The notes under the pieces were generated by a model that saw nothing but the letters and a program-made list of their open reading frames with translations, did no database searches and had not been told where the DNA came from. This document shows, one piece after another, positions 1 through 64,000 of a stretch of DNA of 64,000 nt (its first letter is position 1; every line of letters begins with the position of its first letter). The stretch is from Thermoplasmata archaeon. Its GTDB lineage: Archaea > Thermoplasmatota > SW-10-69-26 > JACQPN01 > JAJPHT01. The position numbers and the translations under genes are program-made. The stretch is from assembly GCA_034667685.1 (NCBI GenBank), contig JAXDQU010000054.1, positions 1 to 64,000 of the forward strand. The letters run 5' to 3'.

Positions 1-102
1 GTCGCGCTCGGCCAGGCGCCCGCCCTTCATCGAGGCCAGCGCGCCCAGCTCGGCGGCGGGGAGCGTGGGGTGCTCGGCCGAAAGCTCCACCATCAGGCGC
101 AT
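1..102 (-). CDS. Partial CDS (N-terminus only); possibly archaeal tRNA (guanine-N2) methyltransferase Trm11-like
   Basis: ATG at 102 gives MRLMVELSAEHPTLPAAELGAL, running off the window edge; ELSxEHPTLP resembles the N-terminus of archaeal Trm11-family proteins. Confidence 0.45.
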   Translation of the reverse strand, partial: MRLMVELSAEHPTLPAAELGALASMKGGRLAERD

Positions 103-125
103 GCGCGGGCGAGGCGGCCCGGCCA

Positions 126-299
126 CTAAGCGGTTTGCCTGCGCGCGCGCCACTCCAGGCCGAAGAGCGTGAGCCCCGCGGCGAGGAGCGCCGCCGACGC
201 ATAGGGGTAGAACGCGATCTCGGGCTCCAGGAGGGAGATCCCCCCGAGGCCGGTGGCGGCGAAGGCGAGGATGAAGCGGAGCGAGACGTCCTCGGTCAT
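126..299 (-). CDS. Small 57-aa membrane protein (2 hydrophobic segments)
   Basis: Manually translated MTEDVSLRFILAFAATGLGGISLLEPEIAFYPYASAALLAAGLTLFGLEWRARRQTA; typical GC3 codons; not in the ORF track. Confidence 0.6.
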   Translation of the reverse strand: MTEDVSLRFILAFAATGLGGISLLEPEIAFYPYASAALLAAGLTLFGLEWRARRQTA

Positions 300-403
300 G
301 GCGGTCGGAAGCGACCAGCGGCGGCCCCCGCATCAACCCTTGCAACCAACTGGCTGCATGGTGGCGGCGCCAGGTTCAACGGCGGCGGCGCCCCTCCCGC
401 CGC

Positions 404-1129
404 GTGCGCCTGCGCGTCCTGGGCAACCCCGACCGCTACCTGGCCCCTCTGTCGGGCGGCTCCGGCTACCTCCTGGAGGGGGCCGCGGGCGAGCGCATCC
501 TCCTGGACTGCGGCGGGGGCGTCCGGGAAGCCCTTGCGCATATGCAAGTCGACCGGCTCGACGCGGTCGTCCTGTCGCACTTCCACCACGACCACGTCCT
601 CGACCTCGTGACGCTGCGCGATGCGCTGGACGCCGGCACCCAGGTCTTCGTGCCGGCCGGCGAGGCGAAGCGGCTCGACCTCCTCGCGCAGGCGTTCGTC
701 TTCGAAGGCGCCTTCGACCTGCCCGGCCCGGTGCGCGAGGGGGCGCGCGACGGCCGCGTCGGGAGCCTCCGCCTCGCCTTCGCCCCCACGCAGCACAGCG
801 CGCCGAGCATGGCGACGCGGATCGAGGAGGCCGGCGCCGCGCTGGTGTACGCGAGCGACACCGCGCCCTGCGAGGAGCTGCGCCGCCTGGTCCGCCCCGG
901 CGACGCGCTGCTCATGCACACGCTGCTGCCCGACCTCCCCGCCGACCAGCCGCACCACAAGGTCCACAGCACCGTCGCCGCGGCGGCCCGCCTCGCCCGC
1001 GAGACCCAGGCTGGCGCGCTCTGGCTCTCGCACCGCTATCACGGCATCGACGCGGCCGAGCACCTGCGCGCGGCGGGCGACTTCCCGAGCGCGCGGCTGC
1101 TGGCGCCTGGAGAAACCTTCACCGTCTGA
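404..1129 (+). CDS. MBL-fold metallo-hydrolase (RNase Z/cAMP phosphodiesterase-like)
   Basis: LLDCG, SHFHHDH, YASDT, HST and LSH motifs. Confidence 0.88.
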   Translation: MRLRVLGNPDRYLAPLSGGSGYLLEGAAGERILLDCGGGVREALAHMQVDRLDAVVLSHFHHDHVLDLVTLRDALDAGTQVFVPAGEAKRLDLLAQAFVFEGAFDLPGPVREGARDGRVGSLRLAFAPTQHSAPSMATRIEEAGAALVYASDTAPCEELRRLVRPGDALLMHTLLPDLPADQPHHKVHSTVAAAARLARETQAGALWLSHRYHGIDAAEHLRAAGDFPSARLLAPGETFTV

Positions 1130-1171
1130 GCGACGGCACCTCTATATGACCGCTATGTGCCATCCCATAGC

Positions 1172-1411
1172 ATGGGAACGACGTCGATCCAGATCGACTC
1201 CAAGACCCGTGCGAAGCTTGCTCGGCTCAAGGCCGGCCCCCGCGAGACCTACGACGAGGTCCTGAACAAGCTGATGTCGCTCATCCCGGAGGGGGACGAG
1301 GAAGGGAAGTTCACCGACGAGTTCCGGCTCGGACTCCTGGAGGCCAAGCTCGACGTGAAGGCCGGACGCACCATCAGCCAGGATGAGATGAAGCGCCGGC
1401 TGGGCCTTTGA
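1172..1411 (+). CDS. Type II antitoxin (RHH-like, archaeal RelB-type)
   Basis: 79 aa, TTSIQI...ETYDEVL...GRTISQDEMKRRLGL; TGA overlaps the toxin ATG; TATA-like CTATATG about 25 nt upstream. Confidence 0.8.
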   Translation: MGTTSIQIDSKTRAKLARLKAGPRETYDEVLNKLMSLIPEGDEEGKFTDEFRLGLLEAKLDVKAGRTISQDEMKRRLGL

Positions 1412-1665
1412 TGCGCTGGACCGTCGCCTGGTCGCGCCGCGCCGAGAAGGACATGCTTGCCCTCGACGTCGCCATCGCGCGGCGCGTGCTCGGCAAGATC
1501 GCCGACGCGGCGCAGGACCCGCCGGCGTCCTTCGTGCGCCTCCAGGGAGCCGACGAATGGAAGCTCCGCATCGGCGACTACCGGGCGCTCGCGTACCTCT
1601 CCTTCGAGGACCGCCGCGTCACGGTCGCGCGCGTGCTCCGTCGCTCCGCGGCGCACAAGCGCTGA
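1411..1665 (+). CDS. RelE/ParE-family toxin
   Basis: 84 aa, basic, with RRAEKDM...RLQGADEWKLRIGDYR; translationally coupled to the antitoxin. Confidence 0.88.
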   Translation: MRWTVAWSRRAEKDMLALDVAIARRVLGKIADAAQDPPASFVRLQGADEWKLRIGDYRALAYLSFEDRRVTVARVLRRSAAHKR

Positions 1666-1673
1666 GCGCCGCC

Positions 1674-2168
1674 TCAGCCGGGGAAGTGGAACACCATGAT
1701 GACCGCGGTGAGCGCCACCAGGCCGATCGCCCCGAACGCGCAGCCCAGCCACGCGACGCTCCGGGCGGCGTAGTCCTTCGAGAGCGGCTGGCGGTTGTCG
1801 CGCGCCGCGCGGGCCTCGTCCACGAGCGAATCGCCGACGCGCCGCATGCCGAAGTACCAGAGGCCGAGCGCCAGGAACATCAGGATCAGGCCCCAGAGCG
1901 CGAAGGGCGTCTCCGCGATGCGATGACCGAAGAAGCGCACCATGCCGTAGCCCGCCGCGAACGTCACGAGCGCGCCGGGGCCGATGACGGCGCCGTCCAT
2001 CTTGCGCAGGCGCTCGTGCACGCCCGCCGCGAAGGCGGGATCGCCGCTGCGGTCGGCCATGAGCTTCCAGAAGAGCGCCGCGACGAGGCCGCCCAGGAAG
2101 AGCGCGACGCCCAGCATGTGCAGCGTGAAGAGCGAGAGGCAGCCGAAGCCGTCGCCGCAGAAGGCCAC
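1674..2168 (-). CDS. Four-TM membrane protein (DUF2269-like)
   Basis: LHMLGVALFLGG first helix, 4 hydrophobic segments, ends VIMVFHFP. Confidence 0.65.
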   Translation of the reverse strand: MAFCGDGFGCLSLFTLHMLGVALFLGGLVAALFWKLMADRSGDPAFAAGVHERLRKMDGAVIGPGALVTFAAGYGMVRFFGHRIAETPFALWGLILMFLALGLWYFGMRRVGDSLVDEARAARDNRQPLSKDYAARSVAWLGCAFGAIGLVALTAVIMVFHFPG

Positions 2169-2215
2169 GTGGGCCGGAGGCCGGGCCCTCGCCTAAGCGT
2201 TGTGTCCCGTCTTCT

Positions 2216-2294
2216 TCCAGCCACAGAGGACACGGAGGCACACAGAGGCGGTTTTCACAGTCCTCTGTGGACCTCTGTGTCCTCTGTGGCTGGA
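2216..2294. repeat. Intergenic inverted repeat (REP-like hairpin of CACAGAGG units)
   Basis: TCCAGCCACAGAGGACAC (2216-2233) is perfectly complementary to 2277-2294; pairing continues imperfectly inward. Confidence 0.85.
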
Positions 2295-2307
2295 GTCGCG
2301 TCCACGG

Positions 2308-2946
2308 CTAGCGAACGAGAACGCTGACGCTGAGCCCATCCCCCGTCGGCACCACGCTCGACACGAGCCTCGGATCGCGCAGCATCGCCTCGGTGTAGGC
2401 CCGGAGCCCCAGCACGCTCGCGTCCTTCTTGCCCGCGTCCCAGATGTCGCCGTGCCAGAGCAGGTTGTCCGCCGCGATGACGCCGCCGGAGCGCGCGAGG
2501 CGCTTGGCGTGCTCCAGGTACTGCGGATATTCCTCCTTCACGCAGTCGAGGAAGATCAGGTCGTAGCCGGGCGCGAGCTTGGGAAGCACGATGAGCGCGG
2601 CGCCCTCGTGGACGGTCGCGCGGGACGCGACGCCGGCCTCCTCGAAGTTGGCCCGCGCGCGGCGCGCCATCGCGGGGTCGATCTCGATCGTGTCGAGCCG
2701 CCCATCCTTCGGCATGCCGCCCAGGAGCCAGAGCGCGCCGTAGCCGACGTTGGTGCCGACCTCCAGCACGCGCTTCCCGCCGGTGGCGGCGACGAGCGTC
2801 CGCAGCAGCGCGCCCGTGAGCGGGTTGACGGCGGGCTGGTCCTCCGCGTTCGCCTCGCGGTGCAGCCGGTCCATCACCGAGAAAGGGTGCTTCGAGAGGC
2901 CGAGCAGGTAGCGGTCCGCGTCCGCGGGGAGCATGCCGGGGTCCAT
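2308..2946 (-). CDS. Class I SAM O-methyltransferase (caffeoyl-CoA OMT/Methyltransf_3 family)
   Basis: VLEVGTNVGYG, DLIFLDCVK, AADNLLW, GDG motifs. Confidence 0.92.
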   Translation of the reverse strand: MDPGMLPADADRYLLGLSKHPFSVMDRLHREANAEDQPAVNPLTGALLRTLVAATGGKRVLEVGTNVGYGALWLLGGMPKDGRLDTIEIDPAMARRARANFEEAGVASRATVHEGAALIVLPKLAPGYDLIFLDCVKEEYPQYLEHAKRLARSGGVIAADNLLWHGDIWDAGKKDASVLGLRAYTEAMLRDPRLVSSVVPTGDGLSVSVLVR

Positions 2947-3049
2947 CGGCCGAGCAACCCCAGCCTGAGCCTTAGCCTTCGCCCCAGCCGGCCGATCCCA
3001 AGAGGCTGAATTGCGAGCGCTTAAGAACGTCCTGGGGAGACTCCCCCTC

Positions 3050-3991
3050 GTGCGCGCGCTCGTCCTCTCCGGGGGCGGGGGCCGGGGCGCCTACGAGCTG
3101 GGCGTCTACAAGGCCTTCGTCGAGCGCCACCGGACGTTCGACCTCATCAGCGGCACCAGCGTGGGCGCCATCACGGCGGCCGCCATCGCCAGCGGGCTCT
3201 CCGTCTCCGAGCTGGAGGCCATGTGGGGGCGCATGCACAACTTCCGCGTGATGCAGCCGCGTGGCGACCTCTGGCGCCTGCCCACGTGGACGCACCTGAT
3301 GTACACCAAGCCGCTCCTGGAGTTCCTGGAGAAGGAGATCGACTACGAGGCCGTGAAGCGCTCGCCCGTCGAGGTGCGCGTGGCCGCGGTCGACGTGGGC
3401 ACCGGCGACCTGCGCATCTTCACCAACATGGAGCTGACGCCGCGGAGGCTCCTCGCGAGCAGCAGCATCCCGATCCTCTTCCCCATGGTCACGGACGTCG
3501 ACGGGCGCGTCTACTGGGACGGGGGCACCGTGGTCAACACGCCGCTCCAGCCCGCGATCGAGGCGGGCGCGACGGAGATCGTCACGGTGCTGCTCTCGCC
3601 GGTGGGCGCGCGGCCGCTCGACCCGCCGCACAACCTCTGGGAGGCCATCTCGCGCACCGCCGACCTGCGCCAGATGGGCAACCTCAAGGAGGACATCAAG
3701 CACGCCGAGTTCATCAACGGCCTGGTGGCCGCGGGCACGGCGGACCCGGCGTGGCACCACATCGACTTCCACATCGTCAGCCCGCAGCAGACGCTCGGCC
3801 TGATGACGATCCTGAACTTCGACAGAAAGCTCGCGCGCCGCCTCATCGACTGGGGTTACCAGGACGGGCTGGCGTACCTGGACGGCGACCGCGGCGAGCA
3901 CCGCGTCGAGGTCCGCGCGCGCGAGGAGCTGGCCGAGGCCGAGGAGCGCGAGGCGCGGTTCTGGCAGGTGCTGCCGGGGACCGATTTCTAG
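3050..3991 (+). CDS. Patatin-like phospholipase
   Basis: LSGGGGRG, GTSVG (catalytic Ser), DGG; GTG start chosen about 25 nt after TTAAGA. Confidence 0.92.
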   Translation: MRALVLSGGGGRGAYELGVYKAFVERHRTFDLISGTSVGAITAAAIASGLSVSELEAMWGRMHNFRVMQPRGDLWRLPTWTHLMYTKPLLEFLEKEIDYEAVKRSPVEVRVAAVDVGTGDLRIFTNMELTPRRLLASSSIPILFPMVTDVDGRVYWDGGTVVNTPLQPAIEAGATEIVTVLLSPVGARPLDPPHNLWEAISRTADLRQMGNLKEDIKHAEFINGLVAAGTADPAWHHIDFHIVSPQQTLGLMTILNFDRKLARRLIDWGYQDGLAYLDGDRGEHRVEVRAREELAEAEEREARFWQVLPGTDF

Positions 3992-4002
3992 CTTCCCTCG
4001 TC

Positions 4003-4200
4003 TCAAGGGCGGGTCTTGCGGACGAGCTTGCCTTCCTCGATGTCGCGAAGGGCCGCGAAGCCGCGTTCGACGGCGTGGGTGAGGGTGGCGAACTCCTTGC
4101 CATCGCCGGTTCGTTCCTCGATCCAGGCCAGGAGATCGGGATTCGGGCTCACGCTCAACTTCCGCTTGTTGCCGTGGGCGGCGGCCTTCGGCTTTGCCAT
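4003..4200 (-). CDS. Small ribbon-helix-helix-like DNA-binding protein
   Basis: 65 aa, KRKLSVSPNPDLLAWIEE...FATLTHAVE (strand-helix-helix pattern). Confidence 0.55.
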   Translation of the reverse strand: MAKPKAAAHGNKRKLSVSPNPDLLAWIEERTGDGKEFATLTHAVERGFAALRDIEEGKLVRKTRP

Positions 4201-4268
4201 GGTCGGACAAGGTAGGACAGTGTCGGTCTTTAAGCGGTCGGGCGACATTGTACGACGCTGTCCGAGGG

Positions 4269-4586
4269 ATGACGTTGGAAGACTCCGAACCGTGCCGCAA
4301 CCTCCGATCCAGGGAGGTCTACGTCGCTTGCCCGCATTGCGAGGGGCCCGTGAACGTCTCGCCCGAGCTCGCGCGGGCCATCACCGACTTCAGCATCGCC
4401 ATCTGCGGCGTGCTCAGGCCAGAGCAGAAGGCCTTGGGCGAAGCCCTCCGTTGGGTGGTGGCCGAGTGCAACGAGCGGCGCATCGAGGATGCCGAGGCGC
4501 GATTCATGCTCCAACGGCTTCTTCAACGCACATCGAAGGCCCGAGGAAGGAAGGGCCAGCCTCGTCCTCGCGCCTCGCGTGGATAA
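4269..4586 (+). CDS. Hypothetical protein with CPHC motif
   Basis: 105 aa, divergent from the RHH gene, GAGGG just before ATG; less GC3-biased. Confidence 0.4.
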   Translation: MTLEDSEPCRNLRSREVYVACPHCEGPVNVSPELARAITDFSIAICGVLRPEQKALGEALRWVVAECNERRIEDAEARFMLQRLLQRTSKARGRKGQPRPRASRG

Positions 4587-4814
4587 CCACGGTCGCGTTC
4601 CGGGCGTGGGGGGGGGGGGGCAGTTTCGGGGACCTGATCGGAGGGTTCCTCTTGGGGAGGGGGTTCGCGGTGGGACGCGGACACCCCCGGGACGCCCTTT
4701 CGCGTAACTCCGTCCCATGATCTTTGCGCGTCGGGACGGGTGGACGTGGGTCGTAACGCGACGGAGATTGGCGAGGATTCCTGCGAAACGGGACGCGGGC
4801 GGGCCGAAGCGGAC

Positions 4815-5330
4815 ATGCCAGCGTGGCGTGTTACGGGCGCCGTGCTCCTGGGCGCAGCCCCCGTCCTGCTCGGCGCGGCGCTGGTCCTTGCCGCGGTCGC
4901 CCTCCTCCTGGTCGCTCGCCGGGCCCGCACGCGCGCGCTGGCGCGCCGGGGGCTGGAGGCCTCGCGCGCGGGGAACGACGCGGACGCGCTGCGCTGGCTG
5001 GAGCGCGCGTGGCGCGGCGGCCGCGACCCGCAGGTCGGCCTGGAGCTGGCGTGGCACCTCACGGCGGTGCGGCGGCTCGAGGACGCGCTGGCCGTCTACG
5101 CCGCGCTCGGCGACGCGCTGCCCCCCGGCGAGGCGACGTGGCACATGGCGATGCTGCTCTTCGAGCACGGGGGCGACCTCGAGCGCGTCGAGACGCTGCT
5201 GGTCGCCACGCTGGACGCGGAGCCCGCCTTCGTCGAGGAGCTGCGGCTGGAGCCCGACGTGCTGAGCGCGATGAGCGCGCGCCCGGCGTTCCGCGAGGCC
5301 TGGCGGCGCGCGGCGGACGGACCGCGTTAG
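4815..5330 (+). CDS. Membrane-anchored TPR-like protein
   Basis: N-terminal hydrophobic helix followed by TPR-like helical repeats. Confidence 0.65.
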   Translation: MPAWRVTGAVLLGAAPVLLGAALVLAAVALLLVARRARTRALARRGLEASRAGNDADALRWLERAWRGGRDPQVGLELAWHLTAVRRLEDALAVYAALGDALPPGEATWHMAMLLFEHGGDLERVETLLVATLDAEPAFVEELRLEPDVLSAMSARPAFREAWRRAADGPR

Positions 5331-5536
5331 AACCCGTTTCATGACCTGTTTTCGGCCGTGCGGGCCGATGCGGGGCGGTCTGCTTCGTTGCGCGACCGCT
5401 CGAAAGCGCGCTGCGATTCCTTCGGGATCGCGCGCCTCGCATCTTCGGCCGAACGCTTCGGCCTCGCGCGAATGCGTTTCGCGCCCACCCCGCCTCGACC
5501 CGCCCGCCTCGAAAACAGGCCATGAAACGGGTTCTA
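5328..5536. mobile_element. MITE-like element, about 209 bp, with 27-bp terminal inverted repeats
   Basis: TAGAACCCGTTTCATGACCTGTTTTCG (5328-5354) versus 5510-5536, 1 mismatch; terminal TA may be a target duplication; no transposase. Confidence 0.8.
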
Positions 5537-5815
5537 GCGTCGCGCCCTGGCGCGGGCGAGCACGGCATCGGCGTTCGCAAGGTGCTTCGCCACCTCGCGG
5601 CCGGTGCGGGAGAGCGTGATCTCGACGATCTCCAGCGCGCCCTGCTCGCTCTTCTCCACGTCGACGACGTCCAGCTTGACGAGCCGCTCCAGCGCCATCC
5701 GGCTGCGGGCGGGCGACGCCTGGCACGCGGCGACGAAGCGGCGCATGTTCATCGGCTCGTCGGTGAGCAGCTGGAGGATAACAGTGACCTCCGGGCTCCC
5801 AAGCTCGTCGAGCAT
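5534..5815 (-). CDS. Winged-helix DNA-binding protein
   Basis: 93 aa, ILQLL...ALERLVKLDVV...ITLSRTGREVA wHTH pattern. Confidence 0.7.
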   Translation of the reverse strand: MLDELGSPEVTVILQLLTDEPMNMRRFVAACQASPARSRMALERLVKLDVVDVEKSEQGALEIVEITLSRTGREVAKHLANADAVLARARARR

Positions 5816-5918
5816 CACACCCTTCTAACCGGCTGCCCGGTTTCAATAACGAGTCGTCCAGGCGGGTCGCAAATCGACTCCGTGACTTTTATGTAATCAG
5901 CCGCCCCTCGACCTCCAC

Positions 5919-6311
5919 GTGGGGGGCCAACCGAACCTGCCGTGGTATTGCGTCCGGTGCGGGAGACGCACCCGCGCGGTGCTCTGGCTCGTCGCCGAGC
6001 GGCGGCTCGTCCACGCGCGGCGGCGGCGCGGCCCCGAGAGCCATGAGGCGTGCTGCGGGGGCGAGATCACGGAAAAGGAGGGCGTCGCCCCGCTTCACCC
6101 GGGCGACGTGACGCGCTGCATGCCCTCGTGGGGCAGCTTCTCGGTGCACTTCGTGCGCCTCGGACAGCCCACCGGCGCCCATGGGCGCTCCTGGACCGGC
6201 ACCGCGCTCTGCGGCCGCACCTACCGCGCCGGCCACTGGTCGCCGCTCCCGCGCGACGCGCCCCCGGGCGAAGCGTGCAAGCTGTGCCTTTCGCTGGCGG
6301 AGAGCGCCTAG
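5919..6311 (+). CDS. Cys/His-rich hypothetical protein (putative Zn-binding)
   Basis: CVRC, HEACC, LCGR and CKLC motifs; fills the gap between neighbours. Confidence 0.5.
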   Translation: MGGQPNLPWYCVRCGRRTRAVLWLVAERRLVHARRRRGPESHEACCGGEITEKEGVAPLHPGDVTRCMPSWGSFSVHFVRLGQPTGAHGRSWTGTALCGRTYRAGHWSPLPRDAPPGEACKLCLSLAESA

Positions 6312-7642
6312 AGCCTCGCCAGGAGGCGCGCGCAGAAGATGGCCAGCTCGTTGCCGTTGGAGCCGCTCCAGGCCGCGAGCGCCTCGTGGTCCCGCGTCCT
6401 CACGAGCCCGAAGTATTCGCCCAGCGCGGCGGGAGGATCGGTGATCGTGGGATCGAGCACGATGGGCGCTGCGACGCCCTCGCTCGTGAACGAGACCGCC
6501 CGGTAGGACGTCCCGCCGGAGGGGATCGCATGGAAGAACGTCGCGATCCACGTCCCGTTTCCCATCGCCACGAGCGCGGGCACGGTCGCCCCCTTCGCCT
6601 CGGGCGCGTCGATCACGCGGGGGGCGGTCCACGTCGCGCCCGCGTCGCGCGAGCCGCGGGCGACGAGCGTCTCTCCCGCCTGGCCGCCGACCGGGTAGAC
6701 CACCTCCCACCGCGCCGGCCCGAGCGCGACGACGGGCAGCCACGCGCAGGCGCCCAAGTCGGCGATGGCCCACGCGCGGCCCGCGTCGCGGGAGACGGCC
6801 ACGGCGCAGGACACGTTCCCAGCCCGGACGTCGGCGACGCTCACGAAGCGCGCGAAGGGGAGCACCCACGCTCCCTCGGGCGCCACCGCGGGCGCGCCCG
6901 TCATCGCGTTGCCCGCGGCCTCGGGCGCGCTCGCGGCGACCCACGTCCTTCCGCCGTCGCGCGAGACGGACACGAGCATGACGCTGCGCTCCTCGTCGGC
7001 GGGCGTCGCGCGCTCGCGGGCGCCGAACGCGGCGAGGAGCGTACCGTCGGGCGCGAGGGCGAAGGCGGGCTTCTCCAGCGCGACGAGCCGCGCGCCGCCA
7101 TCCAGGGCGAGGGCCTGCGCCTCGGCTCCCTCTCCGGTGGCGACGATGCTCGCCTCGGGGAAGTCGAGCGAGCCCGCGGGCGAGCGCGCGGCGAAGACGC
7201 GCGACTGCGTCTGCGCCAGTCCTCCCGCGTAGTAGGCCCCGTCCACGGCGAGCCCGCCGAGGACTGCGCTCCCGTCGGGAAGGAACACGAGGGTCGCATC
7301 GTAGGTCTCCGCGTCGGGCGCGCCGGGGAGGACGAAGGGGCGCGTCGTCCACGTGGCGCCTGCGTCGCGCGATTCGTGGAGAAGGAGCTGCTGGCGCGCC
7401 GCGACGGGCATCACCCCCGCGAGGCTCATGCTCGCGGCGAGCACGTGGCGCTCGTCCCGCGGATCGACCGCGAGCGCGGGCTCGCGTGGCTGGTCGGGGT
7501 TGGGGTCCACGAGCGTCTTGCAGGGCGCGGGGCACGTCAGCGCGGGCTGCGCCGGGCCCGGCGCGGCGGATGGCGCGGCAGCAGGAGCCGCGCAGCCGCA
7601 GAGGAGAATGCAGAGCGCGAGCGGCGCGAGGCGCGGGTCCAC
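6308..7642 (-). CDS. Sialidase-like BNR/Asp-box beta-propeller lipoprotein
   Basis: Lipobox-like LLCGC; four Asp boxes SRDAGATW, SRDGGRTW, SRDAGRAW, SRDAGATW. Confidence 0.85.
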   Translation of the reverse strand: MDPRLAPLALCILLCGCAAPAAAPSAAPGPAQPALTCPAPCKTLVDPNPDQPREPALAVDPRDERHVLAASMSLAGVMPVAARQQLLLHESRDAGATWTTRPFVLPGAPDAETYDATLVFLPDGSAVLGGLAVDGAYYAGGLAQTQSRVFAARSPAGSLDFPEASIVATGEGAEAQALALDGGARLVALEKPAFALAPDGTLLAAFGARERATPADEERSVMLVSVSRDGGRTWVAASAPEAAGNAMTGAPAVAPEGAWVLPFARFVSVADVRAGNVSCAVAVSRDAGRAWAIADLGACAWLPVVALGPARWEVVYPVGGQAGETLVARGSRDAGATWTAPRVIDAPEAKGATVPALVAMGNGTWIATFFHAIPSGGTSYRAVSFTSEGVAAPIVLDPTITDPPAALGEYFGLVRTRDHEALAAWSGSNGNELAIFCARLLARL

Positions 7643-7687
7643 GTCGCGCGAGGCCCACGGCCGCTTATGGCCGCTGTCGTGAGGGCG

Positions 7688-8158
7688 CTAGAGCAGCACG
7701 ATTTCCTTCGTGTCCGCGTCGTAGGAGAGGATGTTGCCGTGTCGCCCCCAGTTGATGAGCGTGCGCACGGCCTCCTCCTGGTCGTGGGTCCAGAGCTTGA
7801 AGCCGAGGATGTCGGCCAGCTCGTCCTTCTGCATGCGGCCGCCGACCTTCTGGAGCTTCCCGAGGACGTCCATGAAGATCGGCGTCTTGAGCGCCTGCTC
7901 GCGGAAGATCGTCTTCCGGGTCTTCAACGACGCCTTGAGCATCTTGCGCCCCACGTCCGTGAGCGCGACGTCGCCCTCGGCCACCTTCACGAAGCCGAGC
8001 AGCTCCGCGGCGTGGACGCTGGGCAGGAACTCGTCGATGTCGAGGTCGTAGTCGGCCGCGATGCGCGCGGCGTCGACCTTCCCCTTGTAGTCGTCGACGA
8101 TCTCCAACACGCCGACGATCGAGCCGACGGGGACGTTGGGGAGCTGGGGGCTCAGCAT
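7688..8158 (-). CDS. Stand-alone AAA-associated C-terminal domain of NitT/TauT-type ABC ATPases
   Basis: LPNVPVGSIVGVLE, AAELLGFV, TLINWGRHG; follows the ABC ATPase. Confidence 0.82.
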   Translation of the reverse strand: MLSPQLPNVPVGSIVGVLEIVDDYKGKVDAARIAADYDLDIDEFLPSVHAAELLGFVKVAEGDVALTDVGRKMLKASLKTRKTIFREQALKTPIFMDVLGKLQKVGGRMQKDELADILGFKLWTHDQEEAVRTLINWGRHGNILSYDADTKEIVLL

Positions 8159-8182
8159 GGCCGGACCTCCGGGGCTCCGCCC

Positions 8183-8275
8183 GCTCCGACGCGGAGCGCG
8201 CGACGAACGCGACGGTGTTCAGAAGCGCCGCGCGCGTCGCGTCCCTCGCGTCGTCGCATGCGGAGCCGCGGAGCG
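8183..8275. repeat. Degenerate intergenic hairpin element, same family as 30392-30495
   Basis: TCGCATGCGGAGCCGCGGAGCG (8254-8275) matches 30474-30495 at 21/22. Confidence 0.65.
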
Positions 8276-8304
8276 GTGGAAACGTCAGTCGGGAACATGG
8301 GCGA

Positions 8305-9057
8305 TCACGTGATGAGCTTGTAGATGCGGTCGCTCTCCTCGTAGAACTCGGGCGACTTGCGGTCGCGCGGCCGAGGGAGCTTGATGCGTTCGTCGGCCAG
8401 GATGCGGCCGGGGCGCGTGCCGAAGACGATGACGCGGTCGGCCATGTAGACGGCCTCCTCCACGTTGTGCGTGACCATGCAGACGGCCTCGGGCGGCAGG
8501 TCGGGGTCGCCCCAGAGCCTCAGCACCTCCTCGCGCAGCGTCTCGGTGGTCAGGGGATCGAGCGCGCTGAACGGCTCGTCCATGCAAAGGAGGATCGGAT
8601 CGGTCGCCAGGGCGCGCGCGAGGCCGACGCGCTGCTTCATCCCGCCGGAAAGCTCGCGCGGGTACGCGTTCTCGAAGCCCGCCAGGCCCACGATGTCGAT
8701 CAGCTCCGCGGCCTTGACGTGGCGCTCCTTCTTCGCGTAGCCCTGCGCCTCCAGGCCCAGCGAGACGTTGTCGAGCACGTCGAGCCACGGCATGAGCGCG
8801 AAGTTCTGGAAGACCATCGTGACCTTCGGGTTGTCCACGCGGATCTTCGCGCCCTGGTAGAGCACCTCGCCCTGCGTGGGCGTGTCGAGGCCGCAGAGCA
8901 GGCGCAGCAGCGTCGACTTGCCGCAGCCGCTGGGCCCGACGAGCGCGACGAACTCGTTGCGCTGCATCTCGAAGTTGATGTCCTTGAGCACGACGATCTT
9001 CTTCTGGCCGTCGTCGTACTCCTTCCAGACACCCTTCACTTCGACCAGCGGGGGCAA
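8305..9057 (-). CDS. ABC transporter ATP-binding protein (NitT/TauT family)
   Basis: GPSGCGKST, LSGGMKQR, MDEPFSALD; TTG start after GGGAGG. Confidence 0.93.
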   Translation of the reverse strand: MPPLVEVKGVWKEYDDGQKKIVVLKDINFEMQRNEFVALVGPSGCGKSTLLRLLCGLDTPTQGEVLYQGAKIRVDNPKVTMVFQNFALMPWLDVLDNVSLGLEAQGYAKKERHVKAAELIDIVGLAGFENAYPRELSGGMKQRVGLARALATDPILLCMDEPFSALDPLTTETLREEVLRLWGDPDLPPEAVCMVTHNVEEAVYMADRVIVFGTRPGRILADERIKLPRPRDRKSPEFYEESDRIYKLIT

Positions 9058-9147
9058 CGGGGCGCTATCCCTCCCTCTCGTACTTGGGCGTTGGGCTCCA
9101 CGCTCTCCCGAGTCGCCTCGTGGGCGCCCCGCGCCGCCGCGCCTTCG

Positions 9148-9225
9148 CCGCCAGCACGCCCTCACGCCAAGACGCGAATCTGTGGATGCCGAGGCCCGCG
9201 CGTCGGCGTGATGGCGCGTTGGCGG
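9148..9225. repeat. Imperfect intergenic inverted repeat
   Basis: CCGCCAGCACGCCCTCACGCCAAGACGCG pairs imperfectly with CGCGTCGGCGTGATGGCGCGTTGGCGG. Confidence 0.55.
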
Positions 9226-9246
9226 CCGCGCGAAGCGCGAGCGCGG

Positions 9247-10935
9247 TCACTGCGCCCCCTCCAGCGAATACTTGGTCACGGCGCGCCGGTAGAGGCGCCG
9301 CCAGAGGAGGGCATTGATCGCGTAGATGAACACGACCATCGAGAGCACGGAGAGCAGGAGCAGGCCCGGGTCGCGCGTCTCGTACACGGCCTTGTCGATG
9401 AGGTAGCCGATGCCGAACGTGTGATAGCTCGTGCCGCGCCACTGCACGAACTCGCTGACAATGAGCGCGTTCCAGCCGCCGCCCCACGCGGTGATGCTGC
9501 CCGTGATGAGCGCGGGCGTCATGGCAGGGATCATCACGCGCCGCCACAGAAGGATGCCTTTGACACCCTGGATCTCGGCGGCGCTGAGCAGGTCGGCGGG
9601 CACCTGGCGCGCGCCGGCGATGAGGTTGAACAGGAGGTACCACTGCATGCCGGTGAGCACGAGCAGCACGCTCGCGAAGCCCAGCCCGCCGGTGAGGCCG
9701 ATGAAGAGCAGGAGGATGAGCGGGAAGAACGCGACCGCCGGGATGCTCGCCATGACCTCGGTGACCGGGATGAGGATGCGGCTGGCGCGCTCGTTGCGCG
9801 CGATGAAGATCGCGGCGGGCACCGTCCACGCGAGCGTGATCGCGTACGCCACGGAGAGGCGCAGCGTGCTCGCCAGGAGCGCCAGCGGGATGCTCGTCGT
9901 CTCGGCGGGCACGCCGGCCAGGAGCACCTTCACGAGCGCGGTCGCCAGGAGCGCGGCCACGCCGAGGAGGAGCGCGGCGAACGCGAGCGCCAGCGCGACG
10001 CGCGAGGCCTTCAGCACGCGCGGGTTGCGCAGGCGCGCGGGCAGGCGCACGGGCTTCACGTTGACCGAGCCGAGGAGCGGGATGCGCGGCAGGCCGCCTC
10101 CCGCGCCGCGCAGGAGCCGGTAGAAGTCGAGCGCGCGGCTGCGCGGCTGCGTCGTGCTGCGGACCGACTCGAACTTGAAGCGCTCGGCCCACACCTGGAG
10201 CGGGCGCCAGATCGCGAGCTCGAACGCGAGCACCGCGAGCACGAGGACCGCCGTGCCAAGGAGGACCTGCGCCCAGTCCCCCGCGCGCGCCGCATGCGAG
10301 AGGAACGCGCCGAGCCCCGGAAGCTGGATCTCGCCGTTGGCGGTGCTGATGATCTCGCTCGCGGTGACGAAGTACCAGCCGCCGGCCCACGAGACGATGC
10401 CGTTGTAGACGAGCTTGGGGACGCAGGCTGGCAGGATCACGCGGCGCAGGCGCATCCATCCCGCGGCGCCCAGCACCTCGCCCGCGTCCCACGTGTCGCG
10501 CGGGATCGTCGTGATGGCCTCGTACACGCCGAACGCCATGTTCCACGACTGGCTCGTGAAGATGAGGAAGACGCTCGCGGCCTCCAGCCCGAGCACGCTG
10601 CCGTTGAAGAGCGAGACGAAGAAGAGCACGGCCGCCGGGAAGAACGCGAGGATGGGGACGCTCTGGAGGATGTCGAGCAGCGGAAGGAGCACCTTGGCCG
10701 CGCGCTTGCTCGTGGCGGCGGTGTAGCCGTACGTGATCGCGAACGTCAGTGATAGCACGAACGCGAGCAGCATGCGCAGGATGCTGCGCGCCGCCAGGTA
10801 GGGGAGCGAGAGCGCCTCGGGCGCGTCGGGGCGCGCGCCCGCGCCGATCAGCGAGCCCAGCGTCACGGCCAGGACGAGCACGCCGAGCCACGCGGCGGCG
10901 CGCTCGAACCGCTCCGGGACGATGCGCCGCGCCAC
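9247..10935 (-). CDS. ABC transporter permease, two fused TMDs (NitT/TauT family)
   Basis: LDILQSVPILAFFP, SWAGGWYF, AWGGGWNALIVSE; two EAA-like loops. Confidence 0.93.
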   Translation of the reverse strand: MARRIVPERFERAAAWLGVLVLAVTLGSLIGAGARPDAPEALSLPYLAARSILRMLLAFVLSLTFAITYGYTAATSKRAAKVLLPLLDILQSVPILAFFPAAVLFFVSLFNGSVLGLEAASVFLIFTSQSWNMAFGVYEAITTIPRDTWDAGEVLGAAGWMRLRRVILPACVPKLVYNGIVSWAGGWYFVTASEIISTANGEIQLPGLGAFLSHAARAGDWAQVLLGTAVLVLAVLAFELAIWRPLQVWAERFKFESVRSTTQPRSRALDFYRLLRGAGGGLPRIPLLGSVNVKPVRLPARLRNPRVLKASRVALALAFAALLLGVAALLATALVKVLLAGVPAETTSIPLALLASTLRLSVAYAITLAWTVPAAIFIARNERASRILIPVTEVMASIPAVAFFPLILLLFIGLTGGLGFASVLLVLTGMQWYLLFNLIAGARQVPADLLSAAEIQGVKGILLWRRVMIPAMTPALITGSITAWGGGWNALIVSEFVQWRGTSYHTFGIGYLIDKAVYETRDPGLLLLSVLSMVVFIYAINALLWRRLYRRAVTKYSLEGAQ

Positions 10936-10959
10936 GCGGCGGCAGCGCGCGAGGCGGAC

Positions 10960-11874
10960 TTAAAGGAGCCCGACCAGCGCGAGGAAGCGCGGGTGGTCCT
11001 TGAGCGACGCGAAGGCCGGGTCCTCGCCGAGGTCCTGCGCAAGCTCGGGCGCGGCCGCGAGCAGCGGCGCGAGCGCGTCCATCGCCTCGGGGCCGCGCGC
11101 GGTGCGGGCGCAGGCGCGCGCGAGCTCCAGGCGGTACGAGCCTTCCATCGGGTCGAGGTCGTAGGCGCGCTGGAACGCCTCCCGCGCCTGCTCGTGCCGC
11201 TGGAGCGCGACGAGGCACATGCCGTGGCAGAAGTGCGCGACCGCGAGGTCGGCCTGCAGCGCGGCGGCCTGGGCGAACCACGCGGCGGCCTCCTCCGCGC
11301 GGCCCGCCTTGATCGCCGCCTCGCCCGCGCGCAGCAGCGAGGGCACGTCGATGGGCACGACGTTGAGGCGCACCGGGCGCGGCGCGAGCGCAGGCTTGGG
11401 CAGGGGCCTGACGCCGAGCGCGACGACCGCGCCCAGCGCCGCGAGGCCCGCGATCGGGAGAAGCCAGCCCGAAGCGCCGGCGGCGGGCAAGGCGGCCTGC
11501 GAGGCGACCGTCGCGGGCGCGGAGGAGGCCCCGCCCAGCGTGGCGAAGATCGGGTCGCGGCCGGTGGGCGGCTCGGGCGCGGCGGCGGCGGTGAAGACGA
11601 AGGCGCTCTCCGTGGCGAGCGTCGCCTCGGGATCCTTGCGCGCGGGCGGCGCCGGCATCTCGACCGTCGCGTTCGGGACGGGCTCGGCGACCGGCTCGGG
11701 GTCGGGCTGCGCCACGGGAGCGGGCGTCGGATCCGGAGCCGGCGAGGGGCTTGGGGCGGGCGCGTGCTTTCCGTGCGCGGGCGCGTGCGTCATGTCGGGC
11801 TTGCCACCCTGCGCCGCGCCGGCCACGGCAAGGAGCAGGACCAGGAGGAGCAGGAGCGATCGAGCCAAGCGCAT
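10960..11874 (-). CDS. Signal peptide + Pro-rich ectodomain + TM + cytoplasmic TPR protein
   Basis: Hydrophobic N-terminus, PAP-rich linker, WLLPIAGLAALGAVVALGV, TPR helices. Confidence 0.75.
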   Translation of the reverse strand: MRLARSLLLLLVLLLAVAGAAQGGKPDMTHAPAHGKHAPAPSPSPAPDPTPAPVAQPDPEPVAEPVPNATVEMPAPPARKDPEATLATESAFVFTAAAAPEPPTGRDPIFATLGGASSAPATVASQAALPAAGASGWLLPIAGLAALGAVVALGVRPLPKPALAPRPVRLNVVPIDVPSLLRAGEAAIKAGRAEEAAAWFAQAAALQADLAVAHFCHGMCLVALQRHEQAREAFQRAYDLDPMEGSYRLELARACARTARGPEAMDALAPLLAAAPELAQDLGEDPAFASLKDHPRFLALVGLL

Positions 11875-12009
11875 CGCGCCGCGACCTCACGGAGCGTGCA
11901 CAAACGCCCGCGGGACTTCCCGAGGGCCGAAACCGAAAATCCTCAAAGGAGGCGGACGCCGGCTGGCGGGCGTATCCGAGGTGGAGGAGCGCGCACACGA
12001 TCGTGAGGT

Positions 12010-12564
12010 CTAGTCGCGTTCCGACGAGGGTCTTTCGTCAGGATCCTCTTGAGGCTGTGGGGGCTCCTTGCCCTCGAGCTCCGCGGCCAGCTTCCGCGCC
12101 ATCAAGTGGATGGCGTGCGCGCTCGCCGGGGGCGACGACGACGTGATGATGGAAATCCCCTGGCGCACGGCCCAGAATTGGAACCCGAGCGCAGCCGGCT
12201 CGACGCGGCGATAGAGGGGACTCGGCGGGCCTTCAAGGAGCAGGAGCGGGCATGGGTGGGACAAGAGGTCGCGGATCTGGCGGAACAGACGGGGCTTTCG
12301 CTCGGGGTCCCCATCGAGCGTGATCGCCTTCGCCAGGTCGTCCAGGTTCTTCCGCTCGATCGCGCAAGCAGGCGTGCCGTCATCGTCCGCGATGAGGTAG
12401 TCTGCGCCCGCGCCATAGAACGGGTGCTTCTCGCGGCCGCGTCCGCCGAGTCCTGGGCGCTTGTGCAGGATGGACCGCTGGACCGCGATCTTCTCCGGCC
12501 TGCATCGATAGGAAAGGATGTGGTAGAGCTGCCCCGGCTCCGTGATGTCCACGAAGATGCGCAC
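12010..12564 (-). CDS. Stand-alone ERCC4/XPF-type nuclease domain protein
   Basis: IFVD, ADYLI, AIERKNLDDL (ERKxxxD), LLLLEG. Confidence 0.75.
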   Translation of the reverse strand: MRIFVDITEPGQLYHILSYRCRPEKIAVQRSILHKRPGLGGRGREKHPFYGAGADYLIADDDGTPACAIERKNLDDLAKAITLDGDPERKPRLFRQIRDLLSHPCPLLLLEGPPSPLYRRVEPAALGFQFWAVRQGISIITSSSPPASAHAIHLMARKLAAELEGKEPPQPQEDPDERPSSERD

Positions 12565-12687
12565 GCTGGCCCATCGTCGTCGAGAAAATGAGTCTTCTCC
12601 AGAGATCGGTGCAAGAGAAGAAAGGTGAGGGCGCGAAGCGCCCCCCTTTGCCTCGGCGCGCTCGTAGACAGAGCGCGCGAAGCGTGC

Positions 12688-12987
12688 TCAGCCGAAGAGC
12701 GCGCCGAGGCCGGCCATCGCTTCCTCTTCCGAGGGGCCCTTCTCTTCGGGCTTCTCGGCTTCGGCAGCGGGGCCCGCGGCGGCGGGGCCGGCGGCCGCGG
12801 GGGCGGCGCTGGCGACGGCGGTCTTGATGGCCTCGTCGATGTCGACACCGTCGAGGGAGCTCACGAGGGCCTTGACGCGCGCGTCGTTGGCCTCGACACC
12901 GGCAGCCTTGAGGACGGCCTTGATGCCGGCCTCGTCGATCTTCTTGCCCGCGGAGTGCAGGACAAGGGCAGCGTAGACGTATTCCAT
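12688..12987 (-). CDS. rpl12: 50S ribosomal stalk protein P1 (archaeal L12)
   Basis: [14 protein letters not shown]...[13 protein letters not shown]. Confidence 0.98.
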
Positions 12988-13062
12988 GTCAGTTCACCTT
13001 GTTTTTTGATAGCACGGCCGAGAACCGCTCGGCCAACGGCGCGCGGGATCCGCGCGTGATCT

Positions 13063-14004
13063 TCAACCGAACAGGGCCCCCAGGCCGGCCATGGCCTCTT
13101 CTTCGCTGGGGCCCTTCTCTTCGGGCTTCTCCTCTTCCTTCGCGGCCGAGGCGGCGCCGGCCGCGGGAGCGGCGGCGGCAGCGGCGGCGCGGCTGGCGAG
13201 GGCGGCCTTGAGGGCGTCGGACTGCGCGTCCGGGCTGAGCTTCCCGCCCACGCCCATGGCCGAGTTGTAGGCCTTGGCGATGAGGAAGGGAATCGTGACC
13301 TTCGTGGGGTAGCCCGCGAAGACCGCGAGGTTCAGCGCCTGGACGTGCGCGGCCTGCAGACGGGCCGTCTCGTCCACGGAGAGCATGTCCCGCGTGTAGA
13401 TGGTCCCGTCCTCGAAGACGGCCTTGAGATCCATGCCCACGGTCATGGGGAAGATCTCGAGGCGCGCCAGCATGGTCGCCAGATCGGGGCTCGCGGCCTC
13501 GCCGGCCTTGAGCACCGTCTTGTTCTGCTTGATGACGACCTTGCCCTGGTCGATGGCGGCGGGGATGCCCGCGCGCTGCAATTCACCGACGATGGGGCCG
13601 GGCTTGAACGGCGTCTCGCCCTTCGCGACCGTGATGTCCTCGGGCGCCTTCTGGCCGATCTTGATCGGGGCCTTCGTCTTGGAGGCCTCGAGGCGGCGGT
13701 AGAGGCGGTGGGGCTTCATCTTGGTCGCGATGATGGCCGTGGAGCCGCCGATGTTCTGCGTGAGACCATCGAGGCCCTTCTTGCCCATGCCCGCTTCCTT
13801 CAGCGCGAGCGCGAGCAGGGTGTTCTTGGAGATCTTGACCGTCGCGTCGTCGCGCAGGGTCTTGCGCATCGACTGCATCTGGGCCGACGGGATCGCGTCC
13901 ACGTTGGCCAGGCCGATGACGGGGCTCTCCTTGAGGAGCTGGACGATGGTCGCGAGCTCGTCCTTCTTCCACTTCGCGACGTGAGCGTGGGCTTCGTCCG
14001 CCAT
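13063..14004 (-). CDS. rplP0: 50S ribosomal protein uL10/P0
   Basis: VAKWKK, QMQSMRKTLR, TPFKPGP; acidic tail ending GLGALFG. Confidence 0.98.
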   Translation of the reverse strand: MADEAHAHVAKWKKDELATIVQLLKESPVIGLANVDAIPSAQMQSMRKTLRDDATVKISKNTLLALALKEAGMGKKGLDGLTQNIGGSTAIIATKMKPHRLYRRLEASKTKAPIKIGQKAPEDITVAKGETPFKPGPIVGELQRAGIPAAIDQGKVVIKQNKTVLKAGEAASPDLATMLARLEIFPMTVGMDLKAVFEDGTIYTRDMLSVDETARLQAAHVQALNLAVFAGYPTKVTIPFLIAKAYNSAMGVGGKLSPDAQSDALKAALASRAAAAAAAPAAGAASAAKEEEKPEEKGPSEEEAMAGLGALFG

Positions 14005-14005
14005 C

Positions 14006-14647
14006 TCACATCACCTTCTCGGAAGGGCCCATCGTCGTCTTGACGTAGATGGACTGGATGTTCTGCTCGCCGCGCTCCAGCTTCTTGACGACGCGGTCGA
14101 TGATCAGGAACGCGTTCTCCGTGAGATCCTCCGCGCTCATCGTGCGCGTGCCGATCGCCGTGTGGAACGTGCGACGGTCGCGCGAGCGGACGCGGATGGT
14201 GTTCTTCAGGTTCCTGACGATGGCGGCGGGGTCACCGGCGGGGGGCATCGGACGGGGCATCTTGCCGCGGGGGCCGAGGACCGTGCCGAGCGTACGACCG
14301 ATGGTGGGCATGAGCGGCGCTTCGGCCACAAAGTACCCCATGTCGTTCGCGAGCTTGCGGGCCCGGCGCTTGTCGCCGGAAAGCTCGTCGATCTGCTCGG
14401 GCATGACCACGACGTCCGCGACGGCCCTGGCCTTGGCGGCGAGTTCGCCACTGGCGAAGATCGCGACCTTCGGCGCCCTGCCGCGGCCCTTCGGAAGCTG
14501 GACCTCCTCGTCAACGCGGTTCTTCGGGATCGAGAGATCGACGTTCTTCAAGTTGAACGCGAGCTCCACGCTCTCTCCGAACTTGCGCTCGGGAGCCGCC
14601 TCCAGGGCCTTCTTGACGGCCGTGAGGATGGCTGCCTTTTCTACCAA
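14006..14647 (-). CDS. rpl1: 50S ribosomal protein uL1
   Basis: RKFGESVEL, LGPRGKMP, YVKTTMGP; TTG start after SD AGGTGA. Confidence 0.98.
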   Translation of the reverse strand: MVEKAAILTAVKKALEAAPERKFGESVELAFNLKNVDLSIPKNRVDEEVQLPKGRGRAPKVAIFASGELAAKARAVADVVVMPEQIDELSGDKRRARKLANDMGYFVAEAPLMPTIGRTLGTVLGPRGKMPRPMPPAGDPAAIVRNLKNTIRVRSRDRRTFHTAIGTRTMSAEDLTENAFLIIDRVVKKLERGEQNIQSIYVKTTMGPSEKVM

Positions 14648-14651
14648 TCTA

Positions 14652-14750
14652 TCACCTTGGACCGTAGTGTCGCGATCAGAAAGAGCGCGGCGAGCGGTGA
14701 GGCTCTACTACGGTGCAGCGCCGCAGAGGAAAGGGCCACTCATAAAGGTT
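14652..14750 (-). promoter_or_regulatory. rpl1 operon promoter and structured 5' leader
   Basis: TTTATG box at 14741-14746; ACCGTAGT/ACTACGGT stem (14661-14668/14707-14714) directly before SD AGGTGA. Confidence 0.6.
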
Positions 14751-14951
14751 TCCCGGCGTGGGCTGGGGGCGCCCCGGACCCCGCGCCGGCCCCGGCCGCC
14801 CCGCCGGCGCCCCAGTTCCTCGTGGCGCCGGGTTGCGACCACGAAAGGACTAAGATACGACCCGTCCGCTCCCCTGACAGAGGCAATCGGGTTGGACTGG
14901 ATCGCATCAGCCGTGCGGATCGCCGCCGAGTCCGGCGCGTTCTCGCCCCTC

Positions 14952-15443
14952 ATGGGACGCAGTCCGCTCACGTCCCAGGAGATCGAGGGCGCCCCGGTGC
15001 GCCGGGAGATCCTCAAGCTCGTGCGGGCGAAGCCGGGCATCCCCATCTCGGAGGTGCGCGCCCGCCTCGACCTCGGCTGGGGCTCGCTCTACTACCACAT
15101 CCAGAAGCTGGAGCTGGCCGGGTACCTCGAGGTCTGCTCGGTGGGCCGGCTCAACCTCCTCTACCCGCCCGGCGCCGACCACGCGCGCCACGCGAAGGCC
15201 GTCTCGTTCCTGCGCGGCGACACCGCGATGCGGATCGCCGAGGCCATCCTCGCGGAGCCGGGCTGCTCGGTGCCCGACCTGATCGCCGCCACCGGCGAGT
15301 CGCCCCGCGTGGTCTACTACCACGTGAAGCGTCTCGCGGAGATCGGCGTCGTCACGTCAGCCTCGCGGCTGCGCCACGTGGAGCTCCAGCCGACGCCGGA
15401 GCTCGAGCCGTTGCTGCGCAAGATCAGACAGGACGCGCGTTAG
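14952..15443 (+). CDS. Double winged-helix transcriptional regulator
   Basis: RREILKLVRAKPG...GWGSLYYHIQKLE; second HTH EPG...VVYYHVKRL. Confidence 0.82.
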   Translation: MGRSPLTSQEIEGAPVRREILKLVRAKPGIPISEVRARLDLGWGSLYYHIQKLELAGYLEVCSVGRLNLLYPPGADHARHAKAVSFLRGDTAMRIAEAILAEPGCSVPDLIAATGESPRVVYYHVKRLAEIGVVTSASRLRHVELQPTPELEPLLRKIRQDAR

Positions 15444-15664
15444 CGCTTCTTGCCGAGCTTCGTGATGCGCAGGTCTCCGATGAAACCCGAGATCTGCCCG
15501 CGCGCCCGGAGGCGGTTGAGCAGCGGGTGCACGTGCGTGCGGGGAATGCGCGCGAGCCGTGCTATCGTTTTGGAGTCCTGCGCGCCACGAGCGACCGCGC
15601 TCAGAACGCGGTCGGTTTGTGTCATGGGGGGTCTGCCTGGGCCTCGCCTCTTCCTCGGTGCCAC
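15440..15664 (-). CDS. Small wHTH protein (TrmB-like HTH)
   Basis: SKTIARLARIPRTHVHPLLNRLRARG; start uncertain. Confidence 0.6.
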   Translation of the reverse strand: MAPRKRRGPGRPPMTQTDRVLSAVARGAQDSKTIARLARIPRTHVHPLLNRLRARGQISGFIGDLRITKLGKKR

Positions 15665-15670
15665 AGTGTT

Positions 15671-16357
15671 TCACATGAAAGCTCCAATAAAAAACTCCTT
15701 GCACTCGTTTCCGACCCAGGGGGAGGGCATCCCGCACCCCTCCGCGGGGGTCCCCTCCCCCGCCTCGTTGACGGCCGAGACCTGGTAGCCGTGCCCCTCG
15801 AAGGGGAGCAGGCCCGAGTCGTGGAACGTCAGATTCTCGGGGGAAATCGTCGCCACGAGGGCCCCGTCCCGGTAGACCCGGTAGGCCTGGAGGGGGGCGC
15901 CGCCGTCCGAGGACGGGGCGGCCCAGGTCAGGGTGACCTCGCCCAGGGGGCCCGGGCCGGGGGAGGCGGCCAGGTCCTGGGGGGCGGTCGGCACGGTCCA
16001 GGTCGTCGCGTTGGCGGGGTCGCTGGGCGCTCCCTCGCCGGTCAGGTCGACGGCGCTCACGACGTACGTCATCGTGACGCCCGGCGCCAGGCCCGTCTCG
16101 TTCCAGGCGGTCTGGTTGCCCGGCACCTCGGCGATGCCCGTCAGGTTGCCGTCGGCCTCGACGTGGTAGACGCGGTAGGCCGTGACGCCCGTCAGGCTCG
16201 ACGAGGCGTTCCAGGCCAGGCCGATCGTGCCAGGGGCGACCGCGCGGGCCACGAGCCCGGTGGGCGCCGCGGGCCCGAGCAGCGAGCCGGCGCCCGCGAG
16301 CGGCGCGACAAGGAGCGAGGCGGAGGCGAGCAGGGGGAGCAGGGTTCGCAGTTTCAT
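15671..16357 (-). CDS. Secreted protein with two fibronectin type III domains
   Basis: Signal peptide; PAAPTGL..W..YRVY..YVVSAV and PTAPQDL..W..YRVYR..YQVSAVN. Confidence 0.88.
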   Translation of the reverse strand: MKLRTLLPLLASASLLVAPLAGAGSLLGPAAPTGLVARAVAPGTIGLAWNASSSLTGVTAYRVYHVEADGNLTGIAEVPGNQTAWNETGLAPGVTMTYVVSAVDLTGEGAPSDPANATTWTVPTAPQDLAASPGPGPLGEVTLTWAAPSSDGGAPLQAYRVYRDGALVATISPENLTFHDSGLLPFEGHGYQVSAVNEAGEGTPAEGCGMPSPWVGNECKEFFIGAFM

Positions 16358-16451
16358 GCGGGCCGTCCGTTCCGCGCTGGGCGCCTATCGTGATCGGTCA
16401 GGGCATTTGCGAGGCGCTTCGTTCATCGTCCCGTGCGCGCTCGCGCCCCAC

Positions 16452-17378
16452 GTGCGCCTGGCGTTCGCGCTGATCGTCGTGGGCTTGCTGCCGCTGCCCG
16501 CGCTCAACGTCTCGCTCCCGGTGGCGCTGCCCGCCGCGCCCACCGTCTCGCTGCCCGTCGCGTTGCCGCTCCCCGCCACGCCGAACCTCACGCTGCCTGC
16601 GTTGCCCGCCCTGCCGCTGCCCAACGCCACGAGCGCGCCGCCCAACGCGAGCGCGCCCAACGCGACACCGCGGACGTGGGCCCCGGTGGGCTTCTCCTTC
16701 ACGCCGCCTGACAAGCGCCCGCGCGACGACGCGCCGCTCGCGTTGGCCTCGACGCCCACGCCGCCGCCCCCTCCGCGGGTCGTCGCGCTCGAAGAAGGCC
16801 CGCCCACGCCGCTGCGCGCCTCGCCCGTCGCGGCGGCGGCCGCGATGGCCGCCACGGTCCTCGCGGCGGCGGCCGGGCGCCTCTACTCGCGCTTCGGCAA
16901 GGGGGACGTGCGGGACGCCGCCCCCCGCGCGCGCCTCTGCGAGCTGCTCGCGGAGCGCCCCGGCGCCACGCTGGCCGACCTCGCGGCGTGGACCGGCGAG
17001 AGCCGCGGCAAGGTCGTGCACCACACGCACATGCTGGCGCGCCACGGCCTCGTCGTGAGCCGGCACGATGGGCTCCACCGGCGCTTCTGGCTCGCGGGGC
17101 AGCAGCCCTCCGCGCCCGCGCGTCCCCCCACCGCGGCGCAGCGCCGCGTGCTCGACGCGCTCGCGGCGCACGGCCCGCTCACGCGCGAGGAGCTGGCGCG
17201 CATGCTGGGCGTCACGCCGCAGGCGGTGAGCCACCTGCTCCTGAAGCTGCGCGGGGAGGCGCGCGTCGAGGTCGCGGACGCCGCCGACGGGCCGAGGCGC
17301 TGGATCACGTCGCCAGGAGCGCGAGAAGGCGCGACGTCGGACGCAGGTCGCGATACCCCCACGTCGTCGCGCTCGTGA
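16452..17378 (+). CDS. Membrane-associated double-wHTH regulator
   Basis: Hydrophobic/Pro-rich N-terminal half, Ala-rich TM-like helix, LYSR then two wHTH domains; start uncertain. Confidence 0.7.
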   Translation: MRLAFALIVVGLLPLPALNVSLPVALPAAPTVSLPVALPLPATPNLTLPALPALPLPNATSAPPNASAPNATPRTWAPVGFSFTPPDKRPRDDAPLALASTPTPPPPPRVVALEEGPPTPLRASPVAAAAAMAATVLAAAAGRLYSRFGKGDVRDAAPRARLCELLAERPGATLADLAAWTGESRGKVVHHTHMLARHGLVVSRHDGLHRRFWLAGQQPSAPARPPTAAQRRVLDALAAHGPLTREELARMLGVTPQAVSHLLLKLRGEARVEVADAADGPRRWITSPGAREGATSDAGRDTPTSSRS

Positions 17379-17799
17379 TCAGCCCCGCCGAGAGGAGCCG
17401 GCGCACGTGGTAGTAGACGCGCCGCTCCGAGACGCCGGTGGCGGCGACGACGTCGCGCACGCCGCATCCGGGGCGCGCCGCGATGGTCAGCGCGATCGCG
17501 CGGACGTACGCGTGGCGCACGAGCGCGGCGTCCTCGTCGGCCGGATAGTCGGCCGGATAGACGAGGCGCAGGTTCCCCGAGCGGAGCGTGCGCAGGAGGC
17601 CGGCGCGCTCCAGGATGGTGACGTGGTGGACGAGGTTGCTCCACGAGATCGCGGCGCGGCGGCGCAGCTCGGAGAGCGGAAGGCCCGGCGAGGCCTCCAC
17701 GTGCGCCATGAGCGTCGCGCGCGTGCCGGAGGCAAGCGCCTCGCTGGGCGTGAGGGGCCGCCGGAGGGCCAGCGCGCTCAGCTCCACGAGGAGGCTCAT
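17305..17799 (-). CDS. Double winged-helix transcriptional regulator
   Basis: SPGLPLSELRR..ISWSNLVHHV; RPG..VYYHVRRL; paralogue of 14952-15443. Confidence 0.78.
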   Translation of the reverse strand: MSLLVELSALALRRPLTPSEALASGTRATLMAHVEASPGLPLSELRRRAAISWSNLVHHVTILERAGLLRTLRSGNLRLVYPADYPADEDAALVRHAYVRAIALTIAARPGCGVRDVVAATGVSERRVYYHVRRLLSAGLITSATTWGYRDLRPTSRLLALLAT

Positions 17800-17835
17800 G
17801 TTACCGGCAGCATCGGCGTGGGCCTTGGGCTTTTC

Positions 17836-18021
17836 CTAGCGCGGGCGAAGGATACCCCCGCACGGGCCGACCCAGACCGGGGGCCACCCCCACAGATCGA
17901 GGTGCAGGCAGTCCTCCCCGGATTCCGAGGGCAGGCTCACCGACCCCTCCGCGGTGGCCGCCCCGGCCGCCGCCAACGTTCCGAGCACCAGCAACGCCAC
18001 GAGGATCGCTTTCGAGGTCAT
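17836..18021 (-). CDS. Small secreted peptide (61 aa, 2 Cys)
   Basis: MTSKAILVALLVLGTLAAAGAATA signal, then EGSVSLPSESGEDCLHLDLWGWPPVWVGPCGGILRPR. Confidence 0.55.
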   Translation of the reverse strand: MTSKAILVALLVLGTLAAAGAATAEGSVSLPSESGEDCLHLDLWGWPPVWVGPCGGILRPR

Positions 18022-18139
18022 GCGCCATGCCCGGCGCTCCGTGGGTCCATGTGCGCATCGGTTTTGGGCTTCGCAATCGCGCGGCGCGCTCCATCGTTCC
18101 CTGGGAAAGCGAGAAGCACACCTGGCAAGGTGCACGGCT

Positions 18140-19489
18140 GTGCGACGGAGCGCGTGGGCGGTGGCATTCGGACTGGCGCTGGCGATCCTGCTGGCCCCCG
18201 CCGCCGGCGCGACCGCGGGCGACGCGAGGGTCCGCGCGAAGGGGCTCGACGCGGACGGGCGGATCGCGTGGCAGGGCCAGGCGTTGGCGGCCTTCGAGCG
18301 CGGCCCGGCGGAGGGCTGGGTCCTCCGCGCGCCGCACGTGCGGATCGACGTCTACTCCGAGACGCAGGCGACCACCCTGAGCGTCCAGACCGTCGTGAGC
18401 AAGACGAGCCGGCACTTCGACGCGACCGACGCGCGCGTGCTGCTCTCGGGCTACGGATGGTGGGGCCTCGACCGGCCCGCCTGGTTCGACGGATCGACGC
18501 AGGCCGTCGAGTTCCTGCCCGCGACCGTGATGGGCGACGACTCGCCCGCCGACCACGAGGACGAGAACTCGACGCACTTCGGCCTGCTCGTGCGCGGCCC
18601 CCTCACCGCCGGCGAGGCGCAGGGCTCGCTCGCGGGCGCCCTCCACGTCAAGCTCTTCGGGCCCACGGTGCGCGTCGAGTCGGCGCAGGGCGACCAGGAG
18701 ATCCAGACGGGCAGCGTGCAGCAGACGGCGCTCGTGGAGAACCTGACGTGGGTCGTCGTCACGGCGGAGGACGCCACGCTCACGCTCGGCCCCGCCGGCG
18801 CGCGCGTCGCCACCTCCAACGCGACGCTGGCCTGGGACGGGAAGGCCTGGCTGCGCGGCGCCTCGGGCCACCTGCTGGCCGGCGGGCACGACCAGACGCT
18901 CGCGGGCGACGTGGCGCTCACCTGCCGCTGCACGGGGACGCTCGCGCCCGGCGCCGACGAGCTCGTCCTGCACGGCGACGTGCGCGCCACGTCGATGCGG
19001 GCGCCGCTCGCGCGCGACTCGCCCGATCCGGGCGCGCCCTTGACGATGACGCTGATCCTCGTCGCGGGCGTCGCGGTGGGCGCGTGGCTCTACCGCGTCT
19101 GGCAGCGCCGCGAGGTGCCGGTCGACGCGGAGGAGTGCTCGCGCCTCGCCGACGCCGCGATGGAGGCCGGGCGCGCCGAGGACGCGGTGCGCTGGATCCG
19201 CCGCGCGAGGCTGCTCGCGCCGGCCAGCGCGCGGCTGGCGATGGACGAGGCGCACGCGCACGCCGCGCGGGGCGACCACGCCAGCGCCCTGCGCGCGCTC
19301 GACCAGGCCGCGCGCCTCGCGCACGACGGCGAGCCCGACTTCCAGGCGGCCGCGCTGCTGCTGGCGCGCGGCGAAGAGAAGGAGGCGGAGCGGCGCATGC
19401 GCCTCGCGTTGGCGCGTTCGCCGGACCTCGCGCGCGAGCTGCACGCCGACCCGGCGCTGCGCGTGCTGGCCGAGCTGCTCAGGGAATGA
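18140..19489 (+). CDS. Signal peptide + beta-rich ectodomain + TM + cytoplasmic TPR protein
   Basis: AVAFGLALAILLAPAAGA signal, LTMTLILVAGVAVGAWLY TM, TPR helices. Confidence 0.75.
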   Translation: MRRSAWAVAFGLALAILLAPAAGATAGDARVRAKGLDADGRIAWQGQALAAFERGPAEGWVLRAPHVRIDVYSETQATTLSVQTVVSKTSRHFDATDARVLLSGYGWWGLDRPAWFDGSTQAVEFLPATVMGDDSPADHEDENSTHFGLLVRGPLTAGEAQGSLAGALHVKLFGPTVRVESAQGDQEIQTGSVQQTALVENLTWVVVTAEDATLTLGPAGARVATSNATLAWDGKAWLRGASGHLLAGGHDQTLAGDVALTCRCTGTLAPGADELVLHGDVRATSMRAPLARDSPDPGAPLTMTLILVAGVAVGAWLYRVWQRREVPVDAEECSRLADAAMEAGRAEDAVRWIRRARLLAPASARLAMDEAHAHAARGDHASALRALDQAARLAHDGEPDFQAAALLLARGEEKEAERRMRLALARSPDLARELHADPALRVLAELLRE

Positions 19490-20243
19490 GGCTGCGCAGG
19501 AGCGTCTCGGCCGTCACGATGCCCGCGATCCTGCCGGCTCCGTCCTGCACGAGCGCGTAGCCCCAGCTCTCGATGGCCGCGGCCACGGCGTCGAAGCCCG
19601 CGCCCGCCGGCACGACGCCCGACGCGTCGTCGGCGAAGCCGCCCAGCGCGTCCTTGAGCGGCCGCTGCTTCTCGCTCACGGCGTCCATGCGTCCCTTGTC
19701 GGCGTTGTTGGCCTCGAGGACGAGCACGTCGCGCCGGTGGACGACGCCCTGCAGGCGCCCCGCCGCGTCGAGCACGGGAAGATGGTCGACGTACTCGTGC
19801 GTGAAGGCATGCAGCGCCTCGCCCAGCGTCTGCTCGGCGCGCAGCGCGGTGACGGGCACGGCCAGCTCGCGGGCGTTGCGCGTTGCGGCCCCGCGCTCGC
19901 GCGCGACGTCGATCGCGCTGACGTAGCCGGCGAGCTTGCCGCGCTTGTCCTCGATGGGCAGGAACGCGGCGCGCAGCTCGGACATGCGGCGCGCGACCTC
20001 GTCGAGCGAGGCCGTCTGGGGAAGCGCGCGGGTGACAAGGGCGTAGTTCTCGATCTTCGCCTTGTCGTCGAGCCGGCGCGAGGAGAGCGCGCGCTCGTTG
20101 ACGATGCCGAACGGCTTCCCGTCGTCCATGACGATGGGGAGCTTGTCCGCGTCCCCTTTGAGCCAGCCCATGACCGCGTGGAGGCCCTCGCGCTTGTCGA
20201 CCGCCTTGTAGTCGGTCCGGAGGTAGGAGGAAAGGTCGGCCAT
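19479..20243 (-). CDS. CBS-domain protein (several CBS repeats)
   Basis: LPIVMDDGKPFGIV, LPIEDKRGKLAGYVS, LPVLDAAGRLQGVV, GRIAGIVT. Confidence 0.85.
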   Translation of the reverse strand: MADLSSYLRTDYKAVDKREGLHAVMGWLKGDADKLPIVMDDGKPFGIVNERALSSRRLDDKAKIENYALVTRALPQTASLDEVARRMSELRAAFLPIEDKRGKLAGYVSAIDVARERGAATRNARELAVPVTALRAEQTLGEALHAFTHEYVDHLPVLDAAGRLQGVVHRRDVLVLEANNADKGRMDAVSEKQRPLKDALGGFADDASGVVPAGAGFDAVAAAIESWGYALVQDGAGRIAGIVTAETLLRSLIP

Positions 20244-20298
20244 CGCCGGGATTGGCTCCGGCGCATGCATAATCGCTTTGACTCGCCCGAAGGAGGAA

Positions 20299-23200
20299 TC
20301 ACCGCTTGGCGAGCGTCAAGCGCGCCGAAGCGAGCACGCGGTCCCCCTCGCGGCGCGCCTCGATCGAGATGCCCTCGCCCTGCATCGCCGCGAAGCGCTC
20401 CTTGGCCGCGCCGCGCAGCTCGACCTGCACCTGGCCGCCGGCGGCGTGGAGCCGGATCTCGTGGAGCGGGAGCGAGAGCCCGGCGCCCAGCGCCTTGAGC
20501 ACGGCCTCCTTGGCGGCCCACGCGAGCGCCAGCGCAGCCGGGCGCGCGTGCCCCGCGGGGAAGCCGGCGCGTTCCTCGGGCGTGAACGCCTCGTCCTCGA
20601 AGGCGGACGCGCGCGGCTCCACGACCTCCAGGTCGATGCCGACGCGCTCGCGGTCGACGTCGTAGAGCGCGGCCGCGCCGGCCCCGCCCGCGTGCGAGAG
20701 CGTGATGCCCCTGGCGCCGTGCGCGAGCGGCGCGCCGTCCGGGCCGCGCAGGATCGGCATCTGGCTCCACGGACGCGCGTCGCCCGCGGCGCGAAGCGCG
20801 GCCTTGGCCGCCAACGTCGCGGCGAGCCAATCCTCCTTGCGCTTCGTGACGGGCAGCGCGGAGAGCGCGGCCTGCTCGTCGGGTGATAGCACGCCCGACC
20901 AGAGGCCGGGCCGCTCCAGGAGCGCGCGCGCCGTCTCGACGCCCACGCGCGTGACGTTGGTGCCGCCCACGTGCACGACGTCGTGCAGCCAGGGCGCGAT
21001 GCCCGGAAGCGCGGCGGGGCCCGTGACGATGAGCGCGACGCCCTGCATCGCGATGGCGACCTCGCCGTCCACGATGCATTGCACGTCGCCCTTGACGCGG
21101 TTGTCCTCCAGGCGCGCGTGCGCGACGCGGTACGTGGCGCGGCCCGGCTCGAAGGGGCCGAAGAGGTCGACGCGCCCCACGCGCTCGGGAAGCGCCATGA
21201 CGCCGCCCACGGCGAGGCCCCAGAGGCCCAGCGCCTGGAACGCGCCCTCCATGAGCGCGGCCGCGGGCGGGATCCCCTCGGCGGGGGCGCGGCCCGCGCA
21301 CTCGATGCCATCCGACGCGGCGCGCGTCGGGCGTGATAGCACCTGGAACGCGGGGCCATGGAAGAACGGCGGGTAGACCCGCTCCGCGCTCCAGGGGTGC
21401 CCGGCGGCGCTCCACGGCGCGGGGCGCGGCGCGGCCGTGCCGAGCAGGCGCGCGGTGAAGTGCGTGCGCGGCTGGCGAAGAGGACCCGGAGGGACGGAGG
21501 TGACGGAGGCCCTGCCGCCGCTCTCGACGTGCACCGTGATATCAACGGGCTGGTCGCGCAGCAGCTTCACCGGGTACGCGAAGTGCACGTCCTCCATCGC
21601 GGGGACCGGCGTGGGCGACGCGCTCGTCATCGCGCTCATGCCCAGGACACCCGCGAGGTAGGGCACGCCCTCGACGCGGTGGTCGTCGAGCGCCGGGTCG
21701 GTGGCGCGCAGGGTCTGCGTCGATCCGGCGGGCTGCCCGACGGGCTCCTCGTGCGGCTGCGCCTCGAGCTGGCCGAGGCCCTTCGCGAGCACGACCTCGG
21801 GCTCGTCGAGGCGCGCCAGCTCCGAGAGGAACGCGGAGACGCCCTCCGCCGTGGTGATGGGCTCGACGCCCGCGGCCTTGAGCACGGTGAGCGTGCTCCC
21901 CTTCGTCGCCATGCCGACCTCGCCCCACGGGCCCCAGGCGAACACGGAGGCGCCGACGCCCTTGGCGCGCAGCGCGCGGGCCAATTTTGATATCGCGTCG
22001 TTGGCGGCGGAGTAGTCGGCTTGCGCCGCGTTGCCGTAGCGCCCCGCGACGCTGCCGAACATGACGAAGAACGCCGGCGGCTCCTTCTCCAGGAGACGCG
22101 CGAGGGCGAACGCGGCCTCGGCCTTGGGCTTCCACGCGCGGTCGAAGGCGCCTTCGTCCTTGTCGGCGAGGCGCTTGCTCTCCTCCAGGCCCGCGGCGTG
22201 GATGACGCCGTGGATGCGCCCGAAGCGCGCGCGGACGTCGTGGACCGCGCGCTCCAGCGCCGCGACGTCGGAGGCGTCGGCCTGCACGTACTCGGCGGTG
22301 GCGCCCAGCGCGCGAAGCTCGGCGAGGTTGCGCGCGATCTCCGCCTTGGCGCGCAGCGGCGCGACGCGCTTCTCGATGGCGACGGGCGTGACGCGCTCGC
22401 CGGCGGCCTTGAGGTCGGCCATCGCCTGCTCCTTGGCGCGCGTCTCGTCGAACGCTTCGCCGGTGGGCGGCGCGGTGCGGCCCAGGAGGACGAGCGTCGG
22501 CTTCTGCGGCGCGAGCGCCTTGAGCGCTTCCGCGGTGATGCCGCGCGCTCCGCCCGTCACGAGCAGCACGGCGCCCGCGGGCAGCTTGGGGTGCTGGCCG
22601 TCCGTCGTGCCCGCCTCGATGGTGCGCACGACGACGCGGCCGCGCGCGGAGCGGCCCACCTCGACCAGCGAGCGCTCGACGCGCAGCTCCGCCTCGACGT
22701 GGTGGACGCGGCGCGCGACGTCCTCGGCGGGATCGAGGTCCAGCGCGCGCACCCACGCCTTGGGGAACTCGGCCGCGAGCGCCTTCGCCATGCCGGTCAG
22801 GCCGCCCTGCTCGGGGTGCGCCGCGTGGTCGATGCCGCTGTGGCCGCCCATCTCGGTGACGACGAGCAGGCCGAGCCTTCCGTTGTCGAGGTCGTTGGCG
22901 CGGCTGCGCGCGAAGAGGAACAGCTCGCGCGCGGGGCCGCTGAAGATCGCGATATCACCTTGGGCGTGCGGCCACTTGTGGCGCAGCGCCTCGGCGAGCG
23001 CGCCGTGCCCGGCCACGAAGGCGGATCGCGTGGCGCTCCCCTCGGCGTGCGCGGGCGAGACGCGCGGCACGCGACGGACGAGCGCGGTGGCCGGCGCGTT
23101 CACGCGCGCCGTGTCGAGCGGCGCGGCGCTGGCGGCCGTCTGCGCGGCGGTGGCGCGGCCCGCGTGCGTGCTGATGAAGCCCGCGACGTGGCTCATCGTC

Positions 23201-26200
23201 GGGTAGTCCTTGAGGTTGACGCCCTCGATGCGCGGGATGCCGAACGCCTCGCGCAGCTCGCCGAAGATCTCGGCCTGCTTCACGGTGTCAATGCCCAGGT
23301 CCGCTTCCATGTCGAGGTTCGGATCGAGCATCTCCGGCGGGTAGCCGGTCTTCTGCGCGACGAGCGCCACGACCTTCGATAGCACGTCGTGCGCGGCGCC
23401 GGGGCCCTTCTGTGGCGCGGGGGCAGGCTGCGGCGCGGCGGGGTTGGGCGCGAACTGCGCGGGCGGCGCGGTGAACGGCACGGGCGGCGTGGGCGCCATC
23501 GCCTCCGCCACGGTCGGCGTGCCCGACATGCGCGAGACGAGGTAGTCGGCCACCTTCGCCAGCGTCGGGATGTCCTTGAGCGTCAGCTTGTCGTCGCGCG
23601 GCAGCCCGTAGCTCTCGCGCAGGATGCCGAAGATCTCCGCCTGCTTGACGGTGTCAATGCCCAGGTCCGCCTCCATGTCGAGGTTGGGATCGAGCATCTC
23701 GGGCGGATAGCCCGTCTTCTCGGCGACGAGGCCCATGACCTTCTGGACGACGGCCTCGCGCGGGACGCCGGCGACCGGGGAGGCCGGCGCGGGCTTCGGC
23801 GCCTCGGTCTGGACCGGCACGCTCACGGGCGGCGCGGGCGCCACGGTCGCGTTGCCGGTGACGCGGAGCACGCGCCCCTGCATCGCCGTCTTGGCGCCGC
23901 TGCCGCCGACGCACTGGTCGAGGAACGATTGATAGCGCGTGGCGTCCGCGACGCGGGCATCGCCCTGCGCCATGCGCTCGAAGAACGCCATCGCGAGCTG
24001 CGAGCCGAAGCCCGCGCTGAAGCGCATGGCGAACCGGCGCTGGTGCGCGCCGCCGCGGCTGAGGTTCAGGTCGGCGAACTCCGGGTCGACGTCGCGCAGG
24101 TTGGCGATCGGCGGCACCTTGCCGTATTGCAGCGACTTGACCGCGAGGGCGTCCTCGATGCCTGCGCCCATCGGGTGGCCGGTGAAGCCCTTCGTGTTGG
24201 TCACGAGGACCTTGGTCGCGCCGCTGCCGAACGCCGCGCGCATGGCGGCCGCCTCGGCCGACGCGGAGCCGCCGCGGGCGGGCGTGTACGTCTCGTGCGA
24301 GACGAAGATGGTGTCCTGGCCGAGCGCGTCGACGGCGAGGTTCAGCCGCCTCGCGGCGGCGTCGACCAGCGCCTTGGCCTCCTTGGCGATGTGCTCGACG
24401 TGGAGGCGCGAGCCGTGGTACGCGCTGTTCGCGATGCGGGTCGCGACGAGCCGGGCGACGGGCGTCATGCCGCGCGCCTCCACGTCCTCGCGGCGCTCCA
24501 GCACGAGGCCGACGGCGCCCATGCCGATGATCATGCCGTGGCGGCGGCGGTCGAACGGAAGCGCGCCTTCCTCGACGCTGCCGGCGGTGGTGGCCGCGCC
24601 GGAGACGAGGAAGCCGCTGCCGATCCACTCCAGGAGGTTCTCGGAGGTCACGTCGTCCGCGCCGACCACCACGACGCGTCGCGCTCGGCCGGTGCGCATC
24701 CAGTCCTCCGCGATGGCGATGGCCTGCGTGCTGCTGCTGCACGCCGCGTTGACCTGCGTGTTGGGCCCGCGCGCGACGATCGTCTCGGCAAGCTCGGCGT
24801 GCCCGAGGCTGAGGATGCTGAAGAGGAAGTGGCGGTTGAACGCCGCGACACCGTCCTCGTCGCCCGCGAGCTCGTGCAGCTCGTGCGCGTGCTTGGCGTA
24901 GAACGCGCTGATGCGGCTCTTCTTCTCGACGGGCACGGCGTCCAGAAGCTCGTGGTAGAGCGCGTCGAGCTCCGTGAGCGTGGCCTTCGCGTAACGCCTC
25001 GCCAGGTGGCGGCTCACTTCCTGCACGAAGTTGTCGTAGCCGGGGAACGCGCTGGCGAAGATGATGCCGGTGTCGTCCTGCATGTGCGGAGGCAGCACCC
25101 AGTCGCCGGGGAGGATCTTCCCGGTGGTCGTGCGCTTCATCTCCTGCACCATCGGGATGCCCGCGTCCCGCAGCGCCTCGTAGGCCGCCGCGATGGCGAG
25201 CTTGCTGGTGATATCAAGCGTCTTGAGGAGCTTGGGATCGACGGCGTAGTCGCGCTCCATGTCGAGCCCGCCCTTGCGCCCGGCGAGCTTGAGGACCTCG
25301 CTGGCGTCCTTCACGGGCTCCATGCGCGGCTCGCCCTCGCCCTTCACGAGCCGGACGATCTCCTTGTCGAGGAACTTGCCCGCCCATTGCGTGTCGAGCC
25401 GGTCGATGCGGTTCTCGCCGCGGAAGAGCGCCTCGAAGTTGTCGTCGCCGAAGATGCGCTTCGCGGAGCCGGGCAGCCCCGCGGCCGCGCCGCTGACCAC
25501 GACGTCGACGGGGAGCAGGCCATAGCGCGAGAAGGCGCCCTCGGCCTCCTTCAGGCGCGCAAGCTCGCGCTGGAAGCCATCAAAGCTGCTCTTGAGCGCC
25601 GCGTCGAGCATGGGCTGGACGCTGGTGCGGAACGCCTCGTAGCTGCCGTCCGTCGGGCCGACGACCTGCGTCGGGCGCGGCGCCGCGGCCTGCGGCATGG
25701 CCTCGGTGGCGTCGCCGCTGGGCAAGGATAGCTCGAACCCGACGGCGCCCAGCTTGGCGACCGAGTCCAGGAACGAGGCGAGGTCGCCGCGCTTGGGGTG
25801 GTTCGTCGTGACCGCGAGCACGGCCTGGCCCAGGGTGGCCTCGACGAAGCCCGAGAGCGCGCGCTTCGGGCCGACCTCGACGAAGATCGTCGCGCCCGCG
25901 GCCTGCATCGCCTTCAGCTCCGCGATCCACTCGACGGGCGCGGCGATCTGCTTGGAAAGGATATCACGAATCGCGTCGGGGCTCGCGGGGTAGAGCGTCG
26001 CGTCGATGTTCGTGTAGCACGGGATGCGTGGCGCCTGGAAGCCGAGCCGATCCAGCACGCGGCGCAGCGGCTGCGCGGCGGGCGCCACGATGCTCGTGTG
26101 GAACGCGGCGCTCACGTTGAGCTGCATCACGTCGATGCCCATGCTTTTGGCGACCTGCATCGCCTTCTGCACGGCCGGCGTCTCGCCCGCGATCACGGTC

Positions 26201-29200
26201 TGCACGGGACAGTTCTTGTTGGCCGCGACGACGTAGCCGGGCACCTGGCGGAGCACCTGCTCGACCTGCTCGGGGCCCGCGGAGACGGAGGCCATCAGGC
26301 CCTTGTCGGGCACCTGGACGCCGGCCATCTCCTTGCCGCGCGCCGAGACGGCGAGCAGCGCGTCTTCGAACGATAGCACGCCCGCGGCCACGAGGGCTGC
26401 GTACTCGCCCAGCGAGTGGCCGCCTACCATGTCCGGCTTGATGCCGTGCTCGGCCAGCAGGCGGAAGATGGCGACGTCGGCCGCGAGCATCGCGGGCTGC
26501 GTCACCTCGGTCTGCTTGAGCGACTCCTCGGCGCGCGCCACCGCGGCCGCGTCCTTCGGGTCGACCCAGAGCAGCGTGGTGAGCTTGCTTCCGAGCAGCG
26601 GCTCCAGCACGCGGTCCGCCTCGTCGAACGTCGCGCGCACCACCGGGTAACGCATGGCAAGCTCGCGGCACATGTTGGCGTACTGCGAGCCCTGGCCCGG
26701 GAAGAGGAACGCGACCTTGCCCGTGGGACGGCCCTCGGCGAACGCGGCGCCCTTGACCTTGAGCGGGAGCGCCTGGCGTCCCTTCGGGTCGAGGATCAGC
26801 GGCGCGGCGGCTTCGAGCGCGGCGGCGAGCCCGGCGCGGTCCTGCGCGCCCAGCCCCAGGCGCACGCTGCGGGTGTGCGCGCGGGGCGTCCGCACGTGGC
26901 GCGCGGCCTGCTCCAGCGTCGCGGCGGCCTTGACCTGTGCGACCGCGGCCTTCGCCTCCGCGGCCAGGCCTTCCACGCTGTCGGCCGCGAGCACCACGAC
27001 CTCGCCCTCGATCTGCGGGGCGAGGGCGGCGGGCGCGCGGGCCTGCAAGGGCGCGGCCGCGGGCTTCGGCTTCGCCGCGTGGTACTCGGGCAGGAATTCC
27101 TCGAGGATGACGTGGAAGTTCGTGCCGCCGAAGCCGAACGCGGAGACGGCGGCGCGGCGCGGCTCGCCCGTGGGCGTCTTGGGCCACGGCTCGGCGCTCG
27201 TCTGCACCTTGAAGGGGACCTTGCTCCAGTCGATGTTCGGGTTGGGCGTCTGGAAGTTGATCGACGGCGGGAGCGTCTTGTGGTGGAGCGCGAGCGCGGC
27301 CTTGAGCATGCCCGCGGCACCCGCGGCGCTCTTGAGGTGGCCGATCTGCGACTTGACGGAGCCGAGCGCGACGCTCTGGGACGGGAGCGGGCCGAAGACC
27401 TCGGCGATGCTCTCGACTTCGACCACGTCGCCGACCTTGGTGCTCGTGCCGTGCGCCTCGACGAGCTGCACGTGCTTGGGCTGGACCTCGGCGACCTGGA
27501 AGGCGCGCTTGACGGCGAGCTTCTGGCCGTCGGGGTTGGGCGCGGTGATGCCCTTGCCCTTGCCGTCGCTGCTGCTGCCCATCCCGCGGATGACGCAATA
27601 GATGCGGTCGCCGTCGCGCACCGCGTGAGATAGCTTTTTCAGGAGCAGGATCGCGACGCCCTCGCCCATGACGAAGCCGTTGGCGCGCGCGTCGAAGGGG
27701 GTGCTGCCGGTGGGCGAAAGCGCGCCGATCTTGCAGAACTTGACGTAGGTCGCGGGGTCCATGCTGCGGTCCGCGCCGCCGCAGAGCACCATGTCGGCCT
27801 CGCCGCCGAGGATCGCCTTGACGGCGGTGTCGAGCGCGGCGTGGCTGCTGGCGCACGCGGCGTCGGTGGTGAGGTTCTTGCCGGTGAGATTCAGCACGTT
27901 GGCGAGCCGGCCGGCGATGACGTTTGATAGCTCGCCGGGCATCGAGTCCTCGGTGATGGTGGGCAGCGTCGCCTTGAACTGCGCGAGCGCGCGGTCCACG
28001 TCGGCGGCCGGCATCGACTTGCGCAGCGCTGCGGCGAACTCCGCGGCGTGCATGCGCTTCGAGGTCTCGTCCTTCATCTCGCCGCCCAGCGAGTTGCCCA
28101 GGATGACGGCGCAGCGCTGGCGATCGAACGGCTTGCGGTCATACCCCGCGTCCGCGAGCGCCTCGGCAGCCGCCGTCAGCGCCATCTGCTGCACGGGGTC
28201 GAGCGCCTTCGCCGTGTTGGGCGGGATGCGGAACTTCAGCGCGTCGAAGCGGAAGCCGGTGATGAAGCCCCCGATCTTCGCGTAGGTCTTGTCCTCCTTC
28301 GTCGGGTCCGGGTCGTAGTGCACGCTCGCGTCCCAGCGGTCGGCCGGGACCTCGACGATGCAGTCCACCTTGTTCAGGACGTTCTGCCAGAACTCGCCCG
28401 CGTTGTTCGCGCGCGGCAGCACGGCGCCCACGCCGATGATCGCCACGGCCTCCTCGTGCGGCACCGTCTCGAAGCGCGGCGCGGTGACGGGCTCCGCGTT
28501 CAGCCGGGTGTGCCCGATGGGCGCGGCGGGGGGCTCGGCCATCCGAGGATCGGGCATCGCCTCGCGCGGGGGAGGCGAAGGGATGCTGGGGGAGGCGGAG
28601 GGAGGTGGGGGGAGGCTGGGGGTGGGCGCCGCGCCCATGCGCCCCGCGAGATAATCCGCCACTTTCTCGAGCGTCGGGATGTCCTTGAGCGTGAGCTTGT
28701 CGTCGCGCGGCAATTGATAGCTTTCGCGCAGGATGCCGAAGATCTCCGCCTGCTTCACCGTGTCGATGCCGAGGTCCGCCTCCATGTCGAGGCCGGGGTC
28801 GAGCAGGTCCTTCGGGTAGCCGGTCTTCTGCGCCACGAGGTCGATGACCTTCGCCAGGACCGCAGCCCGCGTAGCGGGCGAGGACCCCGACGAAGCCGCA
28901 GCTTCGTTGAGGACTTCCTCGCGCTTCGCTCCGGACGCGGCGGGCGCGGGCGGAGCGGCGGGCGCAGCAGCGGGCGCCGGGACCGGCGCGGGCGGGGGCG
29001 GCGGAGGGAGGCTCGGGGAGGCGGAGGGAGGCGGGGGGAGGCTGGGCGCGCCGAGGTCGCTGCGCACCTGCGCGATCGCGCCCGCGAGCGAGCCGGCGCG
29101 CTTGGCGAGGAACGGCGCGAGCAGCGCGTCGCGGCCCACCTTCAGGCCGCTGGGCAGCGTGGCGGAGCCGCCCGCGAAGTCGTTCGCGCCGAGCCGCGCC

Positions 29201-29517
29201 ATCGCGGCCTTGTCGTCGGCGGAGAGCGGCGACTCGGGGAGGAGCCAGAGCTGCGCGTCGAGGATGACGCCCGCGGCGCCGGCCTCCGCGACGGCCTTGA
29301 GCGTCGCGCGGTCGAGTCCGCCCTGGGCCAGCGGTTGCTGCCCCAGGGACACCAGCCGCTTGACCTCGGCGAGCGTCTGCGCGGACGTCTGTCCGCGCGC
29401 GACGGGGTGGCCGTCCACGACGGCGTCGTCCGCGAACATGAGCGGCAGGCCACCGGCGGCTGCCACCTTGACGGCGAAGTCCGGGTTCCCGTTCGGCGTG
29501 ACGACGTAGAGCTTCAT
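20299..29517 (-). CDS. 3072-aa type I PKS / PUFA-synthase(PfaA)-like megasynthase: ER-like stub-ACP-KS-AT-KS-ACP-ACP-KR-DH-PPTase
   Basis: KS1 [35 protein letters not shown]; KS2 [22 protein letters not shown]; 3x [35 protein letters not shown]; PPTase SH/[11 protein letters not shown]. Confidence 0.95.
   Translation of the reverse strand: [3072 protein letters not shown]
20305..20960 (-). other. C-terminal Sfp-type 4'-phosphopantetheinyl transferase domain (approximate bounds)
   Basis: [43 protein letters not shown]. Confidence 0.88.
21020..21720 (-). other. PKS dehydratase domain (approximate bounds)
   Basis: [29 protein letters not shown]. Confidence 0.75.
21800..23060 (-). other. Ketoreductase, structural and catalytic subdomains (approximate bounds)
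   Basis: [42 protein letters not shown]. Confidence 0.88.
23165..23765 (-). other. Tandem ACP2 and ACP3 (Thr-type)
   Basis: [31 protein letters not shown] twice, joined by a Pro/Ala linker. Confidence 0.88.
23970..25510 (-). other. Second, divergent ketosynthase domain (approximate bounds)
   Basis: VVVSG start; [37 protein letters not shown]. Confidence 0.8.
25730..26720 (-). other. Acyltransferase domain (approximate bounds)
   Basis: [33 protein letters not shown]. Confidence 0.92.
27100..28450 (-). other. First ketosynthase domain (approximate bounds)
   Basis: AIIGVG start; [33 protein letters not shown]. Confidence 0.93.
28640..28870 (-). other. N-terminal ACP1 (Thr-type) between duplicated [12 protein letters not shown] linkers
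   Basis: [31 protein letters not shown]. Confidence 0.88.
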
Positions 29518-29521
29518 GATA

Positions 29522-30343
29522 TCACTGGGGCCCTTCGTAGGGGTTGAGACGAGGCTCGATGAGCAGGCGGTCCATCTCGGGCGGCGCGCCGACGCTGACG
29601 TAGCCCGCGTCGACGTAGATCGTCTGTCCCGTGATGCCGCCGCTGTCGGGCGTGAGGAGGAACCGCGCGGCCTTCGCGACGTCGACCTGCGTGACGTTGC
29701 GGCGCAGCGGCGTGTTGTTCGCCATCCAGTCGAGGATCTGGTCGAAGCCGGGCACGCCGGAGGCGGCGAGCGTCTTGATCGGGCCCGCGCTGATGGCGTT
29801 GACGCGGATGCCGTAGCCGGGGCCGACGCTCGCGGCCAGCTCGCGCACGAGCGACTCGATGGCAGCCTTCGCGGTGCCCTGCACGCGGTAGCCCGGGACG
29901 ACGCGCTGGCCGCCCAGGTACGTGAGGGCGACGATGCCCGCGTCGCGGTTGAGCAGCGGCAGGCCGTTGCGCACGACGCGGACGAGGCTGTACGCGCTGA
30001 TGGTGAGCGTGGTGTTGAAGTCGGCCTCGGTGGTCTCCGTGATCGGCTTCATGAGCGCCTCGGCGGGCGTGAAGGCGATGGCGTGGACGAGGCCGTCGTA
30101 CTTGCCGTGGAGCTTGGCGTGGAACGCCTTGACCGAGTCCTCGGAGGAGACGTCGCACTCCTCCATCTGGTCGATCCACTTCTGGTCCTTCGCAAGCTGG
30201 AGGACGCGGCTCATGAACCGCTTCTGGTAGGCGAGCGTGACGGTCGCGCCGCGGCCCGCAAGCTCCTGTGCGATGGCCCAGGCGATGCTGGTGTCGCTGG
30301 CGACGCCGTACACGAGGAAACGCTTGCCTTGGAGGTCGTTCAT
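29522..30343 (-). CDS. fabI: Enoyl-ACP reductase (FabI-type SDR)
   Basis: GVASDTSIAWAIA, LTYLG, PGYRVQGTAK (Yx6K), RVNAISAGPIKTLAASG, ITGQTIYVDAG. Confidence 0.92.
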   Translation of the reverse strand: MNDLQGKRFLVYGVASDTSIAWAIAQELAGRGATVTLAYQKRFMSRVLQLAKDQKWIDQMEECDVSSEDSVKAFHAKLHGKYDGLVHAIAFTPAEALMKPITETTEADFNTTLTISAYSLVRVVRNGLPLLNRDAGIVALTYLGGQRVVPGYRVQGTAKAAIESLVRELAASVGPGYGIRVNAISAGPIKTLAASGVPGFDQILDWMANNTPLRRNVTQVDVAKAARFLLTPDSGGITGQTIYVDAGYVSVGAPPEMDRLLIEPRLNPYEGPQ

Positions 30344-30391
30344 CGGGCTCTCGTTCTCCTATCTTGTCTCGGGGGTTTGAAGGGGCGGGGT

Positions 30392-30495
30392 GCTCCGCAT
30401 GCGACGACGCGACGAGCGCGATGCCCGCGACGTTCCGAAAGGAGTCGTCGCGGGCGTCGCGTCCGTCGCCGCATCGCATGCGGAGCCGCGAAGCG
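30392..30495. repeat. Intergenic long hairpin element
   Basis: GCTCCGCATGCGA (30392-30404) pairs with 30474-30486; inner stem GCCCGCGACG/CGTCGCGGGC. Confidence 0.8.
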
Positions 30496-30496
30496 C

Positions 30497-32089
30497 TCAG
30501 AGGGGGATGTTTCCATGTTTGCGGGGCGGCCGCTCCACGTGCTTGGACGCGAGGCGGGCCAGGTGCGCCGACACGTGGGCGCGCGTCGTCGCGGGGTCGA
30601 TGATGTCGTCCACGAAGCCCAGCTCGGCGGCGAACATCGGGTTGCCGAAGCGGTCGCGGTAGCCGGCCTCCAGCTCCTTGCGGAAGTCCTCGTCCGCATT
30701 CTTCAGCTCGCGGCGGTGCAGGATCTGGACCGCGCCCTGCGCGCCCAGCACGGCGATCTCCGCCTGCGGCCACGCGAGGTTGACGTCGCTGCGCAGGTGC
30801 TTGCTGCACATGACGATGTACGCGCCGCCGTAGGCCTTGCGCGTGACGACGGTGATCTTGGGGACCGTGGCCTCGCAGTAGGCGTAGAGGAGCTTCGCGC
30901 CGTGGCGGATGATGCCGCCGTGCTCCTGCTCGCGGCCCGGGAGGAAGCCCGGCACGTCCACGAGGCTGAGGAGCGGGACGTTGAACGCGTCGCAGAAGCG
31001 CACGAAGCGCGCGGCCTTCTCGGAGGCCTGCACGTCGAGGACGCCGGCGAGGACCTTGGGCTGGTTGGCGACGATGCCCACGACGCGCCCTTCGACGCGG
31101 CCGAAGCCGACGACGACGTTGCGCGCCATCGCGGCGTGGATCTCGAAGAACGAGTCGCGGTCCAGGATGCCGGCCATCACGTCGCGCATGTCGTAGGGCT
31201 GCGACGAGTCGGGCGGGACGACGGTGCGGAGCGCCTCGGGGTCCTGCGCGGGGATCGGCTCGTAGCGCGGCGGGTGCTCGAGGTGGTTCTGCGGCAGGTA
31301 GGAGAGGAGCGCGCGGATCTTGTCGAGCGTCTCCTCGTCCGTCTCGCCCGTGAGGTGGCAGACGCCCGAGTCGTTGGCGTGCACGTCCGCGCCGCCCAGG
31401 TCCACGTGGGTCGTCTCCTCGCCCAGGACCGTCTTCACGACGTCCGGGCCGGTGAGGTACATGTAGCTCGTCTTGCGCGTCATCAGGACGAAGTCCGTGA
31501 GCGCGGGGCCGTAGACCGCGCCGCCGGCGCAGGGCCCGAGGATGCCGGCGACCTGCGGGATGACGCCCGATGCGTCCACGTGCCGCTGGAAGATGTCGCC
31601 GTAGCCGCCCAGCGCCGCCACGCCTTCCTGGATGCGGGCGCCGCCACTGTCATTGAGCGCGACGAGGGGCACGCCGGTGGCGATGGCTTGCTCCATGATC
31701 TTGCAGATCTTGCGCGCCTGGGCGGACCCCAGCGAGCCGCCGGACACGGTGAAGTCCTGCGCGTAGATGCACACGGAGCGGCCGTGGATCTTGCCGTAGC
31801 CGGTGACGACGCCGTCGCCCGGGTGCGTGTCCTGCGGCAGGCCGCGGGAGAGCCCCTGGTGGACGGCGAAGGAGTCCGTCTCCATGAAGGAGCCCGGGTC
31901 CAGAAGATAGGCGATGCGCTCACGCGCCGTCATCTTCCCCTTGGCGTGCTGGGCCGCGATCTTCTCGGGGCCTCCGCCCTCCCGGCTGCGCTGGCGCGCG
32001 AGCTCGATGGGGTCCAGGGTCACGCGCCCGGCGTTGGGCGAGACGCGGACGATGGCGGGCTTCTGCGGCGCGGCCGTGGGGACGGTCAT
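30497..32089 (-). CDS. Acyl-CoA carboxylase carboxyltransferase subunit (PccB/AccD-like)
   Basis: QHAKGKMTARER, DSGGARIQEG, GPCAGGAVY, DVPGFLPG, RKAYGGAY, RKHGNIPL. Confidence 0.95.
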   Translation of the reverse strand: MTVPTAAPQKPAIVRVSPNAGRVTLDPIELARQRSREGGGPEKIAAQHAKGKMTARERIAYLLDPGSFMETDSFAVHQGLSRGLPQDTHPGDGVVTGYGKIHGRSVCIYAQDFTVSGGSLGSAQARKICKIMEQAIATGVPLVALNDSGGARIQEGVAALGGYGDIFQRHVDASGVIPQVAGILGPCAGGAVYGPALTDFVLMTRKTSYMYLTGPDVVKTVLGEETTHVDLGGADVHANDSGVCHLTGETDEETLDKIRALLSYLPQNHLEHPPRYEPIPAQDPEALRTVVPPDSSQPYDMRDVMAGILDRDSFFEIHAAMARNVVVGFGRVEGRVVGIVANQPKVLAGVLDVQASEKAARFVRFCDAFNVPLLSLVDVPGFLPGREQEHGGIIRHGAKLLYAYCEATVPKITVVTRKAYGGAYIVMCSKHLRSDVNLAWPQAEIAVLGAQGAVQILHRRELKNADEDFRKELEAGYRDRFGNPMFAAELGFVDDIIDPATTRAHVSAHLARLASKHVERPPRKHGNIPL

Positions 32090-32120
32090 CGAGGCACCCC
32101 GCGCGGCGAGGCCGGGCTTC

Positions 32121-32137
32121 GGGTAAATGCCTTTTCG
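32121..32137 (-). promoter_or_regulatory. Putative archaeal BRE/TATA promoter of the carboxyltransferase-fabI-PKS cluster
   Basis: Minus strand CGAAAAGGCATTTACCC about 35 nt upstream of ATG 32089. Confidence 0.5.
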
Positions 32138-32250
32138 TCGTGACAAGGAGTGAAAACGAGTGAAGACCACAAGCGAAATCGGCGCACGCCGGAGAGGGGC
32201 ACGGCGGCTTGGTGGGGGGCTGTGGGAGATACAGCCGCGCGGACGGGGCT

Positions 32251-32321
32251 CTGGGCTCAGGACTCCGGGCTCGGGGCTCTCCGGGTGCAGGGCAAGCGGA
32301 AGCCCCGAGTCCTGAGCCCAG
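32251..32321. repeat. Intergenic inverted repeat with 7-nt periodicity
   Basis: CTGGGCTCAGGACTCCGGGCT (32251-32271) versus 32301-32321, 1 mismatch. Confidence 0.8.
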
Positions 32322-32381
32322 GCTGAGCGCAAGTTGATAGAAGAAAAGAAGGCCGCGCGCAGGCGGCCCCGGAGGGTGGCC

Positions 32382-33209
32382 TTACCAGGCCAGGTTCTCG
32401 GCGCGGATGCCCTGCGAGGTGAACGCCTCGGGGAGCACGCCCTCGTTGGCCCACTTGTAGAGGCCCGCGACGAGGATGCCGTCGACCGCGCTGTTGACTG
32501 CGGCCAGGACGACCCAGTAGGCGACCGCGACGGCGAAGAAGACGATGGCGACCGCCACGAGGCCGGCGCTGAAGAGGCTCGCGCCGATCAGGATGGGGAT
32601 CAGGCCCAAGAGGCCGAGGCCCATGAAGATGATCCCCGTGGTGGCGACGCCGGTGAGCGACTCGCCCCAGCTCTTCTTCATGATGCCCATGCTGCCCTTG
32701 ATCGCGTCGAAGGGCCCGACGTCCTGGTAGACGAGGACGGGCACGACGAAGAACACCGCGACGTTCCAGCCGAACTCCAGGAAGGAGACGAGGATGCGCG
32801 CGATGATGTTGTCCTTCGCCTGGTCGCGCAGCATCTGGAGGATGAGGCCGACCGTGGCCGCGATGACCGCCCACTGGAGGATGCGGCCGATGCGGCTCCA
32901 GGACTTGCGCAGGCCGTCCTTGAGCGTCGGGTCGCCGCCGTTGAAGCGGATCGTCGCCATCTCGACAGTGGCGGCGTTGAAGAAGATCACCGTCGCGTAC
33001 ATCGCGACGTAGAAGGCGAACAGGATGAGGTAGCCAACGATGCCCATCTGGCCGACGTCCACGGCGAACACGAAGCCGAGGGCGACGCCGAGGATCAGCA
33101 GGTTGACGACGGCCGCGAGGAGCGGGAGGGCGATGATCTCCTTGTCAAGGCTGAGGACCTTGAAGGAGGCCTTCGTAAGGCTCCAGCCGCGGGCGATGCG
33201 TTCGAACAT
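32382..33209 (-). CDS. Multi-pass membrane protein (DUF6159-like)
   Basis: RGWSLTKASFKVL..DKE, FFNAA, AIKGS..KKSWGE; about 6 TM. Confidence 0.8.
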   Translation of the reverse strand: MFERIARGWSLTKASFKVLSLDKEIIALPLLAAVVNLLILGVALGFVFAVDVGQMGIVGYLILFAFYVAMYATVIFFNAATVEMATIRFNGGDPTLKDGLRKSWSRIGRILQWAVIAATVGLILQMLRDQAKDNIIARILVSFLEFGWNVAVFFVVPVLVYQDVGPFDAIKGSMGIMKKSWGESLTGVATTGIIFMGLGLLGLIPILIGASLFSAGLVAVAIVFFAVAVAYWVVLAAVNSAVDGILVAGLYKWANEGVLPEAFTSQGIRAENLAW

Positions 33210-33524
33210 GAGGATGTGACACCTCTCAGAGGCGGCGATTCCGGGCCCGCTGATATAATCCTAGCGTGCAACCGCGCGCCCGTCGCTGTGCCGACGTCCC
33301 GAGCCCTCAGCCGGCATATCCCCAATGCTTGGCCGTCTGGTCGTCCCACGGGACGTTCTCGGGCCAGCCCTGCTTGAGGAGCGTGTCGAGCTTCGGGCGT
33401 CCGGTCGCGCAGCGCATGCGGGGCACTATCGCTTCGGAAGTCTTGACTCGTCGCTCCTACGTCGGGAAGCGCTGAGCCCTCCGAAGATCACGCGTGGGCG
33501 GATGGGCGCGCTCCGCGCGAGAGC

Positions 33525-33591
33525 ATCCCGAATCACGAAGACCCGAATCACGGCGGGAAAAGACGTGATTCGGGTCTTCGTGATTCGGGAT
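33525..33591. repeat. Perfect 28-bp intergenic inverted repeat
   Basis: ATCCCGAATCACGAAGACCCGAATCACG (33525-33552) pairs with 33564-33591, 11-nt loop; each arm holds CCCGAATCACG twice. Confidence 0.9.
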
Positions 33592-33638
33592 ACCTCCGCC
33601 GGAGGCGGCGCAGGCCGCCATGACGATGCGCCGAACTG

Positions 33639-34526
33639 TCAGCCCACGCGCATGAAGCGCCCGTCCTGCCGCGCCATCGCGAAGTCCTTCTCCAGGAGAC
33701 GCGCGAGGTGCTTCTCCACCATGACGCGCTCGTGGTAGCGCGCGAGCGGCGTCGTGGGCTTGCCCATGCAGATGCCCAGGTCCGCCAGCTCGTCGAGACT
33801 GCGCGGGTGCTCCAGCGCGGCCAGCACGCGCCGGTCGCGCTCGCGGATCGCCTCGGCCATCCCGCGGAAGAGCGGCTTGATGCCGCGCTTGCGGGGCTCG
33901 GCGTGGCTCGAGACGAGGATCGCCACCGGCACGTCGGCCAGCATGCTCGCGGTGCGCTCCAGGTCGGAGGGATCGCTGGCCGGGTAGCCGTACCAGGGCT
34001 GGTCGTCGGCGCCGACGTCGGCCGCGAAGAGGATGTGGCGCTCCGCGTCGAGGAGCGCGATCATGCCGGCGCTGTGGCCCGGCGCGTGGAGGAGCTGCCA
34101 CTCGCTCTTGTCGAGCTTGATGAGGCCGCCGGGGCGAAGCTCGCGCGCGACGTGCGCGGCCTCGTAGCCCCCCTTGCGGATGGCGCTCGCCACCGTGTCA
34201 CGGTCGCGGCGGCTCACCTCGTAGGTCTGCAGGTAGTCCTCGGGCCCGAGCATCGCGCGCGCCTCGGCCTTCGGCGCCCACACCTCGCGGAAGTCTCGCG
34301 CGCCGTGGCTGTGGGCGACGTGGCAGTGGGTGAGCACGCAGAGGTCGACGTGCGGCGCGAGCTTGCGGCGCAGCGCCGGGGGCAGGCCCGCGTCCACGAG
34401 CACGACCTCGTTCCCTTCGTCGAGGACGAGGGCGTTCGCGCCCGCGTGGTCAGGCGGGCAGGCGACCAGCCCGACGCCCGGCGCGACCCACGCAAGGGTC
34501 TTGGCGAGGTCGGGCGGAAGCGGCAC
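33639..34526 (-). CDS. MBL-fold protein with C-terminal wHTH-like domain
   Basis: LVDAG, THCHVAH, APGHSAG, LFAAD, SSH; start uncertain. Confidence 0.78.
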   Translation of the reverse strand: MPLPPDLAKTLAWVAPGVGLVACPPDHAGANALVLDEGNEVVLVDAGLPPALRRKLAPHVDLCVLTHCHVAHSHGARDFREVWAPKAEARAMLGPEDYLQTYEVSRRDRDTVASAIRKGGYEAAHVARELRPGGLIKLDKSEWQLLHAPGHSAGMIALLDAERHILFAADVGADDQPWYGYPASDPSDLERTASMLADVPVAILVSSHAEPRKRGIKPLFRGMAEAIRERDRRVLAALEHPRSLDELADLGICMGKPTTPLARYHERVMVEKHLARLLEKDFAMARQDGRFMRVG

Positions 34527-34565
34527 GCGCCGCGCAGCCGCACCCCCCGGCAAAAACCATCTTCT

Positions 34566-34661
34566 TCAGCCCGCGTGGGCCAGGAGCTTGACGACGTCGA
34601 GGGTGCAGAGGTGGACGGCGTCCTTGGGGCGCGCCATGCCGCACAGGCAGCAGAAGTCCAT
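34566..34661 (-). CDS. Possible 31-aa Zn-binding microprotein
   Basis: MDFCCLCGMARPKDAVHLCTLDVVKLLAHAG; GC3-typical codons. Confidence 0.4.
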   Translation of the reverse strand: MDFCCLCGMARPKDAVHLCTLDVVKLLAHAG

Positions 34662-34735
34662 GCTGGTCTGTCCCCCGCGCGGGGTAAGTACGGCCCGCGC
34701 CCACCCCCGGTGGTTCTCGACGAACGGCGAACGCC

Positions 34736-35848
34736 CTACCACGAGTATTGGCGCGAGACGCCCAGCGCGTGGACGATGGTGCGCACGTCGCCCATCTTGC
34801 CCAGGTTGAACAACACCGTCTTGGCGAGCGTGCCCAGGTACGCGCGCTCGGTCGACACGCCGGGCCGCACGTCGAGGAGCCGGGGCGCGAAGCGCGTCAG
34901 CCGCGCGATGTCCTCGTTGCTCCAGCGGCGCAGCGCCTCCAGCGCGGGGCGGAACGACGGGTCGCAGAGCGGATGCGCCGCGATGCGCGCGCCGTATTCC
35001 TGCGGCTTGCCCTCGGCGAGGCAGCCGGCCAGCACCTCCGCCGCGTGGATCACGGCCGCCATGCCGCCCTTCGTGATCGGGTTCGTGAGCCCCGCGGCGT
35101 CGCCCACGAGGACGACGTTGTCCTGCTGCACCTTGTCGCCGAAGAAACCGATCGGGTACGCCTCGCGCTTGCGCACCTTGCCGGCGACGCCCTGGTCCGC
35201 CATGAAGCGGTCGAGGCGCTCCCAGTCGTGGCCGTCGCCCGCGGCGAGGAGCCCCACGTTCCACAGGTCGCCGCGCGGGAAGATCCACGCGTACTCGGGC
35301 GAGTAGCGCTTGTCCGTGTAGAAGAGAAGCCGCTCGGGCGAGGCCGCCACGGGCTCGACGCGGTACTGGATGCCCAGCATCGTCTCGTGGTGGCCGCCCA
35401 CCACCTTGCGCACGACGCTGCCCGGCCCGTCCGCGCCGATGACGAGGTCCGCCTCGCGCGCCATCTGCCGCACGTCGGCCTCCGTGATCTTGCGCCCGGT
35501 GAGATAGCTCGCGCCCAGCGCCTCGCACTCGGCGGCCATCGCGGGGATCCACCGCTCGCGCGCCATCGTGTGCCCGCGCTGGTGCACGCGCGCCTCCACG
35601 CCTTCGGGGAAGAACCACGACACGCCCTCGAACGTCTGCGCGATGTAAGGCGTCGAGTCGAAGGCGCTGAAGCGCCGCAGCGTGTCGTCGCTCAACCCCT
35701 CGCCGCAGAGCGTGGTGTGCGCGGCGCCCTCGCGCTCGTAGATCGTGACGTTGGCGTCCACGGGCCGCTTGCCGTTGAGCAGCGTGAGCGCCGTGACCAC
35801 GCCCGCGAAGCCGCCCCCGACGATGCGGATGTCGAGGGAGCGCGGCAT
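34736..35848 (-). CDS. Geranylgeranyl reductase-family flavoprotein
   Basis: IVGGGFAG, LCGEGLS, IGADG, YAWIFP, LVGDAAGLTNPITKGGM. Confidence 0.88.
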   Translation of the reverse strand: MPRSLDIRIVGGGFAGVVTALTLLNGKRPVDANVTIYEREGAAHTTLCGEGLSDDTLRRFSAFDSTPYIAQTFEGVSWFFPEGVEARVHQRGHTMARERWIPAMAAECEALGASYLTGRKITEADVRQMAREADLVIGADGPGSVVRKVVGGHHETMLGIQYRVEPVAASPERLLFYTDKRYSPEYAWIFPRGDLWNVGLLAAGDGHDWERLDRFMADQGVAGKVRKREAYPIGFFGDKVQQDNVVLVGDAAGLTNPITKGGMAAVIHAAEVLAGCLAEGKPQEYGARIAAHPLCDPSFRPALEALRRWSNEDIARLTRFAPRLLDVRPGVSTERAYLGTLAKTVLFNLGKMGDVRTIVHALGVSRQYSW

Positions 35849-35895
35849 CAGCGCGCGCAGGCCTGCGCTCCCCCAAAAGTGTTGGTCTTGGTGGC

Positions 35896-35964
35896 GCTCC
35901 TTTCCCAACACCGCGAATCCCGGAATCCGCGGATGTCTCGGATGCGCGGTGTTGGGAAGGGAGC
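35896..35964. repeat. Intergenic inverted repeat
   Basis: GCTCCTTTCCCAACACCGCG (35896-35915) versus 35945-35964, 1 mismatch. Confidence 0.8.
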
Positions 35965-36037
35965 CCCAGCAAGACTGCAATTCGAAAGCGGAGCCCTCAA
36001 ATCCGCGGACCCCGCCTCGAGCCCCGAGGATGCACCC

Positions 36038-36454
36038 ATGAGCGGAGACGCCCGCCCGATCTGCCCCCAATGCGGGGCTCCCCTGTTCCAACGCGCGCAC
36101 GGCGACCAGACCTGCGTGCAGCACGGCCACTGGATCCCGAGTGAAGTGCTGGACGCCACGTTCGACGCCAACGCCAGCGCCACGGTCCGCGCCGCCATCG
36201 CGCGCACGCCGCTCACGCCGCGCAAGTGCCCGGACGACCGCTACGAGATGAGCCACCTCTCGAACGCCAGCGGCACGGTGCAGGCCGACGCGTGCGGCCG
36301 GTGCGGCGGCGTCTGGGTCGCGCTCTCCCTCGTCGAGCAGCTCAAGGCCACCACGCCCGTGAACGCGGGGACCGACGCCGAGGCGCGCTCCCTGTTGGCG
36401 CTCGCGGCGGCGCGCTCCCTGTGCGCTCCCGCCGTGCCCGCGCGGCGACGCTAG
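36038..36454 (+). CDS. Double zinc-ribbon protein (zf-TFIIB-like)
   Basis: CPQC...CVQHGHW and CPDD...DACGRCGGVW. Confidence 0.7.
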   Translation: MSGDARPICPQCGAPLFQRAHGDQTCVQHGHWIPSEVLDATFDANASATVRAAIARTPLTPRKCPDDRYEMSHLSNASGTVQADACGRCGGVWVALSLVEQLKATTPVNAGTDAEARSLLALAAARSLCAPAVPARRR

Positions 36455-37146
36455 GGGCCCTTCCGGAACAGCAGCAGCGTCTTCCCGCAGCGCACCAGGC
36501 CGCCGTTGGCCAGCGGGCGCACGACGCCACGCTCCAGCCGCTTCCAGTCGAGGTACGTCCCGTTGCTGCTGTGGAGGTCCGCCAGCTCGAAGCCGCCTCC
36601 GGACGCGCGGCGCAGCTCGGCATGCCGGGTGCTGACGAACGGATCGTAGTCGAGGCACACCAGCGCGTGCGGGTCGCGCCCCACCAGCCACGGGCCGCCG
36701 CCTGATAGCACGGCGGTCTGGCCGATGCGCAGGCCGTGCACGATGGTCAGGCGCGGAAGCTCCTGCTCCTGCGGCGTCGTGGACGGCGCGGCGTCCGCGG
36801 CCACGGTCGCCATGCGCATCTCGACGTCCTCCTCCAGCTCCGCCTGCAGATCGCCCAGCCGGCCCAGCATCTCGTGGACCGCGAAGAGGCGCTGCGGCGC
36901 GAGCACGTAGTCGCGCACCGCGCCGTGCTGGCCGCGTCCGGGCACGCTCTGCAGGAACCCCAGCTCCACGAGCTGCTGCACGTGCTCCTGCGCGGTCTGG
37001 CGCGCGACGCCCAGGTGGCCCGCGATCTCCTCCAGGTGGTGCGGCCGCGTCAGGAAGCGCAGCGTCTGCAGCCGGCGCGGGTGGCCGAGCGCCTTGAGGT
37101 ACTCCGCGAGCGAGTCGATCGCGAGGTCCTCGCCGGCCGCGCTCAT
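36451..37146 (-). CDS. ArsR-type HTH + FHA domain regulator
   Basis: LKALGHPRRLQTL..EIAGHLGVARQTAQEHV; FHA VGR, VSTRHA, DLHSSNGT. Confidence 0.88.
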   Translation of the reverse strand: MSAAGEDLAIDSLAEYLKALGHPRRLQTLRFLTRPHHLEEIAGHLGVARQTAQEHVQQLVELGFLQSVPGRGQHGAVRDYVLAPQRLFAVHEMLGRLGDLQAELEEDVEMRMATVAADAAPSTTPQEQELPRLTIVHGLRIGQTAVLSGGGPWLVGRDPHALVCLDYDPFVSTRHAELRRASGGGFELADLHSSNGTYLDWKRLERGVVRPLANGGLVRCGKTLLLFRKGP

Positions 37147-39116
37147 GCCGGCACCTCCGGGCCCGACGCGGCAGGCGCGAGCGGCTCGCGCAGGCGCACC
37201 AGGCCCGCCAGGGCGCGGCGCATCTCGCCGGCCGATTGATAGCGTTGGGACGGGTCCTTGGCGAGGCCGACGCGCAGGAAGGGCTCGACGTCCTCGAGGT
37301 CGGCGGGCATGGCGATCTCGGGATCGCCCTGCAGGATCATGGCGCGGATCTGGAAATCGTCGCGCCCGGCGATCCGCAGGTAGTGGCGGCGGGTGAGCAT
37401 CTGGTGGAAGAGCGCCGCTGCGGCGTAGAGGTCGCTCCTCGCGTCGGCGTGCGCGCCGCGGACCTGCTCGGGGCTCATGGAGAGGAGCGTCCCCGCGCCG
37501 CCGCCCGTGAGGCCCGTCGCGTCGAGGCGCATCGCGCGCGCGATGCCGAAGTCCGCGAGCTTCGGCTCGCCCTGCTCGCCCAGGAGCACGTTCTCGGGCT
37601 TCACGTCGAGGTGCACGACGCCCGCGGCGTGGCACGCGGCGAGCCCGTCGAGGACGCCGGCCATGATGCGCGCGGCCTCCTCGCGGGGGAGCGGCGCGCG
37701 GCGGCGCAGGAGCCCTTGCAGGTTCCCGCCCGGCGCGTAGTCCATCACGAGCACGCCCTGGTCGCCCTCCTCGCCGGCGTCGAGCGCGCGGACGACGTTG
37801 GGGTGCGCGACCTTGCGCAGCATGGCGGCCTCCTCGGCCGCGAGGCTCGGCGCCATCGTCTTGAGCGCCACCTGCTCGCCGGTGCGCAGGTCGCGCGCGA
37901 GATGCGTGCGCCCGTGCGCGCCCTCGCCCAGGAGCCGGTCGATCCGATAGCGGCCCAGGATCGTGCGCGGCGTCGTGGTGCCCCCGCGGGTCGCGGTCGC
38001 GGCGGAGGCGAGCAGCGCGGCGTGCTCCTCGGCGCTGATGCCGAAGCCGCGGCGCAGGCGCTGCAGCTCGGGCGCCTCGGCGCCCAGGCCGGAAGCGAGC
38101 GCCGCCTCCAGGCCGGCGCGGTAGACCTCGAGCTTGCGGGCGCGCGCGTAGCCTTCCTCGCCGGTGGGCGCGCGCACCACGAGCCGGCCCAGGTCGCGCC
38201 GCGCCGCGTAGGCCATCATCGCGACGCCGGCGCCCACCGCGGCGGGCCACCAGGCGCGCGCCGCGAGGCTGGCGATGATGCCGTAGCCCAACGCGAGGAG
38301 CGCGACGGTCGGCCCCACGAGCCGCTTGAGGCGCACCTCCACGTCGAAGAGGTGGCGCCGCGCGATGGCATAGGCGAGGAGGAGCGCCGTCCCCAGCCGC
38401 GCCGCGCCCGAGAGGCCGAACTCGCTCGCGCTGTCGGTGAGCGCGGTGACGAGGCCGAGGAGCGTGGGCGCCACCAGCACCGCGAGGAGGAGCGGGTCGC
38501 GTCCCTCGGGCCGCGGCGGGCGCAGGAGCGCGTGCGCGAAGATCCCGACGACGGCGCCCAGGGGCACGACGAACTCGACGACGCGGACCCCGCCCTGGCC
38601 CAGGTAGGTGAACGAGCCCAGCGCGCCGACGTACGCGGGGAAGAGCACGAGCGCCACGAGAAGGTCGCGGTAACGGCGCCGCTGCGAGCCGGGCTCCGCC
38701 CGCTGGTGCTGGCCGTAGACGACGAAGATCGCGGCGCCGAACGCCGCGAAGTACGTGCTGCCGGCGATGCTGAACGTCTCGGGGAGGGAGCTTCCCGTCG
38801 CGGCGCTCGCGGCGAGGGTCAGCGCGAGGTAGCCGGCGTACGCGGCGAGCCAGGGCCAGAGGCGCGCGTGCCGGCTCGACCGCACGGCGAAGGCGAGCAC
38901 GAGCACGCCGGCCGCGATGAACAGGACCGCGCTGCCCAGCGAAGCCCGGATCGGATCGTCCGCGAGGTTCGCGACGAGGGCGCCGCCCGCCCACGCGACG
39001 AGGAAGGCGCCCAGGAGGCGCGTGTCGGGACGCCGGCCCGGCAGCGCGAGGAGGGCGACGCCCAGGAGGACCAGGGGCACGCTGCCTAAGAGCAGGAGCG
39101 CAAAGCCCGGTTCCAT
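37143..39116 (-). CDS. Multi-pass membrane Hanks-type Ser/Thr protein kinase
   Basis: About 8 hydrophobic helices, then LGEGAHG, VALK, HLDVKPEN, DFG, MSPE, SDLY. Confidence 0.92.
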   Translation of the reverse strand: MEPGFALLLLGSVPLVLLGVALLALPGRRPDTRLLGAFLVAWAGGALVANLADDPIRASLGSAVLFIAAGVLVLAFAVRSSRHARLWPWLAAYAGYLALTLAASAATGSSLPETFSIAGSTYFAAFGAAIFVVYGQHQRAEPGSQRRRYRDLLVALVLFPAYVGALGSFTYLGQGGVRVVEFVVPLGAVVGIFAHALLRPPRPEGRDPLLLAVLVAPTLLGLVTALTDSASEFGLSGAARLGTALLLAYAIARRHLFDVEVRLKRLVGPTVALLALGYGIIASLAARAWWPAAVGAGVAMMAYAARRDLGRLVVRAPTGEEGYARARKLEVYRAGLEAALASGLGAEAPELQRLRRGFGISAEEHAALLASAATATRGGTTTPRTILGRYRIDRLLGEGAHGRTHLARDLRTGEQVALKTMAPSLAAEEAAMLRKVAHPNVVRALDAGEEGDQGVLVMDYAPGGNLQGLLRRRAPLPREEAARIMAGVLDGLAACHAAGVVHLDVKPENVLLGEQGEPKLADFGIARAMRLDATGLTGGGAGTLLSMSPEQVRGAHADARSDLYAAAALFHQMLTRRHYLRIAGRDDFQIRAMILQGDPEIAMPADLEDVEPFLRVGLAKDPSQRYQSAGEMRRALAGLVRLREPLAPAASGPEVPA

Positions 39117-39232
39117 GGCTCCGACGAGACGCTGTGGGCTCTTGAAGCGAGCGCCCGCCGCGCAGGGAAATCCCTGCGGCCGCCGTCCCGCGGCGGGCCA
39201 AGGAGATGCCCCCGCGCCGCGTCCCTCAGCGC

Positions 39233-39325
39233 ATGGACCCGACCACGACCTACGCCTTCGGCGCCGCCGGCCTGCTGCTCCTCCTCGCGATCCTCGAGCG
39301 CCTCACCTCGGACCGCGCGGACTGA
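39233..39325 (+). CDS. Possible 30-aa single-TM microprotein
   Basis: MDPTTTYAFGAAGLLLLLAILERLTSDRAD; GC3-typical codons. Confidence 0.45.
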   Translation: MDPTTTYAFGAAGLLLLLAILERLTSDRAD

Positions 39326-39372
39326 TCGCCAACCCGGAAAGTCCATGAGCGGAGCCCCCGCTCGCCGGCTCC

Positions 39373-39705
39373 ATGCCCGACTTCGAGATGCTCAGCAACG
39401 AGCGCGTCGAGTTCAACAACGGCGGCGAGTTCCTGGAGCTCTCCATCAACCTCGTGAAGGACGGCAACCGCGCCACGCCCTACCTGCGCCTCGCGCGCGG
39501 CTTCTACGGCAGCGACGGCGAGCCCCGTTACAAGAAGGGCGGCTGCACGCTGCCCATCGACCGCGAGGTCATCAACCAGCTCGCCGACGCGCTGAAGGCC
39601 TGGGACATCACCGAGGCCGTGAAGCAGAAGAGCGCGGCGGGACCCGCGCCCGCGAAGAAGGCCGCCAAGAAGGGAGCGGCGGCCGAGGACGAGCCTGACG
39701 CGTAG
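39373..39705 (+). CDS. Small protein, possibly PC4-like nucleic-acid-binding fold
   Basis: Beta-rich YLRLARGFYGSDGEPRYKKGGCTLP, then a helix and a Lys/Ala tail; strong codon bias. Confidence 0.6.
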   Translation: MPDFEMLSNERVEFNNGGEFLELSINLVKDGNRATPYLRLARGFYGSDGEPRYKKGGCTLPIDREVINQLADALKAWDITEAVKQKSAAGPAPAKKAAKKGAAAEDEPDA

Positions 39706-39761
39706 GCTGTCAAACATCCTCCAACCTGTTCATGTGCAGGCGCGGCGTCGGCGCCTTGCCG

Positions 39762-42512
39762 ATGCAAGCCCTCCGCCTCGCCCTCCTCCTCGTGCTGCTG
39801 GCGCCGGCGCTGCTGCCGGCCGCGGGCGCGAAGGTGGGCCATGTCCTGACTTTGACCTCTCGCTTCGAGGGCGACGCGCTCGTGGCCAACGTCACGGACT
39901 ACGCGCATGCGGGGCCCCTGACCCTCGTGGTCTCGCCGCGGCTGGGCCCGCTGATCCGCGCGGTGCCGCTCGACCTCCAGCCCGGCCAGTCGGCCCTCGT
40001 GCGCATGCGGGACCTGCCCTGGACCGACCGCGACGCGCAGCTCGACGTGCGCGTGGTCGAAGGAAGGCTGGGCACCGCGGGCTTCTCCGACCTGCCCGCG
40101 GAGCCCGATCCCGCCGCGAACCCGACGATCGCGGAAGGCGCGGCGGACGTCCCGGTGGGCTTCGCGCGGCAGCCGCTGCTCGCGCCCGACGTGCTCGTCG
40201 CGAACCAGACGCCAGGCCCCGGCGACCTCAACGCGCGCATCCTCGCGACCCCCGAAAGCCTGCTGGTCACGGGCTGGGTCGGCGGCGGGCAGCTCTTCGT
40301 GTCGAGCTCGAAGGACGGCGGCCGGAGCTGGGGCGTGCCCACGCTCGTGGGGCCCGCGAAGCCCGTCTCCACGAGCATCCTGTGGAGCATGGCGCAGGCG
40401 AGCCCCCGGCAGATCGTGATCGCGTACCAAGGCATGGCCGCCGGCGCGCCCTGGACGCTCTTCTCCTACGATCCGGTCGCCCAGAGCGGCAGCGCGAGCG
40501 CGACGATCCTCGGCCCCGCGCCGCCCGACACGCGCCAGCAGGGCGCCGTCGCGATCCGCGTCATGCCCACGACGTTCGCGGCCTACGTCGCCTCGCAGGC
40601 CGACGCGCAGGGGAACGTCGGCCTCTGGGAGGTCGATCCCAACGGCACGTACCACGGCCTGGGCGGGGTTCGGTTCGCGGCGGAGGTGGGCGCGCTGCAC
40701 CTTGTGGCCGACGGCTCGCGCCTCGCGCTGGTCGGGGACGTGAACCCCGCGAACGGCACGATGTCGCACCTGCGCGGCAGCACCTCGACGGACGGCGGCT
40801 ACACGTGGACGGAGCCCGCCGACGTCTCGACGCCGACGCTCCAGGCCGACCTCGACTTCGCGGACGATGCGGGCACGGTCCACGTCGCGGGCTCCGTGGG
40901 CGCCACGATCCACCAGGCGATCGGCGAGACGTTCCCCCTCCAGGACCAGCCGGAGAGCCCCGAGGGGACCTACGCGTCCGAGGTCTCGCTGGGCGTGCGC
41001 GACGGGCTCTCGTGGACCGTCTTCATGACCAGCGACGCGAACTCGGGCCACGTCGTCGACATGGCGCACGTCTCCTCCTCCCGAGGGAGCGCGACGTACG
41101 CGATGACGCCGCAGGACCACGTCGCGACGCGCGTCTACAGCGGCGGCGTGGGCGTGCTCCCCGACGGGCGCCCCGCGCTCCTGAGCGCCGGGACCGGCGT
41201 CTGGTCGCGCACGCTCTTCGACCCGCGCCCCGACGCGGCGGGCGTGCTCACGAAGATCAGCTACGGCGAGGCCACCAGCCTGGGCGCGCTGCTGGGCATC
41301 GTGTCCCTCACGCCCGATCCGCTCGTGGTGCCGGCCAACGCGACGGCCAACGTCACGGTACGCGTGACGAACGAGGGCGACGCGCCCGCGCGACCCTACC
41401 TCTCGCGTCTCGTCGACGAGCTCGGGCTCGACCACGCGCTGAACCTCAGCGGCGGCCCGTGGGCCACGCTTCCGGCGGGCGCGACGTCCGACCTGACGCT
41501 CCAGGTGCGCGCGGGCGACGCGGCCGGGCTCCTCACGAACGTCACGTTCACGCTGCGCGACCTCGACGCGAACGACAGCGCACGCGGCGCCTTCACGGTC
41601 CACGTCGCCAGCGCCCATGCGAAGGGACTCCTCGTCCTGCCTGCGCGCGTCGCCGTGCGCCTCACGCCAGGCGCGTCGACCGAGATCCTCGTGGCCGTGT
41701 CGAACGGCGGCGAAGGGCCGCTCGCGCTGGGCAACGCCTCCCTCGGGGGCCAGGGCGCGGTCACGTTGGCGGGCGCGCGGTTCGACGACGAGACGATCGC
41801 GCCGGGCGTCACGAGCACGATGCACGTGCGCCTCGACGCGCCGCGCGGACTGCGCGACAACGGCACCATGCTCCTCGCGGTGCGCAGCGCCGACGGCCAG
41901 CAGGGCGTCGTCGAGCTGGACTACGAGGTCGCGCCCGCGCCGCCGGGCCTCGGGGGAGCCTCGCCCCTCTCCGCGCCGGTGGGCGTCGCCGCGGCCGCCG
42001 TGGCCGTGGCCGCGGGCGCCAGCATCGCGGCGCTGGCGCGCACCGACGCGGGACGCGTGGCCGGCGCCGTCGCGATGCTGCCGCTCTACACGCGCTTGGC
42101 CAAGTCCGACGTGCTCCAGCATGAGGTGCGCGCGGGCGTCTACGCGCACGTGCTGGCGAATCCGGGCGCGCGCTTCGGCGAATTGCGGCGCGACCTCGGC
42201 CTCTCGAACGGCGCGCTGGTGTTCCACCTCAAGGTCTTGGAGCGCGAGGGGTACCTCAGCGCGCACCGCGAGTGGACGCGCCGCCGCTACTACGGCACGG
42301 GACGCGTGCCGCCGGCGGCGCCCGCCACCGTGGCAGATGCCATCAACGGTCTCCTGCGCAGCGCGCCTGGCCTGCCGCTGGCCGAGGTCGCGCGCCGGCT
42401 GGGCGTCTCGCGCCAGCTCGCCGACTACCACCTGCGCAGGCTCGAACGGGCGCGCCGGGTCCGGCGCGAGGAGCGGGGGCGCTCGCCGACGTGGTTCGCC
42501 GAGGAGGGTTAG
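39762..42512 (+). CDS. Large membrane-tethered regulator: signal peptide, Asp-box/Ig-like ectodomain, TM, double wHTH
   Basis: SKDGGRSW, STDGGYTW, VRVTNEG, VAVSNGG; LPLYTRL then NPG..GALVFHLKVLE and APG..LADYHLRRL. Confidence 0.85.
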   Translation: MQALRLALLLVLLAPALLPAAGAKVGHVLTLTSRFEGDALVANVTDYAHAGPLTLVVSPRLGPLIRAVPLDLQPGQSALVRMRDLPWTDRDAQLDVRVVEGRLGTAGFSDLPAEPDPAANPTIAEGAADVPVGFARQPLLAPDVLVANQTPGPGDLNARILATPESLLVTGWVGGGQLFVSSSKDGGRSWGVPTLVGPAKPVSTSILWSMAQASPRQIVIAYQGMAAGAPWTLFSYDPVAQSGSASATILGPAPPDTRQQGAVAIRVMPTTFAAYVASQADAQGNVGLWEVDPNGTYHGLGGVRFAAEVGALHLVADGSRLALVGDVNPANGTMSHLRGSTSTDGGYTWTEPADVSTPTLQADLDFADDAGTVHVAGSVGATIHQAIGETFPLQDQPESPEGTYASEVSLGVRDGLSWTVFMTSDANSGHVVDMAHVSSSRGSATYAMTPQDHVATRVYSGGVGVLPDGRPALLSAGTGVWSRTLFDPRPDAAGVLTKISYGEATSLGALLGIVSLTPDPLVVPANATANVTVRVTNEGDAPARPYLSRLVDELGLDHALNLSGGPWATLPAGATSDLTLQVRAGDAAGLLTNVTFTLRDLDANDSARGAFTVHVASAHAKGLLVLPARVAVRLTPGASTEILVAVSNGGEGPLALGNASLGGQGAVTLAGARFDDETIAPGVTSTMHVRLDAPRGLRDNGTMLLAVRSADGQQGVVELDYEVAPAPPGLGGASPLSAPVGVAAAAVAVAAGASIAALARTDAGRVAGAVAMLPLYTRLAKSDVLQHEVRAGVYAHVLANPGARFGELRRDLGLSNGALVFHLKVLEREGYLSAHREWTRRRYYGTGRVPPAAPATVADAINGLLRSAPGLPLAEVARRLGVSRQLADYHLRRLERARRVRREERGRSPTWFAEEG

Positions 42513-42560
42513 GAACCCTCCGCCAACAATTTGATGTCCAGCTCGTGGGCTCGCGCGCCC

Positions 42561-43364
42561 ATGCAGCAAGATCGTCTGCTCGCCAACGCCGGGGGGCTGC
42601 TCCTGGCGGCCGGCGGCGTCGCGGCGTTCAGCGGCGGCTTCTATGGCCTCACGACGCAGAACCCCTGGCTCGTGGTGCTCAGCGTCGGCCTGCTGATGGG
42701 CTACGGCGTCGTGGGCTACCTGCTCATGAACCGCGGGCGCGCGGTCTTCGGCTTCGCGCTTCCCGCCAGCGCCGTGCTCGTGATGCTGACGCTCCTGCTC
42801 TTCCAGGGCGTGCGCCTCCTCGACGACGAGAGCATGCGCTACGTGCTGGAGCCCTCGCTGACGCTGCTGCTGGCGTTCGCGGGCGGCGCGCTCCTGACGC
42901 ACGCCTTCGAGGAGACGATGCCGCGCGTGCGCTGGCCCGGTCGCGGCGCGCCCAGCCTCAACCCGACGCTGCACATCGCGGCCGTGGGCCCCATCTGGGG
43001 CGCGTACACGCTCCTCGACATCGTGGGCCAGAAGACGCCGACGTTCCGCATCCTGCTCGTGGGCGGCGCGGTCGTCGTGAGCGTCGCCTGCGTGGTGGGC
43101 GCGTACGCCGCGACGCGCAACGGCCACCCGCGCCTGACGCTCGGGGGCGCCGCGCTGGGCTTCCTGGCCTGCGCCGCGTTCCTCTTCCAGTTCATGCTCG
43201 GGCCCGGACGCGAGGGGGCGACGCTCTTCGGCGAGCTGCTGGCGCTCGTGGGCCTCGTCCTCACGGGGCTCGCCGCGGCCATCGCCACGGTCTCCTGGAT
43301 CCAGATCCAGACGGGCGTCCCGCCCGAGGAGCCGATCATGGTCCCGCCCGCGCACATGCCGTGA
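42561..43364 (+). CDS. Hypothetical multi-pass membrane protein
   Basis: About 8 hydrophobic segments, typical codon usage. Confidence 0.75.
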   Translation: MQQDRLLANAGGLLLAAGGVAAFSGGFYGLTTQNPWLVVLSVGLLMGYGVVGYLLMNRGRAVFGFALPASAVLVMLTLLLFQGVRLLDDESMRYVLEPSLTLLLAFAGGALLTHAFEETMPRVRWPGRGAPSLNPTLHIAAVGPIWGAYTLLDIVGQKTPTFRILLVGGAVVVSVACVVGAYAATRNGHPRLTLGGAALGFLACAAFLFQFMLGPGREGATLFGELLALVGLVLTGLAAAIATVSWIQIQTGVPPEEPIMVPPAHMP

Positions 43365-43368
43365 GCCC

Positions 43369-44247
43369 ATGCGCCCGCGCACGTGGGGAGTCCTGGCCGC
43401 GCTCGCGGCGGCCGCCACGTTCGCGGCGGTCAACGTCGCCGGCCGCTTCGCCCTGGGGCGCGGCGTGCAGCCGCTCTGGATGGCGGCGTTCACGTACCTG
43501 GGCGGCGGGCTGCTCATGCTCCCGCACGCGCGCCGCGCGAAGCTGGCGCCGGCCGAGCGCCTCCGCATGGGGCTCGTGATCCTCTGCGGCGCGGTGGCGG
43601 CGCCGCTGCTGCTCTTCTTCGGCCTGCAGCGCACCGGCGCGGCGGACGCCTCGCTCGTGCTCAACCTGGAGATGGGCGCGACGACCGTGCTGGCGATCGC
43701 CTTCCTGCGCGAGCGCCTGGGCATGGCCGAGGCGCTGGGCGTGGCGCTCCTCGCGGCGGGCGCCATCGTGGTGAGCGCCGCCTCCGGCGCGCGGGGCGGA
43801 AGCACGCTCGTCGGCGTGCTCCTCGTCGCGGGCGCGGCGCTCCTGTGGGCGATGGACAACACACTGAGCACGCCGCTCTCGCGGACCCACGACCCGCGCG
43901 CGCTCATCGCGGTCAAGACGCTGGGCGGAGGCGTCGTGGTGCTGTCGGCCGCGCTCGTGCTGGCCGGCGCGCCCGGGGGCGACCCGCTCGCGTGGGCCGT
44001 GGCGCTGGCCTCCGGCGCGGTGGGTGTGGCCGTCAGCAGCGTGCTCTTCTACGTGGCCCTGGCGCGCATCGGCGCGGCGCGCACCACGGCGCTCTTCGCC
44101 ACCAGCGGCCTCTTCGGCGTTACCCTCGCCGCGCTGGCCCTGCGGGAGCCGCTCACGGCCGCGCACTTCGTCGCTGCGGCGCTGTGCGTCCTGGGCGCGG
44201 GCGCCCTGCTCGTCCGGACGGACCGAACGGATATGACGATAGGTTAA
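43369..44247 (+). CDS. EamA/DMT-family transporter
   Basis: About 10 TM in two repeats; ASLVLNLE, FLRERL, ALARIGAART. Confidence 0.9.
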   Translation: MRPRTWGVLAALAAAATFAAVNVAGRFALGRGVQPLWMAAFTYLGGGLLMLPHARRAKLAPAERLRMGLVILCGAVAAPLLLFFGLQRTGAADASLVLNLEMGATTVLAIAFLRERLGMAEALGVALLAAGAIVVSAASGARGGSTLVGVLLVAGAALLWAMDNTLSTPLSRTHDPRALIAVKTLGGGVVVLSAALVLAGAPGGDPLAWAVALASGAVGVAVSSVLFYVALARIGAARTTALFATSGLFGVTLAALALREPLTAAHFVAAALCVLGAGALLVRTDRTDMTIG

Positions 44248-44272
44248 CTACCCCACGGGACGAGAGTCGCGC

Positions 44273-44728
44273 GTGGCCGCCTCGGTCCTGGTCGTCGACG
44301 ACCTTCCGGAGATCTGCGGATTCTTCCGCGGGCTGGTGCGCCAGCTCAAGGGCCTCGACGTGGACCTCGTCACGGAGACCAACCCGGCCCGCGCCCTGGC
44401 GCTGCTCGACGAGCGCCGCTTCGACCTCGTCGTCTCCGACTTCCGCATGACCGAGCACGACGGCGCCGACGTCCTCACGCGCGCCCACGCCACGAACCCG
44501 ACCGGCATCCGCGTCCTCATGACCGGCTACAACGAGGTGCCCACGCCGCTCTCCCGCCTCCGGACCGCGCGGGTCGACGCCTACCTCCAGAAACCGCTGC
44601 GGACGCAGGACCTCCTGTTACTTATCCTTCACCTTGTGCAGCGGGACGCCTCGACGCTGGACGCGTGCCGGCGTAACGCCCGGGAGCTGGAGAGCCTGGC
44701 GCAACGGGAAGAGATGATGCGCGTTTAG
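44273..44728 (+). CDS. Single-domain response regulator (REC)
   Basis: VLVVDD, VVSDFRM (phospho-Asp), MTG, QKP. Confidence 0.9.
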   Translation: MAASVLVVDDLPEICGFFRGLVRQLKGLDVDLVTETNPARALALLDERRFDLVVSDFRMTEHDGADVLTRAHATNPTGIRVLMTGYNEVPTPLSRLRTARVDAYLQKPLRTQDLLLLILHLVQRDASTLDACRRNARELESLAQREEMMRV

Positions 44729-44743
44729 GAACATCGGGCCCCC

Positions 44744-45520
44744 ATGCGGATGAGCATGGACCGGCTTGCCGTCCTCCTTGAGCACGGTCTTTCCGAGTAC
44801 CAGGCGCGCGTCTACCTCGCGCTGCTAGACTTCCCCTCCCTTCCCGCGGGCAGCCTGGCCAAGGCCGCGCAGATTCCGCGCAACCGGCTCTACGAGATCC
44901 TCGAGGAGCTGCAGGCGATGGGGCTCGTGGAGATCCTGCTGGAGGAGAACCGCAAGTACCGCGCGACGCCGCTGGGGCTCTACCTCGACCGGAGCGTGGC
45001 CGACCTCCGGGACCGCATCGGCAAGATCGAGGCGCAGAAAAGCTATCTCGAGGTCGCCTTCAAGCCGCCCACGCTCTCCGGCGCCGAGGACCTGGAGGCG
45101 GGGACGACGCGCGTGATCCTGACGCGCCGAGCCGTCGCGCGCGAGATCGACCGCCTCGTGGACGAGACGAACGAGAGCCTCGTGGTGGCGTGCAGCGCCG
45201 GGGGCTGGGAGCGCGTCGTGCGCCACCTCGCGCGCTTCCCCGCCGAGAAGAAGGGCGGCCTCACGCTGGTCGTGCCGCGCGCGGCCTCGTCGGCGGGCGG
45301 CGTCGAGCGGCTCGTCGAGGCGTGGCCCTCCTCCGTGCGCTGGACCGAGGCGCCGCTGCGGACGCTTGCGCTCGTGCGCGACGAGCAGGAGCTTCTTCTG
45401 GTGCACCCGCTGCCCGACGACGACAAGATGCGCGTCGGGCGCGACTTCGGCCTGCTCACGACGAACCTCGCGCTGGCGCGCGACCACGCCGCCCTGCTGC
45501 GCGAGTCCTCCAAACCTTGA
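44744..45520 (+). CDS. TrmB-family transcriptional regulator
   Basis: GLSEYQARVYLALL, IPRNRLYEILEEL..GLVE, KYRATP. Confidence 0.88.
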   Translation: MRMSMDRLAVLLEHGLSEYQARVYLALLDFPSLPAGSLAKAAQIPRNRLYEILEELQAMGLVEILLEENRKYRATPLGLYLDRSVADLRDRIGKIEAQKSYLEVAFKPPTLSGAEDLEAGTTRVILTRRAVAREIDRLVDETNESLVVACSAGGWERVVRHLARFPAEKKGGLTLVVPRAASSAGGVERLVEAWPSSVRWTEAPLRTLALVRDEQELLLVHPLPDDDKMRVGRDFGLLTTNLALARDHAALLRESSKP

Positions 45521-45547
45521 TGGCGCAGGAGCCGGCATCGGCGCGCG

Positions 45548-46576
45548 ATGCGCGTGGCGGAGCTGGCCGGGCGGCGGTTCGGCTGCCTGGAGGGGTGCGG
45601 CTTCTGCTGCACGTTCCAGCCCGAAGCGACCCAACGCGAGCTGGCCCGCCTGCGCGCCCGCCTCGCGCCGCGTCCGCTCCCCGTCGTCGCGGGCCAGGGC
45701 CGCACGTACCTCGCGCTGCACAACAAGTGCGGCGCGTGCACGCTCCTGGAGCGCCGCGCGTGCCAGGCCTACGACCTGCGCCCGCAGCATTGCCGCTACT
45801 TCCCGTTCCACCTGCACTTCGCCGAGGAGCCGGAGGCCTACGTCAACTACACGTGCCGCGGCGTGGAGCTCTCCGCGGACGGCGACCTGAGCGTGGCGTT
45901 CCGCGAGTCGGTCCTGGAGAACGCGGGCCAGGACGAGATCGCGCGCCACGAGCAGCTGGCGAAGCAGGCCTACGGCGAGTTCCAGCGCACCGCGCGGCGC
46001 CGCGGCGTGTGGGGCGACGCGGACGCGGTGGCGCGCGGCGCGGACCTTGGCGCGCTGCTCACGCGCGAGGGCATCGAGGCCGCGATCCGCCGCGGCGGGG
46101 ACGAGGCCACCGCGCAGGAGGCCTGGGACGACGCGCTGGCGCCCTTCGCGGAGGATGACGTCACGCGCCGGCCGTTCTACCTGGCGCCCGACCTGCGCTG
46201 GCTCACCTTCGCGCGGAGCGGCGAGGGCCTCGACGTGCTGGAGATGGACGAGCAGGGCGCGCTCCTCCCGCGCGGGCGGCTCGACGACGTCGCCGCTTGG
46301 CGCGATGGCCCGGCCGACCTCGCCCCCTACTTCGCAAGCCTCGTCGCGCGCCGCGTCTTCACGGGCAGCGTCTATGCCCTGGTGGACGACGAGGACTACG
46401 CGATCAGCGTCGAGCAGGCGACGTGGCTGCGCCTCGCGGAGGTGGCGGCCGACCTCGCGGCGCGCGCGCACGTGCTCGCGAAGCTCGGCGTGCCGGCCGA
46501 CCGCATCGAGGACGAGACGGCGCGCTTCTACGACAGCGCGTTCCTGGACGCGCCGACCATTGGAGGTTTCCTGTGA
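45548..46576 (+). CDS. YkgJ-family cysteine-cluster protein
   Basis: CLEGCGFCC, CTLL..C..Y..RP.HCRYFPF, CRG. Confidence 0.85.
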   Translation: MRVAELAGRRFGCLEGCGFCCTFQPEATQRELARLRARLAPRPLPVVAGQGRTYLALHNKCGACTLLERRACQAYDLRPQHCRYFPFHLHFAEEPEAYVNYTCRGVELSADGDLSVAFRESVLENAGQDEIARHEQLAKQAYGEFQRTARRRGVWGDADAVARGADLGALLTREGIEAAIRRGGDEATAQEAWDDALAPFAEDDVTRRPFYLAPDLRWLTFARSGEGLDVLEMDEQGALLPRGRLDDVAAWRDGPADLAPYFASLVARRVFTGSVYALVDDEDYAISVEQATWLRLAEVAADLAARAHVLAKLGVPADRIEDETARFYDSAFLDAPTIGGFL

Positions 46577-47028
46577 GCGTGAAGATCCGCGCGGCGGACC
46601 TCCACGACCTCGACGCCGCCCTCGCCCTGGAGCGCGCGTGCTATCAGGCCCCGCAGGCGTACGGCGCGGAGGAGTACCGCTACGCGCTGGGGCGCGCGAA
46701 GGCCGTGAACCTGCTCGCCGAGGACGAGCGCGGCGTCGCGGGGTTCGTCGGCGCGTTCCATCATGCGATCTGGCGCGCGGGGCACGTCTACACCGTGAAC
46801 GTGCATCCGTCGCGCCGCGGCACGGGGCTCGGGCGCGCGCTCATGCAGGCGTGCGAGGACGAGCTTCGCAAGCTGGGCATGACGCGCGTCGTGCTGGAGG
46901 TCAACGTGGACAACGTCGAGGCGATCCGCCTCTACGAGCGCGGCGGCTACACGCGCGTGCGGCGGCTGCCGGACTACTACACGACCTACGCCAACAACGA
47001 CGCGTGGCTTTACGAGAAGCCGCTCTAA
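46573..47028 (+). CDS. GNAT acetyltransferase (RimI-like)
   Basis: VHPSRRGTGLG, LEVNVDNVEAIRLYE, PDYY; GTGA overlap with the upstream gene. Confidence 0.9.
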   Translation: MSVKIRAADLHDLDAALALERACYQAPQAYGAEEYRYALGRAKAVNLLAEDERGVAGFVGAFHHAIWRAGHVYTVNVHPSRRGTGLGRALMQACEDELRKLGMTRVVLEVNVDNVEAIRLYERGGYTRVRRLPDYYTTYANNDAWLYEKPL

Positions 47029-47029
47029 C

Positions 47030-47113
47030 GGGGGTTTGGGGGCGGAGCCCCCAAGGTCCCGTTCTTCTCTCATGAAAAACGAGACGTCAGGGGGCTCCGC
47101 CCCCCGAACCCCC
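47030..47113. repeat. Inverted pair of REP-like GGGGGCGGAGCCCCC palindromes between convergent genes
   Basis: 47030-47052 and 47090-47113 are near reverse complements, each with an internal hairpin. Confidence 0.75.
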
Positions 47114-47160
47114 CGCGGGCCGACGCGCTGCGGCGCGTCGGAAACGACGCCAGATTGGCG

Positions 47161-48642
47161 CTACGCGATCTCGTCTCCAGAAAATCCGGTGGATTCCCAC
47201 GCCTCGCCGCGCTTCTCCAGCACGCCCTTCGCGCGCGTCAGGAAGATCGGATACACCTGCGCGACGAGGCTCGGCGGCATCGCGTCGCGCCGGCTCATCT
47301 CGGGGTGGAAGCGCACGGACTGAACCTGCGGGTGCTCGCGCGGCGCGTAGCCGTTGCCGGAGCCCTCGAAGCGCCAGCCGCGCTGCTGCGCCATCCACAT
47401 CGCGTGCTCGGCCTCGACCTGGTCGACCTTGATCTCCGACTCGGCGATGCGGTGGGCGAGCGCGTCGACGTCCTCCTTGGCGTAGCGCAGCTTCGCCGGA
47501 TCGTGCCCGCCCGCGAGGAGCAGGAGGATCACGCCCTGGCACTTGCTGCACCGGCCGCAGGGCGCCGGCGCGCCGTCCTCCATGTGCGTCGCGTGGCAGG
47601 ACGTCTGCACCGTGAGCAGGTCGGGGTAGCGCGTCGCGAGCAGGTCCTCGATGAGCAGCGAGGAGAGCGTGCGCAGGAGGCTCGTCTGCGTGAGGCCGCC
47701 CCACTTCTTCTCTGCGAAGTAGGCGTTGAGCACGAGGTCGAACTCCTGCGACTGGTCGTAGATGCCCCACCAGTGGCGCACGCCCTTGACCTCGGGCCAG
47801 GGCCCCTCGTCGAACTCGTTGCCCATGAGCATCGTGCCGATGCCCTCGTGCAGGCAGAGCCCGGCCACGGCGATCTGATAGCTGTTGAACGTGAAGAGCT
47901 GGATCGGATAGACGTCCGCCTCCAGCCGCTGCCAGTCCTGGCGCACGCAGGGCAGGAGCTTGTTCGCGGCGACGTAGAGCCGGTCGATGCTGCTCCAGAT
48001 GCGCCGCGTCCGCGGGTCGGTGCGCTCGTGCAGCCGGTGCGCGAGGAGCGCGGTGTGCCAGTGGCGGCCGCTCTCGTTGACGTACACGGGCGAGACGTCG
48101 CGCCCCAGCTCGCGCAGGAGGCCGTACGTGAGCAGGCTCTCCTTGCCGCCGGACGATAGCACGGCGAAACGCTCGGGGTCGACGACGCGCGGCGGGCCTT
48201 CGACGCGCCGCTCCTCGACGACGATCTCCGCGAGGTCGTCCACTGCCTCGGGCTCGAAGTCCTCGGGCTTCACGTGGAACTCGGGGAGGATCAGCGGGTG
48301 CGGCTCGTCCGTGACGAAGCGCGTGAGGTACTGCTCGCGCGCCGTGATGCCCTGCATCTGCCGGAGGTAGGCGACGTCCGACGGCTCGAGGGGGAATTCG
48401 AGGACGACGCGCTCGCAGAAGAGGCCGTAGTTGAGGCTCGGGATCGCGTGGTGCAGCCGCGCGTGGTTGCGCATCACGTCGTCCGCGTTGGCGTAGAGCG
48501 GGACGGGGAACTTCCAGCGCAGCTCGATGTCGGTGCGCTTGCCGGCGTGGTCCACGAACGTGTAGATGCTCGTCGTCGCGTCGGGCGCCACGAGCGGGTC
48601 GCTCACGCGCAGCTCGCGGAAGAACTTGAGATCGGGCCTCAT
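47161..48642 (-). CDS. PP-loop ATP pyrophosphatase-fold protein (MurL/QueC-like)
   Basis: VLSSGGKESLL, MGNE, QTSCH, PCGRCSKC; overlaps the DUF1611 stop. Confidence 0.7.
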   Translation of the reverse strand: MRPDLKFFRELRVSDPLVAPDATTSIYTFVDHAGKRTDIELRWKFPVPLYANADDVMRNHARLHHAIPSLNYGLFCERVVLEFPLEPSDVAYLRQMQGITAREQYLTRFVTDEPHPLILPEFHVKPEDFEPEAVDDLAEIVVEERRVEGPPRVVDPERFAVLSSGGKESLLTYGLLRELGRDVSPVYVNESGRHWHTALLAHRLHERTDPRTRRIWSSIDRLYVAANKLLPCVRQDWQRLEADVYPIQLFTFNSYQIAVAGLCLHEGIGTMLMGNEFDEGPWPEVKGVRHWWGIYDQSQEFDLVLNAYFAEKKWGGLTQTSLLRTLSSLLIEDLLATRYPDLLTVQTSCHATHMEDGAPAPCGRCSKCQGVILLLLAGGHDPAKLRYAKEDVDALAHRIAESEIKVDQVEAEHAMWMAQQRGWRFEGSGNGYAPREHPQVQSVRFHPEMSRRDAMPPSLVAQVYPIFLTRAKGVLEKRGEAWESTGFSGDEIA

Positions 48643-49706
48643 GCGCGCATCCTGAGGCCGAACCGCGCCACGACGGCGTCCACCAGAGGCTGCGGCCCGT
48701 CGAGGAGCACGTCGGTCACGGGCTTCCCGAAGCGATCGGCGAGGCGCTTCTTCCATTCCTCGACGCCCGCGCGGTCCAGGCCTTCGTGGTTGAGCGTGAT
48801 CGCCACGAGCGGGTGGCCGCTGAGCGTCTCGGCGATCGTGATATCACGGGCGGGATCGCCCATCGGGTACTGCGGGAAGCCGTCGAGCGTCTGGCGCGCC
48901 GGCGCGTGCTGGAGGATGACGCCCTTGACGCGCGCGCCGCAGATGATCTCGTAGCCGCCCGGGTAGCCCGGGTGCGTGAGCCCGCCCTGCCCCTCGACCA
49001 CGATGACGTCGGGGCTCTCGTTCTTCCACGCGCTCCAGACGACGTGCTCGATCTCGCCGGTGAGGAAGTCGTTGACCAGCGAGTCGAGGATGATGGAGTA
49101 CTTCGCGCCCTGGAGGCGGCCCGTCTGGCCCGTGCCGACGAAGACGGCCTTGATGCCCTGCTCGTTCAGGGCCTTCACGAGGACGCGCGCGGTGGTGCGC
49201 TTGCCGATGGCGCTGTCGGTGCCCAGCACCGCGACGACGGGGCACGTGACCTCCTCGATCTTCCCCGAGAAGAAGTGCTGCTCCTCCTTGGGGGGGACGG
49301 TGCGCACGTCGCGGATCGTGGCGCCGTGCTGCTTCGCGAGGGCGGCCAGCTCGGCGTCCTGCTCCAGCTTCTCGTGGAGCCCGCTCACGACGTGGAGGCC
49401 TTTGCGCAGCGCGGCGCGCACGATGGGGCGATAGCTTTCCGGGAGCCTTCCGCCGTCGGTCGCCACGCCCATCACGAAGTGCGTGGGTTGGGTGGCCGCG
49501 AGGGCCGCGTCGAGGCTCGCGAAGATCGGCACGCCGCAGGGCTTGCCGTCGAGGACCTGGCCCGCGTCGTGCCCCGCGAGGCCGCTGTCGAGGACGCCCA
49601 CGATCTCGTAGAGGTCGCTGTAGCGCACCAGGCCGTGCGCGGTCTTGCCGCTGGGATCGGCGAAGTGGCCTTCGCACATGACGAGAGCCTTGAGGCGGCT
49701 GGGCAT
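48639..49706 (-). CDS. DUF1611 family protein (DgcN-like P-loop protein)
   Basis: GKTAHGLVRY, SGLH, GTDSAIGKRTT, TGQTG, VEGQG. Confidence 0.9.
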   Translation of the reverse strand: MPSRLKALVMCEGHFADPSGKTAHGLVRYSDLYEIVGVLDSGLAGHDAGQVLDGKPCGVPIFASLDAALAATQPTHFVMGVATDGGRLPESYRPIVRAALRKGLHVVSGLHEKLEQDAELAALAKQHGATIRDVRTVPPKEEQHFFSGKIEEVTCPVVAVLGTDSAIGKRTTARVLVKALNEQGIKAVFVGTGQTGRLQGAKYSIILDSLVNDFLTGEIEHVVWSAWKNESPDVIVVEGQGGLTHPGYPGGYEIICGARVKGVILQHAPARQTLDGFPQYPMGDPARDITIAETLSGHPLVAITLNHEGLDRAGVEEWKKRLADRFGKPVTDVLLDGPQPLVDAVVARFGLRMRA

Positions 49707-49877
49707 CGCGCGTCGAACTTGGAGGCGCGTCAAAAAGGTGTGCCCCAAGCCTCCTTGGGGACGCATGGCAATGGTTCACCTAGGTCGCCGGTGCATTCGA
49801 GGAGACTTGGAAATAGTGTCTCCAGGCTCTACCCCGACCGGCCGGGATTAGTCCCGCGAATGCAGGATACGACCACT

Positions 49878-52583
49878 TCAGTCCTGGTTTCCATCTTCAA
49901 AGGTCGGCCGAATTCTCGGTAGCCGAATTGCTCCCTGACCCATGACCGCCAAATCAACTCCCGAGAGGTTCGCCTTTGAGAAGTCTGCGCCCGCAACATG
50001 GGACTCCTTGAATGATGCGCTTGAAAGGTTTGCCTCTCTGAAAATGACATTGGCGAACCGCCCTCTGTCGAACCTCGCTCCGGAGAGGTTTGCATTTCGG
50101 AATGTGGCCCCTTGGCAAACGCTGTCTGTAAGGTCACATTCTGCCATGTTCGCGTAGTCAAAGCAAGCGAAATTCGCCCCGCAGGAACTGAGTTTGCTTC
50201 CTTCAAGGTCGGCCCCATAGAAGTCTTGGATGTGGAGCAGCGAGCCACTAAGGTCGAGATAGGTCAGGCTTTGCGAGACGATTCCTGGCACCGGCCCCAT
50301 TCGTTGCCTTCGGACTCGCAGATACCAACCACCAAAGACGTCCAGCGAATTCAAGTTTAGCGAACTGACCTTTCTCGTCGTCCGGGTACAAGCACTGTGA
50401 GCAGCAAGGAGACTCTCTTCGGCATTCCTCGCCTGCCGCTGTGAGTCCGCGAAAGTAGACGTCCCAGGAACCGATTCCATCGGCAGGCCGCTCCTGATTG
50501 TGTGGGCGAGAAGTTTCGCCAGCGCACCCTGCCACCGAAGAACCGCTGCTTGATCTCTTAAGGCGATTTCGCGCCTTAGAAAGTCGTTTACGTACTCGTC
50601 TATGTTGTTTGGACCACACAACTGCGCCCAATGGACGAGTGCTTCGCGTTCACCCCACCCGGTGTCCGGATCTTGGGAGCGACGCAACATCTCATCCGTA
50701 ATCCGCGTAATCCCGCGGACGATACGCCTTGCGGCGAGATATTCTCCGAAGCTCTTGTGAGTGAATTCGAACGTCTTTTCTCCATCCGAGGCCGTGCCCG
50801 CCTGTCTGAAATAGAACGCGGTGAGTAGCCGAGTTACACCGGCTCGGGCACCCTCTTGGAATGCGTCGAGCAAGATCTTCAGGCCAGTATTCGAGCAATG
50901 TCGTTCAATTTCGCGGACTGTCGTCGTTCTGCTGGCGCCGTGCCAGGCTGCGATGCCAATTTCTTCAAGGATGCGGACGAAAGAATCGAGACTTACATTG
51001 CGGATCGAAAGATGCTGCTCAGCGGCCCAGCCGCGCTCGTACACCGCCTCGAGAAGGTCCTGATAGGCGGCGTTCACGTTGTGCTCAATCGAGAAGTCTA
51101 CCTTGCCTCTTTCATATGAAAGAGCGACGAGATAGTTTAACAGGGGTTGGGCAGTGATCTCGTCGAGTTCACGGCTTGCCAAGGCCTTGGGCATCCCATC
51201 ATATGGTTTGCCTTTCATCCTGCCATAGTTTCGCCACCAGGCTTGACGTTGATCGACGCTCAGGCGCTTTTCCGGATCATCGAATTCCTCGTATGACGAC
51301 GGGGGAATCCAATAAGGCAACACAGTAAGAACTTGGCGAGGACGCCTAAATTCTGTAATGTTCGATTGAATTACAATTTGCCTCCCCGTAATGAGGACCT
51401 GCAGCCTCAATTGTACGCTGTTCTTCCTTGCGAGAGTGCGTTGGACTTCTCGCACAAATGCACGTGCCGTTTCCTCGGCGACTTTCCCCTGCAGCGCGAG
51501 TTCGTCGAGACCGTCGAAAATGATCAAAAGCCGATTGTCGCCGCCTTCGCGATCCATTGGATTGTGAACAAGGTATGGGTCGTCGCGGACGAAATTCCGG
51601 ACTGCATCCGAGAGCTCGCCACTTGGATCAAATTGATGGAGCGGAACGAAAAGAACACGCACCTTCTCAAGTGCTGCAACTCGCGCAGCGAACATCTTTG
51701 CGAAGGATGACTTCCCGGCCCCAGGATCTCCGCTGACGATACGAAGAGCGTCGTCGACGTCGGCGCTTTCGATCCAACCGAGTAATTCGCGTTCAAGATC
51801 GACAACTACTTTGCGTTCCTGTTGAAAGGCAATCGGCGCCGGATTAGACTCAGTCTTTCGAGGGTAGGAAGCCCGGACGGGAACGTATACCGATTTGAGA
51901 CTGAAAGCTTCGTCGAATAACGGGGAATCGGTTTGCCGATTGAGCCACGAGCCATACGCGGCCCAGCCGAGTTCTCTGCGAATCGCGTCCCCAAAGGGCG
52001 AATCCAGATACAACAGAAGCTTCGCATAACGATCGGGGTTCGCTATCCATTCACGATGGAGTTCGACTGCGAAATATGTCGGCAGTCGGCTGGCGATAGC
52101 CCACGCGTGCGGCTTGTCGACGCCCGCGTTCTCAAGACATTCCCTAAAGTACTCTTGTGAACGTTCTACGATTGGCAATTTCAGAGGGTCGCGGAGACTT
52201 TTCGAATCTATTGCGAACTCAATGTCGCCGACTCCAATGTCAAAATCTTCATTGAACTCGACGATTGCATCTGGGTCGAAGAATTCCTTGCTTTCATTGA
52301 CTAGAGCGCTAACTGCGCGGAACTGAGCTGTGAAGAATAGTTGGCTCGCTAGAACTTCGGGCTCAGCGTCAGTGCGGACGGCGGTCACAGTGTCAATCAC
52401 GCTGTTTATCGCCGTTGGCACGTCGCCGGCTTTCGCTGCGACGATACACTTGGCAAAACCCTGCACGAGTGCGCTTGGTTTGACGGTAAGTCGGACCTTG
52501 GACCGCCGCGTGCTGATTTTCACGCCAACGGGGGTCCCATTAGCGGACGGCTTTCCGCGCGCCACGGTTACTCTGGACGGCAT
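49878..52583 (-). CDS. NACHT/STAND NTPase with C-terminal pentapeptide repeats (lower-GC gene)
   Basis: Walker A GDPGAGKSS, Walker B LIIFDGLDE, QPLL, FEFTHKSFGEYL, A(N/D)LSGA(R/D)F repeats; many A/T-ending codons. Confidence 0.9.
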   Translation of the reverse strand: MPSRVTVARGKPSANGTPVGVKISTRRSKVRLTVKPSALVQGFAKCIVAAKAGDVPTAINSVIDTVTAVRTDAEPEVLASQLFFTAQFRAVSALVNESKEFFDPDAIVEFNEDFDIGVGDIEFAIDSKSLRDPLKLPIVERSQEYFRECLENAGVDKPHAWAIASRLPTYFAVELHREWIANPDRYAKLLLYLDSPFGDAIRRELGWAAYGSWLNRQTDSPLFDEAFSLKSVYVPVRASYPRKTESNPAPIAFQQERKVVVDLERELLGWIESADVDDALRIVSGDPGAGKSSFAKMFAARVAALEKVRVLFVPLHQFDPSGELSDAVRNFVRDDPYLVHNPMDREGGDNRLLIIFDGLDELALQGKVAEETARAFVREVQRTLARKNSVQLRLQVLITGRQIVIQSNITEFRRPRQVLTVLPYWIPPSSYEEFDDPEKRLSVDQRQAWWRNYGRMKGKPYDGMPKALASRELDEITAQPLLNYLVALSYERGKVDFSIEHNVNAAYQDLLEAVYERGWAAEQHLSIRNVSLDSFVRILEEIGIAAWHGASRTTTVREIERHCSNTGLKILLDAFQEGARAGVTRLLTAFYFRQAGTASDGEKTFEFTHKSFGEYLAARRIVRGITRITDEMLRRSQDPDTGWGEREALVHWAQLCGPNNIDEYVNDFLRREIALRDQAAVLRWQGALAKLLAHTIRSGLPMESVPGTSTFADSQRQARNAEESLLAAHSACTRTTRKVSSLNLNSLDVFGGWYLRVRRQRMGPVPGIVSQSLTYLDLSGSLLHIQDFYGADLEGSKLSSCGANFACFDYANMAECDLTDSVCQGATFRNANLSGARFDRGRFANVIFREANLSSASFKESHVAGADFSKANLSGVDLAVMGQGAIRLPRIRPTFEDGNQD

Positions 52584-52663
52584 GGCGCCTTATAGCCTTA
52601 AAGGCCCCGAGTAGACCCTTCTCTTGGTCGCCGCTCTTCCCGCGTGGGAATTTGGAGGCGGAG

Positions 52664-53704
52664 TCAACTCACAGGCTGCGGTAAGCCCGTAACCACGGCC
52701 GGCCGCGCCCGTGGCTTCTCGTGATGCCGGCCGGTGAGCACCGCGACGTGCAGCCCGTCGCCCACGAGCCCTTCGTGGACGGCCTTGCGCAGGCCGACGA
52801 GCGAGGCGGTGCTCGCGGTCATGACGTTGATGCCTTCGAGGCTGCGCGTGAGCTGGGTGAGGCGGCGCATCTCGGCGTCGCTGGCGTAGGCCGCGTAGCC
52901 GTTGGATCGGTAGATGGCGTCGAGCGCGCGCTGGCCGTCGAAGGAGTGCCAGTTGACGAGCGGCTCGTTGACCGTCGTCTCGCGGATCTCCTCCGGGCGC
53001 AGGTCGACGCACTCCTTCAGCCCGGCCTTCCACGACTTGATGATGGGGTTGCCGCGCGGCGTCGAGGCGCCGATCATGCGCGGGAGCGCGTGCATGCCGC
53101 GCTCGCGGGCGGCCTCGCGGAAGCCCTCGAAGATCGCGGCGAGCGTCGTGCCGTTGCCCACGGCGACGCTGACCGTGTCGGGCATGCGGCCGAGCTGCTC
53201 GACGATCTCGTGCGCGATGCGGCCGTACCCCGCACGCGCGATGTCCCACTGCGAGTCGGTGCCCGGGTTCGCGTCGTACCAGCCGTGCTGCACCGCGGCC
53301 TCGCGGCTCGCGGCGACGGCGTCCTCGTAGTCGCCCGGCACGCGGATGATGCGCGCGCCCAGGCGCTCCATCTCGCCGATGCGCGGCGTGTGGTAGTCCG
53401 AGGGGACGAAGACGGTGGGGCGGATGCCGTTGTGGCTGCACGCCCAGGCGACCGAGGCGCCGAAGTTGCCGCACGTCGCGACGGTGATCGTGTCGAATCC
53501 CTTGGCGTGCGCCTCGTCGTAGACGCGCCGGGCCACGCGGTCCTTCTGCGTGCCGGTGGGGTTCGAGCCTTCGAACTTCAGGAAGATGCTGCGGACGCCG
53601 AGCGTCGCTTCCAGGTTGCGGCCCCGCGAGAAAAGTGTGCCACCCGCTTCAGCGAGCATGGGGTCGATCATCCGGGCGGTCGTGCCGCCGCGAATCGGGT
53701 CCAT
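52664..53704 (-). CDS. Fold-type II PLP enzyme (threonine synthase-like)
   Basis: LKFEGSNPTGTQKDR, ATCGNFG, VGNGTTLA, VLTG. Confidence 0.88.
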   Translation of the reverse strand: MDPIRGGTTARMIDPMLAEAGGTLFSRGRNLEATLGVRSIFLKFEGSNPTGTQKDRVARRVYDEAHAKGFDTITVATCGNFGASVAWACSHNGIRPTVFVPSDYHTPRIGEMERLGARIIRVPGDYEDAVAASREAAVQHGWYDANPGTDSQWDIARAGYGRIAHEIVEQLGRMPDTVSVAVGNGTTLAAIFEGFREAARERGMHALPRMIGASTPRGNPIIKSWKAGLKECVDLRPEEIRETTVNEPLVNWHSFDGQRALDAIYRSNGYAAYASDAEMRRLTQLTRSLEGINVMTASTASLVGLRKAVHEGLVGDGLHVAVLTGRHHEKPRARPAVVTGLPQPVS

Positions 53705-53920
53705 CGCATGTCACTATTTGGAGATTTCGAGGTCCGGGCGCGCGTGGGTCGATGACAGGTGGAACGCCTCGACATCGCCGTGCCTTGTGGCGCACGCTGG
53801 CACGACCGGGCCGACCCTAGCCGTCACATTGCCGGTCCAGCCGCCCCTTCTAAGCCTTCCGTCGTTCCTTTTGGTCCGCCGGCCACAAGCCTAAGAAGCG
53901 GGAGAGTCACAGGCTCGTTC

Positions 53921-54247
53921 ATGCCCGATTTCGATGCCCTTCTCGCTGAGCTCCTGGAGGAGCCCGAGGAGGTCCTGGGCATCCTGTCCGACGTCGTGGA
54001 GCGCGGCCGCCTGCAGGCCGACGACCTGCCCGCGGAGTCGGTCGAGATCCTCTCCGGCTACGACCTCGTCGCCTTCCTCATCACGCGCAAGGCGCGCCGC
54101 CCCATGCACACGTGGGTCTACCCCACGCCGCTCGGGCTGCGCGTCTACGCCACGCTGGAGCGTGAGGCCGAGCGCGTCGCCGCGCTGGAGGCGCAGCCCC
54201 AGGTGCGCACCGGCAAGCGGGGCAACCGCACCGGCGTCAGCCGTTGA
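53921..54247 (+). CDS. Hypothetical small protein (wHTH-like)
   Basis: 108 aa, ..WVYPTPLGLRVY..; typical codon usage. Confidence 0.55.
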   Translation: MPDFDALLAELLEEPEEVLGILSDVVERGRLQADDLPAESVEILSGYDLVAFLITRKARRPMHTWVYPTPLGLRVYATLEREAERVAALEAQPQVRTGKRGNRTGVSR

Positions 54248-54250
54248 ACC

Positions 54251-55132
54251 TCAGCGGTATTCGCCGAGGATCGCGCTGTAGTCCTGTCCCGTCAGGGGCA
54301 GGTCCACCAGCGAGTCCACGCCTTCGAGCGCCTTCATCTGGCTCTCGGGCGTGGGCCGGACCTCCTTGTAGAGCAGGCCGTTGTACAGGTTGCCGTCGAG
54401 CACGCGCTGCATCGCCATCTGCTTGCTGCTCGGGTCGTGGCTGACCTTCTGGCCGTCGATGGTGACCAGCGCGTCGCGGTAGAACTGGTACGTCTGCACC
54501 TTGTTGAAGGTCACGCACGGGCTGAAGGTGTTGACCAGCGCGAAGCCCGGGTGCTCGATGGCGTCCTGGTAGAGCTGCGCCAGCGTCTTCTGGTCGCCCG
54601 AGTAGCCCTGCGCGAGGTAGCTGCCGCCCGAGGCCAGGAAGAGCGCGAGCGGGTTGACCGGCGCCTCGGCGTTGCCGTGCGGCGTGGTCGCGGTGACGAA
54701 GCCGAGCTGCGAGGTGGGGCTCACCTGGCCCTTCGTGAGGCCGTAGATCGAGTTGTCCATCACGATGTACGTGAGGTCGATGTTGCGGCGCGCCGCGTGG
54801 ACGAAGTGGCCCGCGCCGATGCCGTAGCCGTCGCCGTCGCCGCCCACCACGATGACCTTCTGCCCCTTGTTGGCGAGCTTCATCGCCTGCGCGGGCGGAA
54901 GCGCGCGGCCGTGGAGCGAGTGATAGCTGTACGACTTGATGTAGCCGCTGAGCTTGCCCGAGCAGCCGATGCCCGACACGACGGTCACTTCGTGGTTCTC
55001 GTAGCCCAGCGTCGCGAGGGCGCGCTGGAGCGCCGCGAGGACGCCGAAGTCGCCGCAGCCGGGGCACCACCAGGACGCGGTGGTCGTCTGCCAGTCCTTG
55101 ATCGTCTTCTGCGGGGGCGCCACGGCCGACAT
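54251..55132 (-). CDS. korB: 2-oxoacid:ferredoxin oxidoreductase beta subunit
   Basis: WCPGCGD, SGIGCS, LHGR, GGDGD, NSIYGLTKGQ, SPCVTFN. Confidence 0.95.
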   Translation of the reverse strand: MSAVAPPQKTIKDWQTTTASWWCPGCGDFGVLAALQRALATLGYENHEVTVVSGIGCSGKLSGYIKSYSYHSLHGRALPPAQAMKLANKGQKVIVVGGDGDGYGIGAGHFVHAARRNIDLTYIVMDNSIYGLTKGQVSPTSQLGFVTATTPHGNAEAPVNPLALFLASGGSYLAQGYSGDQKTLAQLYQDAIEHPGFALVNTFSPCVTFNKVQTYQFYRDALVTIDGQKVSHDPSSKQMAMQRVLDGNLYNGLLYKEVRPTPESQMKALEGVDSLVDLPLTGQDYSAILGEYR

Positions 55133-56895
55133 CAGATCTCCTCCTGGATGCCCTTCGCGATCTCAGACGGGCGGAAGGGCGTGCCGTCGTACTTCACGAT
55201 CTTGCGAATCTTCTCGTGGCCGCCGACCTCCTTCTGGATGAGGCCGGCCATCTGGCCGCTGAAGTTGTTCTCGACCACGATCACGGTGTCGCACGAGTCG
55301 AGGAAGGCCTTGACCTCCTTGTGCGGGAAGGGCCAGGCGACCTTGATCGCCATGCGCTTGACCTTCGCGCCGGTGACGCGGGGGATCGCCTCGTCGCACG
55401 CGAGGACGGTCGAGCCCCACGAGATGACGCCGACCTTGGCCTCCTTGGGACCCACGGTCTCCGTCGCGGGGTAGGAGATGTGCTGCTCGAAGGTGCGCAG
55501 CTTCTGCTCGCGCTTCTCCATCATGCGGTTGCGGTTCACCTTGTTCTCGGTGATGACGCCGCGGTCGTCCTGCTCGGAGCCGGACGCGAGGTAGAGCGTG
55601 TTGGGGTAGCCGGGGATCGTCCGCGTGGAGACGCCGTCGGGCGTGAACTCGAAGCGCTTGTAGGTGTCCGGCGTCATCGCGGCGGCCTGCTCGCGCGTGA
55701 GGATCTTGCCGCGCTTCACCGGCACGCGCTTGGTGTCCAGCGTGTCGAGCGGGCAGTTCGCGATGGCGAGGTCCTGGTCGATGAGGAAGAAGACCGGAAG
55801 CTGGTACTCCTCCATCCAGTTGAGCGCGTGCTGCACGAGGTAGAACGCCTCTTCGACCGTGGTGGGCGAGACGACGATGCGCGGGAAGTCGTCGTGGCCG
55901 CCGTAGATGGCGAAGTTGAGGTCCGCCTGCGAGTGCTTCGTGGGGAGGCCGGTGGACGGGCCGGGACGCATCACGTCCACGACCATGATCGGGTGCTCCG
56001 CCTTGCCCGCGAGGCCGATGGCCTCGGTCATCAGCGAGAGGCCCGGTCCGGACGTCGCGGTGAGCGCGCGCACGCCGGCGTACGAGGCGCCCAGGATCAT
56101 GTTGATCGCGGAGAGCTCGTCCTCGCTCTGCACGACGACGGCGTGGTGGTCCTCGCCGTGGTCGATGAACCACTCCATGACGTCGGTGGCGGGCGTGATC
56201 GGGTAGCCGGCGACGAAGCGCACGCCGCCCACGAGCGCGCCGAAGGAGAGCGCGCTGTTGCCGTTGATGACGAGCCGGCGGCCCGTCGCGGGAAGGGGAC
56301 GGCGTTCGAGCACCCACATCGGGGGCATCGTGAACGTGTCCTTCACCGTCTGGTAGGCCTGCGCGAGCGCGGCCTTGTTCATGTTGACGACCTTGTCGCC
56401 CTTGCGGCCGAAGCGCTCCTGGACGAACTCGTTGAAGACGTCCAGATCCATGTTGAGCAGCGCGGCGGAGGCGCCCAGCGCCACCATGTTGCGCATGATC
56501 TTGCTGCCGTTGGCCTCGGCGAGCTTCGTCATGGGCACGGCGACGAGGTGCACCTGGTCCTTGTGCTTCGCGTCGAGCTCCGGCGTGAACGCGTCCGAGT
56601 CGTAGAGGATGATCGCGTTCCTGGAGATCGTCTCCAGCGTCGCGTCGATGACCTCCTGGCCCAGCGCCAGGACGATGTCGACGGTGTCGGGGCGCGCGTG
56701 GACGGGCTTGTCCGAGATGCGCACCTCGAAGAAGGTCAGGCCGCCGCGGATGCGGCTGCTGAAGGAGCGGTACGTGTAGAGGTGGAGGCCGTAGCGGGCG
56801 ACCGCCTTGGCGAAGATGTCGCCCGTGCTGTCGATGCCTTCGCCCTGCTGGCCGCCGATGCGCCAGCTCACGTTGTTCACGATGGGTTGCGCCAT
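55132..56895 (-). CDS. korA: 2-oxoacid:ferredoxin oxidoreductase alpha subunit
   Basis: GGQQGEG, SRIRGG, GYPITPAT, TSGPG, RPGPSTGLPT. Confidence 0.95.
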   Translation of the reverse strand: MAQPIVNNVSWRIGGQQGEGIDSTGDIFAKAVARYGLHLYTYRSFSSRIRGGLTFFEVRISDKPVHARPDTVDIVLALGQEVIDATLETISRNAIILYDSDAFTPELDAKHKDQVHLVAVPMTKLAEANGSKIMRNMVALGASAALLNMDLDVFNEFVQERFGRKGDKVVNMNKAALAQAYQTVKDTFTMPPMWVLERRPLPATGRRLVINGNSALSFGALVGGVRFVAGYPITPATDVMEWFIDHGEDHHAVVVQSEDELSAINMILGASYAGVRALTATSGPGLSLMTEAIGLAGKAEHPIMVVDVMRPGPSTGLPTKHSQADLNFAIYGGHDDFPRIVVSPTTVEEAFYLVQHALNWMEEYQLPVFFLIDQDLAIANCPLDTLDTKRVPVKRGKILTREQAAAMTPDTYKRFEFTPDGVSTRTIPGYPNTLYLASGSEQDDRGVITENKVNRNRMMEKREQKLRTFEQHISYPATETVGPKEAKVGVISWGSTVLACDEAIPRVTGAKVKRMAIKVAWPFPHKEVKAFLDSCDTVIVVENNFSGQMAGLIQKEVGGHEKIRKIVKYDGTPFRPSEIAKGIQEEI

Positions 56896-56990
56896 GCTGT
56901 GGCTCCCGGCCCCCTGTCATGGCGGAAAGCCAGGGATAAGCATTCGGCGGGGGCTTGTGCTTTCGATGGCGGGCCAAGTATATACTCGGC

Positions 56991-57203
56991 TCAGGAGCGC
57001 AGGCAGTCCGCCGTGATGGCGTGGACGCCGCCGCCGACCGTGATCGGGACGTAGACGTTGCAGTCGACCGGCGCGGGCACGTTCGCCTCCTCGTGGCTGC
57101 AGTCGGTCCGGGCGCAGCCCCAGACCGTGACGTCGGCCGACGCGAGGGGCACGACGAGGAAGGCCGAGAGGACGAGCAGGGTCAGGAGGGCGCGCGAGGC
57201 CAT
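56991..57203 (-). CDS. Small secreted peptide (70 aa, 4 Cys)
   Basis: MASRALLTLLVLSAFLVVPLASA signal, then a 47-aa mature part with 4 Cys. Confidence 0.6.
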   Translation of the reverse strand: MASRALLTLLVLSAFLVVPLASADVTVWGCARTDCSHEEANVPAPVDCNVYVPITVGGGVHAITADCLRS

Positions 57204-57326
57204 GACGATGCCACGCCCGCCCGAAGGGATAACCCGAGGCAGCCGCGCGGTTGCCTCGGCGCGCGCGGGCGACGATGGCCGGGGAGCGGCGCGCCACGAG
57301 ACCGCGTTCGGCAAGGCGGGCCGGGC

Positions 57327-57827
57327 TCAACCGGCGTAGTGCCAACCGGTCTCCGCGTGGGTCAAGGGTCGAGAATCCCTGCGATGCTCCCACGCCACGA
57401 TCTTCGCGACGACGACGGCGTGGTCGTTCTCGCCCTCGTAGACGTGGACGACCTCGCACTCGACGGTGGCGGGCGTGTCGGGGATCACGGGCGCGCCGGT
57501 GGCGGCGCCGCGCGCGTAGGGGACGCCGGCCATGTCCTTGTCGGTCACGACAAGGTCCTTGAAGAAGCGCGAGGCGAGATCCTTCTGCTCCGCGCCCAGG
57601 ATGTTCAGCGTGAACACGCCCGACTCGCGGATCATCTCCAGCGAGTGCGCGTCGCGCTTCACGCCGAGGACGAGCATCGGCGGCTTGAACGAGACCTGCG
57701 TGACCCACGAGCCGACGAACGCGTTGAGGTCGGTCGCCACGTCGCGCACCTCGCGCCGGCGCACGCCCACCAGGTAGAGCCCGTAGGGCACCATGCGCAG
57801 CGCCTTCTTGCGGGAAGCCTCGTCCAT
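57327..57827 (-). CDS. Flavin reductase-like FMN-binding protein
   Basis: ALRMVPYGLY, SWVTQVSFKPP, FTLNIL, ECEV, DH, WHYAG. Confidence 0.9.
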   Translation of the reverse strand: MDEASRKKALRMVPYGLYLVGVRRREVRDVATDLNAFVGSWVTQVSFKPPMLVLGVKRDAHSLEMIRESGVFTLNILGAEQKDLASRFFKDLVVTDKDMAGVPYARGAATGAPVIPDTPATVECEVVHVYEGENDHAVVVAKIVAWEHRRDSRPLTHAETGWHYAG

Positions 57828-57901
57828 GGCGGCGCGAAGGCGCGCTCCGCTCAAATGTCTTCGCGGGTCAGGTTCAAGACCGCGGGCGCGCCTGCTCGGG
57901 C

Positions 57902-58546
57902 GTGCGATTCCGGCTCGACCCCAAGGACGCGGACGCTCCCGTGCCGCCGCCGCTGCGGGCTGCCGTCCCGGCGCAGACCGCCGCTGCGCCGGTCGCCGCC
58001 CCCGCCCCGACGCCTTCGCGCTGGACGAAGAAGCGCCTCCTCGTGGTCGCGGCCATCGCGCTGCTCCTCCTGGGTGGCGGCGCGACCGCGGTCCTCTACG
58101 CGACCGACTCGGGGCCGTTCGCCTATCCGCACGCGTACCTGCTGGAGGGCTCCAGCGTGCCCCGGGGACTGAGCCTGCCCGACGTGCCGCAAGACGTGCG
58201 GGACGAGTGGGGCATCACCACGAACCCCGGGCAGGTCCCCGACGACAAGCTCGGCCAGTTCGAGGGCACGACGCGGCCCACCGACGCCTGGATCGAGGTG
58301 CTCCAGGCCGGCGGGCGCTCGGACGCGGTGAGCGTGGCCGCGCTGCGCTTCAGCGACGAGGACCACGCGAACACCTTCATCTCGCAGGTCTCGCTGCGCT
58401 GCGCGGCGGGCGGCTTCGCGATCCTCCAGGACGGCCGGGTCGTCGACCTCGTCATCGTGGGCGACAGCCAGGCGATGCCGTACTACAACGCGATCGTCAG
58501 CGCCCTCCACGCGCAGGCGAGCGGGCTGCACGGCCTCTGCGGCTAG
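57902..58546 (+). CDS. Hypothetical single-TM protein
   Basis: KKRLLVVAAIALLLLGGG anchor followed by a soluble domain. Confidence 0.65.
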   Translation: MRFRLDPKDADAPVPPPLRAAVPAQTAAAPVAAPAPTPSRWTKKRLLVVAAIALLLLGGGATAVLYATDSGPFAYPHAYLLEGSSVPRGLSLPDVPQDVRDEWGITTNPGQVPDDKLGQFEGTTRPTDAWIEVLQAGGRSDAVSVAALRFSDEDHANTFISQVSLRCAAGGFAILQDGRVVDLVIVGDSQAMPYYNAIVSALHAQASGLHGLCG

Positions 58547-59538
58547 GTCTCGTCGGCCTGCGCGCCCTCGCCGATCCAGGCTTGCAGCGTGCGGCCCACG
58601 GCCTCCAGGCTCGCGGCGCTCACGTGCGACATGTCGTCGTGCTGCGTGTGGTGCCACTCGGGGAACGCCTTGGGGTTCGGCACGAGGTGGATCAGGTCGA
58701 CCGCGCGGATGCCCTCCTCGACGAAGGGCTCGTGGTCGTCCTCAATGCTCCACGTGGCGCCCGCGCGGGTCTCGTTGCTGAACTGGCGATAGCCGAGGCC
58801 GCCCGCGATGCCGTAGATGCGGTCCTGGACGGGCCGGCCCAGCCCCTGATAGCTCGACAGCTCGCGCGGCATCGTGAGGTTCGGGTCGCCCACGAGGTCC
58901 ACGAGCACCATCGCCTTCGCGGCGTCGCGCTCGGCGGCGCTCAGGTTCTGCGCGTAGTGGCGCGAGCCCATCAGCCAGTCCGTGCCGCAGGCATTGGGCA
59001 TGTCGCCCCCGTCCTCCGCGTCGAAGAAGACGAGACGCACAGTATCGGGCGTGCGGTTGAGCACCTTTGCCAATTCCAGGAGAACGCCCACGCCGCTGCC
59101 GCCGTCGTTCGCGCCGGGGATCGGCAGCGTCCGGTTGATCGGGTCCGCGTCGCTCTCCGCGATCGGCCGCGTGTCGTAGTGCGCGCCCAGGATCACGAGC
59201 TTGCCGCTGGCGCCCGCGCGCTCCGCGACGACGTTGTGAAGCTGCACGTCCCGGCATGCGTAGCTGGCGTTCCAGCGGTCCCAGGTGACGTTCCAGCCGG
59301 CGCCCGCGAGCGCGTCGGCGATGAGCTGCGCCGCCTCGTCGTTGCCCGCGGTCCCGGGCACGCGGTGGCGCACGCTGCCGTCGGGCGCGAGGACCTGCCG
59401 CTCCACGTCGTGGTACGCGGCCTGGCCGTCGAAGGGCGAGCCCGCGGGCGGCGGCACGATCCCGTCGTCGGGGCGCCCGGGCGGAGACGAGCAGCCCGCC
59501 AGCAGGACCGCGAGAAGAAGCCACGTCCAGGCGCGCAC
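58543..59538 (-). CDS. M28-family metallopeptidase / glutaminyl cyclase-like lipoprotein
   Basis: LLAGC lipobox, GAHYD, GANDGGSG, DAED, DDHEPF, WHHTQHD. Confidence 0.9.
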   Translation of the reverse strand: MRAWTWLLLAVLLAGCSSPPGRPDDGIVPPPAGSPFDGQAAYHDVERQVLAPDGSVRHRVPGTAGNDEAAQLIADALAGAGWNVTWDRWNASYACRDVQLHNVVAERAGASGKLVILGAHYDTRPIAESDADPINRTLPIPGANDGGSGVGVLLELAKVLNRTPDTVRLVFFDAEDGGDMPNACGTDWLMGSRHYAQNLSAAERDAAKAMVLVDLVGDPNLTMPRELSSYQGLGRPVQDRIYGIAGGLGYRQFSNETRAGATWSIEDDHEPFVEEGIRAVDLIHLVPNPKAFPEWHHTQHDDMSHVSAASLEAVGRTLQAWIGEGAQADET

Positions 59539-59603
59539 GCACGGCAAAGCGCGAACTCCCCCATGAAGCACGTGGATGCCGCGTCGAAGAACGCGCGGAT
59601 GGA

Positions 59604-60326
59604 TTGAAGCCGAGGCGGGCCTCAGCCTGGGGCGTGCCCGGCCGTCGCGAGGAGGAGAGCGCCAGCCTGCGCGCGCGTTACGGCGAGCCGGTCGAGATGA
59701 CGCTCGACGTCCCGATGCGCGAGTGGGAGTTCAACCTGCTGCGCTTCAGCAAGACCGACGGGCGTTACCGCGACGCGACCATCCTGATCCCGCACGAGGG
59801 GCGCCTCGTCTGCATCGTGAAGCACAGCTATCCCGCGGGCGTCGCGCGTCCCCCCAGCGGCGGCGTGGTGCCCGGCGAGCCGCTCGACGCCGCCGCCCAG
59901 CGCGAGGCCTACGAGGAGACCGGCCTGCGCGTCCGCATCACGGACTACCTGCTGCGCGTCGCGTGCCACTTCACGCTTGGCAAGCACGCCACGCCCAGCG
60001 CGCACGCCCTCGCCGAGGCGAGCCGCCGCGGAAGGAGCGACGAGTGGGTCTTCGACTCGCTGGCGCGCTTCGCCGCCGAGACGCCCCCCAAGGCCGACGA
60101 GCCCGAGTATTGGGAGAGCCACGTCTTCTGGGCCCTCCCCGAGGGCGGCGCGCTCGGGCCGCTCGACACCAACGAGATCAAGGAGGTCGTGCTCCTCTCG
60201 CCCGACGAGCTGGAGCGCGACGTCCATGCCCGGATGCGCGCGGCCGACATCGGCGGCTTCGCGTACCGCGTCCGGCTCCAGGAGGCCGCGCTCGCGGCGG
60301 CGCGGCAGCGCGGGCTGCTTCCGTAG
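59604..60326 (+). CDS. NUDIX hydrolase
   Basis: GGVVPGEPLDAAAQREAYEETG Nudix box; start uncertain. Confidence 0.85.
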   Translation: MKPRRASAWGVPGRREEESASLRARYGEPVEMTLDVPMREWEFNLLRFSKTDGRYRDATILIPHEGRLVCIVKHSYPAGVARPPSGGVVPGEPLDAAAQREAYEETGLRVRITDYLLRVACHFTLGKHATPSAHALAEASRRGRSDEWVFDSLARFAAETPPKADEPEYWESHVFWALPEGGALGPLDTNEIKEVVLLSPDELERDVHARMRAADIGGFAYRVRLQEAALAAARQRGLLP

Positions 60327-60328
60327 AC

Positions 60329-60763
60329 CTACGGCAGCAGGCCCGAGATGACCGGCGGGTTGCCCACGGGGCAGCCCAGCGGCGCGCTGTCGGAGACGAC
60401 GTCCGTCTGCGCCGTGGCCGTGGTCTCGCAGTTGCCGTTGATGGTCGTCCAGTCGAGCTGCACGTACTGGTAGCCGTTGGTGCTGGAGTCGTAGACGTAG
60501 ACGCCCGTGAACACCGACGTGTAGTCGTAGTTGTAGAACGCCGAGTGGTACAAGTTGCAGACGTTGCCGCCCTGGACGCCGACCGACTTGGGCGCGACGC
60601 CGCCGCCCGCGCTCGCGACGTTGTACTGGTAGCCGTTGGTCGTGCTGCTGCACTTGCCGGAGTTGTACGAGCCGACGCCCGCGCTTTCGAACACGCCGCC
60701 CGCGAGCGCCGCGGGGACCACCAGGGCCAGGGAGACGAGACCGATCAGGATGAGAGAACGCAT
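60329..60763 (-). CDS. Secreted Tyr/Asn/Cys-rich protein
   Basis: Signal MRSLILIGLVSLALVVPAALA; TNGYQY occurs twice; 4 Cys. Confidence 0.7.
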   Translation of the reverse strand: MRSLILIGLVSLALVVPAALAGGVFESAGVGSYNSGKCSSTTNGYQYNVASAGGGVAPKSVGVQGGNVCNLYHSAFYNYDYTSVFTGVYVYDSSTNGYQYVQLDWTTINGNCETTATAQTDVVSDSAPLGCPVGNPPVISGLLP

Positions 60764-60892
60764 GATATCCAAACCTTCGCGGCGCCGCACGCGATGGCCC
60801 CTGATAGCAGACGCGGGCGGGCAGCCGGGCAGCGGCGGACGCGATGGACGTGGAAAGAAAGACGCGGAGCGGGGAAGTCCCGCACTCCGCCT

Positions 60893-61069
60893 TCAACACC
60901 CCAGGACGAAGCAGAGCACGTCCGACACGATCCCGGACGCGTCGTCGTAGACCGTACATGCCTCACCGCTACCAATGACGGAGGGGCACGCGCTGGCCTC
61001 GGGCGTGGCGAGGACGGCGACGCCGCCCAACAGGAGCGACGCGACAAGCAGCATGACAACAACCTTCAC
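60893..61069 (-). CDS. Small secreted peptide (58 aa, 4 Cys)
   Basis: SD GAGGTGA then GTG: MKVVVMLLVASLLLGGVAVLATPEASACPSVIGSGEACTVYDDASGIVSDVLCFVLGC; not in the ORF track. Confidence 0.6.
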   Translation of the reverse strand: MKVVVMLLVASLLLGGVAVLATPEASACPSVIGSGEACTVYDDASGIVSDVLCFVLGC

Positions 61070-61174
61070 TTCGATTCACCTCCCGCTTCGCCCTGGAAGC
61101 ACGCCTCCAAGGCGCCTAGCCGGCAAGAGATGGCTAGCCGCGGCTTGTACCTCGGCGTAACAAGCCCCGGGCGC

Positions 61175-61840
61175 TCACATGCTGATGATCTGGTTGAGCG
61201 TATCGAACGCCGCCATCATGTCGCTCTGCTCGATGACGAACATGGTGTCCTTGTAGCACGAGATCAGCTCGAGGAAGTTGATGCCCTTCGACGAGAGGCT
61301 GCTGCTGAGGAACGCCACGACGCCCTGCACGTCCTCGACGACCTCGGGCGAGGTCACGATCAGCTCGACGAGGTCGCGCGCGTCCTTCATGACCTCCTCC
61401 TCGCCCACGATGTCGCGGACCTCCTTCGCCACGGCGCCGTCCATGATGATGGTCACGCCCGCCGTCCCCTGGATGATGTGGACGTTCTGCTCGCGGCCAC
61501 GCAGCGCGCTCATCACCTTCTCCAGCTTGCCGTACATGTGCCACGAGGGGCGGACGGTCATCGTGACCACCTTGGTGCGGATCTCCAGCTTGCTCTTCCG
61601 CAGGACCTTGAGGATGGCCTCCTCGTTGATCTTGGACTTGGGGTCAAGCTCGTAGCGCCGGCACGCCATGAGCGCCGCCTCCTCGGACTTGAGCCCCTTC
61701 TCCTCCATGATCTTGCGGGCCAGCGCGCTCAGGTTGATGATGCCCATGCGCATGCCGTCCTTGATCGAGGGATGGGTGTCGATGTAGTCCCGAACGACAG
61801 CGGCGGTGGACACGGTGGTGGTTGGCTTTCTGCGTGGCAT
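61175..61840 (-). CDS. Archaeal ACT-domain protein
   Basis: GIINLSALARKI, SPEVVEDVQGVVA, GINFLELISCYKDT. Confidence 0.85.
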   Translation of the reverse strand: MPRRKPTTTVSTAAVVRDYIDTHPSIKDGMRMGIINLSALARKIMEEKGLKSEEAALMACRRYELDPKSKINEEAILKVLRKSKLEIRTKVVTMTVRPSWHMYGKLEKVMSALRGREQNVHIIQGTAGVTIIMDGAVAKEVRDIVGEEEVMKDARDLVELIVTSPEVVEDVQGVVAFLSSSLSSKGINFLELISCYKDTMFVIEQSDMMAAFDTLNQIISM

Positions 61841-61987
61841 CTGCTATCCCTCGGTCTGGATCGGAAGACGGGCATCGTGCGAGAACGGGGGCCGAAGGCC
61901 CCCGGACAAAACCGCCGGCGCCTTTCGGGGCCGTTGACTGATGCCCATGCGCATGCCGTCCTTGATCGAGGGATGGGTGTCGATGTA
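61738..61987. repeat. 49-bp identical direct repeat (61738-61786 / 61939-61987), att-like
   Basis: TGATGCCCATGCGCATGCCGTCCTTGATCGAGGGATGGGTGTCGATGTA in both copies. Confidence 0.92.
61886..61904 (-). terminator. GC-rich hairpin with a cUUCGg loop
   Basis: Minus strand CGGGGGCC-TTC-GGCCCCCG followed by TTCTC; role unproven. Confidence 0.4.
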
Positions 61988-62041
61988 ATCGCGGACGACG
62001 GCCGCGGTCGAGACGCCCGTGGCCTGCTTCTTGCGCGGCAC
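61939..62041 (-). pseudogene. Displaced 5' fragment of the ACT-domain gene
   Basis: GTG-PRKKQATGVSTAAVVRDYIDTHPSIKDGMRMGI, then diverges. Confidence 0.8.
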
Positions 62042-62154
62042 GCGAGCGGCCACGGCGCGGGCGCGCATGAAGCCTCGGGCTCCCGACGCGCGCGACCCGA
62101 ATCGGTCACGCTTGTCAGGGGGCCCCTCGTTGCGGCGATTCAACGTGGTGTTCG

Positions 62155-62169
62155 AAAGCTTCAGGTAGC
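62155..62169 (+). promoter_or_regulatory. Shared upstream motif AAAGCTTCAGGTAGC, copy 1
   Basis: Identical 15-mer about 20 nt before the ATGs at 62190 and 62815. Confidence 0.65.
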
Positions 62170-62189
62170 CCTCCGCTGTCCGGCCACCC

Positions 62190-62729
62190 ATGAGGCTTCT
62201 CCCTGTCCTCCTGATCGCGCTCGCGCTCGCCTTCGCGGGCTGCTTCGGCAAGAAGGCCGATAACACCCCGACCGACGGTGGCGCCACTACGCCCACCGAC
62301 ACCACCCCGTCGAGCAGCGGCGGCTCCACGCCCGCCTCCAGCACGCCCGGCGGCACCGACACGAACTCGACGCCGCCCGCCGCGCTCCCGCCCAAGCAGG
62401 CGTGCTCGGCGAGCGTGGACTTCACCGAGGCGCCCAGCGGCCCCGCGGCCCCCGCGCCCCCGGCGGCGACCCCCTGCAACATCGACCCGGGCTACACGCA
62501 CCTGATCCTCAACGTCACGTGGGCCCTCACGACGCCCGCGGCGCCCGACCCGCAGCCCCCCAGCGTCGCCATCGGCGGCGCGACGTGCGCCCTCGCGGGC
62601 CCCGTCGAGCAGTCGGCCCCCGCCGTGTGCAGCAAGCCCGGCACCGCGACGCCTGGCAAGATGTCGATCACGTACGGCGGCGGCCCCGCGCCGATCACGG
62701 CGACCGTGACCGTCTTCGAGACCGCTTAG
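62190..62729 (+). CDS. Lipoprotein, tandem paralogue 1
   Basis: LAFAGC lipobox, Thr/Ser/Gly linker, IDPGYT domain. Confidence 0.82.
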   Translation: MRLLPVLLIALALAFAGCFGKKADNTPTDGGATTPTDTTPSSSGGSTPASSTPGGTDTNSTPPAALPPKQACSASVDFTEAPSGPAAPAPPAATPCNIDPGYTHLILNVTWALTTPAAPDPQPPSVAIGGATCALAGPVEQSAPAVCSKPGTATPGKMSITYGGGPAPITATVTVFETA

Positions 62730-62780
62730 GCCAGCCCCTCCGGCCGGGCGCGCGCCCGGCCCCCGCTTCTCTTCCATAGA

Positions 62781-62795
62781 AAAGCTTCAGGTAGC
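62781..62795 (+). promoter_or_regulatory. Shared upstream motif AAAGCTTCAGGTAGC, copy 2
   Basis: Identical to 62155-62169. Confidence 0.65.
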
Positions 62796-62814
62796 GCGCT
62801 GGGTCTGCGGCCGC

Positions 62815-63324
62815 ATGAAGCGGTTCGCCCTCTTCGCGCTCGTCCTCTCGCTCGCGTTCGCCGGGTGCTTCGGCAAGAAGACCGACGACGGCGCCACGCC
62901 GACCGACAACGGCACGGGCACGACGACGTCGACCCCCGGCGGGACGGGCGGCAACACGACCCCCGGCGGCGGCACGACGACGCTGGCGCCCAAGACCGTC
63001 TGCACCGATTCCCCCGACTTCAGCCAGGCCGGGAACCCCGCGACGGGCGCCGAGCCCCCCGCGAAGGCGTGCACGATCGACCCCGGCTACACGACGCTCA
63101 CGCTGATCGTCAACGTCACGCAGCAGACGCCCGCGCCCGGCGCCGTCGTGCAAGCGTTCGACGTGAAGGTCGCGGGCCTCGACGTGCAGGTGGGGCAGGG
63201 CCCCGTCACCGCGGCGACCTCGGCGACCAAGACCGGCGCGGCCACCCCCGGCGCGGCGAAGATCGAGTACACCGGCGGCCCCGCCGTGGGCGTGACGGTC
63301 GACGTGAAGGTCGTCGAATCGTAA
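62815..63324 (+). CDS. Lipoprotein, tandem paralogue 2
   Basis: LAFAGCFGKK, Thr/Gly linker, IDPGYT. Confidence 0.82.
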   Translation: MKRFALFALVLSLAFAGCFGKKTDDGATPTDNGTGTTTSTPGGTGGNTTPGGGTTTLAPKTVCTDSPDFSQAGNPATGAEPPAKACTIDPGYTTLTLIVNVTQQTPAPGAVVQAFDVKVAGLDVQVGQGPVTAATSATKTGAATPGAAKIEYTGGPAVGVTVDVKVVES

Positions 63325-63393
63325 CCGCGCGCTCGGCATGTCAACGACCGGGCCGATTCGTTCATCCATCCCTTCGCGCTCGTAGGGGTCCGT

Positions 63394-63852
63394 ATGCGCA
63401 TCGCGATCCTCCTGGTCGTCGGCTTCGTCCTCGCGGCAGGCTGCGCCACGAACAACGGCGGCAACAACGGCACGACGCCCACGGACAACGGCGCCGGCGG
63501 CGGCAACGGCACGACGGCGGCCAAGGTCGTCAAGACCGACACGCACGACTTCGCCACGGACGCGCCCGCAGGCGCCCCCGCGGGCACGCCGACCCCCACC
63601 GCCATCACGATCGACCCGGGCTACACGACGCTCAAGCTCAACGTCACGTTCACGGGCGACGCGCCTGCGGCGGGCGCCGGCGTCGCCTCGGGCGTCACGG
63701 TCAAGGTGGGCTCGCTCACGTGCACGATCGACGGGCCCGTGACGGCCGCCTCGACGTGCACCAAGAGCGGCACCGCGACGGCCGGAAAGGCGCAGATCGA
63801 GTACAGCGGCAGCGGCCCCGTCACGGCCACCGTCACCGTGAGCGAGAGCTGA
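63394..63852 (+). CDS. Lipoprotein, tandem paralogue 3
   Basis: LAAGC, Asn/Gly/Thr linker, IDPGYT. Confidence 0.82.
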   Translation: MRIAILLVVGFVLAAGCATNNGGNNGTTPTDNGAGGGNGTTAAKVVKTDTHDFATDAPAGAPAGTPTPTAITIDPGYTTLKLNVTFTGDAPAAGAGVASGVTVKVGSLTCTIDGPVTAASTCTKSGTATAGKAQIEYSGSGPVTATVTVSES

Positions 63853-63859
63853 GCCATCG

Positions 63860-64000
63860 ATGCGCGTCCTCGTCCCCGTCCTCCTCGCGCTGGCGACGCT
63901 CGCCGGCTGCCTCGAGACCCCCGCGCCGCCCGCGGACAACGCCACGGCCCCCGGCACGGGGCTCGGCGACCTCGCGCGCCACCCGGACCTTCCGGTGGGC
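63860..64000 (+). CDS. Partial lipoprotein (runs off the window)
   Basis: MRVLVPVLLALATLAGCLETP. Confidence 0.65.
   Translation, partial: MRVLVPVLLALATLAGCLETPAPPADNATAPGTGLGDLARHPDLPVG

Follow-up and report, generated by a model that had tools for sequence, protein, structure and literature searches.

The window, i.e. the whole stretch of 64,000 nucleotides that was analysed, is taken from a draft assembly of 3.48 Mb (124 contigs, 99% complete) and contains on its reverse strand a Type R-like iterative lipid synthase gene, an open reading frame for 3072 amino acids (20299..29517). Pfam assignments yielded the domain order N-terminal region, ACP1, KS1, AT, KS2, ACP2, ACP3, KR, DH, and PPTase. 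The catalytic motifs of KS1, AT, KS2, KR, DH, and PPTase are all present, and the 9.2-kb frame is not interrupted. KS1 (27253..28452, residues 356-755) carries DAACASS at residue 552, EAHGT at 687, and GHLKSAAG at 726, the acyltransferase AT (25822..26709, residues 937-1232) carries GHSLGE at 1033, and the ketoreductase KR (21922..22569, residues 2317-2532) YSAAN at 2502. KS2 (23968..25530, limits approximate), a second ketosynthase in the 'CLF' position of Type R enzymes, has kept its Cys-His-His residues in the motifs AACSSS (1591), SHETYT (1740), and GFTGH (1777). The PKS-type dehydratase (DH) region (20968..21720, limits approximate) contains a histidine motif at 2613 and gave a weak Pfam PKS_DH_N match; homologues give a stronger PS-DH match. 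The C-terminus is a fused Sfp/PptT-type 4'-phosphopantetheinyl transferase (20395..20859, residues 2887-3041) with GIDLE at 2960 and WAAKEA at 3000. All these domains lie on the reverse strand, as do two neighbouring genes: a FabI-type enoyl reductase (29522..30343), likely acting in trans, with its stop codon 4 nt before the synthase ATG, and the carboxyltransferase subunit of an acyl-CoA carboxylase (30497..32332), a likely source of malonyl-CoA. The biotin carboxylase is encoded elsewhere in the genome.

In carrier proteins a serine is the attachment site of the phosphopantetheine arm, and textbooks treat this serine as invariant. In all three ACP domains of the synthase, to which PF00550 (PP-binding) was assigned with 64.1 bits at a cut-off of 20.8, the serine of the D-S-[LI] attachment motif is replaced by threonine, each domain containing the sequence DLGIDTVKQ. 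The residues are threonine 253 in ACP1 (28618..28905, reverse strand, residues 205-300; codon ACG, 28759-28761), threonine 1956 in ACP2 (23518..23769, reverse strand, residues 1917-2000; codon ACC, 23650-23652), and threonine 2078 in ACP3 (23143..23415, reverse strand, residues 2035-2125; codon ACC, 23284-23286). The preliminary description of this DNA had reported GIDT in all three ACPs at these codons, and re-reading the open reading frame gave identical coordinates. It had also seen no GIDS-type ACP in the window, which is borne out by the absence of any G[IVLMF]DS motif from the 3072 amino acids of the synthase and by genome-wide PF00550 matches which are confined to its reading frame. A degenerate DNA pattern for G-I-D-T-V-K-Q matched three times in the window and not once in any of 100 shuffles. 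When a profile made from 27 Thr-type domains was aligned with solved ACPs, matching PigH (5y08, E 7e-19) and the type II ACPs 6lvt and 3gzl, the threonine column coincided with the serine of D-S-[IL].

The threonine is a family trait and not a peculiarity of one gene. With residues 1900-2130 of the synthase as homology query, all 117 new closest full-length relatives were found to be Thr-only (551 motifs or domains), with 3-8 ACP copies per relative arranged in tandem. The best 150 ACP matches among 1.84 billion representative proteins comprised 112 Thr-only, 37 Ser-only, and one mixed protein, and no residue other than threonine or serine occupied the carrier site in these 150 matches. At 20 archaeal loci 65 of the 71 ACP domains have threonine and the remainder serine. 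At least 573 confirmed stretches of other genomes carry the identical motif. Within the phylum it was found in 95 of the 401 genomes, where a reversed control pattern had no matches; the Thr-type clade as such is present in 126 of the 401 sampled genomes of Thermoplasmatota. Codons used for the threonine were ACC (155), ACG (135), ACA (14), and ACT (5), and this use of all four threonine codons shows that selection acts on the residue and not on the codon. Across 949 Thr-type domains the helix-II recognition motif is invariant, and no conserved alternative serine was found in them. The preliminary description had guessed that bacterial homologues share the motif and had suggested a search for G[IV]DTVKQ and the genes accompanying it; homology search and motif scan did find such homologues in bacteria, and besides the at least 573 stretches the scan yielded a PPTase fused or downstream in 34 of the 37 assessable loci.

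Threonine and serine can replace each other at this site between close relatives. Where genome G017 has GELGIDTVKQ, two other members of its family (f11), G092 and G356, have GELGIDSIKQ, the synthases of G017 and G092 being 57% identical over 2900 amino acids. The positional ACP1 has threonine in G065 and serine in G124, two members of one genus, and serine also in G099. In a tree of the KS-AT region the serine state arises twice within the threonine clade, and these Ser-type revertants have the same architecture and the same kind of PPTase as the Thr-type synthases. Serine in close homologues had been named beforehand as an observation that would speak against functional Thr-ACPs. Such homologues do exist (G092, G356, and ACP1 of G124 and G099), but function of the Thr-ACPs is not refuted by them, as serine at this position indicates equivalence of the sites and is not evidence against the threonine domains. 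We propose that threonine characterises the Type R clade as a whole, with an occasional reversion to serine.

A PF00550 search of the complete 3.48 Mb of this 99%-complete genome gave no match outside the synthase reading frame, at a sensitivity which was not full since ACP1 of the synthase itself was missed at E<=0.01, and a PF01648 search of the same genome had its sole match at the synthase C-terminus. The Thr-only genomes G017 and G037 likewise have PF00550 matches only in the synthase reading frame and PF01648 only at its C-terminus. Among the relatives, G077 and G124 possess a second, AcpS-like PPTase, and an additional Ser-type carrier occurs in G065. In 18 of the 20 archaeal loci the PPTase is fused (12) or located within 150 nt downstream (6). 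The PPTase domain of the synthase scored 59 bits with PF01648 (cut-off 25) and weakly with PF17837 (20.6 bits, under the cut-off of 27). It contains the GxDxE (GIDLE) and WxxKE[AS] (WAAKEA) sequences of Sfp-type (group II) enzymes, its nearest solved sequences are PptT (8gkf) and Sfp (1qr0/4mrt), and all 31 sequences that were aligned have kept the PPTase core residues. In these aligned PPTases the core motifs are identical and no residue was found which clearly tracks the threonine or serine state of the carriers. One column has lysine in 27 of 29 Thr-linked enzymes and alanine or serine in the two Ser-linked ones; it was rejected as evidence because it reflects a single evolutionary event.

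Judged by its predicted domains, the synthase family matches the Type R secondary lipid synthases. In the available text of Shulse & Allen 2011 (PMC3098273) such clusters are known from Koribacter versatilis, Solibacter usitatus, Elusimicrobium minutum, and Roseiflexus spp., and consist of a single pfaA homologue with the order KS-MAT-'CLF'-ACP(3-6)-KR, which is followed immediately by a gene for a PPTase; in many cases a gene of acetyl-CoA carboxylase is linked to the cluster. The word threonine is absent from that text, which treats the Type R ACPs as ordinary. The present synthase resembles Type R in the Pfam order KS, AT, second KS-like region, PP-binding, KR, and DH, and the phyla of Type R dominate among the Thr-type homologues found. 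A protein from an Elusimicrobium minutum MAG shares its Pfam architecture, contains four ACPs with DTVKQ, and is followed by a PPTase at a distance of 14 nt. The present synthase differs from Type R in that the PPTase is fused to the C-terminus and not a separate downstream gene, in that one ACP is N-terminal and two are in tandem as opposed to three to six in tandem, and in its archaeal host. The KS-AT region of the present synthase falls into the Thr-type clade with an SH-like support of 99 in a FastTree phylogeny which was built without the Type R strains Ellin345, Ellin6076, Pei191, and DSM 13941.

The best NCBIfam match of the synthase is PfaA (TIGR02813); its score of 999.4 bits is slightly under the cut-off of 1010.1. 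The order KS-AT...ACPn-KR-DH is common to both, the synthase ACPs align to the ACP repeats of PfaA, and the tandem multiplication of ACPs in the Thr-type relatives resembles PUFA synthases. In contrast to PfaA the synthase has a second Cys-His-His KS inserted and is without PfaB, PfaC, and PfaD partners, in the place of which a FabI gene is found. The ACPs differ as well: PfaA ACPs (tandem LGIDSIK[RK]) have serine followed by I+1, R/K+3, V+4, L+7, and Q+11, whereas ACPs of the synthase type have threonine with V+1, Q+3, A+4, F+7, and R+11. The Thr-type and PfaA clades are split in the KS-AT tree with an SH-like support of 99. A built-in C-terminal PPTase, as in the synthase, is also a feature of the enediyne PKSE, where it primes the ACP of its own enzyme on serine. 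The PPT domain of the alpha-subunit of fungal FAS (PDB 2was) is likewise a C-terminal PPTase that primes the ACP of its own enzyme. Both of these prime serine, in contrast to the threonine found here, and differ from the PPTase of the synthase, which is two-lobed and Sfp/PptT-type.

Taken together, comparative sequence data suggest that threonines 253, 1956, and 2078 are probably 4'-phosphopantetheine sites primed by the linked Sfp-type PPTase. The fused C-terminal enzyme would transfer the arm from CoA to the threonine hydroxyl, so that O-phosphopantetheinyl-threonine would take the place of the usual serine ester. The resulting holo-ACPs may work within a type I synthase of the iterative kind, in which AT would load malonyl units, KS1 and KS2 condense, KR reduce, and DH dehydrate, with the neighbouring FabI as enoyl reductase in trans. 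With FabI in this role a long, largely saturated acyl chain is the proposed product. The preliminary description had favoured functional Thr-ACPs, and the invariance of the threonine, its exchange for serine only, and the intact motifs argue for this view.

The alternative that it had offered, an ACP encoded elsewhere, gained no support from the genome, which is 99% complete and has no other PF00550 or PF01648 match. In a wider form of this idea the Thr domains would be unmodified structural or scaffolding pseudo-carriers, and the enzyme would use CoA thioesters or a discrete divergent carrier from another locus. Such a role would fit the absence of the canonical serine from the synthase ACPs and the description of archaea as making fatty acids without ACP in the accessible part of a preprint (bioRxiv 10.1101/2024.07.05.601840); a divergent carrier might also escape the PF00550 search in the way ACP1 did. 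It is nevertheless unlikely, since the sole PPTase of the genome would be left without a substrate. Nor would it agree with the invariant helix-II recognition motif and the tandem multiplication of the ACPs, and a dead site would be expected to drift to alanine, glycine, and other residues, whereas serine is the only replacement ever seen. About equally improbable is a threonine carrying a group other than 4'-phosphopantetheine, for example another phosphodiester-linked cofactor or a direct O-acylation. In its favour are the chemical dissimilarity of threonine and serine and the systematic deviation of the surrounding positions from PfaA ACPs. Against it, the PPTase linked to the synthase is a usual PF01648 member of the Sfp/PptT type with intact GxDxE and WxxKEA core, the domains KS, AT, KR, and DH belong to the canonical kinds that handle thioesters, and the Ser-type revertants have the same architecture and kind of PPTase.

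It is less probable still that the phosphopantetheine is bound to a different residue, such as the conserved threonine in KTGYP or the one in P-T-[LI], and that the motif threonine is merely structural. Both residues reach a conservation of 96-98% among Thr-type domains, but are equally conserved in the Ser-type ACPs of PfaA, for which the known site is the serine. ACP-PPTase complexes have established that PPTases address the N-terminus of helix II of the ACP, and both threonines lie outside this region; attachment to another residue was accordingly rejected. Hardly any room is left for an artefact, whether from faulty sequencing or assembly, from repeats homogenised within a single MAG, or from decay of the gene. 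The draft state of the assembly would allow for one, but the replacement occurs at three sites with two different codons, the identical motif recurs in other genomes, within the phylum with an empty reversed control, and the frame is intact with all its motifs. Sequencing error, gene conversion, and a dead gene were therefore rejected, the comparative data effectively refuting them.

To our knowledge, lists of protein modifications contain the serine ester only, and Ser-to-Thr variants of the E. coli ACP are reportedly poor substrates or non-substrates of AcpS. Full-text literature searches turned up neither a paper containing the motif string nor any report of phosphopantetheine on threonine. 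A preprint on the 'DSL' motif holds no Ser-to-Thr data in its available part (10.1101/2025.01.28.635281), and a paper on the landscape of hybrid PUFA synthases contains neither 'threonine' nor 'Type R' (PMC13291983). The threonine pattern points to an undescribed variant of a universal protein modification. A bolder reading, for which we see the chances as evenly balanced, is that O-(4'-phosphopantetheinyl)-threonine is natural, family-wide, and has gone unnoticed, that it is installed by a lineage of Type R-linked Sfp-type PPTases (fused or adjacent), that threonine was selected for a property which serine does not have, and that it is the sole carrier chemistry in this and many other Thermoplasmatota cells. 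Threonine might, for example, keep these carriers out of reach of housekeeping PPTases and of ACP hydrolases, or form a phosphodiester that withstands beta-elimination better.

The serine site is assumed to be invariant in the biochemistry of fatty acids, polyketides, and non-ribosomal peptides, and this assumption underlies the rules by which domains are called, the prediction of activity ('Ser missing = inactive ACP'), and the tools used for labelling. If phosphopantetheinylation of threonine holds true, a large threonine-using clade would correct these rules, and a new PPTase specificity would become available, useful for orthogonal protein labelling. The Thr-type site also offers a concrete point of entry into a synthase family that has been an orphan, as regards its product, since 2011. 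It further bears on archaeal lipid biology, as an ACP-dependent synthase is predicted here in a group described as nearly without ACP. The available text of the above preprint (bioRxiv 10.1101/2024.07.05.601840) describes ACP and ACP synthase as absent from nearly all archaea, and that of a paper on Poseidoniales (PMC6461757) mentions fatty-acid degradation and mixed lipids and not acyl carrier protein. In the present archaeon the synthase together with FabI and the carboxylase subunit makes up a complete predicted ACP-dependent system, and the genome also contains four PlsC-type acyltransferase matches and an archaeal GGGPS.

The synthase is encoded by a 9.2 kb reading frame of 3072 amino acids on the minus strand (20299-29517) of a window with a G+C content of about 72%. 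The preliminary description had claimed that all three acyl carrier protein (ACP) domains carry threonine in place of the serine to which phosphopantetheine is usually attached, and this proved correct throughout, in residues, codons and coordinates. The translated frame contains the peptide GIDTVKQ three times, and re-reading of the minus strand yielded the threonine codons ACG at 28759-28761 (Thr253, ACP1), ACC at 23650-23652 (Thr1956, ACP2) and ACC at 23284-23286 (Thr2078, ACP3). A degenerate DNA pattern for GIDTVKQ gave these three matches in the window versus none in each of 100 shuffles, and the motif G[IVLMF]DS is absent from all 3072 residues. Pfam assigned a ketosynthase (KS1, residues 356-755), an acyltransferase (AT, 937-1232), a second KS-like region (KS2, around 1590), PP-binding domains between this region and the ketoreductase (KR, 2317-2532), a weakly matching PKS dehydratase (DH), and a phosphopantetheinyl transferase (PPTase; 4PPT_N and ACPS, 2887-3041). 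The top NCBIfam model was TIGR02813 (PfaA) with 999.4 bits, slightly below its cut-off of 1010.1, and each of the excised ACPs likewise matched best to PfaA ACP repeats. The catalytic motifs are complete (Cys/His/His in both KS1 and KS2, GHSLGE in AT, YSAAN in KR and the DH histidine motif), and the PPTase motifs GIDLE and WAAKEA are present. Residues 1-204 ahead of ACP1 (28906-29517, minus strand) gave no Pfam match; two relatives from family f35 (loci L032 and L033) have two threonine ACPs at the N-terminus in place of this region.

The threonine at this site is genuine, under strong selection and widely distributed. A search of 1.84 billion representative proteins with ACP2 returned 6065 matches at E<=1e-3, and among the best 150 of these 112 had threonine in every tandem ACP (including four outside the stricter motif pattern, which are threonine-only by a looser reading), 37 had only serine in canonical LGIDSIK[RK]-type motifs, and one was mixed (S-T-T). 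With residues 1900-2130 as query against proteins of similar length 4843 matches were obtained, and all 117 newly listed proteins among them were threonine-only, with 551 motifs and three to eight ACPs each. Named members come from Acidobacteriota, Chloroflexota, Elusimicrobiota, Bacteroidota, Binatia and Myxococcota-like metagenome-assembled genomes (MAGs). A scan for LGIDTVKQ with a single genome from each prokaryote species yielded at least 600 matching stretches, at least 573 of them in confirmed relatives. In 99 loci read as DNA the threonine codons were ACC (155), ACG (135), ACA (14) and ACT (5); as 79 of these loci came from the motif scan and were thus chosen by motif, they are informative for codon usage and not for the threonine count. 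A contig titled 'Candidatus Heimdallarchaeota archaeon' (L112) carries a fragment of a threonine-type synthase with fused PPTase, which could reflect true presence or a binning error. An identical 3090-amino-acid synthase was found in a record titled 'Proteobacteria bacterium' (L041) and in a genome placed in the window's own genus within an archaeal phylum (L016, G108:C23), so that this title appears to be a mislabel.

Within the archaeal phylum a tandem-ACP query matched in 126 of 401 sampled genomes, including by family 58/58 in f28, 23/24 in f20, 16/19 in f30, 11/36 in f11 and 6/8 in f1. The strict pattern G[IV]DTVKQAE was found in 95 of the 401 genomes and its reversed control in none; it misses f20 solely because of a valine at +4. 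Twenty archaeal loci selected by family and not by motif contained 65 threonine and six serine ACP domains.

No site residue besides threonine or serine was seen among the ACP matches examined. Threonine-type domains (n=949) have valine at +1 (99%), followed by Q at +3, A at +4, F at +7 and R at +11, versus isoleucine at +1 (93%) and R/K, V, L and Q at the same further positions in serine-type domains (n=164). This near-perfect pairing of threonine with valine and serine with isoleucine suggests a possible steric compensation for the threonine methyl group. A profile of 27 ACPs aligned the threonine column with the serine of D-S-[IL] in PigH (5y08) and type II ACPs. In family f11 the ACP sequence is GELGIDTVKQAEIM in genome G017 versus GELGIDSIKQAEIM in G092 and G356, with 57% identity of the G017 and G092 synthases over 2900 amino acids. 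In f20 the first ACP has threonine in G065 and serine in its positional orthologues of G124 and G099, while all five subsequent ACPs have threonine in each genome; G065 and G124 belong to the same genus and their synthases are 65% identical. Judged from such orthologues, threonine and serine are interchangeable at this single position. A FastTree phylogeny of KS-AT regions was calculated from 63 rows (the window, 18 archaeal loci, 30 threonine-type and 14 serine-type database proteins), with 87 of 117 eligible threonine-type proteins omitted by random subsampling and G017, G088 and three serine-type proteins by a coverage filter. In this quick tree without bootstraps all threonine-type proteins lie on one side of a branch with an SH-like support of 99, serine arises twice within their group (G092 plus G356 as sister to f28, and protein P0032 as sister to P0027), and a minimum of three changes between threonine and serine is required overall.

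The genome of the window (G000, 3.48 Mb, 99% complete) has PF00550 matches only within the synthase frame, and its sole PF01648 match is the synthase C-terminus. Ten other genomes were tested. In G017, G092, G356, G037, G065 and G188 the only PF01648 match is either part of the synthase or lies directly downstream of it; G154 has a fused and a sub-threshold match, G173 one unlinked match, and G077 and G124 two each. PP-binding matches are likewise confined to the synthase in G017, G092, G356 and G037. The only PPTase found in G000, G017 and G037 therefore has no serine-type substrate among the PP-binding matches of its genome. G065 has one additional carrier outside the synthase, which is of serine type (L120, G065:C43, about 1350-1550, plus strand, 533-amino-acid frame, DLGVDSVTQVEIF) and otherwise resembles the first ACP of the synthase. 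An HMM for the PPTase, derived from 17 archaeal sequences and run over all loci, detected the enzyme fused in 12 and within 150 nt downstream in six of 20 archaeal loci; in the 37 motif-scan loci assessable for linkage (42 more were not) it was fused in eight, within 150 nt in 15, further downstream in 11 and missing in three. The fused domain is of Sfp/PptT type, and all 31 aligned PPTases retain the core residues. At alignment column 130 (K of K-R-x-x-E, about residue 2900 of the window synthase) 27 of 29 threonine-linked PPTases have lysine, and the two linked to serine-type revertants (G092, G356) have alanine or serine; this contrast traces to one evolutionary event and is therefore a lead only.

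Attachment of phosphopantetheine to the threonine hydroxyl by the linked PPTase is the most economical reading of these sequences. The PPTase domain would move phosphopantetheine from coenzyme A onto the hydroxyl, and the holo-ACPs would then feed an iterative KS/AT/KR/DH cycle, with FabI acting in trans, to make a long acyl chain. We infer this modification, as well as the product and why threonine is used. A FabI-type enoyl reductase gene, whose stop codon is 4 nt ahead of the synthase ATG, lies directly upstream on the same strand, and next to it on this strand is a gene for a carboxyltransferase subunit.

The synthase belongs to a known, so far uncharacterised gene family. In architecture and host range it matches the Type R secondary lipid synthases, for which Shulse and Allen (2011, PMC3098273) describe KS-MAT-CLF-ACP(3-6)-KR clusters with a downstream PPTase and unknown product in Koribacter, Solibacter, Elusimicrobium minutum and Roseiflexus. 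The same Pfam architecture recurs in a protein from an E. minutum MAG, which has four DTVKQ ACPs and is followed after 14 nt by a PPTase. The word 'threonine' does not occur in the 2011 paper, and neither the motif nor threonine phosphopantetheinylation was found in the main text of freely available papers, so that earlier notice is possible. Threonine as putative attachment site seems to represent a variant of a universal modification that has gone unreported, and it is open to direct testing by simple biochemistry.

The host of the synthase is an archaeon: genes for archaeal L10/P0 and L1 lie in the window, GGGPS is present in the genome, and among named proteins the synthase is most closely related to those of MAGs labelled 'Candidatus Thermoplasmatota archaeon'. 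The synthase accounts for all strong KS matches in the genome. Elsewhere there are a biotin carboxylase and four matches to PlsC-type acyltransferases, of which one is in a 1286-amino-acid frame (with GGGPS, on contigs C34, C69, C40, C21, C106 and C111). Given this gene content the fatty acids made by the synthase may enter ester lipids beside isoprenoid ether lipids. Neither tRNA genes nor Rfam families at gathering threshold were found in the 64 kb window. A 901-amino-acid NNH3-NACHT-pentapeptide-repeat STAND NTPase is encoded at 49878-52583 (minus strand), where the G+C content dips to 0.547 (50001-52000) versus about 0.70 in the flanks; this region looks like an acquired island and is possibly related to defence.
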